In this document: piece by piece, positions 1-64,000 of the stretch
Position numbering within the stretch: position 1 is the first letter of the stretch
Layout: each line of letters starts with the position of its first letter
DNA from: Microcoleus sp.
GTDB taxonomy: Bacteria > Cyanobacteriota > Cyanobacteriia > Cyanobacteriales > Microcoleaceae
Assembly: GCA_042408215.1 (NCBI GenBank)
Contig: JAYFMW010000017.1
Span: forward strand, 128,001 to 192,000
Length of the DNA stretch: 64,000 nucleotides
Direction: 5' to 3'
Notes under the pieces: model-generated
What the model was told of the DNA's origin: nothing
Seen by the model: the letters and a program-made list of their open reading frames with translations, nothing else
The model's database searches: none
Position numbers and translations under genes: made by a program

Positions 1-1251
1 ATACAAGTCAAAAATCCCTGGAAATCCCTCCTCAAACCCTGGGAGGAAGTAGACCTTTGGCTGTTCGCCGCTTGCATCGGCCTCACCTTCTTTGCGGGAA
101 TCATGATCGGCAGCGTGGAACGAAACCAGGGGCTGATCGACTGGTGGCGACACTGGGTGACTGGGGGAGTCGGTTTGGTATTAGCAATCATCATTTCTCG
201 TTGCCGCTACGAAATCCTAATTGAGTGGAAATGGCCGATTTATATAATCATCAATTTGTCACTAATCGCGGTACGGTTTATCGGTACTGAGGGGCTCGGA
301 GCCCAGCGGTGGATTAATATCGGCGGCTTCTACTTGCAACCCTCAGAATTTGCCAAAATAGGGATGATCGTCACTTTAGCCGCTCTGCTGCAAGCTACCC
401 CAACGCCAACTGTGCGGGATATGTTGAGGATGCTGGCGATCGTGGCTGTGCCCTGGGGATTGGTATTTGCCGAACCAAATTTGGGCACTTCGCTGGTGTT
501 TGGGGCGATCGCAATGGGGATGTTTTACTGGGGTAATGTCAATCCCGGCTGGCTAATATTGCTCTTCTCTCCTCTCATCTCGGTTCTCCTCAACAACCTG
601 TCTATGCCGATTTGGATAGGGTGGGTAGTTATGGCGGGTGTTATCGCTTGGCTAAGCCTACCTTGGCAGTGGTTGGGAACTTTCGCTACTGTGGTAGTGA
701 ATGTGGTATCGGGACAAGTCGGACAGCTTTTTTGGGGTGCGCTGAAGGATTATCAAAAAATGCGGCTGACGGGGTTTTTAAACCCGGAGAAAGACCCTTT
801 AGGTAGCGGATATCACTTGATTCAATCTCGGATTGCGATCGGCGCTGGGGAACTGAAGGGCAGGGGTTTGTTTCACGGAACGCAAACTCAGCTTAACTTT
901 ATTCCCGAACAGCATACGGACTTTATTTTTTCAGCTATTGGCGAAGAATTGGGTTTCATTGGCTGTATTGGCGTGTTGTTTGTCTTCTGGATAATTTGTT
1001 TGCGGTTGGTGATTATCGCTCAAACTGCTAATGATAATTTTGGTTCTTTGTTGGCGATCGGCGTGCTGTCAATGTTGATTTTTCAGGTGTTCGTGAATAT
1101 TGGGATGAACATCGGTTTGGCTCCGGTGACGGGGATTCCGCTACCTTTCCTGAGTTACGGGAATGCCTCGCTGCTGAGTAATTTTCTGGGGCTGGGGCTG
1201 GTGGAGTCGGTGGCGAATCGGCGACAGCGCAAGAAGATGTGGAATAAGTAA
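1..1251 (+). CDS. rodA: Rod shape-determining protein RodA (SEDS family), 5' end outside window
   Basis: Multi-TM ORF with GAQRWI, QPSEFAK, GSGYHLIQSRIAIGAG, FIPEQHTDFIF and GIPLPFLSYG motifs; frame is open back to base 1. Confidence 0.9.
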   Translation: MQVKNPWKSLLKPWEEVDLWLFAACIGLTFFAGIMIGSVERNQGLIDWWRHWVTGGVGLVLAIIISRCRYEILIEWKWPIYIIINLSLIAVRFIGTEGLGAQRWINIGGFYLQPSEFAKIGMIVTLAALLQATPTPTVRDMLRMLAIVAVPWGLVFAEPNLGTSLVFGAIAMGMFYWGNVNPGWLILLFSPLISVLLNNLSMPIWIGWVVMAGVIAWLSLPWQWLGTFATVVVNVVSGQVGQLFWGALKDYQKMRLTGFLNPEKDPLGSGYHLIQSRIAIGAGELKGRGLFHGTQTQLNFIPEQHTDFIFSAIGEELGFIGCIGVLFVFWIICLRLVIIAQTANDNFGSLLAIGVLSMLIFQVFVNIGMNIGLAPVTGIPLPFLSYGNASLLSNFLGLGLVESVANRRQRKKMWNK

Positions 1252-1381
1252 TTGATCTAGAGTTTCTCAGGTAAATTAGGTATTGATGGGCCTAGGGCAT
1301 AGGGCCTAGGGCATAGGGCATTGAGCATTGGTAATTAATTGGTAATATTAAATCCTCTCTTCATCGGAATGATATAAACGG

Positions 1382-1497
1382 AGGACACGGCAGTGCCGTG
1401 TCCCTACAATTAATGGGGTAGGGAAACGGCATTGCCGTGTCCTCGAATGCCCGATGCCCAATTCCCAATTCCCAATTCCCAATTCCCAATTCCCAAT
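1382..1497. repeat. Two REP-like palindromes (ggacacggcagtgccgtgtcc type) followed by (cccaatt)n STRR heptamers
   Basis: Read directly between the convergent rodA and pxcA stops; the same palindrome recurs at ~57058-57080. Confidence 0.8.
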
Positions 1498-2855
1498 TAC
1501 TCGTTCATATTTTTGTAAGTAGCAACTGCTGAAGGCGAACTCCGGTTCAAGTAGCGGAATATCCAATACTTAAATACCGCATCTAAGATCACTGGAAACG
1601 TCGCAATAAACAGAAAGATGAACTGCCTATTTTCTGGGAGTCCCAAATGCCTGGATAAACCTTCAAGAATCACTTCCCAACCGTGAGGAGAGTGAAATCC
1701 GACAAACACATCAGTAAACAAAATAATAATGAAAGCCTTAGCACTGTCGCTGAGACCGTAAATCACGTCGTCCATGAAAGACTTTAAAATCTCAATTTCT
1801 TTCTTGTTATTCAGGAGAATCCAGACAAAGGCAGCGCAGGAGAGTAAATCGGCAAAAATATTTTTGATGGCTCCACCACTTTCTTCGCGGTATTCCTCCG
1901 CTAGCTCAACTGCTTTCTCTTCAATCTTCTTTTCCCTTTCCTCTGAAGAAAGGGATGGAGCCATGCCAATTAATGTTTCAAATTTTAGGTGCTGCTCAAA
2001 TCTCTCCAGTTCTTTAAATGCTTCTTCTTCCAAGTCAACATTTATGAATAGGGCGGCATTATTTTTAACTCTAACCTGGTCAACGATCGGACCGATTATA
2101 AAATTTTTGCAAAGTTGATTCGTCAACAGAGGAATTAAAATCAAAAGTAAAATAAATCTCAGAGAAATGACTGTTTTTACTTGGGAATTGCGAAAATTCT
2201 TAACTACTTCTTTTTCCGCCTCCGGGTCTAATTCTTTAGTAATTCGATTGAGAGTTCCCAAAAGCGATCTGGGTAATAAATTTACCTCTTCAAAGTTAGT
2301 GTCAACCGCGTCAAGGGAATTATTGTTTGAGTTAGCTGAAACGTTATTTTCCTTAGGGTTCTGGCTGCGATTTCTATACTTTACGGGAACATTTGCCTCA
2401 TTGACAACCGGAACAATAGCAGTTGATCTACCATTAATGTACTTGCCAGTTACCCCATCAATAAACTCTAGCTTCTCAAAGATCAGCGATGCTCGATCTT
2501 TAGTATTTATACCTAATCCATGCAGGTAATTATCCGCTAAGTGTCCCCCCTTCGGTTTAGCCGCCACCCGCTCTGGGAGTTCCAAAAAAAAACGGCTAGC
2601 ATTAAACTCAACCATTCGAGTTTCGATGACTTTGAGGTATTTTTGGAGTTCGGTTTTAAAATAAGAGAGAGTGCTGTGTCCGTAATCGCCAGCTCGATCG
2701 GAAATTGGTTGACCACCAAAATGCTCGTCTTCGATCGCCCTAATGGCTAAGGCAGCATCGTAGGCCTGTCCTAGGGCCCTCTCAGGCGTTTCTCTATACC
2801 ATTGGCGGGCACTGTAGAGATATTTTACAAATCTGTTCCAGGGAGAAGTATTCAT
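1497..2855 (-). CDS. pxcA: Proton extrusion protein PxcA (CemA family)
   Basis: N-terminal [25 protein letters not shown]-terminal [27 protein letters not shown]...[19 protein letters not shown]emA signature. Confidence 0.93.
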
Positions 2856-3262
2856 CAGAAAAATGGGTTGGAAACCCCGTCCTTATAGGACGGCTTTATA
2901 TTGAATTTGGATACCATTACCGCCTTGGAGTTGCTTGAATCGGTGTACTTTTGTGTTGTACTTTCAACGGGACAGTTACCGTTTCAAATCTCACAACCCT
3001 GTACGCATAATGGTTTGCTCTCGCGAGCCTCCCTTGCGGGGTAATATTAGCTTCGCCAATGTTTGGCGTGCTTTTTAAACCTGCAACACTGTTTCAGTGA
3101 CCTTAAAACTGTTTAATCGCAGATGACAGAGCGGAAAACTAGCTTCGCATTCAAGGAGTGTCGTGACTCAAAAAACGTAGTACGCACTGGTACTTAGGCT
3201 GGTCAGGATGGCTTGTTAGATTTCTCTTTCAAGCCTCATGCCTTTAGGCTGAGGTTCCTGAC
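2856..3262 (-). mobile_element. Non-autonomous IS200/IS605-family element carrying a HEARO/omega-RNA scaffold but no iscB ORF
   Basis: Left end TTCAT|cagaaaaatgggttggaaaccccgtccttataggacggc resembles the left end of the tnpB element at 62125; the other end has hairpin cctcatgcctttaggctgagg then ...TGAC; interior aligns with 57218-57465. Confidence 0.8.
3027..3262 (-). ncRNA. HEARO/omega-RNA-like scaffold (IscB/IsrB guide RNA)
   Basis: Minus strand gtcagg..gcttg..caagc..cctgaccagcctaag..ctacgtt..gacac..tgcgaagctagtt..gctctgtc..ttaaacag..cagtgttg..aacattggcgaagc..attaccccgcaaggga follows the HEARO motif order as I recall it; compensatory changes versus the second copy. Confidence 0.78.
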
Positions 3263-3295
3263 GGTATATTAGCAAACTTACTTAGATTAGAAATC

Positions 3296-5470
3296 GTGTC
3301 CTCGGATTCAATTTGGATTGTCGGAGCCGCCCGCAGTGGCAAAACCACTCGCCTCATTGAGCAGTTCTGCCTTTGGAGCAAAAGTGTCAAGCCTCTGTCA
3401 GCAACAGTTTCAAGTCGCTGGCGTTCCGGGCGTCGCAGGCTCGGACAGACGGGCCCAGCAATTTTAGTGTTAGCCGCTAATGGCGACAATCGACTCGAAT
3501 TAGCCGATCGCATCGCCACTGCCACCCAAGGAAAATATACCTTTCACTCGACCACACCGTTCGGATTTTTCGAGCAGGAAGTGATGCTGTTTTGGCCGCT
3601 CCTAGTTCAGTCACTGGACTTGAGGGTCCAATTTCCCCTGCGGCTGCAACCCGAAACAGAACTAGAACTGGCGGCCAGACTCTGGCGTCGCGAACTAGAC
3701 GAAGGCATTTTGCAACAAACAGGGGTAAGTCGAAACCGAATGGTGCGTCGAACTCTAGACTTATTGCAACTGGCTGCTGTGGGCGGTACACCGGCGATCG
3801 AGATTCCCGAAATTCTCGAACAGGGATTGGCTGGGGAGGCTGGCTCAACCAGCCTCTGGGCTACTATGGGAGAGTTGCTCGACAGGTGGCGAGAATGGTG
3901 CTTGACGCGGGGATTCCTGACTTACGGGATTATTTGCGAACTCTACTGGCGCTATCTGTTGCAGGATGGCACTTACCAGCAGCATTTGCTCGATCGCTAC
4001 CAAGCAGTCATGGCAGACGATATTGACGATTATCCAGCCATTAGCCGCCACTTGTTTGAGTTGCTGCTAGACCGAGGTGCAGCCGGGGCCTTCACCTACA
4101 ATCCTGATGGAGGAGTGCGCTTGGGTTTGGGGGCTGACACGGAATATATGGCCGGACTCGAAACACGCTGCAATCGAGTGGAAAACTTGGACAGACAAGC
4201 AGGTTTAGCCCAAGAAATAGGCGAGTCGGTGGTAAATTTGGCAGTTAATGCTGATAGTTTTTATGGTTTAGAGTTGAGTTTGCCGGCATCGGTGCGATCG
4301 ATCTCTACGACATCCCGGGCCCAACTGCTGCGAGAAACCGCCGAAATAATTGCTGAGGCTGTGAAGTCAAAAGCCGTGGCACCAGAGGAAATAGCGGTAA
4401 TTGCCCCCGGGATGGATGCGATCGCTCGCTACAGCCTCACGGAAATTCTCGGCCGCGACAACATCGCCGCCGAATCCCTTAACGATCAGCGTCCCCTGTC
4501 AAGTACCCCAGCCATTCGAGCTTTGCTGACGTTGCTAGCCTTAGTCTATCCCGGACTCGGCCGGTTAGTCGATCGAGATGCTGTCGCCGAAATGCTGGTA
4601 GTCTTAAGCAGCCAGAGAAACCGGGAATTAGACACCGAAGGCTCCAACTCGATTTTCAATCCCCAATCCCCAATCCCAAATCCCAAATCGATCGACCCGG
4701 TGAGAGCCGGTTTAATCGCCGATCGCTGTTTTCGTCCAGAGATCGATCGGCCGAGCTTGCTGCCAATTACAGCCTTTCCCCGATGGGATCGACTTGGACA
4801 CCGAGCCGCTGGGGCTTACGAGCAGATTTTGGAGTGGATTGAAGAACAGCGGACGCAACAACAGCAGCGGCTGCTACCAAGTCCAATTTCCCTACTCGAT
4901 CGAGCGATCCAGAAATTTCTGATTTCAGACAGATACCTCCCCTACGATCGACTAGCAGCCCTGCGCGAGTTAATGGAAACCTGCGCCCACTACTGGCAAA
5001 TAGACGAGCGAATGCAGCGTGTAGAACACTCGAAGGGCGGCGAATCAGAAACGATCGCCCGCTTCATCCAGTTGTTGCGCCAAGGAACCGTCACCGCCAA
5101 CCCCTTTCCAGTCCGTCCAGACGGTTCGGCCGCCCCAGCCGTCACCCTCGCCACCATCTTTCAGTACCGCAGCAGCCGCCGCGCCCACAAATGGCATTTT
5201 TGGCTAGATGCTGGCTCGCCCCTGTGGCTGAGTGGCGGGGCGGCGACTCTGTTTGGGGCTCCTTTATTTTGGCGATCGCAACTGGGAAAAAAGGGGCAAA
5301 GCGAAGACGAAACAGACGCTGGGCAACAGCGGCTGCGGCGAATTCTGCTAGATTTGTTAAGTCGTTGTTCCGTGCTTTACCTTTGCCACAGCGAACTATC
5401 CGTCAGTGGACAAGAACAAACAGGGCCTATGATGCCGCTAATTCACAGTTCTGTTTCTTACCAGAGGTGA
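3296..5470 (+). CDS. Conserved cyanobacterial P-loop protein, UvrD/helicase-like N-terminus
   Basis: Walker A GAARSGKT near the N-terminus, degenerate DDIDD Walker-B-like segment and EEIAVIAP motif; 724 aa. Confidence 0.6.
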   Translation: MSSDSIWIVGAARSGKTTRLIEQFCLWSKSVKPLSATVSSRWRSGRRRLGQTGPAILVLAANGDNRLELADRIATATQGKYTFHSTTPFGFFEQEVMLFWPLLVQSLDLRVQFPLRLQPETELELAARLWRRELDEGILQQTGVSRNRMVRRTLDLLQLAAVGGTPAIEIPEILEQGLAGEAGSTSLWATMGELLDRWREWCLTRGFLTYGIICELYWRYLLQDGTYQQHLLDRYQAVMADDIDDYPAISRHLFELLLDRGAAGAFTYNPDGGVRLGLGADTEYMAGLETRCNRVENLDRQAGLAQEIGESVVNLAVNADSFYGLELSLPASVRSISTTSRAQLLRETAEIIAEAVKSKAVAPEEIAVIAPGMDAIARYSLTEILGRDNIAAESLNDQRPLSSTPAIRALLTLLALVYPGLGRLVDRDAVAEMLVVLSSQRNRELDTEGSNSIFNPQSPIPNPKSIDPVRAGLIADRCFRPEIDRPSLLPITAFPRWDRLGHRAAGAYEQILEWIEEQRTQQQQRLLPSPISLLDRAIQKFLISDRYLPYDRLAALRELMETCAHYWQIDERMQRVEHSKGGESETIARFIQLLRQGTVTANPFPVRPDGSAAPAVTLATIFQYRSSRRAHKWHFWLDAGSPLWLSGGAATLFGAPLFWRSQLGKKGQSEDETDAGQQRLRRILLDLLSRCSVLYLCHSELSVSGQEQTGPMMPLIHSSVSYQR

Positions 5471-5533
5471 GCGGTGGTTAGAAAGTAGAATGCTGTTGAA
5501 GGCACTTATTTATAAGGCATTCGTCATAGTTCA

Positions 5534-5854
5534 TTGACACTCCCCGGTCTGTCATAGGCGGGGATTCTTAAGACTTTGCGGCCTTAATATCCCGCGCCAG
5601 CGTGGGTTTCCGGGCGCAATCATGTGGCCAAAAATGGCGGTCTGCTATCAAGGGTTTTGCAACTAGATCCTCGGTCGTAACTTTCCCCCAGTCCGGGGGT
5701 AGGTTTTAATGTCTTGTACTGACAAATGTTATTTTACCACGCCAAAACACTGTGTTAACATGATTCGGCACGATCGGTAAATCAAGGCTGGATTTATCCT
5801 GAAACTGCCTTTCATCCCTGGACTAAAGTCGATCGGGTTTTCAGGCTATTCTTT
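5534..5854 (-). mobile_element. ORF-less IS200/IS605 derivative (left end + TnpB reRNA-like right end)
   Basis: Minus strand TTAT|aaagaatagcctgaaaacccgatcgactttagtccagggatgaaaggc ... gaatccccgcctatgacagaccggggagtgTCAA; right end resembles that of the tnpB element at 60836. Confidence 0.7.
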
Positions 5855-6155
5855 ATAACAAATCATGAATGCAAATCTTTGCATTTGTACCCTTCAGGAT
5901 AAATCCTTGGTTGCTACGGCGATATTTGCGATATTAAAGTGTACCCACAGACATACATCAAGAACGTGCAAAAATTAATATTTTGATAACTCAAAGATGC
6001 CCGCTTAAAAAATACCTATAGCCATAGCAAATTGGATTGAGTATGTTATAAATGAGCTGGATTATTAATCAACTTAAAGCCAAAATTTTGGCAACAAACT
6101 GATACTAATCAGTTCTTAAAGTCAACAGGTATCGTCGTTTAAAGGAGCCAAAATT

Positions 6156-9100
6156 ATGCCAAGTGCAGTGCCAGCAGGATTTCTAGAAGGTGGGCCCATA
6201 TTCATACTCGGGCCTGACGAAACGATCGGGCCCACACCCACACCGACACCCACACCCACACCGACACCCACACCCACACCGACACCCACACCCACACCGA
6301 CACCCACACCCACACCGACACCCACACCCACACCCACACCCACAACCACCGGCGACGATACATTCGGCGGCATAGACGACACCTTGAACGGAGGCAATAC
6401 TATACCCGCAGTCATCGGGGGAATAGTCCGTGGCACAGACATAAACGACTCCTTAGTTGGCAGTCCAGGCCCCGACGTGATTTCCGGGCTGCAAGGCAAC
6501 GACAACCTGCAAGGCGCCGACGGCGGCGACCTGATATTTGGCAACGAAGATGATGACGTACTCTTTGGCGGGCCAGGGAACGACGTTCTAGACGGCGGTT
6601 CAGGACTCGATACCCTGTACGGAGGGAAAGGCAACGACTCCCTAGACGGGGGAAATAATCCCGACTTGCTTTATGGCAATGACGGCAACGACACCGTAGT
6701 GGGCGGTGAAGGCAGAGATACCCTGTACGGTGGTAAAGGCAACGACAGTATGCGTGGGGGCTTGGGCGATGACAGTATGTTGGGCGATCGAGGCGACGAC
6801 GTTCTTTGGGGCGACCAAGGTAACGACTCCCTGTTCGGCGGCGACGGCGAAGACCTGCTATTTGGCAACGAAGGAGGCGACTGGCTCTACGGTAACACCG
6901 GGGCAGACACAATTTTTGCCGGTGATGGCGACGACATCGTTTTCGGCGGTGATAGCGACGACATCGTTGATGGCGGTGCTGGCAACGACGTGCTTTGGGG
7001 CGAAGGAGGCAAAGACTTAGTGACAGGAGGCGAAGGCAAAGATGTCTTCGTCATCAGTGGCTTTACTTCTCCAGGCGGCAGCGGCAGCACGAACCCCGTA
7101 TTTATCACCAGCGGCGGCCCAGACATTGGTGACGCCGATATTTTCACAGATTTTCGCCAAGGCGAAGATTTAATTGGATTGGGCGGCGACCTCAAGTTTG
7201 AAGACTTGATCATCTTCCAAAGCACCGACACCCAAGTTGGTAGCACCATTATTCGCAACGGCGTTAGCGGCGACTTTTTAGCAGTATTGCCTGGAGTGGA
7301 CAGCAGAACGATCGGCCGAGGTAGTTTTGTGATTGGCGCGTCAGTTCCCGGCAGCGCTACCCCTCTCCCCACACCAACTCCAACACCAACTCCAACACCG
7401 ACTCCCACACCAACTCCCACACCAACTCCCACACCAACTCCCACACCAACTCCGACAGACAGTCCGACACCAACACCGACACCAACTCCGACACCGACGC
7501 CGATCTTCCCGACACCGACACCAACTCCGACGCCGACGCCGACGCCGACACCAACTCCTGCTATTCAGTTCCCCAACCAGCCTCCAAGAGCAGTCAATGA
7601 CAACTTCACCACAGTTGCGGGACAAACACTTAATCTCAACGTCCTATTAAACGACACCGACTCGGACAATAACCCTCTGACTGTCACCACTTTTACTTCA
7701 ACAGCCAAGGGGCAATTGACTCCCTTGGGCGGCGGCACGTTCCAATACACGCCGATCGCAGGCTTCTCTGGTGCTGACAGCTTCAGCTACTCCATCTCGG
7801 ATGGCAAAGGCGGTACAAGTCAGGCGACAGTAACAATCAACATCAGCAGCCCGCCGAAGCTAGCAATTAACGATGGTGTAGTCGTTGCTAAAACTGCTCC
7901 TATCCAGACAATTACGGCGGCCGATTTGTTAGTCACAGACAGTGACAACACGCCGTCGGAAATTGTTTACACGATTACTCAAGCCCCCAGCGCCAACAAA
8001 GGCTTTGTCCAAAGGGGCAGCACCTTGCTGAATGTCGGCAGCAAATTCACCCAAGACGACATCAACAACAACATCATCAAATACAACCTGTTAGCGACGG
8101 GTGGCAGCGACAGCTTTACGTTTACAGCCTCAGACGGTTCTGCGACGATCGGGCCGGCATCCTTCAGTATCACTGTGGTAGATAATATTGTCGATCGCAG
8201 CAACGTCCCAGCCAGCAGCTTTACAGGCAGCAACCTCAGCGACTTCATCGTCGGCGGGGCTGGTAACGATACCCTCTTGGGCGCTGATGGCAATGACATC
8301 ATCGATGGCAGGGCTGGCGACGACCTCGAATTCGGTCAAGCAGGCAACGACTCCGTACTGGGTTTTACAGGCAACGACACCCTCGACGGAGGCGAAGGCA
8401 ACGACACCATAGACGGCGGTGACGGCATCGACTCCCTAATCGGCGGATTGGGCAATGACCGGATGTTCGGCGGCAATGACGACGACATCCTGTTGGGCGG
8501 TGAAGGCGGCGATACCATTGACGGTGGAACAGGCAATGACTCCGTACTGGGAGAAGCAGGCGACGACTCGATACTTGGCGGTGTTGGCAACGACACCTTA
8601 TTTGGCGGCATTGGCGACGACACCTTCGACGGCGGTGTTGGTGATGACATCCTCGACGGCGGTGCTGGCAGAGACTTGCTCGACGGGGGTATCAATAACG
8701 ACTCCCTCTTGGGTGGCGAAAGCGAGGACACCATTTTGGGTGGAGACGGCAACGACACGGAACTCGGAGGTGCGGGCAACGACTATCTGTTGGGCGAAGC
8801 GGGCAACGATTCCCTGTTGGGAGAATCGGGGGACGACACCATAGATGGCGGTATTGGCAGCGACAATCTCAGCGGCGGGTTCGGCAACGACTTGGTGCTG
8901 GGCGGCGATGATAACGACTCCCTCGACGGCGGTGCGGGCAACGACATTCTGGGTGGCGGGGCTGGTTCCGACTTGCTCACCGGCGGTGCTGGCGATGATT
9001 TCTTCTACTACGAAACTCCCAGCGAAGGCGTGGATGTGATTGCTGACTTTAACACCGGCACCAGCGGCAGAGACAGGTTCTTGTTCAGGTCGGCAAACTT

Positions 9101-9449
9101 TGGCGGCTTTACCAACTCCGGCACTACTAACGATTTCACCAGTTTTATCGTCAGGAATATCGGCTCTAGTGGCGACAACATCGGCAAGCAAGCTGTCATT
9201 TTGTTTGAAAATAAATTCGACAACGCTCAAGCAGTGAATGCAGTGTTGAAAAATCAAAACGGTTCGGAAGCGGCGGGAGCTTTCTTTGTGTACCTGAATA
9301 ATACTTTCAACAAGTATGTTCTCGGCTTCGATCCGAATGCGACTGATGACAGTCTCCCAGCTTTCGATTTGGCTGTGTTGAATACTATTCCGACGGTTCC
9401 GGGCGCTCTGAGCACGGTGATTACAGCCTCTGACTTTAAGTTTATTTAG
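6156..9449 (+). CDS. RTX/hemolysin-type Ca-binding surface protein with PT linkers, Ig-like (Big_9) and cadherin-like domains
   Basis: Many GGxGxDxLx nonapeptides, (PT)n tracts, [11 protein letters not shown]...LLNDTD Ig-like domain, C-terminus ...DFKFI. Confidence 0.88.
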
Positions 9450-9463
9450 CTTTCTTCAGTCAT

Positions 9464-9534
9464 TAGACATCTCCAGAATTTAAGTTTTAGCCTAGACACC
9501 ATCAGGCTTGCAGACTCATTATTGGAGATGTCTA
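9464..9534. mobile_element. 71-bp MITE-like element with TIR tagacatctcc/ggagatgtcta
   Basis: Perfect 11-bp inverted repeat; same ends and length at 12793-12863 and 24451-24521. Confidence 0.7.
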
Positions 9535-9570
9535 TTTAATTTTTGAGTAGCGTCGCAAGGAGGCGGAACA

Positions 9571-12500
9571 ATGCCAAGTGCAGTACCAGCAGGTTTTCTC
9601 GAAGGGCAGGCACCGTTCCTGTTCCGGGATAGTAACGGGAATATTTCGGATATCATCGGTACGGTGCCGTCGCCGACGTCATCTACCGGTACAACGACGT
9701 CATCTACCGGTACAACGACGTCATCTACCGGTACAACGACGTCATCTACCGGTACAACTACGTCGTCTACCGGTACAACTACGTCGTCTACCGGTACAAC
9801 TACGTCGTCTACCGGTACAACTACGTCGTCTACCGGTACAACTACGTCGTCTACCGGTACAACTACGTCGTCTACCGGTACAACTACGTCGTCTACCGGT
9901 ACAACTACGTCGTCTACCGGTACAACAGCGATTTCGATAACGCCTGTGTCGCGGTCAACTCCGATCGCCCCTCCGACTCCACCAGTACCAATATTTGTCG
10001 ATGGCATAGTGGTAGGAAGGAGCATCGCTGATTATTTCATCGGTAGCTTGTTTAATGACACGATTTCCACCCGTGAAGGCGATGACACGATTCTCGGTCG
10101 CGACGGGGATGATTTACTCAGAGGGGAGGATGGTAACGATTATCTCAATGGTGGAGCCGGCAAGGATATTGTTGACGGTGGCCCTGGTAACGATACCGCA
10201 CGGGGCGGTAAAGGCGATGACTTGGTTATTGGCGATCGGGGCGACGATCAAGTTTTTGGCGATCGGGGCAACGATACTGTCTTGGGAGCTGAAGGTAATG
10301 ATACGCTTTATGGCGGTAAGGGGAATGATTCTCTGCGCGGAGGTGCCGAGGATGACCTCATTTTTGGCGACAAGGGCAATGACAGTGTTTTTGGTGACAC
10401 GGGCAACGATTGCTTACAGGGCGGTGCTGGGAATGACTTGCTGTTCGGCCTGGAGGGCGGGGACATCATCAGTGGCGGTGTTGGCAATGATACTGCTGAC
10501 GGCGGCGAGGGAGATGACCGACTATTTGGGGGTGATGGCAATGATGTTTTGATTGGTGGCGCTGGAGATGATTTTCTGGCGGGCGATCGCGGTGCTGATA
10601 CTCTGACTGGAGGCGATGGTGCGGATATCTTTGTCGTCGGTAGGGTTGGCACATCCCCGGCGGGCAGCGGGTTTCTCACTACTGGTGGGCCACAAATCGG
10701 CGATGCTGATTTAATTAGAGATTTTAAGGCTGGAGATTCGATCGGTCTCGCTGGAGGTTTGAGCTTTACAGACTTAGAAATATTCCAGGGTCAAGGATCG
10801 AATTCTAGCAACACAATTATTAAAGATAAGCGCACTGGTGAATTTTTGGCGGTCTTAATTGATGTTAGGACTAACGCGCTAGATGAATCGAAGTTCACGA
10901 CAGCTCAAATACCGCCTGTAGACGAAAATCCCTTCATAATTCAGGGAACAACGACTTCTACCACAACGGGTACAACGACTTCCACAACGGGGACAACGAC
11001 TTCCACAACGGGAACAACGACTTCCACAACGGGGACAACGACTTCCACAACGGGGACAACGACTTCCACAACGGGGACAACGACTTCCACAACGGGGACA
11101 ACGACTTCTACCACAACAACAACTCCAACACCAACTCCAACTCCAACACCAACTCCAACTCCAACACCGACTCCAACTCCAACTCCAACTCCAACACCGA
11201 CACCGACAACTCCAACCCACACCACTCCAACTCCAACACCGACACCGACTCCAACTCCAACACCGACACCGACTCCAACACCGACACCGACTCCAACACC
11301 AACACCGACTCCAACACCAACACCAACGCCGGGAACATTGCCCACACTGGTTCCGAGTCCGAGTCCGACTCCGAAGTACGAGTACGAGTTCTTCGATCGT
11401 CCCAACTCCCACTTTGCCGAGTCCAACTCCGCCGGCTTTTCCATCTGCGACTCCTAACCAGCCGCCCATCGTCGAAAGTGGCAAGACGCTGACGGGTTTG
11501 CAGAATTTGCCTCTGTCTCTGAGTATTTCAGCGCCGAGTGACCCGGAGGGCCAAGCGCTGTCGATCGCGGTTGTAGGACTTCCTAATCCTACTTTCGGTC
11601 TGGTAGTGACCGGTACAAGCCCGATCGCCGTGAACCAAAAATTAACCGTTCAGGATTTACTCGGCTTGACATTTAAACCTGCAACTAACGCCATTGGACA
11701 AGCTGGATCTTTCAGCTACAGCGTCGCTGACGATCAGGGCGGCACAGCAGCAGCAGTCAGTCGCAATTAACATCAATTCTTTCAATACCTCCGTAACTAC
11801 TCCGACTATCCTTGGGCCGATCGCAGTCGATGACGGCATCATATTTACGAGTACGAACAATTTGCTGCCGACATTCATCGACGCGCTAGCAAACGACTTC
11901 CAGCCCGCAACAAAAAGGTCAGCTCAACATTATCAACGTCAGCGCACCGACACTGGGCATAGCTGTAAATCTCGTTTCTCAGGTGCAGTTCATCTCTGGG
12001 AATGTAGCGGGTACAACTGCTTTCACCTACAGTGTCAGCGATGGCATCGGAACAACTCCAGGCAGAGGTACTATCACCGTTGAAATCCTGCCGGCAGATA
12101 GCGGGCCAAACAATCTAATTGGGGGTTCTTTGGCAGATAATTTTAACGGTTTGGCAGGCAGCGATACTGTTGATGGCAGAGGTGGCAACGATACGATTAA
12201 CGGCGGTTTGGATAACGACGTGCTGATAGGGGGCTTTGGGGTCGATACCATGACTGGAGGTGGTGGCGGCAATCAATTCCGCTATACCAGTCCTGGGGAG
12301 GGAGGGCCGGTCTTTGACGCTGCTTCTTCGGCGGCAATTGATGCGGCGATCGCCGCGGGCGGATACGATTTAATTACTGATTTTACTGGTCTGGGAGTGC
12401 CGATCGCCGATCAGTTCAATTTTGCCCCCGGATTCCCGAATGTCACCAGCACGAACGAAGTTTTACTGCCGGTACAAACAACCGTTTCATCTAATATTTT

Positions 12501-12666
12501 AGGAGGAACTGCTTTCTTGTTTGCCTATGATTCTGGCGGCAATACTTACATCATTTATGATGGTAATGGCAATAATCTCAACGGCGCTGATTCTAGCATT
12601 TTGGCGAAGTTAAATGGTGTAACTGGGGTTTCTTCAATGTCGGGATTTGACTTTACTTTTATTTAG
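9571..12666 (+). CDS. Second RTX Ca-binding surface protein with Thr/Ser-rich and PT tracts; three apparent +1 frameshifts in this sequence
   Basis: ORFs 9571-11457, 11414-11770, 11694-12083 and 11983-12666 join into one protein ending ...DFTFI if one base is removed at ~11374, ~11755 and ~11912. Confidence 0.8.
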
Positions 12667-12792
12667 AAAAGTAGTCAGTAGTCATTAATCAATGGTTATT
12701 TGTTATTGGTGATGGTCTACCAATAACCGATAACAAATAACCAGCAACCAATCCCAATTATCAATTCGCAATTCCTTCTTCCCAATGACCAA

Positions 12793-12863
12793 TAGACATC
12801 TCCCATAATTATTGTGGAACAGGCATCCTGCCTGTTCTTCACAGGCTTTTTGGGAGATGACTA
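12793..12863. mobile_element. 71-bp MITE-like element (tagacatctcc TIR family)
   Basis: tagacatctcc...ggagatgacta; interior is approximately the reverse complement of 24451-24521. Confidence 0.7.
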
Positions 12864-13241
12864 ATGACTAATGACCAATGACTAATGACCAATGACTAAT
12901 GACCAATGACTAATGACCAATGACTAATGACTAATGACCAATGACTAATGACTAATGACTAATGACCAATGACCAATGACTAATGACTAATGACCAATGA
13001 CCAATGACTAATGACTAATGACCAATGACCAATGACTAATGACTAATGACCAATGACCAATGACTAATGACCAATGACCAATGACTAATGACTAATGACT
13101 AATGACTAATGACCAATGACTAATGACCAATGACTAATGACCAATGACCAATGACTAATGACTAATGACCAATGACTAATGACCAATGACTAATGACTAA
13201 TGACTAATGACTAATGACCAATGACCAATGACTAATGACTA
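12857..13241. repeat. Long STRR heptamer array (tgactaa/tgaccaa)n, ~55 units
   Basis: Read directly; abuts the rhomboid stop codon. Confidence 0.95.
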
Positions 13242-13943
13242 AATCTCATTATCTTCAGAAAAAAGTCCCAACAAAGGGCCGAGAATAGCACCAAAAACAA
13301 AGCCGCCAGGGTGGGCCCAGTAGGCTACTCCCCCGGATTCCATGCCGACATTGGCTGGGGCATTCAAGGAAGCGAGGCCGTTAAATGCTTGCTGTACAAA
13401 CCAAAATCCTAGAAAGAAGAAAGCAGGTATTCTGACTGTAGTAATGAAGATTCCCAAGGGGATTAATGTCAGAACTTTGGCTTGGGGATATCGGAGAATA
13501 TAAGCTCCCATCACGCCTGCGATCGCGCCGCTAGCACCCAGAGAAGGAATAGCAGATGCTGGGGAAAAGAACCACTGAGTTAGTGATGCTAAAACGCCGC
13601 AACTAAGGTAAAATATGATAAACTTGATGTGTCCTAAACGGTCTTCTACATTGTTGCCAAAAATCCAGAGAAATAACATATTTCCGGCGACGTGGAGAAA
13701 GCCTGCGTGGAGGAATTGGGAGCTAATTAGTGTTGTCCATTCGGGAAATGGGGAAGCGGGTAGGGAAACTCGACAGATATTAGTTAGCTGACAAGGAACT
13801 ACGGCCCAAGAGTAGAAGAATTGCGTTAATTGGCGATCGCCCAAAGTGCATTCGTACAAAAATACTAACACATTTGCAGCAATCAGTCCATAGGTGACAT
13901 AGGGAGTGATGCGGGTGGGATTGTCATCGCGCAAGGGAACCAT
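13239..13943 (-). CDS. Rhomboid family intramembrane serine protease
   Basis: MVPLRDDNP start, FLHAGFLHVAGNMLFLWIFGNNVED, catalytic GASG and AH motifs. Confidence 0.93.
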   Translation of the reverse strand: MVPLRDDNPTRITPYVTYGLIAANVLVFLYECTLGDRQLTQFFYSWAVVPCQLTNICRVSLPASPFPEWTTLISSQFLHAGFLHVAGNMLFLWIFGNNVEDRLGHIKFIIFYLSCGVLASLTQWFFSPASAIPSLGASGAIAGVMGAYILRYPQAKVLTLIPLGIFITTVRIPAFFFLGFWFVQQAFNGLASLNAPANVGMESGGVAYWAHPGGFVFGAILGPLLGLFSEDNEI

Positions 13944-14180
13944 AGGCGTTTTTTCCTCGACATCAAAATATTGGCAATACGATAGCGCATTTGCAAGCAA
14001 TATGTCTCCTGTCTAAAGGAAGAAGTCATTCGATGTTGCTATATTTGTTAGATCAAGTCCGGTAGATTAACTTTGATCTAGAGGCTAGGGCGGGTTGACA
14101 GGCTAAGAAAGAAAGTATTACAGATATTTGTGAACCAGCCCTACAGGAATCATGGTCAATTCACCGGACTTGATATGAGA

Positions 14181-17100
14181 TTACCAAATTTGCCCGAACC
14201 AAGCATCTTGGTTGGAAGTGGGGTTATCCTTGGCTAAGTTCCCGTTAGTAGAACCTGCAATATAGACCCCTCCAAAAGGACTGATAGCAACAGCATTTGA
14301 TACATCATCGTTTGCTGTTCCCGGCTGGTAAGACTTGATTAAGCCGCCCGTTAAGGAATCGTTGTAATAGCCAACCCAAGCATCCTTTTCTCCTTTATGT
14401 TCGCCGCCAAATTGACCCAGCGTACTGCCGGTGAGATAGACACCAGAACTATTGGCTGCAATTCCCGTGACTTCATCAGTTATAACGCCTATCGCTTTTG
14501 TCGCAATTGGAGTTGTTAAGCCACTATCCAACCGGGCATACTTATTGACAGATGAAGCACCTGAGCCGTTTTTGTAGGTAATATACAAACCCGAATCATT
14601 AACAGCAACGCCTGTGATGCTATTGATATTAGAGTCTAGGTTTTTTACCCATGTTTGGGTAAAGTTATTGTCGTATTTCGCCACCCAAGAAGCTCCCGCA
14701 GTTCCACCTGTGAGGTAGAAATTGCCAGTCCCATCTTTGGCAATGTCAACATTCAAGTTTCCCGTAAGTCCGGTTAAGGTTTTGGTGGCTTCTTTAACAT
14801 TGCCATTAGCGTCATAGCGAGTCACCCAGACTTGGTTATTAGTTGTCCCAGCGATCGCTACATCGCCCCCATTGTCGAATACCATTCCTGTTGGTTCTTG
14901 GGTTAATGGTTTCTTCCACAATTCCTTACCTTGACTGTCAGATTTGGAGAACCAAAACTCTTTTGTAGTACCAGTGAATCCGGCTGTGTAAACAGATCCG
15001 CTGGCATCAACGACAAGGTTGTTAACAGCATCAGGGAGTCCTACGCTACCAAATTGGGTAATGGAACTGCGATCGTTATCTACAATATCGACTACTGCAC
15101 TTGCAGCACCCAAACTGTATTCTTTCCCAGCATTCCCAGCTTTCAGCGATAACAAGATTTGTTCAGTACCTTCGATCGCCAAATCATCTATCGGTACAAT
15201 CCCTATGGGGGCGCTGGCTTGTCCGACAGGAATCGTCACCGCAAGAGGTAATTGATTGTAATCGGCCCCATTCGTAGCCGTTCCATCGTTGGCGACTGAA
15301 TAGTTTACTGTCAACTCGACCGTCGTATCACCTGTGCGAGTCACCGTGAACTCACCCCCAGCGCCACCCTCAGTAGCCGTGTTTTTGGTAGCAGCGACAC
15401 TGATAGTATTTTCGTACAGGACGTTAACGTTAACGTTCGCAGCAGGAGAGTTAGCTTTGTTATCGGTTGCTATGAAGGTAAAAGCAGATTGAGATCCGGC
15501 TGCATTACCTGTCCAAACTAAGGATTCACCTGCACTGAGGGACGTTCCAGCGGCGACAGCTAGACCATTTTTTGTCATGGTTCCAGACTTGGTTTCTTGA
15601 ACATTGAAAACAATGGTATCTCCATTGATATCGGTAGCATTGGCAGATGCTTTCAATTGGTCGTAGGTGATAGTGAAGGGTTGGTTTTTCACCGCACCGG
15701 AAAAAGTAGCATTGTAGATGACTGGTGGTTGATTGATAGCTTCGCCAGCAAGGGTGATGTTTCCACTCAAGGGTTGAGGCATCACGTTATCAGTGAGAGA
15801 GGTTGTAATTGTCGCTTGACTGTTAACACCCTCTGTCCGATTGAATTTTACATCTTGCAGCAAACTGTTTACACCTTGGACAGACCCAGTTACTGTCAAC
15901 TCTCCAGTCTTAGCGTTGTACTGAGAATTAGCTGTTGGCGTTTGAGAATTAGGAGGGGTAAAAGTACCCGCACTAGGAGGAACGATGGTTAATTTGGTCG
16001 TAATCGTATCGTTGGGATCTGGGTCGGTAATAACGATATTGGAAAGAGCGATCGGATTGTTGCTAAATGCCACTGTGCTTGTTAAACCAGTAGCAGTAGC
16101 CGCAACATTATTGTAGGTCTTGGTATTGCTGTACTTCTCAGTCCAAACTTTATGACCATCAACAAAGTTTCCCGTTGTATAAGCCTCGACATTGGCACTC
16201 AATCCATCAGCACTGACGTTAGTTTTGAATCCTCCCGCCACATCTCGGACGTTTTGGCGTGGTAACTGCTCTACTGCTAAGTCTTTGGGTAAGCTTGAAT
16301 AACCCAGGAGCCAAGCATCTGCTAAAGCAGTGTTTTTGGGGCCGTTGATATTCCAGTTACCGGGACTGTTGACGCTAATCAGGAAGTCGTTATCCACGTC
16401 TGCGGCGATCGCAGTTGCCACATCATTTTGGGCTGTGCCTTTTTGTTCGATACTCGTATTTGTGCCATCCGCGTTGAACTGTCCGAACCAAATGTCTGTT
16501 CCACCATTGTTTGCCGAATTACCAATCTGACCGTTGGTATTTCCAGTCACATAGACCTTGCCATTAGTTGTAACTGCCACATCCGAGGCTGAATCAGCTT
16601 GAAGGCTTCCCTGTTGCCAATAGGTAGGGTTGTTTGGGGTTGCTGTTGTAATTGTGGCAAGGAAAGCATCTGTACCGCCAGCATTAAGAGTGGTTCCCAA
16701 CTTGCCTAATGTGGTTCCCGCGATGTAGGTGGTTGCATTGTTTTTATTGATGGCAAGATCCGAGGAAAAATCATCTTTCGCGTCGGTACTGCCCCACTGT
16801 CTCACAGCACCCAAGGAATTTCCAGAGGAATCGTACTGTGCTAGGAAGAAGTCAAAATCTTTGGCCGCAGCAGTAGAGTTGTTAAAGTTCCCATTTGTGT
16901 ATCCGGTAATGGCAACTTTGCCAACAGGGTCGATCGCAATGCCGGAAGCAAAATCGTTGTTAGGAGTGCCAAAGTTTCGATTCCATTCTGTCGTACCACT
17001 GCTGTTATATTTTGTGACCCAAACTTCCTTGCCTTTTGCTAACGAGTCCTTTGTCCCCGTAACATAAACATTATCCTGGCTATCGATCGCCACACCAGCA

Positions 17101-20100
17101 GATGAGTCATAACCGGTGTCCCCGATGAAGTTCCCCCATTGCAAAGCCCCAGTGGAATTGTACTTGAGCAAGAAGCTATCTTCGCTGCCAGTGGGAGTGT
17201 ATTGGTGAATCAGGTCATCGGGTTGACGGGTTGAGGTCGCAGGACGCGCCCATCCCGTTACATAAGCATTTCCCAGAGAATCACGGGCAATACCACTGGA
17301 TTCGTAGTAGCGTGTCCCACCAGTGCCACCGCCACTCGGATCTGGCCACTCCTGTGCCCACTGCTGCTTCAAATCCATACTGACTGTCAACCGACAGGTT
17401 TGATAGGAGGAGAACAGAATGCTATCCTTGGCGCGAACACTAAAGAGATCCAACGTCCCAGCTTGGCTGGGAGTGAATGTCAGTTTTTCCCCTGCGCTTA
17501 ATGTTGCTGAGGCGGTAACAGCAACCCCGCCTTTAGTCAGCGTTCCCCCCCCTTTCAATTGATCAATTTCGAATGTGAGAGCATCCCCATCTACGTCATT
17601 GGCTCCCATTTGAGCAAATAACTGCGCGTAGGTGATGTCAAAGGGACGATTTTCTACCGCACCGACTAAGTTGCCTGGGTTTAAGGTGGGTGCGTCGTTT
17701 ACGGCGATACCGGTGAGGTTAATATAGCCCCAAACCGAGCTAGAAACATCATCACTGAGAGAGCTGTAGATAGTGAACGGTTGGTTGTAGTTGAGGGCGG
17801 GGGTAAAGGTGAGATTTGCCAACAGGCTATTCACATCTGCTACCTTGCCAGTAGCTTGCCAATAGTGCCACCCGTTGTTAACTGTGGTGGAGGTGACATT
17901 GCCAGAAGTGCCTGTGGACAAGGTACCGGTACCAAAGGGAACATACAAGCCTACTGTCGTTTCACCGTCTGGATCGGTAACTTGAATCGGAGTGAGTTTC
18001 AGCGGTGTATCTTCGGTGTATGTGAGAGTTTGATTCAGGTTTGTAGCACTAGGGCGGCCTGGATCGGTGACATTGGCAATGGTGACTGTAGCACTGGTGT
18101 TATTGGTGCCCAAGTTGTATGCCGCTGCACTGGTTAATTTGAGGATGGCGGTTTCAGAGGGTTCTTCGATGTCATCCCGAAGGGGGTTAAGAGGAATGTC
18201 AACACTGTTTTGTCCGGCGGGAATAGTCACCGTTACAGGCAGTTGTTGGTAATAATAGTCTGTGCCATTTATTGCTGTACCTTCGAGGGTGTAGCTTACA
18301 ATCAGGGCTTTGGTTGAGTCACCTCCAGCCCGTTGAATCCTGAATGAACCTGGATCGCCGTTTTCGGAGGCCTCAGCATCGGTGGCGGTGACGCTGATAG
18401 TGGGATTGAGCGGATTGAACACAACATTACCACTGCCATTCTGATCGACGAGGAATGTCTTGTTGAATGTGTTGCTGGCGACTCCGGCTTTGTCGTAGGC
18501 GATCGCTTGGATGGTATAGTTACCCAGTATTAAACTGTCTATTGAGTAATTAAAGTCCGCCCAATTATCGGCATTACGGGTAAATGTTGTAATCTCTGTG
18601 GTTGTCGCTGTGCCATTTGGCGGTGTGACGGTAAGGTTGACTTTGGCGATATCATCAGCACCATTTTGATCGAATACCCGCGCTCCCGTAAAGTTGATGG
18701 GGTTTTTGACTGAATAAACAGGTTGTACATCCCCTAATCCCAAGTTAATTGGGGCTTGATTGACAACAGGAGTCGGAGTCGGAGTCGGAGTCGGATTTGG
18801 AGTCGGAGTCGGAGTCGGAGTCGGAGTCGGAGTCGGAGTCGGAGTTGCTATCAGGCTGAAGTTGTGATTAACTGTGTTGCTGGTGGCTCCGGCTTGGTCG
18901 TAGGCGATCGCTTGAATGGTATATTTACCCGCAGTTAAAGTATCTAACGAGTAAGTAAAGTCGGCCTCGTTGCCATTTTTGACAAGCGTAGTAATGTCTT
19001 TGGTAATCGCAGTGCCATTTTCTGGTGTCAAAGTAATTGTTACTTTGGCGAGATCATCAGCACCATTTTTATCAAATACCTTGGCTCCCGTAAAGCTAAT
19101 AACTTCACCGACTGAATACTCAGCTTTCACAGTCCCTAATCCCAGGTTATATGGTGCTTCATTGACAGGAGTCGGAGTCGGATTTGGAGTCGGAGTCGGA
19201 GTCGGAGTCGGAGTCGGAGTCGGAGTTGCTATCAGGCTGAAGTTGTGATTAACTGTGTTGCTGGTGGCTCCGGCTTGGTCGTAGGCGATCGCTTGAATGG
19301 TATATTTACCCGCAGTTAAAGTATCTAACGAGTAAGTAAAGTCGGCCTCGTTGCCATTTTTGACAAGCGTAGTAATGTCTTTGGTAATCGCAGTGCCATT
19401 TTCTGGTGTCAAAGTAATTGTTACTTTGGCGAGATCATCAGCACCATTTTTATCAAATACCTTGGCTCCCGTAAAGCTAATAACTTCACCGACTGAATAC
19501 TCAGCTTTCACAGTCCCTAATCCCAGGTTATATGGTGCTTCATTGACAGGAGTCGGAGTCGGATTTGGAGTCGGAGTCGGAGTCGGAGTCGGAGTCGGAG
19601 TCGGAGTTGCTATCAGGCTGAAGTTGTGATTAACTGTGTTGCTGGTGGCTCCGGCTTGGTCGTAGGCGATCGCTTGAATGGTATATTTACCCGCAGTTAA
19701 AGTATCTAACGAGTAAGTAAAGTCGGCCTCGTTGCCATTTTTGACAAGCGTAGTAATGTCTTTGGTAATCGCAGTGCCATTTTCTGGTGTCAAAGTAATT
19801 GTTACTTTGGCGAGATCATCAGCACCATTTTTATCAAATACCTTGGCTCCCGTAAAGCTAATAACTTCACCGACTGAATACTCAGCTTTCACAGTCCCTA
19901 ATCCCAGGTTATATGGTGCTTCATTGACAGGAGTCGGAGTCGGATTTGGAGTCGGAGTCGGAGTCGGAGTCGGAGTCGGAGTCGGAGTTGCTATCAGGCT
20001 GAAGCTGTGATTAACTGTGTTGCTGGTGGCTCCGGCTTTGTCGTAGGCGATCGCTTGGATGGTATATTTACCCGCAGTTAAAGTATCTAACGAGTAGGTA

Positions 20101-22286
20101 AAATCCGCCCAATTATCGGCATTACGGGTAAATTCAGTAATCTCTTTGGTAATCGCAGTGCCATTTTCTGGTGTCAAAGTAATTGTTACTTTGGCGAGAT
20201 CATCAGCACCATTTTTATCAAATACCTTGGCTCCCGTAAAGCTAATAACTTCACCGACTGAATACTCAGCTTTCACAGTCCCTAATCCCAGGTTATATGG
20301 TGCTTCATTGACAGGAGTCGGAGTCGGATTTGGAGTCGGAGTCGGAGTCGGAGTCGGAGTCGGAGTCGGAGTTGCTATCAGGCTGAAGCTGTGATTAACT
20401 GTGTTGCTGGTGGCTCCGGCTTTGTCGTAGGCGATCGCTTGGATGGTATATTTACCCGCAGTTAAAGTATCTAACGAGTAGGTAAAATCCGCCCAATTAT
20501 CGGCATTACGGGTAAATTCAGTAATCTCTTTGGTAATCGCAGTGCCATTTTCTGGTGTCAAAATAATCGCGACTTTGGCGAGATCATCAGCACCATTTTT
20601 ATCGAAGACCTGGGCTCCGGTAAAGCTAATAACTTCACCGACTGAATACTCAGCTTTCAGATTCCCTAATCCCAAGTTAATTGGAGCATCATTGGGGGGA
20701 ATAACTTTGGCGATGTTGAAGCTGTGATTAACTGTGTTGCTGGCGGCTCCGGCTTGGTCGTAGGCGATCGCTTGGATGGTATATTTACCCGCAGTTAAAG
20801 TATCTAACGAGTAGGTAAAATCCGCCCAATTATCGGCATTACGGGTAAATTCAGTAATCTCTTTGGTAATCGCAGTGCCATTTTCTGGTGTCAAAATAAT
20901 CGCGACTTTGGCGAGATCATCAGCACCATTTTTATCGAAGACCTGGGCTCCGGTAAAGCTAATAACTTCACCGACTGAATACTCAGCTTTCAGATTCCCT
21001 AATCCCAAGTTAATTGGAGCATCATTGGGATCTTTAACAACGAAATTTTGAGTGAAAGTATTGCTAACAGCTTTAGATCGATCGGAGGCGATCGCTTGAA
21101 TAGCATAATCACCCGCTTTCAAACCATCTAATGAGTAGTTAAAATCTGCCCAACCCTCGTTACTGCTGGTAAAAGTCGAAATCTCTGTGCTGCTGGGATT
21201 GCCATTTTTTGGTGTCAATTTAACAGTAACTTTGGCAATATCGCCCGCACCATTACCATCAAATACCTTGGCCCCAGTAAAGTTGATTGGAGTATTGGAT
21301 AAATACTCATTCTTTACATTCCCCAATCCCAAATTAATCGGGGCTTGATTGACAGTAGGATTCGGATCAGTCCAAACTGTAAATCCGGGGGTGATGAAAT
21401 CTTTAACAAGGGGGGCTTCGCCTTTTGCGCCTTTCACCCGGAAAATTACATCGTTATAATCTAAATCCGTTTGTTGATCGACACGGATATCTTCCATCGC
21501 AAAAAGATGACCGTCTCCCGATAAATCACCAATTTGTCTGAAATGCAATCCGTCTGATGGGTTAGCTTTCGCTAGAGAGTATAAGGGTTTTGTGCTTCCA
21601 CCGATGCTGGGATAGTTAAAGACACTTTGTACTTTACCATCAGGAACTAGCATTACTGCAAATTTGTCCCCTGGTTTCATCTGAACTGTTTTTGATCCTG
21701 GATAAATCCCCTCATTAGAGTTTCCTACCAAGTCGTATTTCGCTGCTTCTTGGTCATCAGAAATAACGATATGACCCAAATCGGAATTACTTAAAGCCCG
21801 TCGGGCCATTTCTTTGTTAAATTCTGGCGTACCCGGAGTCTCTGTAAAGCCATTCAAACTAACAAAGGCCACTTCGCCAACATAGCTTCCACCATCAGCT
21901 AACCAGTCTACGCTGACCTGGCCAATATTATCAACAGTGAAGACACCGGAGGTATAGTCAATTCCCGTCAAGGTATCGGTTTTGACAGCCAAATTGTAGT
22001 CTGCTTTGTCGCTGGTTGTGACAACTCGAATGGCATAGTTTCCAGTTTCGAGAACGATATTATTAAGTGTCTCTTGACTGGTATTTGCTGTCGCATAATT
22101 GTAAAGAGTTTTTCCAGATGCGTCCAGAATATACAAGTCAGCATTCCCGATTCCGCCGTTCAATTGGAGATTTAACTTTTGAGATTGATTGAGGGAAAAC
22201 TTGTAAATTGATTCTGGGTTTTGTGTGTCCAGTGTCCCAGTAAAATTCAGATTTCCTGGGCTGAGTAAGTCTAAATTTTGAATCAT
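14181..22286 (-). CDS. Giant (2701 aa) putative surface/adhesin protein: PPC-like, DUF4114-like, tandem Ig-like repeats, Calx-beta-like, cadherin-like and SBBP beta-propeller regions
   Basis: FAMEDIR...DLDYNDVIF segment, repeated NxAPxNLGLG modules with PT linkers, ATEGG/GTATNGADY Calx-beta-like motifs, DSxGNxYVTG propeller repeats. Confidence 0.8.
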   Translation of the reverse strand: MIQNLDLLSPGNLNFTGTLDTQNPESIYKFSLNQSQKLNLQLNGGIGNADLYILDASGKTLYNYATANTSQETLNNIVLETGNYAIRVVTTSDKADYNLAVKTDTLTGIDYTSGVFTVDNIGQVSVDWLADGGSYVGEVAFVSLNGFTETPGTPEFNKEMARRALSNSDLGHIVISDDQEAAKYDLVGNSNEGIYPGSKTVQMKPGDKFAVMLVPDGKVQSVFNYPSIGGSTKPLYSLAKANPSDGLHFRQIGDLSGDGHLFAMEDIRVDQQTDLDYNDVIFRVKGAKGEAPLVKDFITPGFTVWTDPNPTVNQAPINLGLGNVKNEYLSNTPINFTGAKVFDGNGAGDIAKVTVKLTPKNGNPSSTEISTFTSSNEGWADFNYSLDGLKAGDYAIQAIASDRSKAVSNTFTQNFVVKDPNDAPINLGLGNLKAEYSVGEVISFTGAQVFDKNGADDLAKVAIILTPENGTAITKEITEFTRNADNWADFTYSLDTLTAGKYTIQAIAYDQAGAASNTVNHSFNIAKVIPPNDAPINLGLGNLKAEYSVGEVISFTGAQVFDKNGADDLAKVAIILTPENGTAITKEITEFTRNADNWADFTYSLDTLTAGKYTIQAIAYDKAGATSNTVNHSFSLIATPTPTPTPTPTPTPNPTPTPVNEAPYNLGLGTVKAEYSVGEVISFTGAKVFDKNGADDLAKVTITLTPENGTAITKEITEFTRNADNWADFTYSLDTLTAGKYTIQAIAYDKAGATSNTVNHSFSLIATPTPTPTPTPTPTPNPTPTPVNEAPYNLGLGTVKAEYSVGEVISFTGAKVFDKNGADDLAKVTITLTPENGTAITKDITTLVKNGNEADFTYSLDTLTAGKYTIQAIAYDQAGATSNTVNHNFSLIATPTPTPTPTPTPTPNPTPTPVNEAPYNLGLGTVKAEYSVGEVISFTGAKVFDKNGADDLAKVTITLTPENGTAITKDITTLVKNGNEADFTYSLDTLTAGKYTIQAIAYDQAGATSNTVNHNFSLIATPTPTPTPTPTPTPNPTPTPVNEAPYNLGLGTVKAEYSVGEVISFTGAKVFDKNGADDLAKVTITLTPENGTAITKDITTLVKNGNEADFTYSLDTLTAGKYTIQAIAYDQAGATSNTVNHNFSLIATPTPTPTPTPTPTPTPNPTPTPTPTPVVNQAPINLGLGDVQPVYSVKNPINFTGARVFDQNGADDIAKVNLTVTPPNGTATTTEITTFTRNADNWADFNYSIDSLILGNYTIQAIAYDKAGVASNTFNKTFLVDQNGSGNVVFNPLNPTISVTATDAEASENGDPGSFRIQRAGGDSTKALIVSYTLEGTAINGTDYYYQQLPVTVTIPAGQNSVDIPLNPLRDDIEEPSETAILKLTSAAAYNLGTNNTSATVTIANVTDPGRPSATNLNQTLTYTEDTPLKLTPIQVTDPDGETTVGLYVPFGTGTLSTGTSGNVTSTTVNNGWHYWQATGKVADVNSLLANLTFTPALNYNQPFTIYSSLSDDVSSSVWGYINLTGIAVNDAPTLNPGNLVGAVENRPFDITYAQLFAQMGANDVDGDALTFEIDQLKGGGTLTKGGVAVTASATLSAGEKLTFTPSQAGTLDLFSVRAKDSILFSSYQTCRLTVSMDLKQQWAQEWPDPSGGGTGGTRYYESSGIARDSLGNAYVTGWARPATSTRQPDDLIHQYTPTGSEDSFLLKYNSTGALQWGNFIGDTGYDSSAGVAIDSQDNVYVTGTKDSLAKGKEVWVTKYNSSGTTEWNRNFGTPNNDFASGIAIDPVGKVAITGYTNGNFNNSTAAAKDFDFFLAQYDSSGNSLGAVRQWGSTDAKDDFSSDLAINKNNATTYIAGTTLGKLGTTLNAGGTDAFLATITTATPNNPTYWQQGSLQADSASDVAVTTNGKVYVTGNTNGQIGNSANNGGTDIWFGQFNADGTNTSIEQKGTAQNDVATAIAADVDNDFLISVNSPGNWNINGPKNTALADAWLLGYSSLPKDLAVEQLPRQNVRDVAGGFKTNVSADGLSANVEAYTTGNFVDGHKVWTEKYSNTKTYNNVAATATGLTSTVAFSNNPIALSNIVITDPDPNDTITTKLTIVPPSAGTFTPPNSQTPTANSQYNAKTGELTVTGSVQGVNSLLQDVKFNRTEGVNSQATITTSLTDNVMPQPLSGNITLAGEAINQPPVIYNATFSGAVKNQPFTITYDQLKASANATDINGDTIVFNVQETKSGTMTKNGLAVAAGTSLSAGESLVWTGNAAGSQSAFTFIATDNKANSPAANVNVNVLYENTISVAATKNTATEGGAGGEFTVTRTGDTTVELTVNYSVANDGTATNGADYNQLPLAVTIPVGQASAPIGIVPIDDLAIEGTEQILLSLKAGNAGKEYSLGAASAVVDIVDNDRSSITQFGSVGLPDAVNNLVVDASGSVYTAGFTGTTKEFWFSKSDSQGKELWKKPLTQEPTGMVFDNGGDVAIAGTTNNQVWVTRYDANGNVKEATKTLTGLTGNLNVDIAKDGTGNFYLTGGTAGASWVAKYDNNFTQTWVKNLDSNINSITGVAVNDSGLYITYKNGSGASSVNKYARLDSGLTTPIATKAIGVITDEVTGIAANSSGVYLTGSTLGQFGGEHKGEKDAWVGYYNDSLTGGLIKSYQPGTANDDVSNAVAISPFGGVYIAGSTNGNLAKDNPTSNQDAWFGQIW
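18771..21030 (-). repeat. Near-identical intragenic tandem modules (periods 381, 381, 384 and 333 bp)
   Basis: Antisense ORFs end at 19248, 19629, 20010, 20394 and 20727 with identical or near-identical translations. Confidence 0.92.
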
Positions 22287-22614
22287 GTTAATACACCCTA
22301 GTTTTGTGAGATTTTGAATTTCTGAGCGATCGGAATTCGTGAGCTTCCATATATCTCTCAGTCTTCCCCCCCCGGTTTTTACGCCGAATTGGGAAATTGT
22401 TACTTTTCTTTATAAATCTGTCGCTTTACTGGGTTGTGGGTTCTCATCTGGTTTTGCGGTCTCAAACCCCTCAGTTCCGTAACCTTTCCTTTACACCAGG
22501 TAAAGTTAGTATCCATACTTCTGGGCCAAGTCACAATACCTAAAGTTCACAAGTTTTTTGATGAACTTCTATAAATGTCCTAAGAAAGTTCATAAAGTTC
22601 ATAAGATCTGAGAC

Positions 22615-22815
22615 TTATGTAAAGATTGTGTAAAGTTGGCGAGATTTATTTAAAGATTGTGTAAAGTCAAAGAAGGCTATTTGATAGTTTTGGGCTTTTG
22701 ACTCCAGAATTAATATGCCTGTGTATCAAAAAATTCACAAATAAAACAAAAATTAGTAAATCTACTGAAAAATTGTGTAAAGTTAGGCGAGATTTACTTA
22801 AAGATTATGTAAAAT
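22615..22815. promoter_or_regulatory. Duplicated ~46-bp motif containing repeated aagattgtgtaaa units; possible operator
   Basis: aaagattgtgtaaagttggcgagatttatttaaagattgtgtaaagt (22621-22667) and aaaattgtgtaaagttaggcgagatttacttaaagattatgtaaaat (22769-22815) in a divergent intergenic region. Confidence 0.45.
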
Positions 22816-23199
22816 CTACAGCATTATGACCGGGCGCTTTTGGCGATCGATTTAGTATACAATTGTGGAACAAAAATACGGCTCTTACGTGATGCTTCTC
22901 AGACACCAAGCATCGTTAGTGGGACGGACGAAGAAACCGAGTTTCTGGAAGAATATTCATGATAAAAAGCGATTGACTTCCAATCAGAAACCCGGTGTTA
23001 TCATCGTTTTGCGTAATTCCTAATTAGCTATAGCGATTGTGAACCCACCAGCACTTCTATATTAAAATGCAATTTTTTAGGGTTTTTCTGCCAGAATTGC
23101 ATTTATGAAGTCCATCAAGTTTACAATGTTTATAGCAGCTATTCCCAAAAATTAGATATAAATTTAAGTACGGGAAGAGCTTTATATTCATTTTGTGGA

Positions 23200-24141
23200 A
23201 TGTCTAATAGACAAAAAAGATTTAGATTGGGGTGTGCTACTATGAATTTTGAAATTGCGCTAAGTTCAATAAATATTTGGGTTGCTGAAACCAAATCTCA
23301 AAGCTTGAGTCCTTGGGAAAAGGAGATTTTTCGACATTCCTGGGAGGGTGATAAGTACGATGACATGAATATTTCTGGCTATAGCATTGACTATATCAGG
23401 AAAATTCTAGCACCTAAACTCTGGAAGCTACTTTCAGAAGTAATCGGAGAAACAGTCACTAAAAAAAATCTCAGAATAGTGATTGCAAGTGCATTGGAGA
23501 AGCGAAATAGCCAAAGGTTTAGTCCCAGCCCAAAATTTACCCTTTCCTATCGGCATGATACCTCCAATGTCGATGAAACCACCGTTCACAACATCATTGC
23601 GGGCAATTGTTACAAGAGTTTGAAATTATCTTTGCGATCGCAACCTTACAAGATATTTATCGGTGATGTGCCTTTGTGGATGCCAACCTCTGACTACTGC
23701 TGCTATCCAGATGTGATGGTAATTCAAGGAGATCCTGTTTACAAGGGAACCAACAAAACCATAATTACCAATCCTTTACTGATTGTTGAAGTTTTATCAT
23801 ATTCAACCAAAAACTACGATAAAAGTGAGAAATTTGCTGGTTATCGAGCAATTCCTGGATTTCAGGAATATATCTTGATTGAGGAATCCAAAGTTCATGT
23901 CGAGCATTACACTAAATCCGCGGATCATCAATGGCTATTTAGAGAGTATCGTTCAGAAAACTATGTAATAAATTTAGCTGCAATTCAGGCACAAATTTCC
24001 TTGCATGAACTTTATGAAGATGTTGAATTTGATTGCATTGATCGTCGATTAGAAAATCTAGAAAAAAAACGGCGAACCAGAATAATCTATGGACGAAATT
24101 TATTGTTGAATCAGGTGAGGACTGACGCAGAAACCAGTTAG
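23200..24141 (+). CDS. Fusion of a cyanobacterial N-terminal HTH domain with a Uma2-family (PD-(D/E)XK) endonuclease domain
   Basis: SWEGDKY...GYSIDYIR...LWKLLSEVIGETVTKKN resembles the HTH found ahead of cyanobacterial NB-ARC/AAA proteins; YPDVMV...NPLLIVEVLS.ST...DK..KF..Y..IP..QEYILI is Uma2-like. Confidence 0.7.
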   Translation: MSNRQKRFRLGCATMNFEIALSSINIWVAETKSQSLSPWEKEIFRHSWEGDKYDDMNISGYSIDYIRKILAPKLWKLLSEVIGETVTKKNLRIVIASALEKRNSQRFSPSPKFTLSYRHDTSNVDETTVHNIIAGNCYKSLKLSLRSQPYKIFIGDVPLWMPTSDYCCYPDVMVIQGDPVYKGTNKTIITNPLLIVEVLSYSTKNYDKSEKFAGYRAIPGFQEYILIEESKVHVEHYTKSADHQWLFREYRSENYVINLAAIQAQISLHELYEDVEFDCIDRRLENLEKKRRTRIIYGRNLLLNQVRTDAETS

Positions 24142-24450
24142 TGATGCTAAAACGCCGCAACTAAGGTAAAATATGATAAACTTGATGTGTCCTAAACGGT
24201 CTTCTACATTGTTGCCAAAAATCCAGAGAAATAACATATTTCCGGCGACGTGGAGAAAGCCTGCGTGGAGGAATTGGGAGCTAATTAGTGTTGTCCATTC
24301 GGGAAATGGGGAAGCGGGTAGGGAAACTCGACAGATGTTAGTTAGCTGACAAGGAACTACGGCCCAAGAGTAGAAGAATTGCGTTAATTGGCGATCGCCC
24401 AAAGTGCATTCGTACAAAAATACTAACACATTTGCGGCAATCAGTCCATA
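24136..24450 (-). pseudogene. 315-bp duplicated fragment of the rhomboid gene
   Basis: Matches 13578-13892 with two substitutions; lacks the start codon and the catalytic GASG/H region. Confidence 0.92.
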
Positions 24451-24521
24451 AAGACCTCTCCCAAAAAGCTTGTCAAGAACAGGCCGGATGCCTGTTCCAC
24501 AATAATTATTGGAGATGTCTA
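24451..24521. mobile_element. 71-bp MITE-like element (degenerate left TIR)
   Basis: aagacctctcc...ggagatgtcta; occupies the place of the rhomboid start region in the duplicate. Confidence 0.65.
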
Positions 24522-24923
24522 TAGGACATCAAAATATTGGCAACACCATTATAATGCGTAAGTCCTGTAAGATTAATTCAGCCTTGGCTTTTAGACCTAT
24601 TTGCTGCCAATATAAAACGCGATTAACCGCGAAATAGGGCAGTTTAAAAAGAGTGTGCTTTTCAAGCGCTACATCTCCCGCGCAGTAGCCGTCGTTAATC
24701 CAAGGGATACGCAGTATTCAAACCTTTAACAATGTCGCGTATCGAGCCGCCCCAAGCATTAGCTAATTGCCACCATGCTGCATTTCTGTCAGTTTCTCTC
24801 CGGCGATCGTTAGAGATAAACATAAGTCATTTATAGTGGTTTTAGCCTCTTGCTAAAGTAATAAAATAGTGGGTTTTAAAAGGTGTGAGTGTGAGTCTTT
24901 AGAGGTATTTTATAGTAATTCTA

Positions 24924-25065
24924 TTAAGGCACATAGGAGGCTCCATTAATATCGATCGTTGTCCCAGTAGCGTGGGGAGCCAAACCAGAGGCAAAAAAAG
25001 CGATAACATTAGCAATATCTTGAGGACGAAGGATTTTGCCGATCGCAATATCGCGCACAATATCA
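24924..25065 (-). pseudogene. C-terminal remnant of an SDR oxidoreductase
   Basis: IGKILRPQDIANVIAFFAS...TGTTIDINGA matches an SDR C-terminus; no N-terminal Rossmann motif upstream. Confidence 0.6.
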
Positions 25066-25216
25066 GCATCTCTATCTCTATCTTTTCTCTTTCTCTGCGC
25101 CCTCTGCGCCCTCTGCGGTAAAAAAAAATAAATCTTTTTCACAAACGAAATAGAATTGCTATACGATCATTGTACAGGATTGAGAGTTCTATTTGAAATA
25201 CACCTAAAAATTCGCC

Positions 25217-26161
25217 ATGAAAGCAGTTGTGTTCGATCGCTACGGTTCCGTCGAGGTATTGCAGTACCGAGAATTGTCCAAGCCAACAATCAAACCCGAT
25301 CAATTGCTAGTGCGAGTTCGCGCTAGCAGCGTCAATCCCGTAGACTGGAAAATCCGGCAAGGACACGTACAATTATTGTCAGGATTTAACTTTCCTCGGA
25401 TTGTCGGTTCCGATATCTCTGGAGTTGTGGAAGAAATCGGCAGGGAAGTCAGCAAATTTCAACCTGGAGATGAAGTTTATACCTTCTTAAATCCCCTGAC
25501 TGGTGGCGCTTGTGCCGAATACTGCGCCGTACCGGAATCTGCTGCGGCTATTAAACCTCAAAACATTACTCATACAGAAGCAGCAACAGTACCGATCGCC
25601 GGTTTAACTGCTTTGCAAGCACTCCGGGATTTGGGTGAAATTCAAGCCGGAAAAAAGGTATTGATTAACGGTGCTTCCGGCGGAGTGGGCATTTTTGCAG
25701 TGCAAATTGCGAAAGCGATGGACGCAGTAGTAACGGGAGTTTGCAGCGCCAAAAATAGAGATTTTGTAAATAATTTGGGAGCAGATTTTGTTTTAGATTA
25801 CGCTGAAGTTGACTTTACTAAACAGACACAAAAGTATGATATAATCTTGGATGCTGTCGGCAAAAAAACTTTTGCTGAATGCGAAAATGTGCTGCAAACG
25901 GATGGAGTTTATATCTCAACTTTGCCGAGTTTTGACAACCTCGTGCCGATGTTTCTAAGCTGGTTTGTGCCGGGTAAAAAAGCTAAATCAATTGTGGCTA
26001 ATGCTAACAACAGCGATTTAGGGGTTTTGCGGGAATTGATAGAATCTGGTAAAGTTGAGCCGATTGTCGATCGCACTTACAGCTTAGCAGAAGTAGCAGC
26101 AGCCCATGCTTACAGCGAAACGGGGCGCGCTGTGGGTAAAATTGCGATCGGCATTGAATAA
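25217..26161 (+). CDS. NAD(P)-dependent MDR-family oxidoreductase (quinone reductase/alcohol dehydrogenase-like)
   Basis: VNPVDWKIRQG, VLINGASGGVG and GRAVGKI motifs. Confidence 0.88.
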   Translation: MKAVVFDRYGSVEVLQYRELSKPTIKPDQLLVRVRASSVNPVDWKIRQGHVQLLSGFNFPRIVGSDISGVVEEIGREVSKFQPGDEVYTFLNPLTGGACAEYCAVPESAAAIKPQNITHTEAATVPIAGLTALQALRDLGEIQAGKKVLINGASGGVGIFAVQIAKAMDAVVTGVCSAKNRDFVNNLGADFVLDYAEVDFTKQTQKYDIILDAVGKKTFAECENVLQTDGVYISTLPSFDNLVPMFLSWFVPGKKAKSIVANANNSDLGVLRELIESGKVEPIVDRTYSLAEVAAAHAYSETGRAVGKIAIGIE

Positions 26162-26311
26162 AGAAGAAGTCATTAGTCAGTAGTCATTAGTCATTAGTTG
26201 GTTGTTAGTTGTTGGTGGTTATTTGTTGGTTATAATAACCAAGGCCAATACTTTTCGGCCCGATTCCCAATTCCCGATTACCAATTCCCCATTACCAATT
26301 CCCGATTCCTT

Positions 26312-27142
26312 ATGACAGCCCCCTCAGACTTGGAGACATCCGAACAAAATTTCGACAATAACCTGGAACCCAGCATTGCACCAATTGCAGACGGTTTCAC
26401 GGGTTCCCGCAACCTCGAAAACGAATTTCTAGACGAACTCCCGGACGAAGTTGAGATGTCTTTGTTCGATCATTTAGAAGAATTGCGGATGCGAATTTTC
26501 TATGCGCTAATTGCAGTAGTAATCGGTATAGTCGGCTGCTTTTTATATGTGAGACCGATCGTTAAACTGCTAGAAGTACCAGCAGGAGCAGTCAAATTTT
26601 TGCAACTAGCTCCCGGAGAGTATTTCTTTGTCTCGATCAAAGTTGCCGGATATAGCGGTTTGCTAATCGCAAGTCCGTTTATTTTTTACCAAATAGCGCT
26701 ATTTGTTCTCCCTGGATTAACTCGCAAAGAACGCGGGTTGCTCGGCCCTGTTTTCTTCGGTTCGAGTTTCCTGTTTTTAGGCGGGTTAGTATTTTCTTAC
26801 ATCGCTTTGATTCCGGCGGCGCTCAATTTCTTTGTCACCTACGGAGCCGATGTTGTAGAGCAATTATGGTCGATCGACAAATACTTTGAATTTGTTTTAT
26901 TATTAATGTTCAGCACTGGCTTAGCATTTCAAATCCCGATCGTCCAAGTTTTGCTTGGTCTTTTAGGCATAGTTTCTTCTAAGCAAATGTTGTCTGGTTG
27001 GCGCTATGTAGTCTTGGGAGCGGCGGTTTTGGGAGCGGTTTTAACGCCTTCTACTGATCCTTTGACTCAAAGTCTTTTAGGAGGTGCGGTGCTGGCTCTT
27101 TACTTTGGTGGCGTTGGTTTGGTGAAGCTTTTAGGGCGATAA
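26312..27142 (+). CDS. tatC: Twin-arginine translocase subunit TatC
   Basis: [23 protein letters not shown] and TPSTDP motifs; start set at ATG 26312, after STRR-derived upstream sequence. Confidence 0.95.
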
Positions 27143-27171
27143 TTAGACCAACCTAAAAAAAGAGAACACCC

Positions 27172-27272
27172 AGAACCCCGACTTCTTTAAGAAGTCGGGG
27201 TTCTAACAGCGAATAAGATCGATCGACTAGCCCTAAAAAATATAGAGATGCGGGCGATCGCCCGCATCTCTA
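27172..27272. terminator. Two perfect hairpins between convergent tatC and ccmK-like genes
   Basis: agaaccccgacttctt-t-aagaagtcggggttct and tagagatgcgggcgatcgcccgcatctcta. Confidence 0.6.
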
Positions 27273-27320
27273 CATTGATCAATGTTAAAATTCGACATCA
27301 AAGTTTTGCTAAAACCTTAA

Positions 27321-27629
27321 CTACATTCGGAACTGTTCTACTTCGGGAGTGTAACCGATCGGCAAAACGTAATCCAGATTCTCGTGGGGACGAGCAATGA
27401 TGTGATACGATAGCAACTTTCCGCCATCGACCTTTTTAACTGATTCAATCCCAGCAGCAACGGCTGCTTGCACTTCCGATATATCTCCTCGAACTATGAC
27501 TGTCCAGTAGGCGCGGGTTATTTTTTCATAGCGAACTAAAGTAACGCGGGCTGCTTTCACCATTGAGTCCGCAACTTCTACGGCTGAGGGAAGTCCTAAG
27601 ACTTCAACCATTCCAACTGCAACACCCAT
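27321..27629 (-). CDS. ccmK: BMC-H carboxysome shell protein, CcmK-like, stand-alone
   Basis: AVGMVE...[17 protein letters not shown]...[10 protein letters not shown]...[22 protein letters not shown]. Confidence 0.85.
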
Positions 27630-27847
27630 TACACTATTCTCCTAAATTTCACGGAATATCTGAAACTCATTGTATGTGAAATTGATGACAGAAATTGGTG
27701 AGGTTGATTTTGCCTTCGGTAAAAGCCAGAAGGCAAGAGGGGGTGTGGCGATGAGCCGTGGCCCGATCGCACTACAATTCTGTGACTGCTCTCGGCTGTC
27801 ACGATCGCTGATGACTAATGACTGCTGACTGCTGACTAATAACTGAT

Positions 27848-28165
27848 TCAAAACTCGTCTAGCAGCCACTCCGAGGCTCTAGATCCCAAATCTAGGGCGA
27901 CGCTGACGGCTTTGCCCAAACGGGGGCGATCGCGGGTAGTGGCGATATACTCTTTCACCTGTTCGGTGCTCCCCCAGGCGTTGAGATAATTGGCCACTGC
28001 GTCCAAATGCTCGAAATAATCAGCCTCCGTCATGGGGAAAGACACCTGCTCCAGATATTTCCACATAACTTGGACAAAAATCTTGCCCCGCGTCCGCCGC
28101 AATCTGATATCGTAAGATTTTCCCCATTTTTCTATTAATAGCTGGTGTAAATCCTTGCCCGTCAT
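27848..28165 (-). CDS. DUF3067-family protein
   Basis: KWGKSYDI...QVMWKYLEQVSFP...RPRLGKAVS; family commonly found next to petC (recalled). Confidence 0.8.
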   Translation of the reverse strand: MTGKDLHQLLIEKWGKSYDIRLRRTRGKIFVQVMWKYLEQVSFPMTEADYFEHLDAVANYLNAWGSTEQVKEYIATTRDRPRLGKAVSVALDLGSRASEWLLDEF

Positions 28166-28186
28166 GGTTTCTCCTCAGTAAATTCC

Positions 28187-28910
28187 GTGAAGTACCCACC
28201 ACTGATTCGGAGTACCGAATACAGTGGGGGCTTCCAGTTTCATAGGTCAGTGCCACGTTGGGGATTCCTATTGCTAGGAGTTCGTCACCAAAGACGATGA
28301 TGGTCTTACCTGTCCTCCGGAGGTTTGGAACTCGTCCCTTACTCCCGTAACCCCGTGGTTACCCTGGCAGCAACCCAGCCTTCCGCAGGTTGTTTTGAAT
28401 TAGTTTACTTGAAGCACCGCATGGATTTACAGCGACTTGTGCACTCGCTTGTACACTCGCGTAGTGGAAGTACGCAGCCGAAGTATTGCAGACCAGCTAG
28501 CAGTGCTCTTTCCCTGAACTTTGAACTTTCTGCGGTAAGCATATTACTGCTACTTTGAAGTTTACCTGTCTGGTCGTCACAATCAGGTGGGTCAGCAACC
28601 ATCTATAGCCTATCATGTATGTAGATATTGTGTAGATGGTTATGACTAAAAAAGGATTGAATCTACGGATAACTGAGCGTCGTCTAAATAAGCTTAGGTT
28701 ATATGCAGCCAGCAAGGAGAAAACAATGACGCAATTAGTAGAAGACTGGATTGACAGACTACCAAGTCCAGAAATTGACGCAGATCTCAAACATCCCTCC
28801 CGCACTGACCTAGGTTCAACATAGGTCGAGGATGCCTTCGTCGCCGGGAAAGCTTAGATCCCGCCACTGATTTCGAGTACCAAATACAATGGGGAACTTA
28901 CGCCGATTTA
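28187..28910 (-). mobile_element. tnpB-less IS200/IS605-type element carrying a small ribbon-helix-helix gene
   Basis: Two similar subterminal hairpins in direct orientation (ccaccactgattcggagtaccgaatacagtgggg ~28196; ccgccactgatttcgagtaccaaatacaatgggg ~28861); minus strand TTCAC|taaatcggcg ... gtacTTCAC|; reRNA-like tail ggaggacaggtaagacc..ctatgaaactggaagcccc. Confidence 0.68.
28636..28824 (+). CDS. Small ribbon-helix-helix (CopG-like) DNA-binding protein
   Basis: LNLRITERRLNKLRLYAASKEKTMTQLVEDWIDRL: beta-strand plus two-helix pattern. Confidence 0.7.
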   Translation: MVMTKKGLNLRITERRLNKLRLYAASKEKTMTQLVEDWIDRLPSPEIDADLKHPSRTDLGST

Positions 28911-29107
28911 GTGAAACAATAAAAGACAAAGTTCAAAAAATGTAATAATACTCTAATAAAAGCTGGAAGGCGCATTCTTAAAAGGAATTTTCGCTGCCTC
29001 AACAAGAGTGAAAGCAGATTAACCGCAATCATTCCCGTTGTCTGCACGTAACAGATTCACAGCTACAGCTCGCAAACAAACGTAACTTAAAATCGCAAAG
29101 GCAGGTC

Positions 29108-29650
29108 ATGGCTCAAACTTCTGCTGGAAATCCAGATGTCCCCGATATGGGGCGTCGCCAATTTATGAATTTGCTGACGTTCGGTACTGTCACAGGTGTG
29201 GCACTGGGCGCACTCTATCCCGTTGTCAATTATTTTATTCCTCCTTCGAGTGGCGGAGCTGGCGGTGGAGTGACTGCTAAGGATGCCCTGGGTAACGACA
29301 TCGTAGTCAGCAAATATTTGGCTTCCCATCCCGCTGGCGATCGCACTCTAGCTCAAGGTCTCAAAGGGGACCCCACTTATATTGTGGTGGAAAAAGACTT
29401 ATCTCTGGCCGAATACGGCATCAATGCAGTTTGCACTCATTTGGGCTGCGTCGTGCCTTGGAATAACAGTGAAAACAAGTTCATCTGTCCGTGTCACGGT
29501 TCTCAATACAACAGTGAAGGCAAAGTGGTACGCGGCCCAGCACCTTTGTCTCTGGCCCTCGCCCACGCCACTGTTGCAGATGACAAGCTGGCTTTTACCA
29601 CTTGGACAGAAACAGATTTCCGCACCGGCGAAGCCCCTTGGTGGTCATAG
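29108..29650 (+). CDS. petC: Cytochrome b6f Rieske iron-sulfur subunit
   Basis: Twin-arginine RRQFMN, CTHLGC, CPCHGS and GPAPLSL motifs. Confidence 0.97.
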
Positions 29651-29860
29651 TTATTAGTCATTAGTGAGCAGTCAGCAGTTAGTAGCCAGTCGTTAGTGGT
29701 TAGTAGTTAGTAGTTAGTGGTTAGTAGTTAGTAGTTAGTTCCAATAACCAATAACAAGTAACCAATAACAAGTAACCAATAACCAATAACCGATAACTAA
29801 TGACTAATGACCAATGACTAATGACCAATGACTAATGACGAATGACTAATGACTAATGAT
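29650..29860. repeat. Inverted STRR heptamer arrays between petC and petA
   Basis: (tagtagt/tagtggt)n followed by (ccaataa/tgactaa)n. Confidence 0.85.
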
Positions 29861-29893
29861 TAAATTGTCTGACCTTTGAGATTGAATACTCTG

Positions 29894-30884
29894 ATGCCAC
29901 AAACTAATTTATCTGCGATCTTTCGTCGCAGTGTCAGGACGATCGCCAAAACTGCCCTAGTGGCGATCGCAGCCGCAGCATTTTTCCTCAGCAGCGACAT
30001 CGCACTTCCCCAAGCAGCATTCGCCTATCCTTTCTGGGCTCAAGAAACAGCACCCGCGACTCCCCGCGAAGCAACAGGCCGGATTGTTTGCGCTAACTGT
30101 CACTTGGGCGCAAAACCCACCGAAGTTGAAGTACCGCAATCTGTTTTGCCTGACACAGTTTTTGAAGCTATTGTCAAGATTCCCTACGATACTAGCGTTC
30201 AACAAGTTGTCGGCGACGGCAGCAAAGGCGGCTTGAATGTGGGTGCTGTAGTGATGTTGCCCCGAAGGTTTCAAAATTGCTCCGGCCGACAGAATTCCCG
30301 AAGAAATGAAGGAAAAAGTCGGCGATCTTTACTTCCAAACTTACAGCGAAACCCAAGAAAATATTATTTTAGTGGGCCCGCTGCCAGGGGAGCAGTACAA
30401 AGAATTGGTCTTCCCAGTTTTGTCGCCAAATCCGGCAACTGACAAGTCCGTTCACTTTGGCAAATACCAAATTTTTGTCGGAGGCAACCGTGGTCGTGGT
30501 CAGGTTTATCCTACCGGCGCCAAGAGCAATAATACTGTTTATAATGCTTCGGTAGCGGGGACAATTTCTAAGATTTCCACACCTGAAGATGGCGGTTATG
30601 AACTGACAATTCAACCGGCAGAAGGTGCAGCGGTTGTTGATACAATTCCTGCTGGCCCGGAACTGATTGTTTCTGAAGGACAAACAGTTGCAGCCGGAGA
30701 ACTTTTGACAAGCAATCCTAATGTGGGCGGTTTCGGTCAAAAAGATGTGGAGATTGTGCTGCAAAGTGCCACTCGAATTCAAGGAATGATGGCTTTCGTG
30801 GCTTTGACCATGTTGGCTCAAATTATGCTGGTTCTTAAGAAGAAACAGGTCGAGAAAGTTCAAGCTGCTGAAATGAATTTCTAA
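29894..30884 (+). CDS. petA: Apocytochrome f; one apparent +1 frameshift at CCCC 30260-30263
   Basis: YPFWAQ...CANCH heme motif in ORF 29876-30442; GGNRGRGQ...[16 protein letters not shown] in ORF 30306-30884; removing one C restores [10 protein letters not shown]. Confidence 0.93.
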
Positions 30885-31112
30885 TACCAAATCCGGGGAA
30901 AGCCACCCCCTTTATTATTCGGCGGTTGAAACCGCTTCTACATAAACAAAGTCCGCCGACGCGGACTAAGAAGTAAAGGGAGTATTTAAGCCGGATTTGA
31001 TCTAACAGCGTCTGTAACTCGATCGCCTGTAAGGTGTCCCCTAGACACTCTAGTATTAGGTAATGAGGGCGGGAATACCCGCCCTCTTGTTTGATAAATA
31101 ATCAGTAAAATA

Positions 31113-31964
31113 ATGTCAATTGATGAGAAAGTAATTGAGGTCGGGTCGCTGCAATGGTTTTATCGGGAAACTAATCCGGTTAACGAATCTGACAAGCCTC
31201 CGGTGCTGCTACTGCACGGTTTGCCCTCCCAAAGTTTTACCTGGACTGTAATTATGCCGGATTTGGCTGCACAGGGGTTTCGATCGATCGCACCAGATTG
31301 GGTGGGTTATGGGCGATCGGCAAAACCGGACAAACGCGACTTTGCCTACACTCCCGATGCTTTTGTTGAGGCCCTCGCTGGCTTTATTCAAGCTTTAGAA
31401 ATAGACAGATTTTACCTAGTTGTCCAAGGATTTTTAGCTTCTGCTGGCATTCAATATGCCTTGCGAAACCCCGATAAAATTGAACGTTTAGTTGTCATAA
31501 ATACACCTATTTCAGCAGATATCAAGTTGCCTTGGAAAATGCAGCAATTGGGACTGCCTTTTATTGGCGATATGATGACCCAAGACCCGCTTTTGGTGGA
31601 CAGAACCTTAGAAGGTGGCTGTCGCAAGACGATATCAGACAAGGATTTAGATGTTTATCGCCGTCCATTTTTGAAGAGTTCTGATGCTGGGCGATCGCTG
31701 ATGAATACAGTCCGCAATATTCAACTGCCGCAGTCAATGGCAGAAATTGAATCCGGCTTTCAAGGATGGACTCGACCAACCTTATTTGTGTGGGGATTAA
31801 CAGACCCTTGGCTGAGTGTTGAGCCCGCTCAAAAGTTAGTTAGTTCCTTGCAAAATGCGGAGTTAGTTAAGGTGGAACAAGCGGGACATTATCCTCAAGA
31901 ACATTGGTCAGAAAAAGTTGGTGAGGCCTTGAGCACTTTTCTGCGCCGAAAAGAGGTAAACTAA
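31113..31964 (+). CDS. Alpha/beta-fold hydrolase (haloalkane dehalogenase-like)
   Basis: LLLHGLP, APDWVGYGRS and AGHYPQE motifs. Confidence 0.85.
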   Translation: MSIDEKVIEVGSLQWFYRETNPVNESDKPPVLLLHGLPSQSFTWTVIMPDLAAQGFRSIAPDWVGYGRSAKPDKRDFAYTPDAFVEALAGFIQALEIDRFYLVVQGFLASAGIQYALRNPDKIERLVVINTPISADIKLPWKMQQLGLPFIGDMMTQDPLLVDRTLEGGCRKTISDKDLDVYRRPFLKSSDAGRSLMNTVRNIQLPQSMAEIESGFQGWTRPTLFVWGLTDPWLSVEPAQKLVSSLQNAELVKVEQAGHYPQEHWSEKVGEALSTFLRRKEVN

Positions 31965-32090
31965 TTTTTTGTACCTCACTTTCGGTGCTGGGTAAGCGAG
32001 GCAGAACCAAAGCATCTGCGTTCCCAGGCAGAGCCCATTGGTCAAAACTTAACGTTAAATCGATCGTCTCTTGTTTGTATCGAAGTCTTG

Positions 32091-32195
32091 ATCCCCCCTA
32101 ACCCCCTTTAATAAGGGGAGTAGGGGAGTAGGGGGTGTGGGACAAGATTCTTCTCAAAGTCCCCCTTATTAAGGGGGATTTAGGGGGATCGAGAC
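32091..32195. repeat. Palindromic atcccccctaacccc...ggggatttagggggat repeat, copy 1
   Basis: Near-identical to 32856-33015. Confidence 0.8.
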
Positions 32196-32319
32196 TCGAC
32201 TAAAAGCGACTTTTATTATGCGTTTGGCAGGTCACCGGCAGAGCCGGAACGAGCTTTCCGTAAGGGCGGTGTCCGCGTACCTGCAACGAGCAATCAAAAA
32301 TCAAAAATCAAAAATCCCT

Positions 32320-32763
32320 ATGACTCGTCCCCGTTCATTTTTTGCCTTGATGATGTCATTTCTGATGGCATTTCTAGTCAGTTGCAGCAGTGTGGAAGCA
32401 AAAGCTCCAACCACTTACACAGCAGCCCAGATTCAACAAATTCAGCGTTCTGTTCCTACTCTTACAGAATTGCGATCGCGCATGGATAAGCTGGGAACCC
32501 TAATTCAAAAACGCAATTGGGTTGATACCAGAACTTACATTCACGGGCCTCTCGGCGACTTGCGGGGCGCAATGAAAAGCGTCTCTGCTAGCCTGTTACC
32601 TCAAGCTCAAAAAGAAGCTGTTGATTTAACCAAGAGTTTGTTTGCCGATTTGGTGAACATTGATATTGCTGCTAAGGATCTTGACTATGCAAAAGTCACC
32701 AGCAGCTATCAAAAAGCAGTGGATGATTTTGATGCTTTCTTGCAGCTAATTCCTAAAGCTTAA
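32320..32763 (+). CDS. psbQ: Photosystem II lipoprotein PsbQ (CyanoQ)
   Basis: Lipobox LVSC, PTTYT, NWVDTRTYIHGPLG motifs. Confidence 0.92.
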   Translation: MTRPRSFFALMMSFLMAFLVSCSSVEAKAPTTYTAAQIQQIQRSVPTLTELRSRMDKLGTLIQKRNWVDTRTYIHGPLGDLRGAMKSVSASLLPQAQKEAVDLTKSLFADLVNIDIAAKDLDYAKVTSSYQKAVDDFDAFLQLIPKA

Positions 32764-32855
32764 TAACTTTTGGGCTTGGGGTAGGGTGGGCAATAGACTG
32801 GTGTCAATAACTGGGCTAAAACTCATCATAAATGTCGCTTGTAGTCGAGTCTATA

Positions 32856-33015
32856 TCCCCCCTAACCCCCCTTAATAAGGGGAGTAGGGGAGTAGGGGGT
32901 GTGGGACAAGACGAAGAGTATTCTCAAAGTCCCCATTCTTAAGGCGGGGGACAAGAGCATTCTCAAAGTCAACCCCTACTCCCCTTCTTAAGGGGGATTT
33001 AGGGGGATCGAGACT
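32856..33015. repeat. Palindromic atcccccctaacccc...ggggatttagggggat repeat, copy 2 with an internal duplication
   Basis: Same ends as 32091-32195; the gggacaaga..ttctcaaagtc unit is present twice. Confidence 0.8.
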
Positions 33016-33130
33016 GCGAGACAAACGATAGAAACAGAGGGTTTGAGTCTTAAGTTGACACCAATGCAAGCTCCACCTTGCTAAAAAATTCTATAAAATC
33101 TAAAATCCAAAATCCAAAATCTAAAATCGA

Positions 33131-34216
33131 ATGGTTCGTGTTGCAATTATTGGATGTGGTATTGTTGGGGCGTCGATCGCCTTTGAACTAAGTAAATTTC
33201 CCGAACTGAAAGTTACTGTTTTGGACAAACAGCCGCCGGCACAAGCTTCCACGGGCGCAGCCCTCGGCGTTTTGATGGGAGTGATCGGCCACAAAACTAA
33301 GGGCAGAAATTGGCAGTTGAGGGAAACCAGCCTTCAACGTTACGAAACTCTAATTCCTGAATTGGCAGAAATTACGGGGCGGAAAATTCCTTTTAACAAA
33401 CAGGGAATTTTGATGCTTTGTTCGGAGGGAGAGGATTTAAGTAAGTGGGAAAAGTTGAAAGCTACTCGCCAATCTCAAGGTTGGGAGTTGGAAATTTGGG
33501 ATTTGGATATTGTGCGCGATCGATGTCCTCATATCGCTCTAAATCCTAACATTATTGCTGCTATTTATTCGCCTCAAGATCGACAAGTCGATCCAACAGT
33601 CCTAACTTTAGCTTTGGTTGATGCTGCTAAGATAAATGGGGTTGATTTTGAGTTTGGGGTGGAAGTTGAAGGCCTTACTGAGTTGCATTCTCAGGTGTGT
33701 CAGATTCAAACAACTGTAGGAAACTTAGAATTCGATCGGCTAATTATCGCGGCGGGTTTGGGTGCTTCGGCTTTGACAGCTTCCTTAAATCAATTGGTTG
33801 ACATTCGCCCGGTGTTGGGACAAGCGCTACATTTGCGATCGCCAAATCCTTTAGAAAACCCGGATTTTGCGCCAGTAATTACTTGCGATGATGTCCATAT
33901 TGTACCTTTGGGCGATCGGGAATATTGGGTGGGGGCGACGGTGGAGTTTCCGGTAGATGGCGGAGAAATTCAGGCGAATGCTGATATGTTGGAGCAAGTG
34001 ATGGCTAGGGCGATCGCACTTTGTCCAGCCTTAGCAGCAGCTACAATTCTGAGGAAATGGTCGGGGTTGCGCCCGCGCCCGGAAGGACGACCAGCACCAA
34101 TTATCGATCGACTTTCCGGTGCTAGTAATATTCTCATAGCCAGCGGCCACTATCGTAACGGCGTGTTACTCGCCCCCGCCACAGCACGCACAATTCGAGA
34201 AATGATTTTGCAATAA
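33131..34216 (+). CDS. FAD-dependent oxidoreductase (glycine oxidase/DAO family)
   Basis: IIGCGIVG, WSGLRP and GHYRNGVLLAP motifs. Confidence 0.88.
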   Translation: MVRVAIIGCGIVGASIAFELSKFPELKVTVLDKQPPAQASTGAALGVLMGVIGHKTKGRNWQLRETSLQRYETLIPELAEITGRKIPFNKQGILMLCSEGEDLSKWEKLKATRQSQGWELEIWDLDIVRDRCPHIALNPNIIAAIYSPQDRQVDPTVLTLALVDAAKINGVDFEFGVEVEGLTELHSQVCQIQTTVGNLEFDRLIIAAGLGASALTASLNQLVDIRPVLGQALHLRSPNPLENPDFAPVITCDDVHIVPLGDREYWVGATVEFPVDGGEIQANADMLEQVMARAIALCPALAAATILRKWSGLRPRPEGRPAPIIDRLSGASNILIASGHYRNGVLLAPATARTIREMILQ

Positions 34217-34270
34217 TTAACAAATCTTAATATTATAATCAAGATTGCCATCGAGATCTTACATTTCCAT

Positions 34271-34753
34271 ATGTCCGAAAAACCTTTAGGTAAACCACGC
34301 TCTTTGTGGAAAGTAATTTTGCTATCCGCAGTCTCCTTGCTGCTGTATTACGGATGGTACAAATGGATTATTCAAGAAGAATTGCGTCGCTATAACGGCA
34401 GCGGTTGGTCGGGAACCCTTTGCTTGCTTCCCTTTGTTTTAGGAGTAGCTATTCCCCAAGCTTTGCGGATATTCGATCCCGACGTTCCCGGATGGTTTGG
34501 TTGGTTTTCCTTCCTCGGTATTGCTTGGATTTACATCGTACAGTTCAAACTTTACAACACAGTCAACGAACTGTATCGCCAAGAAGGCATCAAAGAACCG
34601 CTAACAGTTTGGTGGATTTTTGTACCTGGTCTAAATTTAATTGTCGGTTTGCGGCAAATCCACTTTTTGAGCCAATTTTGGGCCATAAAACAGGGAATTT
34701 CAGTTAAGGATAACTTAGCAGAAAGCATTCCTTTTCTCTCAGCTAACGCTTAA
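34271..34753 (+). CDS. Small membrane protein (DUF4234-like)
   Basis: Four hydrophobic segments; GKPRSLWKVILLS...YYGWYKW. Confidence 0.55.
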   Translation: MSEKPLGKPRSLWKVILLSAVSLLLYYGWYKWIIQEELRRYNGSGWSGTLCLLPFVLGVAIPQALRIFDPDVPGWFGWFSFLGIAWIYIVQFKLYNTVNELYRQEGIKEPLTVWWIFVPGLNLIVGLRQIHFLSQFWAIKQGISVKDNLAESIPFLSANA

Positions 34754-34986
34754 TCTACTACCTGTATTGTGGGTAAACCATTATCATCAAGAATCAGACT
34801 TAAATGGGCGCCCAGAACCGGGTTTTTTTTACGAAATAGTTCGTGGCCACCCTAGAAACCGGGTTTTTTTACGAAATAGTTCGTGGCCACCCTCAGATTT
34901 GGTAAAAAACCCGGTTTCTTTGACTGGTTTCTTTGACCTGAGTGCATCCAAGACTGAAGAATCGCCGAATCATCAAGGGTGTATCT

Positions 34987-35403
34987 TCACCAAAATCTAT
35001 GCGGCAAATCCCCAAGAATCAGTTTCAAGTCTGGTTCATCAACCCGCTTAATTGCTTTAGGAATACTTACCCACTGCCGCTTTCTCTTATAAGCTTCAGG
35101 CCAATTTTCCACAACAGTTTCTACTTGCAGTAAAAATACCTCTACCTGACAAGTATATCCAGACTTATAGTATTCGTAAGTTCCCATCAAATCAGGAAAC
35201 ACTTGACCCAACAAACCTGCTTCTTCCCAAGCTTCCTTGGCGGCGGAATCTTCGGGAGTCATCTCAGGTTCAATTAAACCTTTGGGAATTACCCAACGCT
35301 TACCTCCCGACGAAGTAATTAGCATTACTTCAATTTTTCCGTTTTGAATGCGGTAGGGAATCACCCCCGATTGTTCCACCAATACAATGGTTCTGGTACT
35401 CAT
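34987..35403 (-). CDS. NUDIX hydrolase
   Basis: PKGLIE...AAKEAWEEAG Nudix box. Confidence 0.92.
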   Translation of the reverse strand: MSTRTIVLVEQSGVIPYRIQNGKIEVMLITSSGGKRWVIPKGLIEPEMTPEDSAAKEAWEEAGLLGQVFPDLMGTYEYYKSGYTCQVEVFLLQVETVVENWPEAYKRKRQWVSIPKAIKRVDEPDLKLILGDLPHRFW

Positions 35404-35624
35404 AATTTATGAAATATATTTTGGTGCAACAACTGCTTCAACTTGGTTAACAGTTGAAGACTCAAAACAAAAATTGCACCCTGATTTTACATAACTTACC
35501 CACGCGAGGTCAAAAACCCGGTTTCTGAGTCAATCTCTCGGAGAAATCCAGGATTTTTCAGAGAAACCGGGTTTTTAGCCTTAGTGCTACATAACTTACC
35601 CACGCGAGGTCAAAAACCCGGTTT

Positions 35625-35844
35625 CTGAGTAGCTGGTAAGGTGGGTCGCCCGAAACAATCCTCCATCGTAGCGACAATCGATGAGCGACGCACCTTACTG
35701 AGTAGCTGGTAAGGTGGGTCGCCCGAAACAATCCTCGATCGTAGCGACAATCGATGAGCGACGCACCTTACTGAGTAGCTGGTAGGGTGGGTCGCCCGAA
35801 ACAATCCTCGATCGTAGCGACAATCGATGAGCGACGCACCTTAC
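35625..35844. repeat. Three tandem 73-bp palindromic units without spacers
   Basis: ctgagtagctggtaaggtgggtcgcc...gcgacgcacctta starts at 35625, 35698 and 35771. Confidence 0.9.
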
Positions 35845-35857
35845 AAAATTTACTTAC

Positions 35858-38485
35858 CTAATCTTTTTTCGACTTAGCCTCCAAATTTTCCAAACGACTC
35901 TTCAAATCTTGATTATCCTTTTTCACCTGGTCTAATTCCTCGCGCAACTGCTTCACCGCTGCATCAGAACCAGCATTTTTCTGCACTCTTTGGACAGCTT
36001 CATCAGCCATGCGACGGACGCGGCCATCAGGAGTTTGGTCAGCTAAAGAACGCAAAATCCGAATAGCTTTGCTAGTTTCCATTTGTCCTAATGCTGTAAC
36101 TACAGATACTTGAGTCAAGAAAAAAGTCTCTCTAGACAATTCTGCCAATCGCTGCAAAATCCGTTCTAAATTGATATTAGTTTGACCAGTTGAAATTGTA
36201 CCCAAAGCACGAATTGCAGCCAAGCGCAAAGCTTGGGGAGTACCAGCGACTGTGTATTTCAAAATCAGATTCAGCGCATCTTCAGAAGTTTTCATTTGCG
36301 CTAAACCTGCGATCGCCCCCGATCGCACAACCTCATTCCACCCCTGACGCTCTTTCAGCACCAATTTTAACTCTTTCAGTACCTGTTCATCCGTCGGTTT
36401 TTCGTCGAGGTTAGCCGCTGCAATTGAGCCGATCGCAGTCGCAGCAGCAGCTTCTACATAATAGCTAGCGTCGCCTTTTTCGACGATCGACCTCAGCGCT
36501 TTATAGGTTTCGTGAGTTTTGATTTTACCCAACGCCCCCACCACAGCACGGCGAACGCGAGCATCTTTATCTTTCAAACCAGTTACTAAACCTTCAAAAG
36601 CTTGGTCGAGTTTAATTTCAACTAACTCGCTGGCGACTTCGGCGCGCACGCCCCAAAATGGATCTTTCTTGAGAACTTCTGACAGGGTTTTCACCGCTTC
36701 CAATCCTCCCTTTTTCGCCAAAGCGACCGCCGCATAAATCCGGGAAACCGGGTCAGGATCGAATTGCAACTGAGCTTTTAGTTCGGCAACTGGATACTCT
36801 AGAGAAACAGTTTTTAAGTATTTATTCCCCACATCAAAACTGATAAATGCCGGCTTCTCTTCTAGGGGAAAATAGAAACTTTGCTCGCGCTCGTAGACTC
36901 GCACAGTGAAAGTTTTGAGTAGCGGGACTGAAGATGTAGAATCATCACTGTCGTCTTTTTTCGGTTTGTAACCGAAGCCGATCGGGATTTTTAGATCGAA
37001 TACATCCTTATTGTTGCCATTGCCATTTTTGCTGTCTTTTACCTGAGTTTGAGTAACAGTCACTTTTGCTAACTTACTATCACCATCCCAAGCATAAGCA
37101 ACTTTGTAATCTGGATGACCGCCGCGATAAACGTACTGGTCAAACAAAAACATCAGATTGCGGCCCGTAGCTTTTTCTATGGCCCGGAGCAAGTCGATTG
37201 TTTCTACAGTTTTGTGAGCATTATCCTGGACAAAAGTCTGAATTGCTTGGTAAAATAATTCATCGCCTAACTCGGCGCGGATCATGTGGTAAACGCAAGC
37301 GCCTTTTTCGTACAAATGGCGATCGTACAATTCGATCGCTTCGCGGTAAACGTGAGTGACAATGGGGCGGCGGTAGCGAGAACTGTCTTCCGCTAAATAA
37401 TTGCGCGCCTCATTTAACATATAGTAAGCCGCATCTTCTTTGCCGTATTCTTGATCTGTCCACAGCACCTCGCAATAGGAAGCCATGCCTTCTTTGATCC
37501 AAGCATGAGACCAGTGTTTAATTACTACTAAATCACCAAACCACTGGTGAGCTAATTCGTGAGCAACTAAGCTTTCAGTACCTCGATTATCGAGGGTGGC
37601 GCGTTCGTCTAACAAGCACCTATCTGTCAGCAAAGTTGTGGAAGTATTTTCCATGCCGCCGAAGATGAAATCATCGACGCAGACTTGAGCGTATTTGGGA
37701 AACGGGTAAGGATAGCCAAATGCTTGAGAGAAGAATTCAATCATTTGAGGCGTTTTGCCCATGCTGCGTTTGGCGTCGGCTTCGCGGCTTTTTTCGACGT
37801 AATAATTAACAGGTTTACCGTTCCATTCGTCTTCAATTTCGGCAAAATCTCCCACAGCTAAAGTCATCAAATAGGTGGGGTGAACCTGTTTCTGCGACCA
37901 GTGATAAATTTTATCGTCGCCGTCGGTTTCTGTGTTGATTAATTCGCCGTTAGAAATAGCAAAAAGTTGTCTGGGAACTTGCACTCGGATTTCGGAAGTA
38001 GCGAGTTGTCCGGGATAGTCGAAACAGGGAAACCAGAAGCGAGAGTCTTCGTCTTCGCCCTGAGTCCAAACTTGAGTAGGTTTGTTGGGATAGTGTTTGT
38101 CTGGGCCGACGAAATAGAGGCCGCGTTGGGGTTTTTCGACTGAGTATTCGATCGCAATTGTAATCGGTTGGTTCGCTGCTGTTGGTTCGTGCAATTGAAC
38201 TTGTAGCACTTCGCCGTCGCTGTCGAAAGTTTGCTTGGTGTCGCCGACTTTTACGGATTTAATTTTTAGGTTGACAGCATCTAATGTTAATTTGTCAATA
38301 CCGCTGCGGACTGGATTGATGCGGATGCTGCAAGTGCCGCGAAAGCTTTGTTTGGGAATATCCAGCACTAAGTCGAGGAAAATATGCTCTACTTGACCGG
38401 GGCGATCGGGGTTATAATGTGGCCTAGCACCGGGCATCTCGAAGGATTTGTGACCGTTTTCAGAATCCAAGTAATTGTGTGACAT
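35858..38485 (-). CDS. pepN: M1-family aminopeptidase N with C-terminal HEAT repeats
   Basis: GGMEN and HELAHQWFG...E zinc motif; HEAT repeats and coiled-coil tail. Confidence 0.92.
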   Translation of the reverse strand: MSHNYLDSENGHKSFEMPGARPHYNPDRPGQVEHIFLDLVLDIPKQSFRGTCSIRINPVRSGIDKLTLDAVNLKIKSVKVGDTKQTFDSDGEVLQVQLHEPTAANQPITIAIEYSVEKPQRGLYFVGPDKHYPNKPTQVWTQGEDEDSRFWFPCFDYPGQLATSEIRVQVPRQLFAISNGELINTETDGDDKIYHWSQKQVHPTYLMTLAVGDFAEIEDEWNGKPVNYYVEKSREADAKRSMGKTPQMIEFFSQAFGYPYPFPKYAQVCVDDFIFGGMENTSTTLLTDRCLLDERATLDNRGTESLVAHELAHQWFGDLVVIKHWSHAWIKEGMASYCEVLWTDQEYGKEDAAYYMLNEARNYLAEDSSRYRRPIVTHVYREAIELYDRHLYEKGACVYHMIRAELGDELFYQAIQTFVQDNAHKTVETIDLLRAIEKATGRNLMFLFDQYVYRGGHPDYKVAYAWDGDSKLAKVTVTQTQVKDSKNGNGNNKDVFDLKIPIGFGYKPKKDDSDDSTSSVPLLKTFTVRVYEREQSFYFPLEEKPAFISFDVGNKYLKTVSLEYPVAELKAQLQFDPDPVSRIYAAVALAKKGGLEAVKTLSEVLKKDPFWGVRAEVASELVEIKLDQAFEGLVTGLKDKDARVRRAVVGALGKIKTHETYKALRSIVEKGDASYYVEAAAATAIGSIAAANLDEKPTDEQVLKELKLVLKERQGWNEVVRSGAIAGLAQMKTSEDALNLILKYTVAGTPQALRLAAIRALGTISTGQTNINLERILQRLAELSRETFFLTQVSVVTALGQMETSKAIRILRSLADQTPDGRVRRMADEAVQRVQKNAGSDAAVKQLREELDQVKKDNQDLKSRLENLEAKSKKD

Positions 38486-38711
38486 TTTGATGGTAAAGTT
38501 GTGAATCGATCGGCGATCGCTGGTACTTGAGCTGCTGCTGAGCTGCCAGCTTATTATAGAGTAGCGCGTCAAAGTTGCTGTTGTCTCTAATCTGATTAAA
38601 AACTCGGCTAATCATCGCCCGGAGCGAACCTCGGATTTTTTTGCTACAATACCAGCAAGGCTGATGTCTACAATTCATCAGCCTGCCATTGAAATTGAGA
38701 GGGAAATCTGT

Positions 38712-39794
38712 ATGACAGCTATACTATCAGTTTCCAATTCGATCGAGTCTTGGCTCGGCGATGAAGCAGAAGACTTGCTCGGCCATCAAGCGAAAGTTTC
38801 TAAAGATTTGTTGCACCTGCCCGGCCCGGATTGGGTAGACAGAATTTTTGCTCAGACAGATAGATCTCCTCAAGTCCTCCGCTCCCTTCAGCAACTCTAT
38901 TCTAGCGGACGCTTGGCGAATACTGGCTATTTATCTATCCTGCCAGTAGACCAAGGAATCGAACACTCCGCGGCCGCTTCTTTTGCACCGAATCCCATCT
39001 ATTTTGACAGCGAAAATATCGTTAAATTAGCAATTTCTGCTGGCTGCAATGCTGTCGCGACGACCCTGGGAGTTTTGGGAAGTGTATCTCGAAAATACGC
39101 GCACAAAATCCCTTTTATTGTCAAGCTAAATCACAACGAATTGCTGACTTATCCCAATCAATACGACCAAATAATGTTTGCTTCTATAGAACAAGCTTGG
39201 AATTTGGGAGCGGTTGCAGTGGGAGCAACAATCTATTTTGGTTCGCCGGAATCGACGCGACAAATCCAAGAAGTCAGTCAAGCTTTTGCTCACGCTCACG
39301 AATACGGAATGGCGACAATTCTGTGGTGCTACCTCCGCAACGATATTTTCAAACAAGACAAAGATTATCACCTTGCAGCGGATTTGACCGGGCAAGCAAA
39401 TCACTTGGGAGTAACAATTCAAGCTGACATTATTAAGCAGAAATTGCCAGAGTGCAACAACGGTTACGAAGCTGTTGCTAAAGCTAGTGGCCACAGTTAC
39501 GGCAAAACCGACAAGCGGGTTTATTCGGATTTGACGACGGATCACCCGATCGATCTCACTCGCTATCAAGTGCTCAACTGTTATGCGGGAAGGAGCGGTT
39601 TAATAAATTCCGGCGGTGCTTCGGGAAAAACCGATTTTGCGGAGGCAATTCGCACCGCAGTAATTAACAAACGCGCTGGAGGTTGCGGTTTAATTTCGGG
39701 TCGCAAAACTTTTCAGCGTCCCTTTGAGGAAGGGGTGAAATTGTTTAACGCAATTCAAGACGTTTATTTGTCGCCCGAAATCTCGATCGCCTAA
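38712..39794 (+). CDS. fbaB: Class I fructose-bisphosphate aldolase
   Basis: [19 protein letters not shown] and GLISGRK motifs. Confidence 0.93.
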
Positions 39795-39924
39795 AAATTC
39801 ACAGCATTAATGCTTTAGCAAGTGTTGCTTTTGACAGCGGATTTGCACGAAAAACGCCGATGACTATGGGAATGACGCGCCGATTGCAGGATTTGCGATC
39901 GACTCTGGGGGTTAGCCTGGAAGT

Positions 39925-40251
39925 TTATTCAGTTTTTGGCTGAATTTCACTGACAATTTCATAAACATCAGTGTCTGGTATTTTTGCAAACAAAGGCGTC
40001 ATCTGCTTCAAGATTTCCTGGTAAGCTTCGCTTTGATTGGCTGCCATATCTTCTACGCTTTCCCAAAAAATGATCGCAATACCTTTGTCTGTATTGGGTA
40101 ATTGCAGCAGGTATGCTCCCTTGAAACCTGTGGCATAAGTTGCAACTGCTTTTTCAAACAGTTGTTCTGCTGCTTCAAATTTTCCTGGTTTAAATTCGCC
40201 AATGGCAACGTAGGCAAACTGATGTCGGAGAAAGTCGAGAAATTCTGACAT
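39925..40251 (-). CDS. Antibiotic biosynthesis monooxygenase (ABM)-like protein
   Basis: KPGK...GFKGAYLL...FWES ferredoxin-like pattern. Confidence 0.65.
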   Translation of the reverse strand: MSEFLDFLRHQFAYVAIGEFKPGKFEAAEQLFEKAVATYATGFKGAYLLQLPNTDKGIAIIFWESVEDMAANQSEAYQEILKQMTPLFAKIPDTDVYEIVSEIQPKTE

Positions 40252-40675
40252 AGGTCTTTCCTCAGCTAATAGGGATACACTGAATTGTATTTTACCCGAG
40301 CGGCGTAATTTTGTGAAGCTCGCTGTTTATAGTTTTCTAGTTGCGCTCGGACGCCGGCAGACATAATTTTAGAATCTCTGAAGTTGAGCGATTCAAATAA
40401 CTAAAGACTCAAGTCTTTACTACAAACTGACTCAAGTAGAATTGAGAAGTTTTGTATCGGCTGGCCATTTTAGGTTTGTATTAGGGCCTGCCTTGGGCCC
40501 GATCGGCACTATAAGCAGTCCAGCCCTTGATTTCTGAAAGATTTTTCGTCAGTGCGATCGCACTTCAGACGGAGAAAACTGGGTGGCTGCAATAGCCCAC
40601 TTGAATTTTTCACAAAAAATGTACTATAATTATCACATAAAACTGCAAATAAATCAAACAAAAAAAATCAAAAAC

Positions 40676-41116
40676 ATGACCAAAATTTTAGTAATTGAAG
40701 ACGAAAACTTAATCCGAGAAACCATATTAGAAATTCTGGAATCGCGCAACTTTGAAGCAGTCGGCGCCCCAAACGGACAAGTTGGTGTCCAAATAGCTTC
40801 CGCCCAAATTCCCGATTTGATTTTATCCGATGTAATGATGCCCCTACTCAACGGTTTTGAAGTTTTGACAGCTTTGCGATCGAACTCTGCAACCGCCAGC
40901 ATTCCGTTTATTTTTATGACTGGTACGGAAATGGAAAAAGCTCTCAAACTCCGAGCAGACGGCTATCTCAAAAAACCGTGCAGCGCCACCCAAATCCTAG
41001 CAGCGATCGCCACTCAACTACAAAAACCCAACAGTTACCAACTCAAAATATCAAAAAATACAGACCAATTCTGCCAAACCCAATCCCAGCTTGCAGGTCA
41101 AGAATCAAAAATCTAG
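40676..41116 (+). CDS. Single-domain response regulator
   Basis: KILVIED, PDLILSDVMMP, FMT and YLKKP receiver motifs. Confidence 0.9.
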   Translation: MTKILVIEDENLIRETILEILESRNFEAVGAPNGQVGVQIASAQIPDLILSDVMMPLLNGFEVLTALRSNSATASIPFIFMTGTEMEKALKLRADGYLKKPCSATQILAAIATQLQKPNSYQLKISKNTDQFCQTQSQLAGQESKI

Positions 41117-41241
41117 GTGGGAAATTCGATCGCTTTGCTCCCAATCACAGAGTAACCCGATCGATCGTAAGTCCAGGCAATTTAAAATTGCTTCTAGACA
41201 GGCGTGGCCTAGACTGGGTATGTTGAATTTGTTAAAAAATT

Positions 41242-41535
41242 ATGAACCCACAGTCAAAAGGCCGCCTAGTTTGGAATCACTCTACCCACCTTCCCGGTTT
41301 GATACCAATTTTAGAGCGCCTCACCCTAAAAATGGGCATTCAAACCGTTACTCCCGGAGTCATTAACAAAGTTAAAGGGCACATCCCCCGCATGACATTA
41401 AGAATCTCAGTACCAATCCGGGGGGGATTTAAAATCATCGCCAGACAGGGCAAAACCGTACAAGAAGTCTTTATATTAACCACTCTCTGTCAAGGGGACT
41501 TGGAAGAGACGATCGCCCAAACCCTAGCCAAGTGA
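41242..41535 (+). CDS. DUF2103-family protein
   Basis: GRLVWNHSTHLPGLIP...ARQGKTVQEVF. Confidence 0.75.
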   Translation: MNPQSKGRLVWNHSTHLPGLIPILERLTLKMGIQTVTPGVINKVKGHIPRMTLRISVPIRGGFKIIARQGKTVQEVFILTTLCQGDLEETIAQTLAK

Positions 41536-42153
41536 CAATTTTTGCTGAGCAAGCATAGCCCTGGCTCTAACAGCAGAAGTTTCATCGCGATCGGACATTT
41601 CGTCAAGCCTGACCCGCACTTCTGAAAGCCAAGGAGGCCCAACATTAGCCGCTGCATCTACCAAAGCTTGCAAACCCCCCACTGCTGCGTAGCGAACCAC
41701 CCATTCCGGGTCTTGGGACGCTTGCAGCAGCGTTTTAATGGTGCTTCTTTGAGCCTCCGCAATTTGTTCTGCCGGCATCAGTTGCCAGCAAATCGTACCC
41801 AAACCCCTAGCCGCCGCCCGCCGCACGCTCAAAGCAAAGTCATTCGCCGCCGCATCCAGCAAAATATCTAAACCCCTGGGGTCGCCAATTCCCGCCAAGG
41901 CCCGAACGGCCCAAGCCCTGGCTCCGTAATTGTAGCCGTCAAGCTGTTCTAGCAGCGGCAGCACCGCAGGTTCTCCGAGTAGAATTAGCCCGTCAACGGC
42001 GGCAACGGCGGCCCCTGGGTTGTTGTAGCCGAGCACTGTAATTAATGTGGGAATTGCTTCTTTTAAGTCAGCAGCCGCCAGTGCTTTGACTGCGTTTAAC
42101 AAGCCTTCAGAAGAATCTGCTTGTTCGACAGCTTGAATTAGTTCTAATGCCAT
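41524..42153 (-). CDS. cpcF: Phycocyanin alpha-subunit phycocyanobilin lyase CpcF
   Basis: LGYNNPGAAVAAVDGL, YNYGARAW and DPEWVVRYAA HEAT motifs; position in the cpc operon. Confidence 0.92.
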   Translation of the reverse strand: MALELIQAVEQADSSEGLLNAVKALAAADLKEAIPTLITVLGYNNPGAAVAAVDGLILLGEPAVLPLLEQLDGYNYGARAWAVRALAGIGDPRGLDILLDAAANDFALSVRRAAARGLGTICWQLMPAEQIAEAQRSTIKTLLQASQDPEWVVRYAAVGGLQALVDAAANVGPPWLSEVRVRLDEMSDRDETSAVRARAMLAQQKLSLG

Positions 42154-42240
42154 TTACTTGTAAGTACGCTTCCAGCGAACAATTTTAGATTTTATAACAT
42201 ATATTGGAACACTTTGATTGCGGGCGATCGCCTAGCAATA

Positions 42241-42831
42241 TCAAGTTTGATTTGTTCCAGCCATCCAAGAGTTAATTCTGTTTTCCAGAACAACTATATC
42301 TTCAGGACAAAGTTGTCGAATTCGGCTGTATCGCTGTACTGCTTCCTCTGCCAGTGTCTTGCGCCCTTCACCGGGAGAGTTTAAAAGATTTCGCTCTTGG
42401 ACAAAAGGAAGGAAGTATGTTTCTTTGGGATTAACTTCTTGACGGATGTCCAGCCACTTCCAATCCGGCGGCAAATCGTGACCAGCCAAAACCCAAACTT
42501 CTATTTCCTGCCAAGCATTTTCGGCTAACAACAAGCGCCCCGAACCTAGAATATTTGCTGCTTGTTCTTCTATCTTTGCCAGTGCATTTTTTCTACCTTC
42601 CTTACCATCTCGGTCTACACACAGCACAAAAAGATCAACCATCGCATATTGATTGATAATGCTTTTAATATTTTCCCATTTTAGAGCTTCAGTAACACCT
42701 CCTAGCAGTGGATCTTGACAAATCATCACTTTAGCGCGAGGCTTTCCAAGCTGCGCCATAATTGCACCGATAATTGGTTTTAGCATATATTGGTCTTTGC
42801 GGAAATCTTCGGGAATCACTAGAACCCTCAT
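42241..42831 (-). CDS. TOPRIM-like (DUF4276/RloB-like) protein coupled to the upstream ATPase
   Basis: N-terminal VIPED, VDRD (DxD) and QEIEVW motifs; ATGA overlap with the ATPase stop. Confidence 0.55.
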   Translation of the reverse strand: MRVLVIPEDFRKDQYMLKPIIGAIMAQLGKPRAKVMICQDPLLGGVTEALKWENIKSIINQYAMVDLFVLCVDRDGKEGRKNALAKIEEQAANILGSGRLLLAENAWQEIEVWVLAGHDLPPDWKWLDIRQEVNPKETYFLPFVQERNLLNSPGEGRKTLAEEAVQRYSRIRQLCPEDIVVLENRINSWMAGTNQT

Positions 42832-44096
42832 TCTATTTCCTCCTCATCTTCGAGAAATTCCATGACATTTTCCAACCACGCTGATTCGTGCAAATGTCCT
42901 AAATTCTGCTCTTTGATAACGCGGTTGGCATCAGGAATATCTAAAATTCGGATAATTCGGGCATCAGGTTGATTTTCCAGCCTATAGGTTAATGAAGCAT
43001 ATTCTAAAGATTCAGCACTGAGCAATCTGAGCAATTGAGAAGAGTGAGTAGTGGCTACCATCTGAATATTTTTACCAGAAACTTTGCGCTCAATCAGTTG
43101 CAGTAGCAAGTGCAATCTAGTTGGATGAATCCCATTTTCAAGTTCTTCAAAAAAATATAAGTCTGCGGGTTGCGGCCCTAGCAGTGCAGCAATCATTGCT
43201 AGAAAGCGCAGCGTACCGTCTGATGCACTGTAAGCAGATATCTTTTGTCCGTTTTCTTCCACTAATGTCAATAAAATTTTGCCTGTAATATCCGCAATAA
43301 ACTCAAAATCTTTGGCATCCATCGGTGTAAGTTCTTCTATCCACTGAAGCAGCGTCTGCTTGCTTTGAGAGTCTTTGCATATACTTTGAAGTACCGATGA
43401 AAGGTTCTCCCCGCGATCGCCCAGTATTGTTTGACCTGGTAACGACGGTAAACGCATCGCATCTGGACTTAAATCCAGGAAGCGCATCGAACTAAAAGCC
43501 AAAATTGCCAAACGAGCTATTTCTTGAATAGATGGTTGTACATTGCGATGTTCGATAACTTGTGAAATAATAGGGCGGGAATTCAGAAAAGAAACTGCTG
43601 GATTCCGACCCGGTTTTACTGTCCGAACCCGAACATTTAGATGTACGGGATCGTCTTGTCTAGGAGGATTACTTTTTGGGTGGGAATCAAAGATAAATTC
43701 ACCTTTTCCTGAAACAAACAATCGTTCAGCCACGACTTGCGGTTCTCGGTCAGTTGTACCAGCGTTAATCTCTATTCTGTATGCAGCATCGCGCAGTTTA
43801 TGCTTATCTTGGATAGTAAATTCTGCTTCAAGTGCAAAGGTAGATTCGCCCTCAAAGGTTACTTCCCTTGTCCCCCCGCGAATTCCGCGCCATTGGAGAA
43901 CACCGCCTTCAATCCATTTTTCGCCAATAATTTCGGCTAAACTATAACCTCTTGAAATTCCGTGAATAAAGCGAAAGGCATCTCTAATGTTGCTTTTTCC
44001 AGAAGCATTTTTTCCTACTAAAATAGTTAAGTTACCTACAATTAACTCGGCTTCTTTGAAGTTCTTAAACCGTTCAAGACGAAGTTTTTTGAGCAT
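42828..44096 (-). CDS. ABC/AAA_21-type ATPase (SMC/RecF-like)
   Basis: RFKNF, Walker A GKNASGKS, signature SDGT, Walker B FFEELENGIHP, TTHS. Confidence 0.88.
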   Translation of the reverse strand: MLKKLRLERFKNFKEAELIVGNLTILVGKNASGKSNIRDAFRFIHGISRGYSLAEIIGEKWIEGGVLQWRGIRGGTREVTFEGESTFALEAEFTIQDKHKLRDAAYRIEINAGTTDREPQVVAERLFVSGKGEFIFDSHPKSNPPRQDDPVHLNVRVRTVKPGRNPAVSFLNSRPIISQVIEHRNVQPSIQEIARLAILAFSSMRFLDLSPDAMRLPSLPGQTILGDRGENLSSVLQSICKDSQSKQTLLQWIEELTPMDAKDFEFIADITGKILLTLVEENGQKISAYSASDGTLRFLAMIAALLGPQPADLYFFEELENGIHPTRLHLLLQLIERKVSGKNIQMVATTHSSQLLRLLSAESLEYASLTYRLENQPDARIIRILDIPDANRVIKEQNLGHLHESAWLENVMEFLEDEEEIE

Positions 44097-44149
44097 AGTT
44101 GTCGTGACGGTAAAGGATATAGTAGGAATTGAGGAAATCTCAAACTATT

Positions 44150-44983
44150 TCAAAGCAGGCTATCCATTAAGTTCATAACGCGGATAGCATCATCTGACAA
44201 AGATCGAGATGCTTGTTGATTGAGATGATGTTCCAAAATTCCTTTGAGCGCAATCAATTTCATGCTATTTTCTGCTAAGGTTTCAGAAATAGCTTGAGCT
44301 CCGGGTAAATAGCCGATCGCCCCTAAGTCCATTAAAGCCGATCGTCTCAACTGCAAATTATCCCCGTTCAAAGCAGTTACCAACCGTTCTCCATAAACCG
44401 CTTCCCCTGTCAACTGATACATGGCCCGCGCCACAGCGTACTGCACCCTCGCGACAGAATGTTCTAAAAAAGGTACAATTAGCGGTAGGGCATCTACAGC
44501 TTGCAGCGTTCCCAAAGCTTCTATTACCGAGTCATAAGGTTGCACTAAGTGAGATTTTCCCGGCACTCGCACCGCCACAGCGACTCCCCCATCTAATAGT
44601 TTCATTAGCGGTGGAATAGAATCGCGATCGCCCAGCATTTCTAGAGCTTGAGCCGCCGCTTCCCGCACGTAATAATCCGCACATTCCAAACAGTGAATTA
44701 GGGCCGGCAATGCTTGTTTGTCGCCCAATTTTCCCAGAGCTCGCGCCGCATTTCGCAAGAGGGAATAATCGCCAATTTTTGTTTGTTCTGATTCTTCTTG
44801 CAAAGCAGCAATCAGAGCTTCAATAACTGCCGGTTCCTTGACTCGAAACCTGCCCACCCACCAAGCCGCGTAATAGCGGAGACTGTAATCTTGGGAGTGG
44901 AGATTTGCGATCGCCTGTTCTAATGTTAAAGACTCGCCGCTAGCTACACCCGCCGGCGGTGAGTCAGATTCGTAAAAATCCAT
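44150..44983 (-). CDS. cpcE: Phycocyanin alpha-subunit phycocyanobilin lyase CpcE
   Basis: LRYYAAWW, RNAARALGKL, DYYVREAAAQ and LRRSALMDLGAIGY motifs. Confidence 0.93.
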   Translation of the reverse strand: MDFYESDSPPAGVASGESLTLEQAIANLHSQDYSLRYYAAWWVGRFRVKEPAVIEALIAALQEESEQTKIGDYSLLRNAARALGKLGDKQALPALIHCLECADYYVREAAAQALEMLGDRDSIPPLMKLLDGGVAVAVRVPGKSHLVQPYDSVIEALGTLQAVDALPLIVPFLEHSVARVQYAVARAMYQLTGEAVYGERLVTALNGDNLQLRRSALMDLGAIGYLPGAQAISETLAENSMKLIALKGILEHHLNQQASRSLSDDAIRVMNLMDSLL

Positions 44984-45198
44984 AATTTTTTATTGCTAAT
45001 TTTATTGCTAATTTTATTGCTAATTTTTGGCTAATTTTTGGCGATTTTTGGGCGAATAGAATTCGCTGCTACACAGACAAAACCCGCCTGGGCGGGTTCG
45101 GTTAATTCTTAGTCTCGCGTTGCGCGGACTTTGTTTGACAAGAAGCGATTTAAATCGCCCCTTAAATCGCCCCTTAAATCGACACTTCAAGCCGACTA

Positions 45199-45468
45199 TT
45201 AGTTATTTTCCGCTGATTCAGGCGATGATTCTGCGATCGCACTCAAAGCCTGAATATTCACAATTTTGCCACCCATACGAGTAATCCGCTGCATTTCTTG
45301 ATTCATCCGGCTGTAAGGCACCGCGATCGACGTACTCGCGCTCTATCGAATCGAATAATCCATATTTTCTGTGTCATCGCTTTGGCGCAAGCCGACAACT
45401 TCATACCGAAAGCAGCGACCAGCGGAAGCTGTATTGCCACTTTTTCCTGCTACAATTTGACCAAAAAT
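45199..45468 (-). pseudogene. cpcD: Rod-capping linker CpcD, disrupted (ATT at the start position, in-frame TAG at 45343-45345)
   Basis: Manual translation: (I)FGQIVAGKSGNTASAGRCFRYEVVGLRQSDDTENMDYSIR*SASTSIAVPYSRMNQEMQRITRMGGKIVNIQAL. Confidence 0.85.
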
Positions 45469-45499
45469 AAGCTAATTGGTAATTGGTAATGGGGAATTG

Positions 45500-46587
45500 G
45501 TCAGTTGTCAGTTGTCAGTTGTCTGTTGTCAGTTGTCAGTTGTCAGTTGTTAGTTGTTATTTATTGGTTGTTGGTTCGTAGTTGTTAGGTGTTAGTCGTT
45601 GATTGTTACTAATAACCAATAACTAATCACCAATAACTAATCACCAATAACCAATGACTAATGACTAATGACTAATGACTAATGTCAGTTGTCAGTTGTC
45701 TGTTGTCAGTTGTCAGTTGTCAGTTGTTAGTTGTTATTTATTGGTTGTTGGTTCGTAGTTGTTAGGTGTTAGTCGTTGATTGTTACTAATAACCAATAAC
45801 TAATCACCAATAACTAATCACCAATAACCAATGACTAATGACTAATGACTAATGACTAATGTCAGTTGTCAGTTGTCAGTAGTCTGTTGTCAGTTGTTAG
45901 TTGTTATTTATTGGTTGTTGGTTCGTAGTTGTTAGGTGTTAGTCGTTGATTGTTACTAATAACCAATAACTAATCACCAATAACTAATCACCAATAACCA
46001 ATGACTAATGACTAATGACTAATGTCAGTTGTCAGTTGTCAGTTGTCAGTTGTCAGTTGTTAGTTGTTATTTATTGGTTGTTGGTTCGTAGTTGTTAGGT
46101 GTTAGTCGTTGATTGTTACTAATAACCAATAACTAATCACCAATAACTAATCACCAATAACCAATGACTAATGACTAATGACTAATGTCAGTTGTCAGTT
46201 GTCAGTTGTCAGTTGTCAGTTGTTAGTTGTTATTTATTGGTTGTTGGTTCGTAGTTGTTAGGTGTTAGTCGTTGATTGTTACTAATAACCAATAACTAAT
46301 CACCAATAACTAATCACCAATAACCAATGACTAATGTCAGTTGTCAGTTGTCAGTTGTCAGTTGTCTGTTGTCAGTTGTTAGTTGTTATTTATTGGTTGT
46401 TGGTTCGTAGTTGTTAGGTGTTAGTCGTTGATTGTTACTAATAACCAATAACTAATAACCAATAACTAATAACTAATCACCAATAACTAATAACCCATAA
46501 CCAATGACTAATGACTAATGACTACTGACTACTGACTACTGACTAATGACTAATGACTAATGACTAATGACTAATGACTAATGACTA
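45500..46587. repeat. Higher-order tandem array: six copies of a ~155-180 bp composite STRR unit
   Basis: Core ttattggttgttggttcgtagttgttaggtgttagtcgttgattgttactaataacc recurs near 45560, 45737, 45907, 46070, 46233 and 46389, flanked by variable (gtcagtt)n and (tgactaa)n. Confidence 0.92.
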
Positions 46588-47454
46588 AATTGGAGTAATG
46601 CTGGCGATTTTCGCGCCCATGCGCTGAAATTTCTGCATTTGCGAGGACAAATCCTCAACAGGTACGATAAAAGCTTTGCTGCTGCGGCGCACGCTAGGAT
46701 AGCCACCCGTGCGAATTCCCGACACTTCCACGCGGAACAGTCTTCCTTCCTTACCGTAAGCAGCCGCGCCGCCGAAACCGCTGCTGGGAGTTACGTTTTG
46801 CGCCGAAGGGCGATAGGCCCAACCTTCGCAGCCACCGGAGGGGCCGACTACTGCGGTGGCGCTGTTGGTGCCGAGTTCGACGGCTAGGCGAGAGTTATTG
46901 CCTTCTAATTGAGCTGTATCGCTATTTGCGTAGCCCCGATACAAGCGAAACATCCGGGTAAAACCAACGGTTTTTTGTCCCCGCTGAGTATCAAAACCCC
47001 GGTAATAAGGTACGATGTTTTCGCCAAAGCTTTCTTGATACTCCACTGAATCGATGTAGGAATCAACATCGGTGTCGTACCCTTTTGTTTGATACAAATC
47101 TAAGTGATAGACTACTTCAGATTCGTCGTAGGGAGCGCGACCGAGCAAGTGTTTGTAGTTTAGTTCGATCGTCCGAGTTTGGAAGCTGCTGTAGAAAAAC
47201 TTGGTTTTGTACAGTTCTGATTTCGCAACTGCGCGCACGAATTCTCGTACTGTTAAACTGCCGTCTCGCAGCAAAGATTCAGCACTTTTCAATCGCTCGG
47301 ATTTCATCAAATAATCGTTGCCCAACAACTGGCGGTAAGTGGCGCGAATTACTGTTTCGACATCTTCTTTGGTGTAATTCGGACGCAATTCTACCTTCGG
47401 CGCATCGCTCAATGCTGATGTTCCCAGTCTGGACGCTGCTGTTGTAATAGCCAC
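46585..47454 (-). CDS. cpcC: Phycocyanin rod linker polypeptide CpcC
   Basis: GTG start (M)[24 protein letters not shown]-terminal CpcD-like domain. Confidence 0.92.
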
Positions 47455-47644
47455 CAGAATTTCTCCTAAATTTATGAGTGTGAATTGAAAGCTTTGTTGT
47501 ACTTGATAATTTTGCGACTGGCGCAAAAACTGTTATTTTATAATAAGTTGATTTGAGCAAATCAGCCTAACAATATTTAATTGTGGGGTTTCTGTAACGC
47601 TCACTCCAACTTACTATAATCCGACTCTTCCAGGCAAATCTATT

Positions 47645-48460
47645 TTAGGCTGTGGTCATACTGACCACTCTGCCACCCTTCTTGTTGATTTGCTGCAAGC
47701 GCGAAGAAAGTTGCTGGTAGGGTACAAGATATTCGGTAGTTGTCCGCCGCACCTGGGGCGAAAACTTAGCCGCTCCTTGCATTACAGTGACTCGGTAGAT
47801 TTCTCCGCGATCGCCACCCGATACGCCGGCAAGAGCTTGTCCGCCACCTGCGGTGTAGATGGGCTTCGCCATGTTTCTGCTTACTTCCCAGGTTAACCGC
47901 CCTTGTGTTTGGTTTTGTGCTCGATCGCTATTTGCATAGCCCCGGTACAATTGAAACATCCGGTTAAAACCGACGGTTTTTTGACCTCTTTGAGTAGTGA
48001 AACCACGATAGTAAGGCACTACACTTTCGCCAAAGTTTTCTTGATACTCAAAGGAATCAATGTACGAATTGATTTCTGCCTCGTAACCCTCTGCATTGTA
48101 CAGGTCTACGTGGAAAGAAATTTCCGATTCATCGTAAGGAGCGCGACCCAACAAATGCTTGTAATTAAGTTCGATTAGCCGCGTCTGGGCGTTCGGGTAA
48201 AAAAACTTTTTCCGATAGGTTTCCGACTGAGCAATTTCCCGCACGAAATCCTTAACTGAAATTTGTCCTTGCCAGAGTAAAGATTCGGCGCTAGTCACTC
48301 GTTCGCTCGACATTAAATACTCGTTGCCAAAAACCTGAGTGTAAGCTGCGCGAATTACGGCTTTCGCGTCATCTTCCGTCCAGTGTGGTCGCAATTCTAC
48401 CTTTCCGGCTTCTTCAAATGCTTTTATTCCCAAGCGTTCTGCGGCACCCAATCCAGCCAT
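47645..48460 (-). CDS. Second phycocyanin rod linker polypeptide (CpcC2/CpcH-like)
   Basis: PBS linker domain [26 protein letters not shown] and C-terminal CpcD-like domain. Confidence 0.88.
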
Positions 48461-48533
48461 TTTTGCTTCCCCCTTTTTGCTTTAAAAACTGAAAACTTTT
48501 TAAATGTATTTGGAAAACTTGGCTTCGATCGCA

Positions 48534-48597
48534 GATGCCCGGAATTGTAAACAACCGCTAACACTCTAGCTAACAGCAGCTTACATTTCCGGGCATC
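48534..48597 (-). terminator. Stem-loop downstream of cpcA (terminator or mRNA-stabilising hairpin)
   Basis: gatgcccggaattgtaa ... ttacatttccgggcatc inverted repeat. Confidence 0.7.
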
Positions 48598-48605
48598 ACG
48601 CAAAT

Positions 48606-49094
48606 CTAGCTCAGGGCGTTGATTGCGTAGTCGAGGTAGGAGCTCGCTTCAGTAGCAGCATCGCCTGTCAAACCGTGGTTGGCTTTGATGTACTTGAGGG
48701 CTTCAACGTACCAGCTAGGGGACAATTCAAAAGTCCGGTTGATTTCATCGATACCTGCAATCAGGTATTCGTCCATTGGGCCTGTGCCACCTGCAACCAA
48801 GCAGTAGGTTACCATACGCAAGTAGTAGCCGATGTCGCGAGCGCACTTAGCTTTACCAGTTGCGGTAGAAGCATAGTTAGGGCCTTGCATTTGTTGGGTG
48901 TACGGGAATTTGTTGTACACCGCTTGGGCTGCACCGTCGATCAAGCGCTGAGAGTTAGCTGTCAGAGATTTTGCTGCTTCTAAGCCAGCAGTGGCTTGGC
49001 GGAAGCGGCCGAAGGCGACTTGAAGTTCGGTGCTGCTGAGGAAACGGCCTTGAGAATCGGCGGCTGTTACTGCTTCGGTCAGAGGGGTTTTCAT
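48606..49094 (-). CDS. cpcA: C-phycocyanin alpha subunit
   Basis: MKTPLTEAV...[11 protein letters not shown]...YAINALS, 162 aa. Confidence 0.98.
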
Positions 49095-49197
49095 TGTTCA
49101 GTTTTCTCCCTAATGTTGTGTTGTTTTGGTACTGAAGGATTGTAAAAATGCGTCCGATCGCTTTTTTTACACTCAATTAATCGTCGCTTAGCTGTTT

Positions 49198-49716
49198 TTA
49201 GCCGACTGCACTGGCTGCGCGGTCGAAGTAGCCACCGATTTCAGACATCAGCGAGCTGCAATCTCCACGAGTGACGCCGTTGGGGTCGTTAGCAATCGCG
49301 ATCGCTGCTTCCTTCATTTTTTGGACACCTGCTGCTACCGAAGCACCGGGAGTTCCCAAAGCCAAGTAGGTTTCGCGCAAGCCGTTCAAGCAACGGTCGT
49401 CGAGAACGCTGGCATCACCTGCGAAAGTTGCATAAGTGACATAGCGCAAAATGATTTCCATGTCGCGCAAACAAGCGGCCATGCGACGGCTGGTGTAAGC
49501 GTTGCCGCCGGGGGCTATCAGTTGGGGCTGCTCAGCAAACAAAGAGCGAGCTGCGTTGGCAACGATTGTGGAAGCGTTGCTGGTGATCCGGTTAACTGCG
49601 TCAATCCGCTTGTTGCCTTCTGCAACCATGCTGCTGAGGGCATCCAATTGGCCGGTGGCCAAAAATTCGCCGCGAGCATCTGCTTGGGAAACCACTTTTG
49701 TAAATGCGTCAAACAT
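49198..49716 (-). CDS. cpcB: C-phycocyanin beta subunit
   Basis: MFDAFTKVV...RRMAACLRD...GDCS, 172 aa. Confidence 0.98.
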
Positions 49717-50634
49717 GAAAGAACTCTCCTACTTGAGTTAATTGAGTTTGGTGGCGGTATAAAACCGTTAAGTTAAATTTGTTCAGGCTTTTGGGCCTGT
49801 AAGGGTTGAGGGTTGACGCCAGCTACTGGGCTGGTCGGCTCGTTCTCTCCCTTTCCGCTACCTGCACCATTGTGACATTGCAACGGACGTTTAAGAAACA
49901 TGAGAAAATTTTACACTTTTTATGAGATGCGACAAACCTTGTCAATCAGTGTTTTTGTTAACTTTCGCCTGTCGTTTCAACCCTCATGTACCACTTATAC
50001 AATGCTCGTGAGTCTTTGTTTATTACAAATTATTACAGCAGTCTCCCCTTACCAACAGACCACAGGAGCTAGGCTAGGAGCGACCAAATCTCCTCCCTGC
50101 GGTAGATGTGGCTATACTTCCTTAAGCACAAGTTTCGATCGCACTCCCTAGTTCGTGGGCCCGCCGTTGCTATTACAGCCGAGTCCGATACCCTGGTTTT
50201 CCGAGAGCTGAGGAATTGTTAAGAATAGTTAAGAAAATGAAAGTGGTGCTAAAAGGTAGAGCCGATCGCGCAAATTACTCCATCGGGTTCCCATCTAAAT
50301 TTTTAGCATCAGCCCCTGCCGGAAAGATCAGCTCTTAGGCACGGGCTGATGCCTTTGGCAGTTGGGTAAAAGCAGCATAAATTGCTAATTTTTAGTAGTA
50401 AGGTGGATGAGTGCGATCGGCGGTAGGTCTACAAAGGCAGCGCTCGATCCAAAGATCGAGAAGTTGAAAGCTTCCTGCTTCTTTCCTCGAACCGATGCCG
50501 AATAGGAGTGGCGAGTTAAACAGTTTTTGATACAAAACTCCTTTCCTCCAACTCACGCACTGCCGCATCGCCACATCCATCGGCTGTGGCAATCCGGCCT
50601 CAGCCACCTTTAGCCCCATGCTCGATCGTAATTT

Positions 50635-53457
50635 ATGTCTTCAAATTCTCCCTCTTCTTGGCACACCGTAGCAATTGACCAAACCCTCCAGCAGCTAAGC
50701 AGCAACAAAGATACTGGCTTGAGCGGGCAACAGGTGTCAGAACGCTTGCAGCAATACGGCCCCAACGAACTAGAAGAAACAGGAGGCCGCAGTGCTTGGT
50801 CGATTTTTATCGATCAGTTCACCAACATCATGTTGGTGATGCTGATGTTTGTGGCTGTGGTTTCGGCTTTTTTGGATATCAAATCGAACACTTTTCCCAA
50901 AGACGCGATCGCCATTTTTGCGATCGTGGTACTCAACGGCATTCTCGGCTATTTCCAAGAAAGCAAAGCTGAACAAGCCCTCGCAGCTCTCAAAAACCTC
51001 TCTTCCCCCCTAGTCAGAGTCGTGCGAGATCGCAAAACTTCGGAAATCGCAGCTAAGGATGTCGTACCTGGAGACATAATGCTGCTGGAAGCAGGGGTAA
51101 AAATATCAGCAGATGGCAGACTAATCGAAGCCTCCAACCTGCAAGTTAGAGAATCTGCTTTGACAGGGGAAGCTCTACCAGTCACCAAGCAAGCTGATAT
51201 AGAACTGGAAGCAGATGCTTCCTTGGGCGATCGGCTCAATTTAATTTTTCAAGGAACTGAAGTTGTTCAGGGGCGGGCCAAGGCAATTGTCACCAACACC
51301 GGGATGCAAACTGAATTGGGCAAAATTGCCACCATGCTTCAGTCTGTAGAAACCGAACCGACTCCCCTGCAACAGCGGATGACTCAGCTAGGAAACGTCC
51401 TGGTGACAGGTGCCCTAGCCTTAGTTGCTATCGTGGTTGTCGGCGGCATGATCCGCTTTACCAATGGTGGCATCGGGTTCGATACCAGCAGGTTTGAAGA
51501 TCTGTTGGAAGTTTCTCTGAGCATGGCTGTAGCTGTTGTCCCCGAAGGACTCGCAGCAGTCGTGACAGTGACTCTGGCCTTGGGAACTAGGCGGATGGTG
51601 AAGCGCAATGCCTTGATTCGCAAACTACCAGCCGTAGAAACTTTAGGTTCAGTTACTACTATTTGTTCCGACAAAACTGGTACCTTGACTCAAAATAAGA
51701 TGGTGGTTCAGCTAGTGTCTACTGGCGACTGCAATATCGGCATCGGCGGTGAAGGCTATGCCCCGATCGGAGATTTTACCGATCGCCATACATCTACCCA
51801 AATTAACAATTTAGAAGAATATCCAGAACTTGAATCTTTATTAATTGCCTGTGCAACTTGCAATGACGCAATTTTGCAGCACGAACAGCAAGAATGGAAG
51901 ATTTTGGGCGATCCCACCGAGGGAGCCCTGCTGTCTTTGGCAGGAAAAGCAGGCATTTATAAAGAACAGCAGTCTCGACTGCTACCACGGATCTCGGAAT
52001 TTCCGTTTTCTTCCGAACGCAAGCGGATGAGCGTGATTTGCCAATTGCCACCGAACTCGTCCAATTCGGCATTTCCCTCAGAAAAAGGACAGCAGCCGAG
52101 TTATTTGATGCTGACCAAAGGTTCTCCCGAATTGACATTGGAGCGCTGCGGTGGCATTATTATCGGCTCTGAGGTGGCATCTTTAACCCCAGAAATACGC
52201 GATCGCATCCTCGTGGAAAACAACCGCATGGCTAGCGTTGGTTTGCGAGTCCTCGGCTTTGCCTACAAAAATTGGGAAACCTTGCCAGCAGAAGGTTCTG
52301 AGGAAACCAGCGAACAAGACATGATTTGGCTGGGATTGGTAAGTATGCTAGATGCCCCGCGGCCGGAAGTGCGGGAAGCCGTAGTGAAATGCCGAGAGGG
52401 TGGCATTCGCGTCGTGATGATTACAGGGGATCACCAGTTGACAGCACAGGCGATCGCCTGCGATTTGGGTATTGCCGATCGGGGCGATCGGGTACTCACC
52501 GGTCAAGAGTTAGAAAAACTCACCCAAGAAGAACTCAAACAGCAAGTCGAACACGTTAGCGTTTACGCCCGCGTCTCCCCGGAACACAAATTGCGAATAG
52601 TCCAAGCTTTGCAAAGTTTAGGCAAATTTGTCGCGATGACGGGTGACGGCGTTAACGACGCGCCTGCTTTGAAACAAGCCGATATCGGCATCGCAATGGG
52701 CATTACCGGCACCGATGTCAGCAAAGAAGCTAGCGATATGGTGCTGCTAGACGACAACTTCGCAACTATTGTCGCCGCTGCTGAAGAAGGCAGAGTAGTT
52801 TATACAAATATTCGCCGCTTTATTAAGTACATTTTGGGCAGCAACATCGGCGAAGTTTTGACAATTGCGGCCGCACCTTTAATCGGTTTAGGAGGAGTGC
52901 CGCTGACACCGCTGCAAATTTTGTGGATGAACTTAGTCACTGACGGGGTTCCTGCTTTGGCTTTGGCGGTGGAACCTGCGGAACCGAACGTGATGAGGAA
53001 GCCTCCTTTTAGTCCGCGAGAAAGTATTTTTGCGCGGGGTATGGGTTCTTACATGATTCGGATCGGGATTGTTTTCGCAATTTTGACGATCGCGATGATG
53101 TCCTGGGCCTATGGGTATACTCATGCTCCCGGACACGAAGGAAATCCAGATGCTTGGAAAACAATGGTGTTTACAACTCTTTGTTTAGCGCAAATGGGTC
53201 ACGCGATCGCCATTCGCTCTAACACTCAGCTAACTATAGAGTTAGATCCCCGCACTAATCTTTTTGTGTGGGGGGCTGTAATTGTGACTACAATTCTGCA
53301 ACTAATGCTAATTTACGTTGAGCCGCTGAGAGCATTTTTTGGCACTCAGTATTTGACACCAGTTGAGTTGCTGGTTTGCATAGGTTTTAGTGCGCTGATG
53401 TTTGTCTGGATTGAAATGGAAAAACTGTTTGTGCGCTTTTACAAATCAAGAAGGTAA
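50635..53457 (+). CDS. Cation-transporting P-type ATPase (type IIA, Ca2+-like)
   Basis: LTGEA, PEGL, DKTGTLT, MITGD, TGDGVND and WMNLVTD motifs. Confidence 0.93.
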
Positions 53458-53610
53458 TCAAAACCAAAGAAACCGGGTTTTTTGCCGCTTTTGCGGGCTG
53501 TAACGAGTATTTCGCAAAAAAACCCGGTTTCTGACCATCCGTGCGTCCACCATAGGTTAACTGTTTCTATACACCAGGAAGGTAATCATTCCCTCAGCTT
53601 ACCAGTTATC

Positions 53611-54864
53611 ATGTATCTCAAAAATCTTCACCTCCGACAATTTCGCAATTACCTAGACCAAAAGGTATTATTTGACGCTCCCAAAACTATTTTGGTGGGA
53701 AATAATGCTCAAGGAAAGTCGAATTTGTTAGAAGCGGTAGAATTGCTTTCGACATTAAAAAGTCACAGAGCAGCGCGCGATCGCGATTTAATTCTCGACT
53801 CAAAACCGATCGGGCAAATAGATGCAACACTCTTAAGCCAAACCGGCTCTATTGACTTAGCTTTAACTCTGCGCTCTCAGGGGCGTCGCACCCTAAATCT
53901 CAACGGCGAACCTCTGCGCCGTCATTTAGACTTTTTGAGCGTCTTAAATGTCGTGCAATTTTCTTGTTTGGATTTGGACTTAGTGCGCGGAGGTCCAGAA
54001 GGAAGGCGCAATTGGATCGATCGCCTGGTCATCCAATTAGAACCAATTTACGCTCATATTTTGCAGCAGTATAACCAAATTTTGCGCCAGCGAAATGCCC
54101 TTTTGAAACATTCTAAAGAAATCAGGAAAGGGGAATTTTCCGAAAATCTTGACAAAATGCGGTCTATGGAATACGAAAATCCCGAACCAGAAAATAGAGC
54201 AGAATTCCCCATGCCCCATGCCCCATGCCCCATGCCCCATTCCCCATTCCCCATGCCCCATTCAGAATTAGCTTTGTGGGATGCACAGTTAGCCACAGCG
54301 GGTGCTCGCGTGATTCGGAGGCGCGATCGAATTTTGGAGCGATTGATGCCTTTAGCTCGAAATTGGCATTCTTCAATTAGCAGTTCTACAGAAGTTTTGG
54401 ACGTGAAATACGCTGCTAATATTGAAGTAGGGGATAAATTAATCGCTAAAGACAATCTCGAAGGAGTGCGGCAAGCATTTTTAGAGAAAATTCAACAAAG
54501 GGCGATCGCCGAACAGTTTCAAGGCACCACTTTAGTCGGCCCTCACCGCGACGATATTATTTTTACAATTAACAGTACACCAGCCCGCCAATACGCCTCT
54601 CAAGGCCAGCAGCGAACATTAGTATTAGCATTAAAATTAGCCGAATTACAGCTCATTGAAGAAGTCGTCGGCGAACCGCCCTTGCTGTTGCTCGACGATG
54701 TACTAGCAGAACTCGATCTCAACCGCCAAAATCAACTTTTAGAAACCATTAAAGAACGATTTCAAACTCTGATTACTACTACCCACTTAGGCGCTTTTGA
54801 TCCTCAGTGGCTGCGAGAAACCCAAATTATCTCCGTCGTGGCCGGCCAAATCAATCAATTTTAG
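53611..54864 (+). CDS. recF: DNA replication/repair protein RecF, with an in-frame heptamer-repeat insertion
   Basis: FRNY, GNNAQGKSN, GPHRDD, SQGQQR and LLLDDV motifs. Confidence 0.95.
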   Translation: MYLKNLHLRQFRNYLDQKVLFDAPKTILVGNNAQGKSNLLEAVELLSTLKSHRAARDRDLILDSKPIGQIDATLLSQTGSIDLALTLRSQGRRTLNLNGEPLRRHLDFLSVLNVVQFSCLDLDLVRGGPEGRRNWIDRLVIQLEPIYAHILQQYNQILRQRNALLKHSKEIRKGEFSENLDKMRSMEYENPEPENRAEFPMPHAPCPMPHSPFPMPHSELALWDAQLATAGARVIRRRDRILERLMPLARNWHSSISSSTEVLDVKYAANIEVGDKLIAKDNLEGVRQAFLEKIQQRAIAEQFQGTTLVGPHRDDIIFTINSTPARQYASQGQQRTLVLALKLAELQLIEEVVGEPPLLLLDDVLAELDLNRQNQLLETIKERFQTLITTTHLGAFDPQWLRETQIISVVAGQINQF

Positions 54865-54997
54865 ATTTTAAATTTGAGATTTGAGATTGACAAATCATAG
54901 GTTTCATCAAAGGAACACGGGATGCGGGAAACTCAGACACGAAGAGTGCTGAGAGGGAAGCGGCGCGAGGGACTTCAGTCCCCTTGTCTTTTCTTTC

Positions 54998-55405
54998 TTA
55001 ATTGGCCGAATGATGCGGGTCTTCTATATATTTTTTCACCACTTCACTACTAATATTACCCGCCGCGATCACAAAATAGCTGCTTGTCCACAAAGAGGGA
55101 AGCTTTTTTAGTTGTGGAAATTCAGATCTTAAATGATGACTGGAGCGACCCTTGAACAACTTAATCACTAGCGCTGGGGTATCTGTTGGCTTAACGGCTA
55201 CAAACAAATGTACATGGTCTGGGGCTACTTCTCAAGCCTGGATGTCCCAACCTTTTTCAATTGATAGTTCTAAAAATATTTGGCGAGTTCTAGTCGCCAC
55301 GTCACCCACTAAAACTTTCTTGCGACGCTTGGGGATAAAGACAAAGTGGTAGTTAAGCAAGAATTTGACGTGGTTATGCGTTTTATATTCGGCTAATGGC
55401 AACAT
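54998..55405 (-). pseudogene. tnpA: Y1 HUH transposase TnpA with an in-frame TGA at 55232-55234
   Basis: YHFVFIPKRRKKVL...IQA*EVAPDHVHLF...KGRSS...LWTSSYF...YIEDP; the two ORF halves are in the same frame. Confidence 0.88.
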
Positions 55406-55507
55406 AAATATTCTGTTGATATAGGTTGACTTATCCACTCTAGTCGCCTAGACTTGACAAATCAACCAGTCTTTAGGAAAATAGAGGTGACTAAAACCCA
55501 AAAAGCC

Positions 55508-56815
55508 ATGGGAGTTCAGCAAGTATTGCTGTCGCCCAATCAGGAGCTTCAAGCATTGTTAGAGTATCTCTGTCAGCAATCTGGCAAGCTTTACAATAGT
55601 GGCGTTTACTTGGCTCGTCAAACTTTTTTCAATACAGGAAAACTGTTGGCTGGAAAGTTTGACTTATCTTTTGAATCGTCAGTTGCGAAGTCAATGGTTG
55701 CTAAGTCGTTGCCATCAACACCAATGCAACAAACATTGATGTCAGTCACGGAAGCCTTCAAATCTTTTAAAGAATTAAGAGATTTGCACATCAAAGGTCA
55801 ATTGCACTTTAAGCCCAAGCCACCAGGATATCTTACGGGCGCTAAGTTGTTCAAAGTAGCTTATCCTAATTCTGGAGGTTTACAGCCTAAACTTGTTGGC
55901 AATCAGTTAAGGTTTTCCTTGGGGTTAACGGTGAAGCGATGGTTTGGAGTCTCTGAATTCTTTCTACCTATGCCATCAAATCTGAATTTTTCAAAAGTTA
56001 AAGAGTTTACAATCCTCCCTAAGAATGGCGCTTTTTATCTGGAAACGTCCTATGAGGTTGAAAAAGAACAACATAATTTGGACATCAATCAAGCATTGTC
56101 AATCGACCTGGGGACTGCTGACAATTTAGCAGCTTGTGTCGATACACTGGGAAATTCCTTCCTGATTGATGCTCGCGCCATGAAAGCGATGAATCAACTG
56201 TGGAACAAAAAAGTAGCAACTAGAAAAGAAGGAAAGCCCGAAGGCTATTGGGACAATTGGTTAGACCGCGTAACTCGCAAACGTAATCACCAAATGCGTG
56301 ATGGTATCAATAAGGCTGCGAAGTTGATTGTCAGTCATTGCTTGAAATACAGCGTTGGGAACATTGTTTGCGGTTGGAATCAAGGTTTTAAATCTCATGT
56401 CAATATGGGCAAAAAGAACAATCAAAAGTTTGTTCAGATGCCTTTAGGAAAGCTTAGAGACAGATTAAACCAACTGTGCGATTTACACGGTATTAAATTT
56501 ACAGAAACTGAAGAAGCGTATACGTCTAAAGCCAGTTTTCTTGATGGAGACTCCCTGCCCAAGTATGGTGAAAAACCGGAAGGGTGGAAAGCATCTGGAA
56601 AACGGATTAAGCGTGGATTGTATCAGTCCGCTGATGGAGTTGTGGTGAATGCAGACTTAAATGGTTCTGCCAACATTCTCAGAAAAGTAGTCAGTAAGTT
56701 AGGTGCAAACCTTGACCGACTGAATAGACGGGTTTTGACGACCGTAGCGAGAGTTAGACTTTGGGTATTACCTAAATCTACTCTGTCTGCAGAATCTCAG
56801 TGGCTTCAGCCCTGA
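55508..56815 (+). CDS. tnpB: TnpB RNA-guided nuclease (no Zn finger; non-canonical RuvC-II)
   Basis: SIDLG (RuvC-I), GWNQG, TEEAYTSKASFLD, NADLNGSANI (RuvC-III). Confidence 0.88.
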   Translation: MGVQQVLLSPNQELQALLEYLCQQSGKLYNSGVYLARQTFFNTGKLLAGKFDLSFESSVAKSMVAKSLPSTPMQQTLMSVTEAFKSFKELRDLHIKGQLHFKPKPPGYLTGAKLFKVAYPNSGGLQPKLVGNQLRFSLGLTVKRWFGVSEFFLPMPSNLNFSKVKEFTILPKNGAFYLETSYEVEKEQHNLDINQALSIDLGTADNLAACVDTLGNSFLIDARAMKAMNQLWNKKVATRKEGKPEGYWDNWLDRVTRKRNHQMRDGINKAAKLIVSHCLKYSVGNIVCGWNQGFKSHVNMGKKNNQKFVQMPLGKLRDRLNQLCDLHGIKFTETEEAYTSKASFLDGDSLPKYGEKPEGWKASGKRIKRGLYQSADGVVVNADLNGSANILRKVVSKLGANLDRLNRRVLTTVARVRLWVLPKSTLSAESQWLQP

Positions 56816-56941
56816 GAGTGTCAAGGTAAAAGAACATTTTTTTTGAGAAATTGACCGAAAGCATCCAGGGTACAAAGCCCCGGATCTATCTGTGGGGTCG
56901 CTTTCTTCAATTCTTCAATCTCAAATCTCCAATCAATTGAC

Positions 56942-57144
56942 CAAAAAACTGGGATACAAGCCCCGTCCTAGAAGGACGGCTTTTTGCTAGAATACAGATA
57001 GTCGCCTCGCGGGCATTGGGAGACTCTAAACGGACGTGGAGCGACGGTAAGACGTACGGACACGGCACTGCCGTGTCCCTGCGGAGCGCGTTGCTATGAA
57101 GCGTCAAGGAATCCTCGGACTTGATAGACGGGGAGGTATGTCAA
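56942..57144 (+). mobile_element. 203-bp ORF-less IS200/IS605 derivative (left end + TnpB reRNA-like scaffold)
   Basis: TTGAC|caaaaaactgggatacaagccccgtcctagaaggacggc ... ggagcgacggtaagac..gcgttgctatgaagcgtcaaggaatcctc..ggggaggtatgTCAA|. Confidence 0.78.
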
Positions 57145-57217
57145 ATTGTTAGCCCAATTCGAGATAGGATAAAGGTCAATTTTGATTGCGGATTTCCATT
57201 CCATTTCTCAAAACATT

Positions 57218-57465
57218 GTCAGTAACTCAGCCCTAAAGGGACTAAGCTTGTAAGAGCAATCAAGCAAGCTGTATTGACCAGCCTAAAGTCTTAACTGACT
57301 ACGTTATTCGAGTCACGACACCCCGGAATGCGAAGCTAGTTCCTTGCTCTGTCATCTGCAATTAAACAGTCTTAAAGTCACGCTCGACAGTGTTGCAGGT
57401 CTAAAAAGCTCAAATAACATTGTCCTGAACCTTGTGAAGGATCGCATTACCCAGCAATGGGTTTG
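57218..57465 (+). ncRNA. HEARO/omega-RNA-like scaffold, second copy
   Basis: gtcagta..gcttg..caagc..tattgaccagcctaa..ctacgtt..gacac..tgcgaagctagtt..gctctgtcatctgc..ttaaacag..cagtgttgcagg..aacattg..attaccc. Confidence 0.78.
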
Positions 57466-57601
57466 GAGACAACCATATCTCCCTAGAGGGGCAACCATAC
57501 CCCTCTACCCCGCAAGGGGATTCACTCTTGACTGAAGTCCCCGAACCGCTTCCCTCTCAGGTCTAAAGACGCTGAGTTTCCCGCATCCCGAACTTTTTTT
57601 T
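57218..57601 (+). mobile_element. Non-autonomous IS200/IS605-family element carrying a HEARO/omega-RNA scaffold but no iscB ORF
   Basis: Scaffold aligns with 3027-3262 (minus); far end read on the minus strand TTCAT|aaaaaaaagttcgggatgcgggaaactcag..ctgagagggaagcgg matches the left end at 54908. Confidence 0.8.
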
Positions 57602-58000
57602 ATGAAGCATTACCTTTCCCGTCTGCTAGCCCTGGTATTAGTTGTGGTCATCGGCGTAGCGGGCTGTACCAATGTTCCAAGCACTCTGAGTGGAGATTAT
57701 CGCCAAGACACATTAGGATTAGTGAACAGCTTGAGAACTGCGATCGCCCTACCAGATGGCGCACCGGAAAAAGCAGCCGCTCAAGCAGATGCACGCAAAC
57801 AAATTAATGATTTTGCCGCTGCTTACCGTCGCGATCCCGCCCTGACAAAGCTTTCATCTTTCACAACAATGCGAACGGCATTAAACTCTTTGGCAGGACA
57901 TTACAGTTCCTATCCAAATCGTCCCGTTCCTGAGAAGTTGAAAAAGCGTCTTGAGTCAGAATTTCAGCAAGTAGAATCTGCTCTGAACCGAGGCTCTTGA
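57602..58000 (+). CDS. psb27: Photosystem II assembly lipoprotein Psb27
   Basis: Lipobox VAGC, LSGDYRQDT and SFTTMRTALNSLAGHYSSYPNRPVP motifs. Confidence 0.95.
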   Translation: MKHYLSRLLALVLVVVIGVAGCTNVPSTLSGDYRQDTLGLVNSLRTAIALPDGAPEKAAAQADARKQINDFAAAYRRDPALTKLSSFTTMRTALNSLAGHYSSYPNRPVPEKLKKRLESEFQQVESALNRGS

Positions 58001-58537
58001 GTTAAAAGTTTTGAGGTGTAGGGCCATCCTCCCGTGGTTGGCAGTTTTGAGTTTTAAGTTATGATTCCCATACTTAAAAGCATCAAAAATTCCAACTCAC
58101 AAAGTCAATATTTAAAGACGAAGGATAAATTTTATGAATTTATCCTTCATCCTTTAAATTTGAGTCAAAACAATTTTAATCTGAAATATCAACTGCTTTG
58201 AGCGCCCACTGTAGCAGGGCGTTTTTTCTGTTATAGCGGTTTTATGAATGAAGTGAGGTACAGGAGGCAATTGGCAATTCACTTCTATGAAAAGGAAACA
58301 TCTATGCCCTATGCCCTATGCCCTATGCCCTATGCCCATGAGCACCTCCAGAAACCTGAGAAAGGCTATAGATTTTTCTCAGCTCGTGGCAATTCATAAA
58401 TTGTCACGCTCCAGAATTTGCATTCTGCGATCGACTTGTGCCATAAATAGATAAACAAAAAAACAAGCAAGTTTGTAGCTGTGCAAAACTGCGCGATCGA
58501 TCCCAAATTTTTCCTAGCAAACCACATTAAATTACCC

Positions 58538-60193
58538 ATGAAAATTGCACAAACTCGCATCGCGATTTCTCAAAACCAGCGACGCTTTTTAAGTGCGGTA
58601 AGTGCTGTTTTAACCAGTAGCTTTGTCAGCCAGCTTATCTGGCCATTTATCGAAAATCAACCTGCTTTTGCCCAAAGATCAGCCTATTGTCAATTAGCCA
58701 AAGAGCAAGTAAATCAAAAAGAAGACTTGCGCCGCGCCGCACTCTCAGGAAAACCCGAATCTCAGCAAGCATATTTTGCTGTTTTGAACAAACACGCCCG
58801 GGAAATAGCAGAATGCCGCCAAAAAACTTGGCCGCAAACTCAAGCAGTCTGGCTGCGTCTGTATCCCTGCGATGTCAGAGCCGGAGAACTCGATCGAGTA
58901 TTAGACAAAGTTGTGAATAAAGGCTACAACCAAGTCTATATAGAAACATTTTATGACGGTCAAGTGCTGCTACCAGTCGCAGACAATCCTACGCCTTGGC
59001 CTTCTGTAGTGAGAAATCCCGGCTACGAGAAATACGATTTGCTAGAAAAGGCGATCGCCAAGGGAAAGCAACGAGGTTTAAAAGTTTACGCCTGGTTATT
59101 TACCATGAACTTTGGCTATACCTATTCTCAGCGTGAAGACAGACAGCAAGCCCTCGCAAAAAACGGTCAAAATCAGACAAGTTTAACAGTAGTTGAAGAC
59201 GGAGTAATCAACGATGAATTCGGAGAAGTTCCGGGAAATCAAGCCTTTATCGATCCCTACAGTACCCAAGGGCGGCAAGACTATTCCTTGTTGGTAAATC
59301 AAGTGCTAAAACGCCGGCCACAAGGAATGTTATTTGACTACATTCGCTATCTGCGAGGCGTCGGCGCAGCTTCAGTTTCTACCAAAGTTCAAGACTTGTG
59401 GATTTACGGTTCAGCATCGCAGCAAGCTCTTTTGCAGCGGGCTAGCAATCAACAAGGGCGAGATTTAATCCAGCGATATTTGACGAAAGGATTTGTTAAT
59501 ACTAACGACGTTCAAGCCGTAGTAAAACAGTATCCGACTGAGCAAGAACCTCTTTGGCAAGGGCGAACTCCGCGGCCGATACTGGTAGCAACTCCCGTTT
59601 TAATAAGGCAGAATTCTACAGCAACTACAGCTTCAAAAAAACCCGCTACTGGCCGGCCAAATGTTCCGACACCAACACCCACACCAACACCCACACCAAC
59701 ACCGAAGCTTCCTGACACTGGTACTCTGCAAAAAGACCTTTGGCAACTGAGTGTTGCTCACGCAGTTCAAGGAATTTTGGAATTTTTTGGAATGGCAATT
59801 CAACCCGCTCAAAGAATGGGAATGCCTGTAGGAGCGGTATTTTTTCCGAATGGGAATCAAACCATAAATCAAGGGGGATTTGATTCGAGATTGCAGCCTT
59901 GGGACAGATTTCCGGCTGCTGTGGAATTTCACGCCATGTCTTACGGAAATTGCGGGGATGTAAGCTGTATTGTGCCGCAAGTGCAGCGGACGCTGAGTTT
60001 AGCACCTCCGGGAGCAAAAATCATTCCGGCGATCGCGGGTGATTGGGGAAAACCGCTAAAAAATCGGCCATCTTTGGAAGTTCAAATGCGGGCAATTCGC
60101 TCTGCTACGCCACAAATTAATGCAGTGAGTCATTTTTCTTTCGGGTGGCAAGAACCCGAGGATGAAAGGGCGCGACAAAGTTGTCGGTGGTAG
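58538..60193 (+). CDS. Glycoside hydrolase-like family 10 (DUF187) protein
   Basis: AVWLRLYPCD, GYNQVYIE, VYAW and LFDYIRY motifs; short PT tract. Confidence 0.7.
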   Translation: MKIAQTRIAISQNQRRFLSAVSAVLTSSFVSQLIWPFIENQPAFAQRSAYCQLAKEQVNQKEDLRRAALSGKPESQQAYFAVLNKHAREIAECRQKTWPQTQAVWLRLYPCDVRAGELDRVLDKVVNKGYNQVYIETFYDGQVLLPVADNPTPWPSVVRNPGYEKYDLLEKAIAKGKQRGLKVYAWLFTMNFGYTYSQREDRQQALAKNGQNQTSLTVVEDGVINDEFGEVPGNQAFIDPYSTQGRQDYSLLVNQVLKRRPQGMLFDYIRYLRGVGAASVSTKVQDLWIYGSASQQALLQRASNQQGRDLIQRYLTKGFVNTNDVQAVVKQYPTEQEPLWQGRTPRPILVATPVLIRQNSTATTASKKPATGRPNVPTPTPTPTPTPTPKLPDTGTLQKDLWQLSVAHAVQGILEFFGMAIQPAQRMGMPVGAVFFPNGNQTINQGGFDSRLQPWDRFPAAVEFHAMSYGNCGDVSCIVPQVQRTLSLAPPGAKIIPAIAGDWGKPLKNRPSLEVQMRAIRSATPQINAVSHFSFGWQEPEDERARQSCRW

Positions 60194-60835
60194 GGGGAAT
60201 GATCTCAAATCCGGGTTCATTATCGGCTCGATCGGCGGTTGAAACCGCGACTACACAAACGAAGTCTGCCTCCGCAGACTAAGAGATCAAGGGGTATCTA
60301 ACTGTTGGATAAACTCTTGATGTGCATCACTATTTAATCCGGTTTGAAGGGTGGCGATCGCACTTGACATATCCCCCTCCAACAGTGCCGAAACAGCCAG
60401 CCACAGCCCCGGAAAAACTCGGCTGCGGATAATTCCTGCTGCATCGGGGACAAGAGAAATATATTCTTCTTCCTGCAAGGAAAACCAATCGAGCCGGCGA
60501 TCCATGACTTGCCAAACCAGATATTCTTTCAGCTTGCTGCGACGGTAAACACGCTTTTTGTCCCGTAGGTCGATCGTAGCCGTACTAGCAGCAATTTCGG
60601 CAACAAATTCCGGTGCACCTTCGATGTAGCCATCATCACTAAGGTGAGTTTGGCCACCATATCGGGAATCAATCAGCAATACAGCATCCGGTTGAGGTTC
60701 GTTATCCACATCGAGACGCACGGTGGGATTATCGCCTATGCGAGTATGCGGGGTAAAAGCAGCATAAAAGCCAAGACAAGTCATCAGGCGAGCATGGGGT
60801 TCAGCGTGGGGTTCAAAGCGTAAGGGTGAAGCCAT

Positions 60836-62125
60836 TTGACACTCCCCGCCCTAAAGGGCTAGGATTCTTCGCTCACAGGGAGAAGCCTTGTAAAAGCAGT
60901 GCCTTTACTTGGTCTTACTCTCCCTCCCGAAGCAGTAGCGGTATGCCCTACCGCCAAAATTCGTAAACCTTCATCTCGAATATTCTTGGCGGCATTGATG
61001 TCTCTGTCGTGGCTTTCTCCACACTTAGCACATTGCCAGTTACGAATATCTAAACTCAAACTATTTACACGATTTAAGCAGTTATTACAAGTCTTAGAAC
61101 TGGGATAGAATCTATCTACTTCGATGTAGGTTTTTCCTTCCCACTCAGACTTATATTTTAACATGGTACAAAATTGACCCCATCCAGCATCACTAATTGA
61201 TTTTGCTAATTTGTGGCTTTTAACCATGTTTCTAACTGCTAAATTCTCTACAACGATGACTTGGTTTGCGTCAACTAATTTACGACTTAGTTTGTGTAGA
61301 AAATCTTCGCGACATCGGACGATCTTAGCGTGAACCTTAGCAACCTTAACCCTAGCCTTATTGAGGTTATTAGACCCTTTCAGCTTACGGCTTAATTGCT
61401 TTTGTCTTCTGGCTAATTTCTTCTCATATTTTCTGTAATATTTAGGATTCCCATGTTTAGTACCATCTGAGGTAATAGCGTAATGGGTTAAACCAACGTC
61501 TATGCCAATCGCTTTTCCTTTTGATGATTTTTCAGGTAAATCTTTACCGTCATCATAGAGACAAGCCGCAAAATATTCTCCCGATGGATTAACAGAAACC
61601 GTAACAGATTTTAAAGTTCCTTCTGGTTGTCTTGAGACTTTACAATACACCTCACCAATTTTAGGTATGATCAAGGTATTGTCTTTAAATTTAAAACCTT
61701 GGGGAAATCTAATAGACTGCCGATTCTGTTTCTTCTTAAAGTTAGGATACTTAGCCCTACCTTCAAAGAAATTAAGGAAAGCACTAGAAAGATTTAAAGC
61801 CGCTTGCTGTAACACTTGTGACGGTGCTTCTGTCAGCCACTCATATTCTTTCTTCAGGGAAGGTAGCAGATTGATTATTTCATTTCTACTCAAACCTTTT
61901 CCCGTTTGCTCATAGGTTTCAGACGTTAGATTGAGAGCGTAATTGTAAAACCATCTGGCACAGCCAAACGACTTGGCGAGCAAAATTGCTTGCTCACTTG
62001 TCGGATAGATTCTGTACTTGAACGCTTTCAACATCTTACTTGCCAATCTATTGACACTATGGTAACACAGAAAAACCTAAATGCAAAGCCGTCGTGAACG
62101 ACGGGGTTTTAAACCCAGTTTTCTG
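60836..62125 (-). mobile_element. tnpB-only IS200/IS605 element (IS1341-like), 1290 bp
   Basis: TTGAT|cagaaaactgggtttaaaaccccgtcgttcacgacggc ... gaatcctagccctttagggcggggagtgTCAA|; removal restores the Uma2 frame without a target duplication. Confidence 0.92.
60859..62046 (-). CDS. tnpB: TnpB RNA-guided nuclease, catalytic residues intact
   Basis: KAFKYRIYP HTH, GIDVG, VENL, CNNC/CAKC Zn finger, DRDINAAKNI. Confidence 0.95.
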   Translation of the reverse strand: MASKMLKAFKYRIYPTSEQAILLAKSFGCARWFYNYALNLTSETYEQTGKGLSRNEIINLLPSLKKEYEWLTEAPSQVLQQAALNLSSAFLNFFEGRAKYPNFKKKQNRQSIRFPQGFKFKDNTLIIPKIGEVYCKVSRQPEGTLKSVTVSVNPSGEYFAACLYDDGKDLPEKSSKGKAIGIDVGLTHYAITSDGTKHGNPKYYRKYEKKLARRQKQLSRKLKGSNNLNKARVKVAKVHAKIVRCREDFLHKLSRKLVDANQVIVVENLAVRNMVKSHKLAKSISDAGWGQFCTMLKYKSEWEGKTYIEVDRFYPSSKTCNNCLNRVNSLSLDIRNWQCAKCGESHDRDINAAKNIRDEGLRILAVGHTATASGGRVRPSKGTAFTRLLPVSEES

Positions 62126-62422
62126 ATCAACAATTCCTTCAATCAATTCTGCTTTTTTGAGTTTTGGCATGGCTGTATAGCGCCGCTCGAATTCGCCACG
62201 GCTGAGCAAGTCGCCATTTTCTAAAGGGGGGATACTGATGTTGCTGAGATTGGTTGGAGCGATCGTGGCTTTTCTCCTGTTGTGATGCGTCGGTATCTTG
62301 GATTTTAGCTAATTTTAGGCAAATTTGTACGATCGTCTTTTAAAATGTTCTTATTTGCTACAATAGTCATATCAAGTTTATTTAAAAATACTGGATAAAA
62401 GTTAACACAAAGGAGTATTTAT

Positions 62423-63586
62423 ATGGTAACTCAGCCAAAAATAGATCGGCAAATATCCAATCAAGATTCGATTTATGACTTAAATTTGAGTCAAGAAGAT
62501 AACGATGATGAACCTTATGAAAAAGACAGATTGATATATGACCCTGAGAAAATTAATATTTTCACCAAAGAACCAACCATCGAGCAACTCCTAAGAAGAA
62601 TCGATGAGGCAGCTCTTGACTTAGCACCAGACTTTCAGCGCCATGCAAACATCTGGAAAGATGACGCTAAAAGCAGACTGATTGAGTCGATCCTGATTCG
62701 GATTCCATTACCAGCTTTTTATATAGATGCAACTAATGAAGATAAATGGTTAGTTGTGGATGGATTGCAGCGGCTATCTGCTCTCAAGCAATTTATGAGC
62801 GATAAAAAACTGAAGTTACGTGGACTAGAATACTTGATCAATTTAGAAGGCAAAAATTATGATGAAATCGGGCGCAGATACCAGCGTCGAATAGAGGAGA
62901 CTCAGGTGACAGTTTATTTGATTGGAAAAGGTACGCCTCCTGAAGTTAAATATAATATTTTTAAACGGATTAATACAGGTGGATTGCCGATGTCTCCTCA
63001 AGAACTCCGCCATGCTCTCAACCCCGGTAAAGCAACAAAATTTTTAGCTAGGTTGGCTCTTTTACCAGAATTTCAGCAAGTTACTAATATTAGCAAATTG
63101 CGTAAAATGCGGATGGATGACAGAGAGTTTATACTGGGGTTTCTAGCTTTTACACTTACATCTTATCAAGATTATAAAAATGACACAAATGACAACAGGA
63201 ATGTGTTTTTAAGTCGCGCTTTATTTAAGGTAAATAATTTGAATGAAGAACAATTAAATATGACTGAAAAAAAATTCAAAAAATCTATGATTGCAGCGTT
63301 TGAAATTTTCGGTAAAAGTGCTTTTCGTAAAATCTCTCACAATCAAAAGAAGCTGTATCCAATTAACAAAGCATTGTTTGAATGTTGGTCAGTTACTCTC
63401 AGTCAACTTACGGAAGAACAAATTACTGTATTGAAAAAGCAAAAGCAAAAGCAAAATTTAATTGAAAAATTCATCTATTATGTAGATAACGATCCAGATT
63501 TTCTGGCATCTATATCTCAGGCCGCTGACAAAATAGAGTACAGATTTAGAAAAATTGAACAAATAATTAACGAGGTGCTGGCATGA
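62423..63586 (+). CDS. DUF262 (ParB-like/GmrS N-terminal) domain protein
   Basis: PDFQR...W...KSRLIESIL, VVDGLQRL and IFKRINTGG motifs. Confidence 0.85.
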   Translation: MVTQPKIDRQISNQDSIYDLNLSQEDNDDEPYEKDRLIYDPEKINIFTKEPTIEQLLRRIDEAALDLAPDFQRHANIWKDDAKSRLIESILIRIPLPAFYIDATNEDKWLVVDGLQRLSALKQFMSDKKLKLRGLEYLINLEGKNYDEIGRRYQRRIEETQVTVYLIGKGTPPEVKYNIFKRINTGGLPMSPQELRHALNPGKATKFLARLALLPEFQQVTNISKLRKMRMDDREFILGFLAFTLTSYQDYKNDTNDNRNVFLSRALFKVNNLNEEQLNMTEKKFKKSMIAAFEIFGKSAFRKISHNQKKLYPINKALFECWSVTLSQLTEEQITVLKKQKQKQNLIEKFIYYVDNDPDFLASISQAADKIEYRFRKIEQIINEVLA

Positions 63587-64000
63587 TTACTTCACTAAAT
63601 TTGCTTAACTTCAAACCTTTTGCAAATCAATTGTTAGAATTCCGAAAGTTGACTTTATTTTCTGGTCTAAATAGCACTGGTAAATCTTCGGTATTGCAAT
63701 CGTTCCTGCTACTGCGACAATCTTATCAACAGGGTTTATTGCCACAAAAAGGGTTGGCGCTTAATGGGGACTTAGTGAAGATTGGTACTGCTCAAGACGC
63801 ACTGTTTGAAGGAGCTAAAGAGGAATTAATTGGTTTTGACATTGTTTGGGAAAACAACAGCAAGGGGGTATGGACTTTTAAATATGACAAAGAGGTAGAT
63901 GTGTTGAACATTGATTCGGAACAAGTTAGTTCAGAAGTGTATCAATCGAATCTTTTTGGTAAGAACTTTCACTACCTTCAGGCAGAACGGATCGGGCCGC
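63583..64000 (+). CDS. AAA/ABC-type ATPase (DUF3696-associated type), truncated by the window end
   Basis: Manual translation MITSLNLLNFKPF...LFSGLNSTGKSSVLQSFLLLRQS...YLQAERIGP; ATGA overlap with the DUF262 stop. Confidence 0.8.
   Translation, partial: MITSLNLLNFKPFANQLLEFRKLTLFSGLNSTGKSSVLQSFLLLRQSYQQGLLPQKGLALNGDLVKIGTAQDALFEGAKEELIGFDIVWENNSKGVWTFKYDKEVDVLNIDSEQVSSEVYQSNLFGKNFHYLQAERIGP

Follow-up and report, generated by a model that had tools for sequence, protein, structure and literature searches.

In IS608-type elements, the insertion target is chosen by a DNA guide in the left end. ISC1-1_MA and IS605B-1_MA of Microcystis aeruginosa have a 5′ GT end and are inserted just upstream of ATGA without duplication, N|ATGA being a known target of ISC elements; ISC transposons carry no transposase of their own and share a left end with oppositely oriented TnpB elements (Kapitonov 2016, PMC4810608). 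The main text of that paper, on which this comparison draws, does not contain the term start codon. In the available text of Meers 2023 (10.1101/2023.03.14.532601), the IscB omega-RNA elements and PATEs of Geobacillus stearothermophilus take their guide from the flank, tend to lie in the orientation of the upstream gene and have a TTCAT motif at the left end; ORF-less derivatives use proteins in trans. According to that text, transcription of the guide has to begin outside the element, so that a host promoter supplies it, and the nuclease, by cleaving the empty site, both keeps the element in place and carries it over to sister chromosomes. So far as these sources go, the element type, the target and the sense bias of the elements considered below have already been published.

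An element at the start of psb27, within the 64,000-nt stretch of Microcoleus sp. DNA analysed here (the window), shares these features, retention by cutting of the empty site being a predicted likeness. It differs from ISC transposons (PMC4810608) in that it has no iscB ORF and carries a hairpin module in the slot, and from the Geobacillus elements in its 4-base target and in the displacement, by most copies, of the downstream gene's leader; the available text of Meers 2023 scored the upstream gene only. With HEARO RNA (RF02033) it has in common a full-length match above the gathering score and a covarying P1 stem, but no HNH ORF lies downstream of its scaffold and 151 nt of it (module and left end) extend beyond the model.

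The psb27 element spans 57218-57601 (+), is 384 nt long and gene-less, and has a T run at its end, with ATGAAGCAT next, at 57602. It is a complete ORF-less IscB-type IS200/IS605 element lying between the psb27 leader and the psb27 ATG without target duplication, its exact boundaries being given by empty sites. The HEARO/omega-RNA scaffold (57218-57450, +), in which the initial GTCA is the transposon right end, matched RF02033 at 120 bits against a gathering cut-off of 83, over the full model (positions 1-211), in an Rfam scan of the window. Within its 3′ strand, a short palindromic replacement (57423-57443, +), a 12-nt insertion relative to the Rfam model, leads to one mismatch in a long-range scaffold helix (GCC/GTCC vs GCC/GGCG in most copies). 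Within these elements, here and in many left ends, one repeatedly finds small palindromic inserts (12-24 nt); these presumably resemble cyanobacterial small dispersed repeats, and our literature searches found no paper on such small repeats. A class I module (57465-57519, +) fills the vacant iscB slot and, according to its fold and a 37-copy alignment, forms a pair of hairpins that both have a CAACCAUA loop, and after them a third with a GCAA loop. The IS200/IS605 left end (57548-57601, −) consists of a hairpin (57556-57576), the DNA guide GAAA (57577-57580 on the minus strand) and an A-rich linker; its motif is common to 55 type-A motif matches, and read on the plus strand it is the new U-rich leader of psb27. 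No iscB homology was found downstream of the psb27 scaffold, and the only ORF inside the element is a spurious one of 63 aa. The element is thus a derivative of an ISC element rather than an ISC element proper, since no iscB ORF lies between its ends, and it fits a non-autonomous (PATE-like) IS200/IS605 element by its shared subterminal hairpin end, its fixed target without duplication and its lack of a gene.

On the host side, psb27 is intact (57602-58000, +; 132 aa), matching PF13326 and, over residues 3-131, positions 2-135 of the TIGR03044 profile. Its first four bases, ATGA (57602-57605, +; TCAT on the minus strand), are both the start codon and the host target of the transposase, as well as the predicted TAM, and are present in all empty alleles of the genus. 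The predicted guide is the last 20 nt of the native leader (57198-57217, +), immediately 5′ of the scaffold, as with the flank guide in the available text of Meers 2023, its length being our estimate; joined to ATGA, this segment gives the sequence of the empty allele. Some 47 nt upstream of the element, TAGGAT (57165-57170, +) is the likely −10 box of the psb27 promoter, as suggested by conservation of GATAGGAT, or a one-base variant of it, in the psb27 leaders of relatives; a sigma-70 scan upstream of the element returned no promoter, the TAGGAT box included. Further upstream and older is a separate ORF-less element, apparently TnpB-type from its ends (56942-57144, +), which follows TTGAC, is absent in G005 and L201 and is present in L202. 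It splits a TTGACA hexamer seen upstream of psb27 in G005, and the region has been hit twice in succession. The window also holds an IS605 element (54908-56824) with a TCAT target, in which tnpA is split into two ORFs and tnpB occupies 55454-56815; a GCATCCCG tail is common to its left end and that of the psb27 element, unlike most HEARO copies, and the psb27 left end may on this account be chimeric.

We located psb27 in 39 of 41 genomes searched and read its leader at 30 loci. The insertion is missing from 20 of 22 congeners, and all seven loci from other families are likewise empty. In the closest relative, G005 (97% nucleotide identity), the leader joins the psb27 ATG directly with no duplication, and leader and ATG are also contiguous in two metagenome contigs with an empty site. 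One empty metagenome contig (L202, 98.5% identical over psb27) already has the upstream TnpB-type element, and the HEARO insertion therefore came later than the TnpB-type one. The same psb27 ATG is occupied in G003 and G017; the G003 element belongs to another subfamily with a class II module and so represents a second, independent event. Since the nearest copy of the psb27 element within the genome is only ~79% identical, its donor is not in this assembly. Together these data identify the psb27 element as a recent insertion of a known element type. To judge from this presence/absence polymorphism alone, TnpA would have carried out its excision and insertion.

The target follows from the left end. 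Of 116 type-B left ends, mostly of TnpB-type elements, 102 had one of four pairings of hairpin-foot guide with target, which together form a code: GAAA-TCAT (17), AAAA-TTAT (30), AAAG-TTAC (49) and GAAG-TCAC (6). AAAG/TTAC, the pair shared with IS608-type elements, is the commonest in this genome and the three variants obey the same rule; the psb27 element differs in having the GAAA-TCAT pair, so that its target reads ATGA on the opposite strand. The base after ATGA at 54 HEARO junctions was A in 31, T in 10, C in 9 and G in 4, a variation that rules out ATGAA as the target. These data show that HEARO elements target ATGA, following the 4-base DNA guide of the left end. The initial annotation had placed both insertions in the window, in sense, at ATGAA start codons; the start codons and the orientation stand, and the target is shortened to ATGA. 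Part of the start-codon effect is therefore a coincidence of sequence, the guide-set target containing ATG.

The second insertion is a 407-nt sister element (2856-3262, −) with a class II module and a type-B left end, adjoining the start of a 452-aa CemA/PxcA ORF; the same site is filled in G005. Its RF02033 match (3041-3262, −; 133 bits) is 77.5% identical to the psb27 scaffold over 209 nt. The covariation of the basal stem, initially noted from these two copies, extends to the family: in 97 of 102 elements fitting the pattern, stem pairs 1-6 were kept in 96-97 copies with several pair types, pair 5 being G-C in 71, A-U in 17 and G-U in 9, and pair 6 U-A in 34, G-U in 28, C-G in 17, U-G in 11 and G-C in 7. 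The class II module in the vacant iscB slot (2900-3030, −), compared with 36 further copies, forms a long covarying helix with a GUAC/GUGC-closed AUUACAAAA loop. Neither module class matched an Rfam family. Class I modules occurred in 19 distinct versions among the copies compared; their covariation is modest, with one pair A-U in 14 and G-C in 4 of the 19 and the second hairpin nearly invariant. In this genome (G000), 33 of 45 CAACCAUA-type loops in a stem lay directly downstream of a HEARO match. A pattern scan, its pattern built from the class I module itself, returned 110 loci, and the 80 titles listed among them named 37 genomes of Microcoleus, Coleofasciculus, Limnofasciculus, Phormidium and other cyanobacteria; a HEARO-like scaffold lay upstream in 92 of the 93 loci with enough flank.

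Proteins that could act in trans are encoded elsewhere in the genome, IscB, an ancestor of Cas9, among them. iscB homology lies downstream of 25 of the 70 HEARO matches (64 above cut-off), and of 16 iscB ORFs longer than 380 aa, 14 have all four scored RuvC/HNH motifs. They include an intact IscB (NF040563, 468 bits) from an element with a scaffold 83% identical to that of the psb27 element, and an intact 135-aa IS200 transposase TnpA (NF033573, 141 bits) is also present. Intact tnpA copies 91% identical to that of the IS605 element at 54908-56824 lie on C13 and C30. By comparison with known scaffolds, that of the psb27 element is predicted to bind IscB and guide cleavage. Some HEARO matches have no Y1-type left end (for example C5:441871, C21:57733, C5:414672, C7:93727); these IscB elements begin GCTATC or GACTTA with no recognised hairpin end and were excluded from all counts. 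At C6:1031175, a site shared with L078 of G005, the element found in G005 resembles another G000 copy (98.6% identity) more than the on-site copy (91%), a difference that points to conversion or replacement. At C6:923558 (L207) and C20:689456 (L208), only a left end or a shrunken element precedes a start codon, as fossil leaders of genes that we take to be hisG-like and GH57-like; in G006 and G002, other elements have inserted at the start of the GH57-like gene.

We next consider the distribution of HEARO junctions across the genome. The 55 HEARO matches with a recognisable left end, plus one added by hand and less two dropped (one at ATGG, one with an unclear 5′ end), gave 54 elements, which were removed in silico; left-end patterns required ATG[AG], and an unconstrained listing gave the same tails. 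All 49,882 ATGA sites were classed by one rule under our own gene model (5,721 genes called), which missed PetL, PetM and DUF4335, and the element list misses degenerate copies. The background comprised 2,190 starts and 13,547 intergenic sites, with 68% of all ATGA sites in coding sequence, whereas the 54 junctions fell at 30 starts, 19 intergenic sites and 5 sites in coding sequence. Called starts thus account for 30 of 49 non-coding junctions against 13.9% expected (P = 2e-14), and 47 of the 49 are at a start or have a same-strand gene no more than 300 nt away, against 55% of the background. Junction ATGs opened ORFs of at least 30 aa in 41 cases, with Pfam matches for 31 of the 39 scanned; 33 of the 54, psb27 and cemA included, opened a Pfam-matched ORF. 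Such targets include S16, an EF-G-type GTPase, PetL, PetM, CbiC, PntA, a signal peptidase and DAHP synthase, and from our reading of the sequences probably also fusA, chlB, rplR, psbD and phoH; the target genes share no function.

The same pattern was seen in other genomes, with these counts serving as replication, without further P values, because kin are not independent. In four congeners, 60 of 71 matches were fetched and 48 had a left end and ATGA; 31 of these 48 junctions corresponded to the start of a G000 protein, five of the 31 being sites shared with G000. In the 110-locus set, a left end and ATGA were present in 81, of which 43 were strict starts, 5 N-extended, 3 unclear, 6 ORFs with no match and 24 without an ORF by our own cut-off, one of the last being petM; a further 7 of 14 loci with variant ends were at starts. 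The concentration on start codons is thus real and strong, as the initial annotation had supposed from its two cases, and by its own comparison of genome-wide copies with the background frequency of the target, starts are far in excess. Its related point that insertion leaves the coding sequence intact also holds, the start-codon copies being all in sense and the psb27 ORF whole. Our literature searches, which covered neither supplements nor the HEARO/OMEGA discovery papers, where a remark may have been published, found no description of this concentration.

Two comparisons within the same genomes bear on its cause. TnpB-type ends with the same ATGA target were at a start in 1 of 10 cases, against 30 of 49 for HEARO elements (P = 0.004), although this control is small and five of the ten are near-identical copies; the single case is a truncated element near C1:114441, at a gene that is presumably PhoH-like. 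The next gene was antisense for 34 of 83 TnpB-type ends (background 43-47%) but for only 3 of 49 HEARO copies (P = 7e-6). TnpB-type elements could have been purged from starts for reasons of their own, which would weaken this control. In Microcystis NIES-843, 46 TnpB copies have this ATGA target. The second comparison concerns ten HEARO loci with a GTGA target (eight distinct sites), of which none was at a recognisable GTG start, while eight had a same-strand gene match up- or downstream or shared a site with such a locus. The family therefore favours start codons but does not require them.

We consider it fairly probable, and the best reading of these data, that an ATGA target is combined with retention of host-transcribed copies through IscB homing in trans. 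A transposase encoded at another locus of the genome likely moved the psb27 element. The persistence of the element is likely due to the psb27 promoter, from which its guide RNA would be transcribed; with that RNA, IscB in trans is predicted to cut empty copies of the site. With a guide drawn from the host flank, as extrapolated from the available text of Meers 2023, only transcribed sense copies would make a guide. IscB would cut the empty allele after excision or on a sister chromosome, and repair would copy the element back. Cyanobacteria are polyploid, which would strengthen such spread to sister chromosomes. Starts would be the largest class of transcribed, non-coding, sense ATGA sites, and survivors would pile up there. 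What is observed is that few copies lie inside genes (5 of 54) or point against the gene that follows (3 of 49), unlike those of the TnpB type. Survival of the host gene would depend on read-through transcription and on the U-rich left end as a passable leader, the psb27 transcript then comprising leader, scaffold, hairpin module, left end and coding sequence. Homing at psb27, cleavage and excision included, would operate by analogy with the described systems. One observation counts against retention, namely the mismatch in a conserved scaffold helix of the psb27 copy. Faster decay of shared insertions was rejected, being seen by substitutions in only two of five. Moreover, transcription may not be the whole story, since starts are enriched even over near-gene ATGA sites.

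RNA data are compatible with read-through. Of 21 RNA runs listed, 7 were examined; assembled contigs give no strand, ends, level or proof of a single transcript, and contig depth was not used as a measure of expression. Exact contigs, which leave strand and ends open, bridge flank and scaffold (57115-57274) in X1, X2 and X6, from three studies; a 592-nt contig of X5 spans 57253-57844, and contigs of X2 and X3 bridge the left end and psb27. The proposal that a host promoter is borrowed for guide expression thus has both these contigs and the available text of Meers 2023 behind it. Some contigs stop at 58034-58117 where X15 continues, a weak hint. One X1 contig, identical over 57253-57582 and then carrying the end of the petL copy, was considered as a second copy and is read as a chimera at a shared 33-base stretch. 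Splicing, as in an IStron or self-splicing intron, was rejected, since Rfam scans found no intron family in the psb27 element and no splice joint was found in X1, X3, X5 and X15, the runs with filled-allele contigs. X8 shows an empty psb27 allele that skips the 384 nt; the skip and a psb27 substitution occur together and are attributed to another strain rather than to splicing.

The strongest alternative, which we nevertheless regard as unlikely, is that insertion itself prefers the neighbourhood of start codons, as unstructured A/T-rich single-stranded or promoter-proximal DNA, with purifying selection inside genes and homing secondary. Ten young copies in G006 (96-99% identical) each precede an ORF of 67-529 aa, six mapping to called starts; such young copies at ORF starts suit a preference at insertion, while under retention ten near-identical copies that all precede ORFs mean that the filter acts fast. 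Enrichment that persists over nearby untranslated sites also favours this alternative: starts exceed ATGA sites within 30-150 nt of same-strand genes in every window (P ~2e-4; 30 of 35 against 56% expected in the 50-nt window, P = 2e-4). These windows include untranscribed DNA, however, and the overall start share of 61% lies between the 56% (50-nt window) and 69% (30-nt window) expected, so that the residual enrichment may be an artefact of the background or a real preference. Recurrent hits point the same way: five starts, psb27 not counted, had received two element types where a uniform draw predicts 1.4 (P = 0.015), giving an effective target pool of ~620 rather than 2,190 starts, and codon adaptation is slightly higher in target genes (0.72 vs 0.70; P = 0.056 in G000, 6e-5 in other genomes). 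Against it, TnpB-type elements that share the target and have related left ends are at background for both starts and orientation, and the TCAT strand is the template strand, not the strand left single-stranded by transcription.

Appreciably less likely still is that the ORF-less omega-RNA elements are a lineage specialised for starts, with IscB tuning dozens of core genes through a mobile, swappable 5′ leader. If true, scaffold and hairpin module would let one host transcript yield both guide RNA and translatable mRNA, and the tuned core genes would include psb27, rps16, fusA, psbD, petL and petM. Slightly more doubtful again is a domesticated regulator, in which scaffold, module or bound IscB would control the stability or translation of host mRNA, a function for which the host would retain the element. 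In its favour, the element is part of the likely psb27 leader, an RNA contig links it to the coding sequence, the twin-hairpin module is conserved across at least 37 named genomes, another lineage has its own, independent psb27 insertion, some starts still carry remnants consisting of a left end only and, as a lead only, the available text of PMC9581776 likens the PLMP domain of IsrB, a relative, to the N-domain of IF3. On the other side, 20 of 22 congeners and the 98.5% identical relative do without the psb27 insertion, the target genes are functionally unrelated and the GTGA sisters bear the same module away from starts. The filled psb27 site is no target for IscB, IscB motifs are mostly intact, and a genome search found no other site with ATGA and at least 10 guide bases. 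Predicted accessibility of the psb27 start is 0.60 empty and 0.63 filled; improved accessibility as a benefit was rejected, the mean falling from 0.55 to 0.48 over 30 starts (P = 0.02). A replacement ribosome-binding site was likewise rejected for type A and B left ends, which have no Shine-Dalgarno motif and median duplex energies of −2.2 and +1.0 kcal against −2.7 and −3.6 for the native leaders. Type C and D left ends, as in the IscB elements C3:80659 and C17:708317, give a strong Shine-Dalgarno-like motif before the host ATG (−10.3 and −8.4 kcal), and in five type C copies a lesion near codon 20 cuts the first ORF short. Control of host translation by the scaffold or IscB, suggested in the initial annotation, is supported by none of the results obtained. 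Least credible of all is tolerance alone, random ATGA insertion with loss of harmful copies and no positive filter, which suits the scarcity of coding insertions (5 of 54 against 68% of sites) and the TnpB-type remnant at a start but predicts 14% at starts and about half antisense against 61% and 6% observed, and needs most intergenic ATGA sites to be harmful, where TnpB-type copies argue otherwise.

The TnpB-type and GTGA controls, in the same genomes, are a natural test of a question posed in the available text of Meers 2023, preferential insertion or retention, and our data favour retention. The analysis also brings to notice two uncatalogued RNA modules. In about 60% of copies a host gene has its native leader displaced, an outcome that we have not found in print; photosynthesis genes, ribosomal genes and others of translation are among those affected, in many Microcoleus-like cyanobacteria, and in these strains many core genes are read through a structured foreign leader of 350-500 nt.
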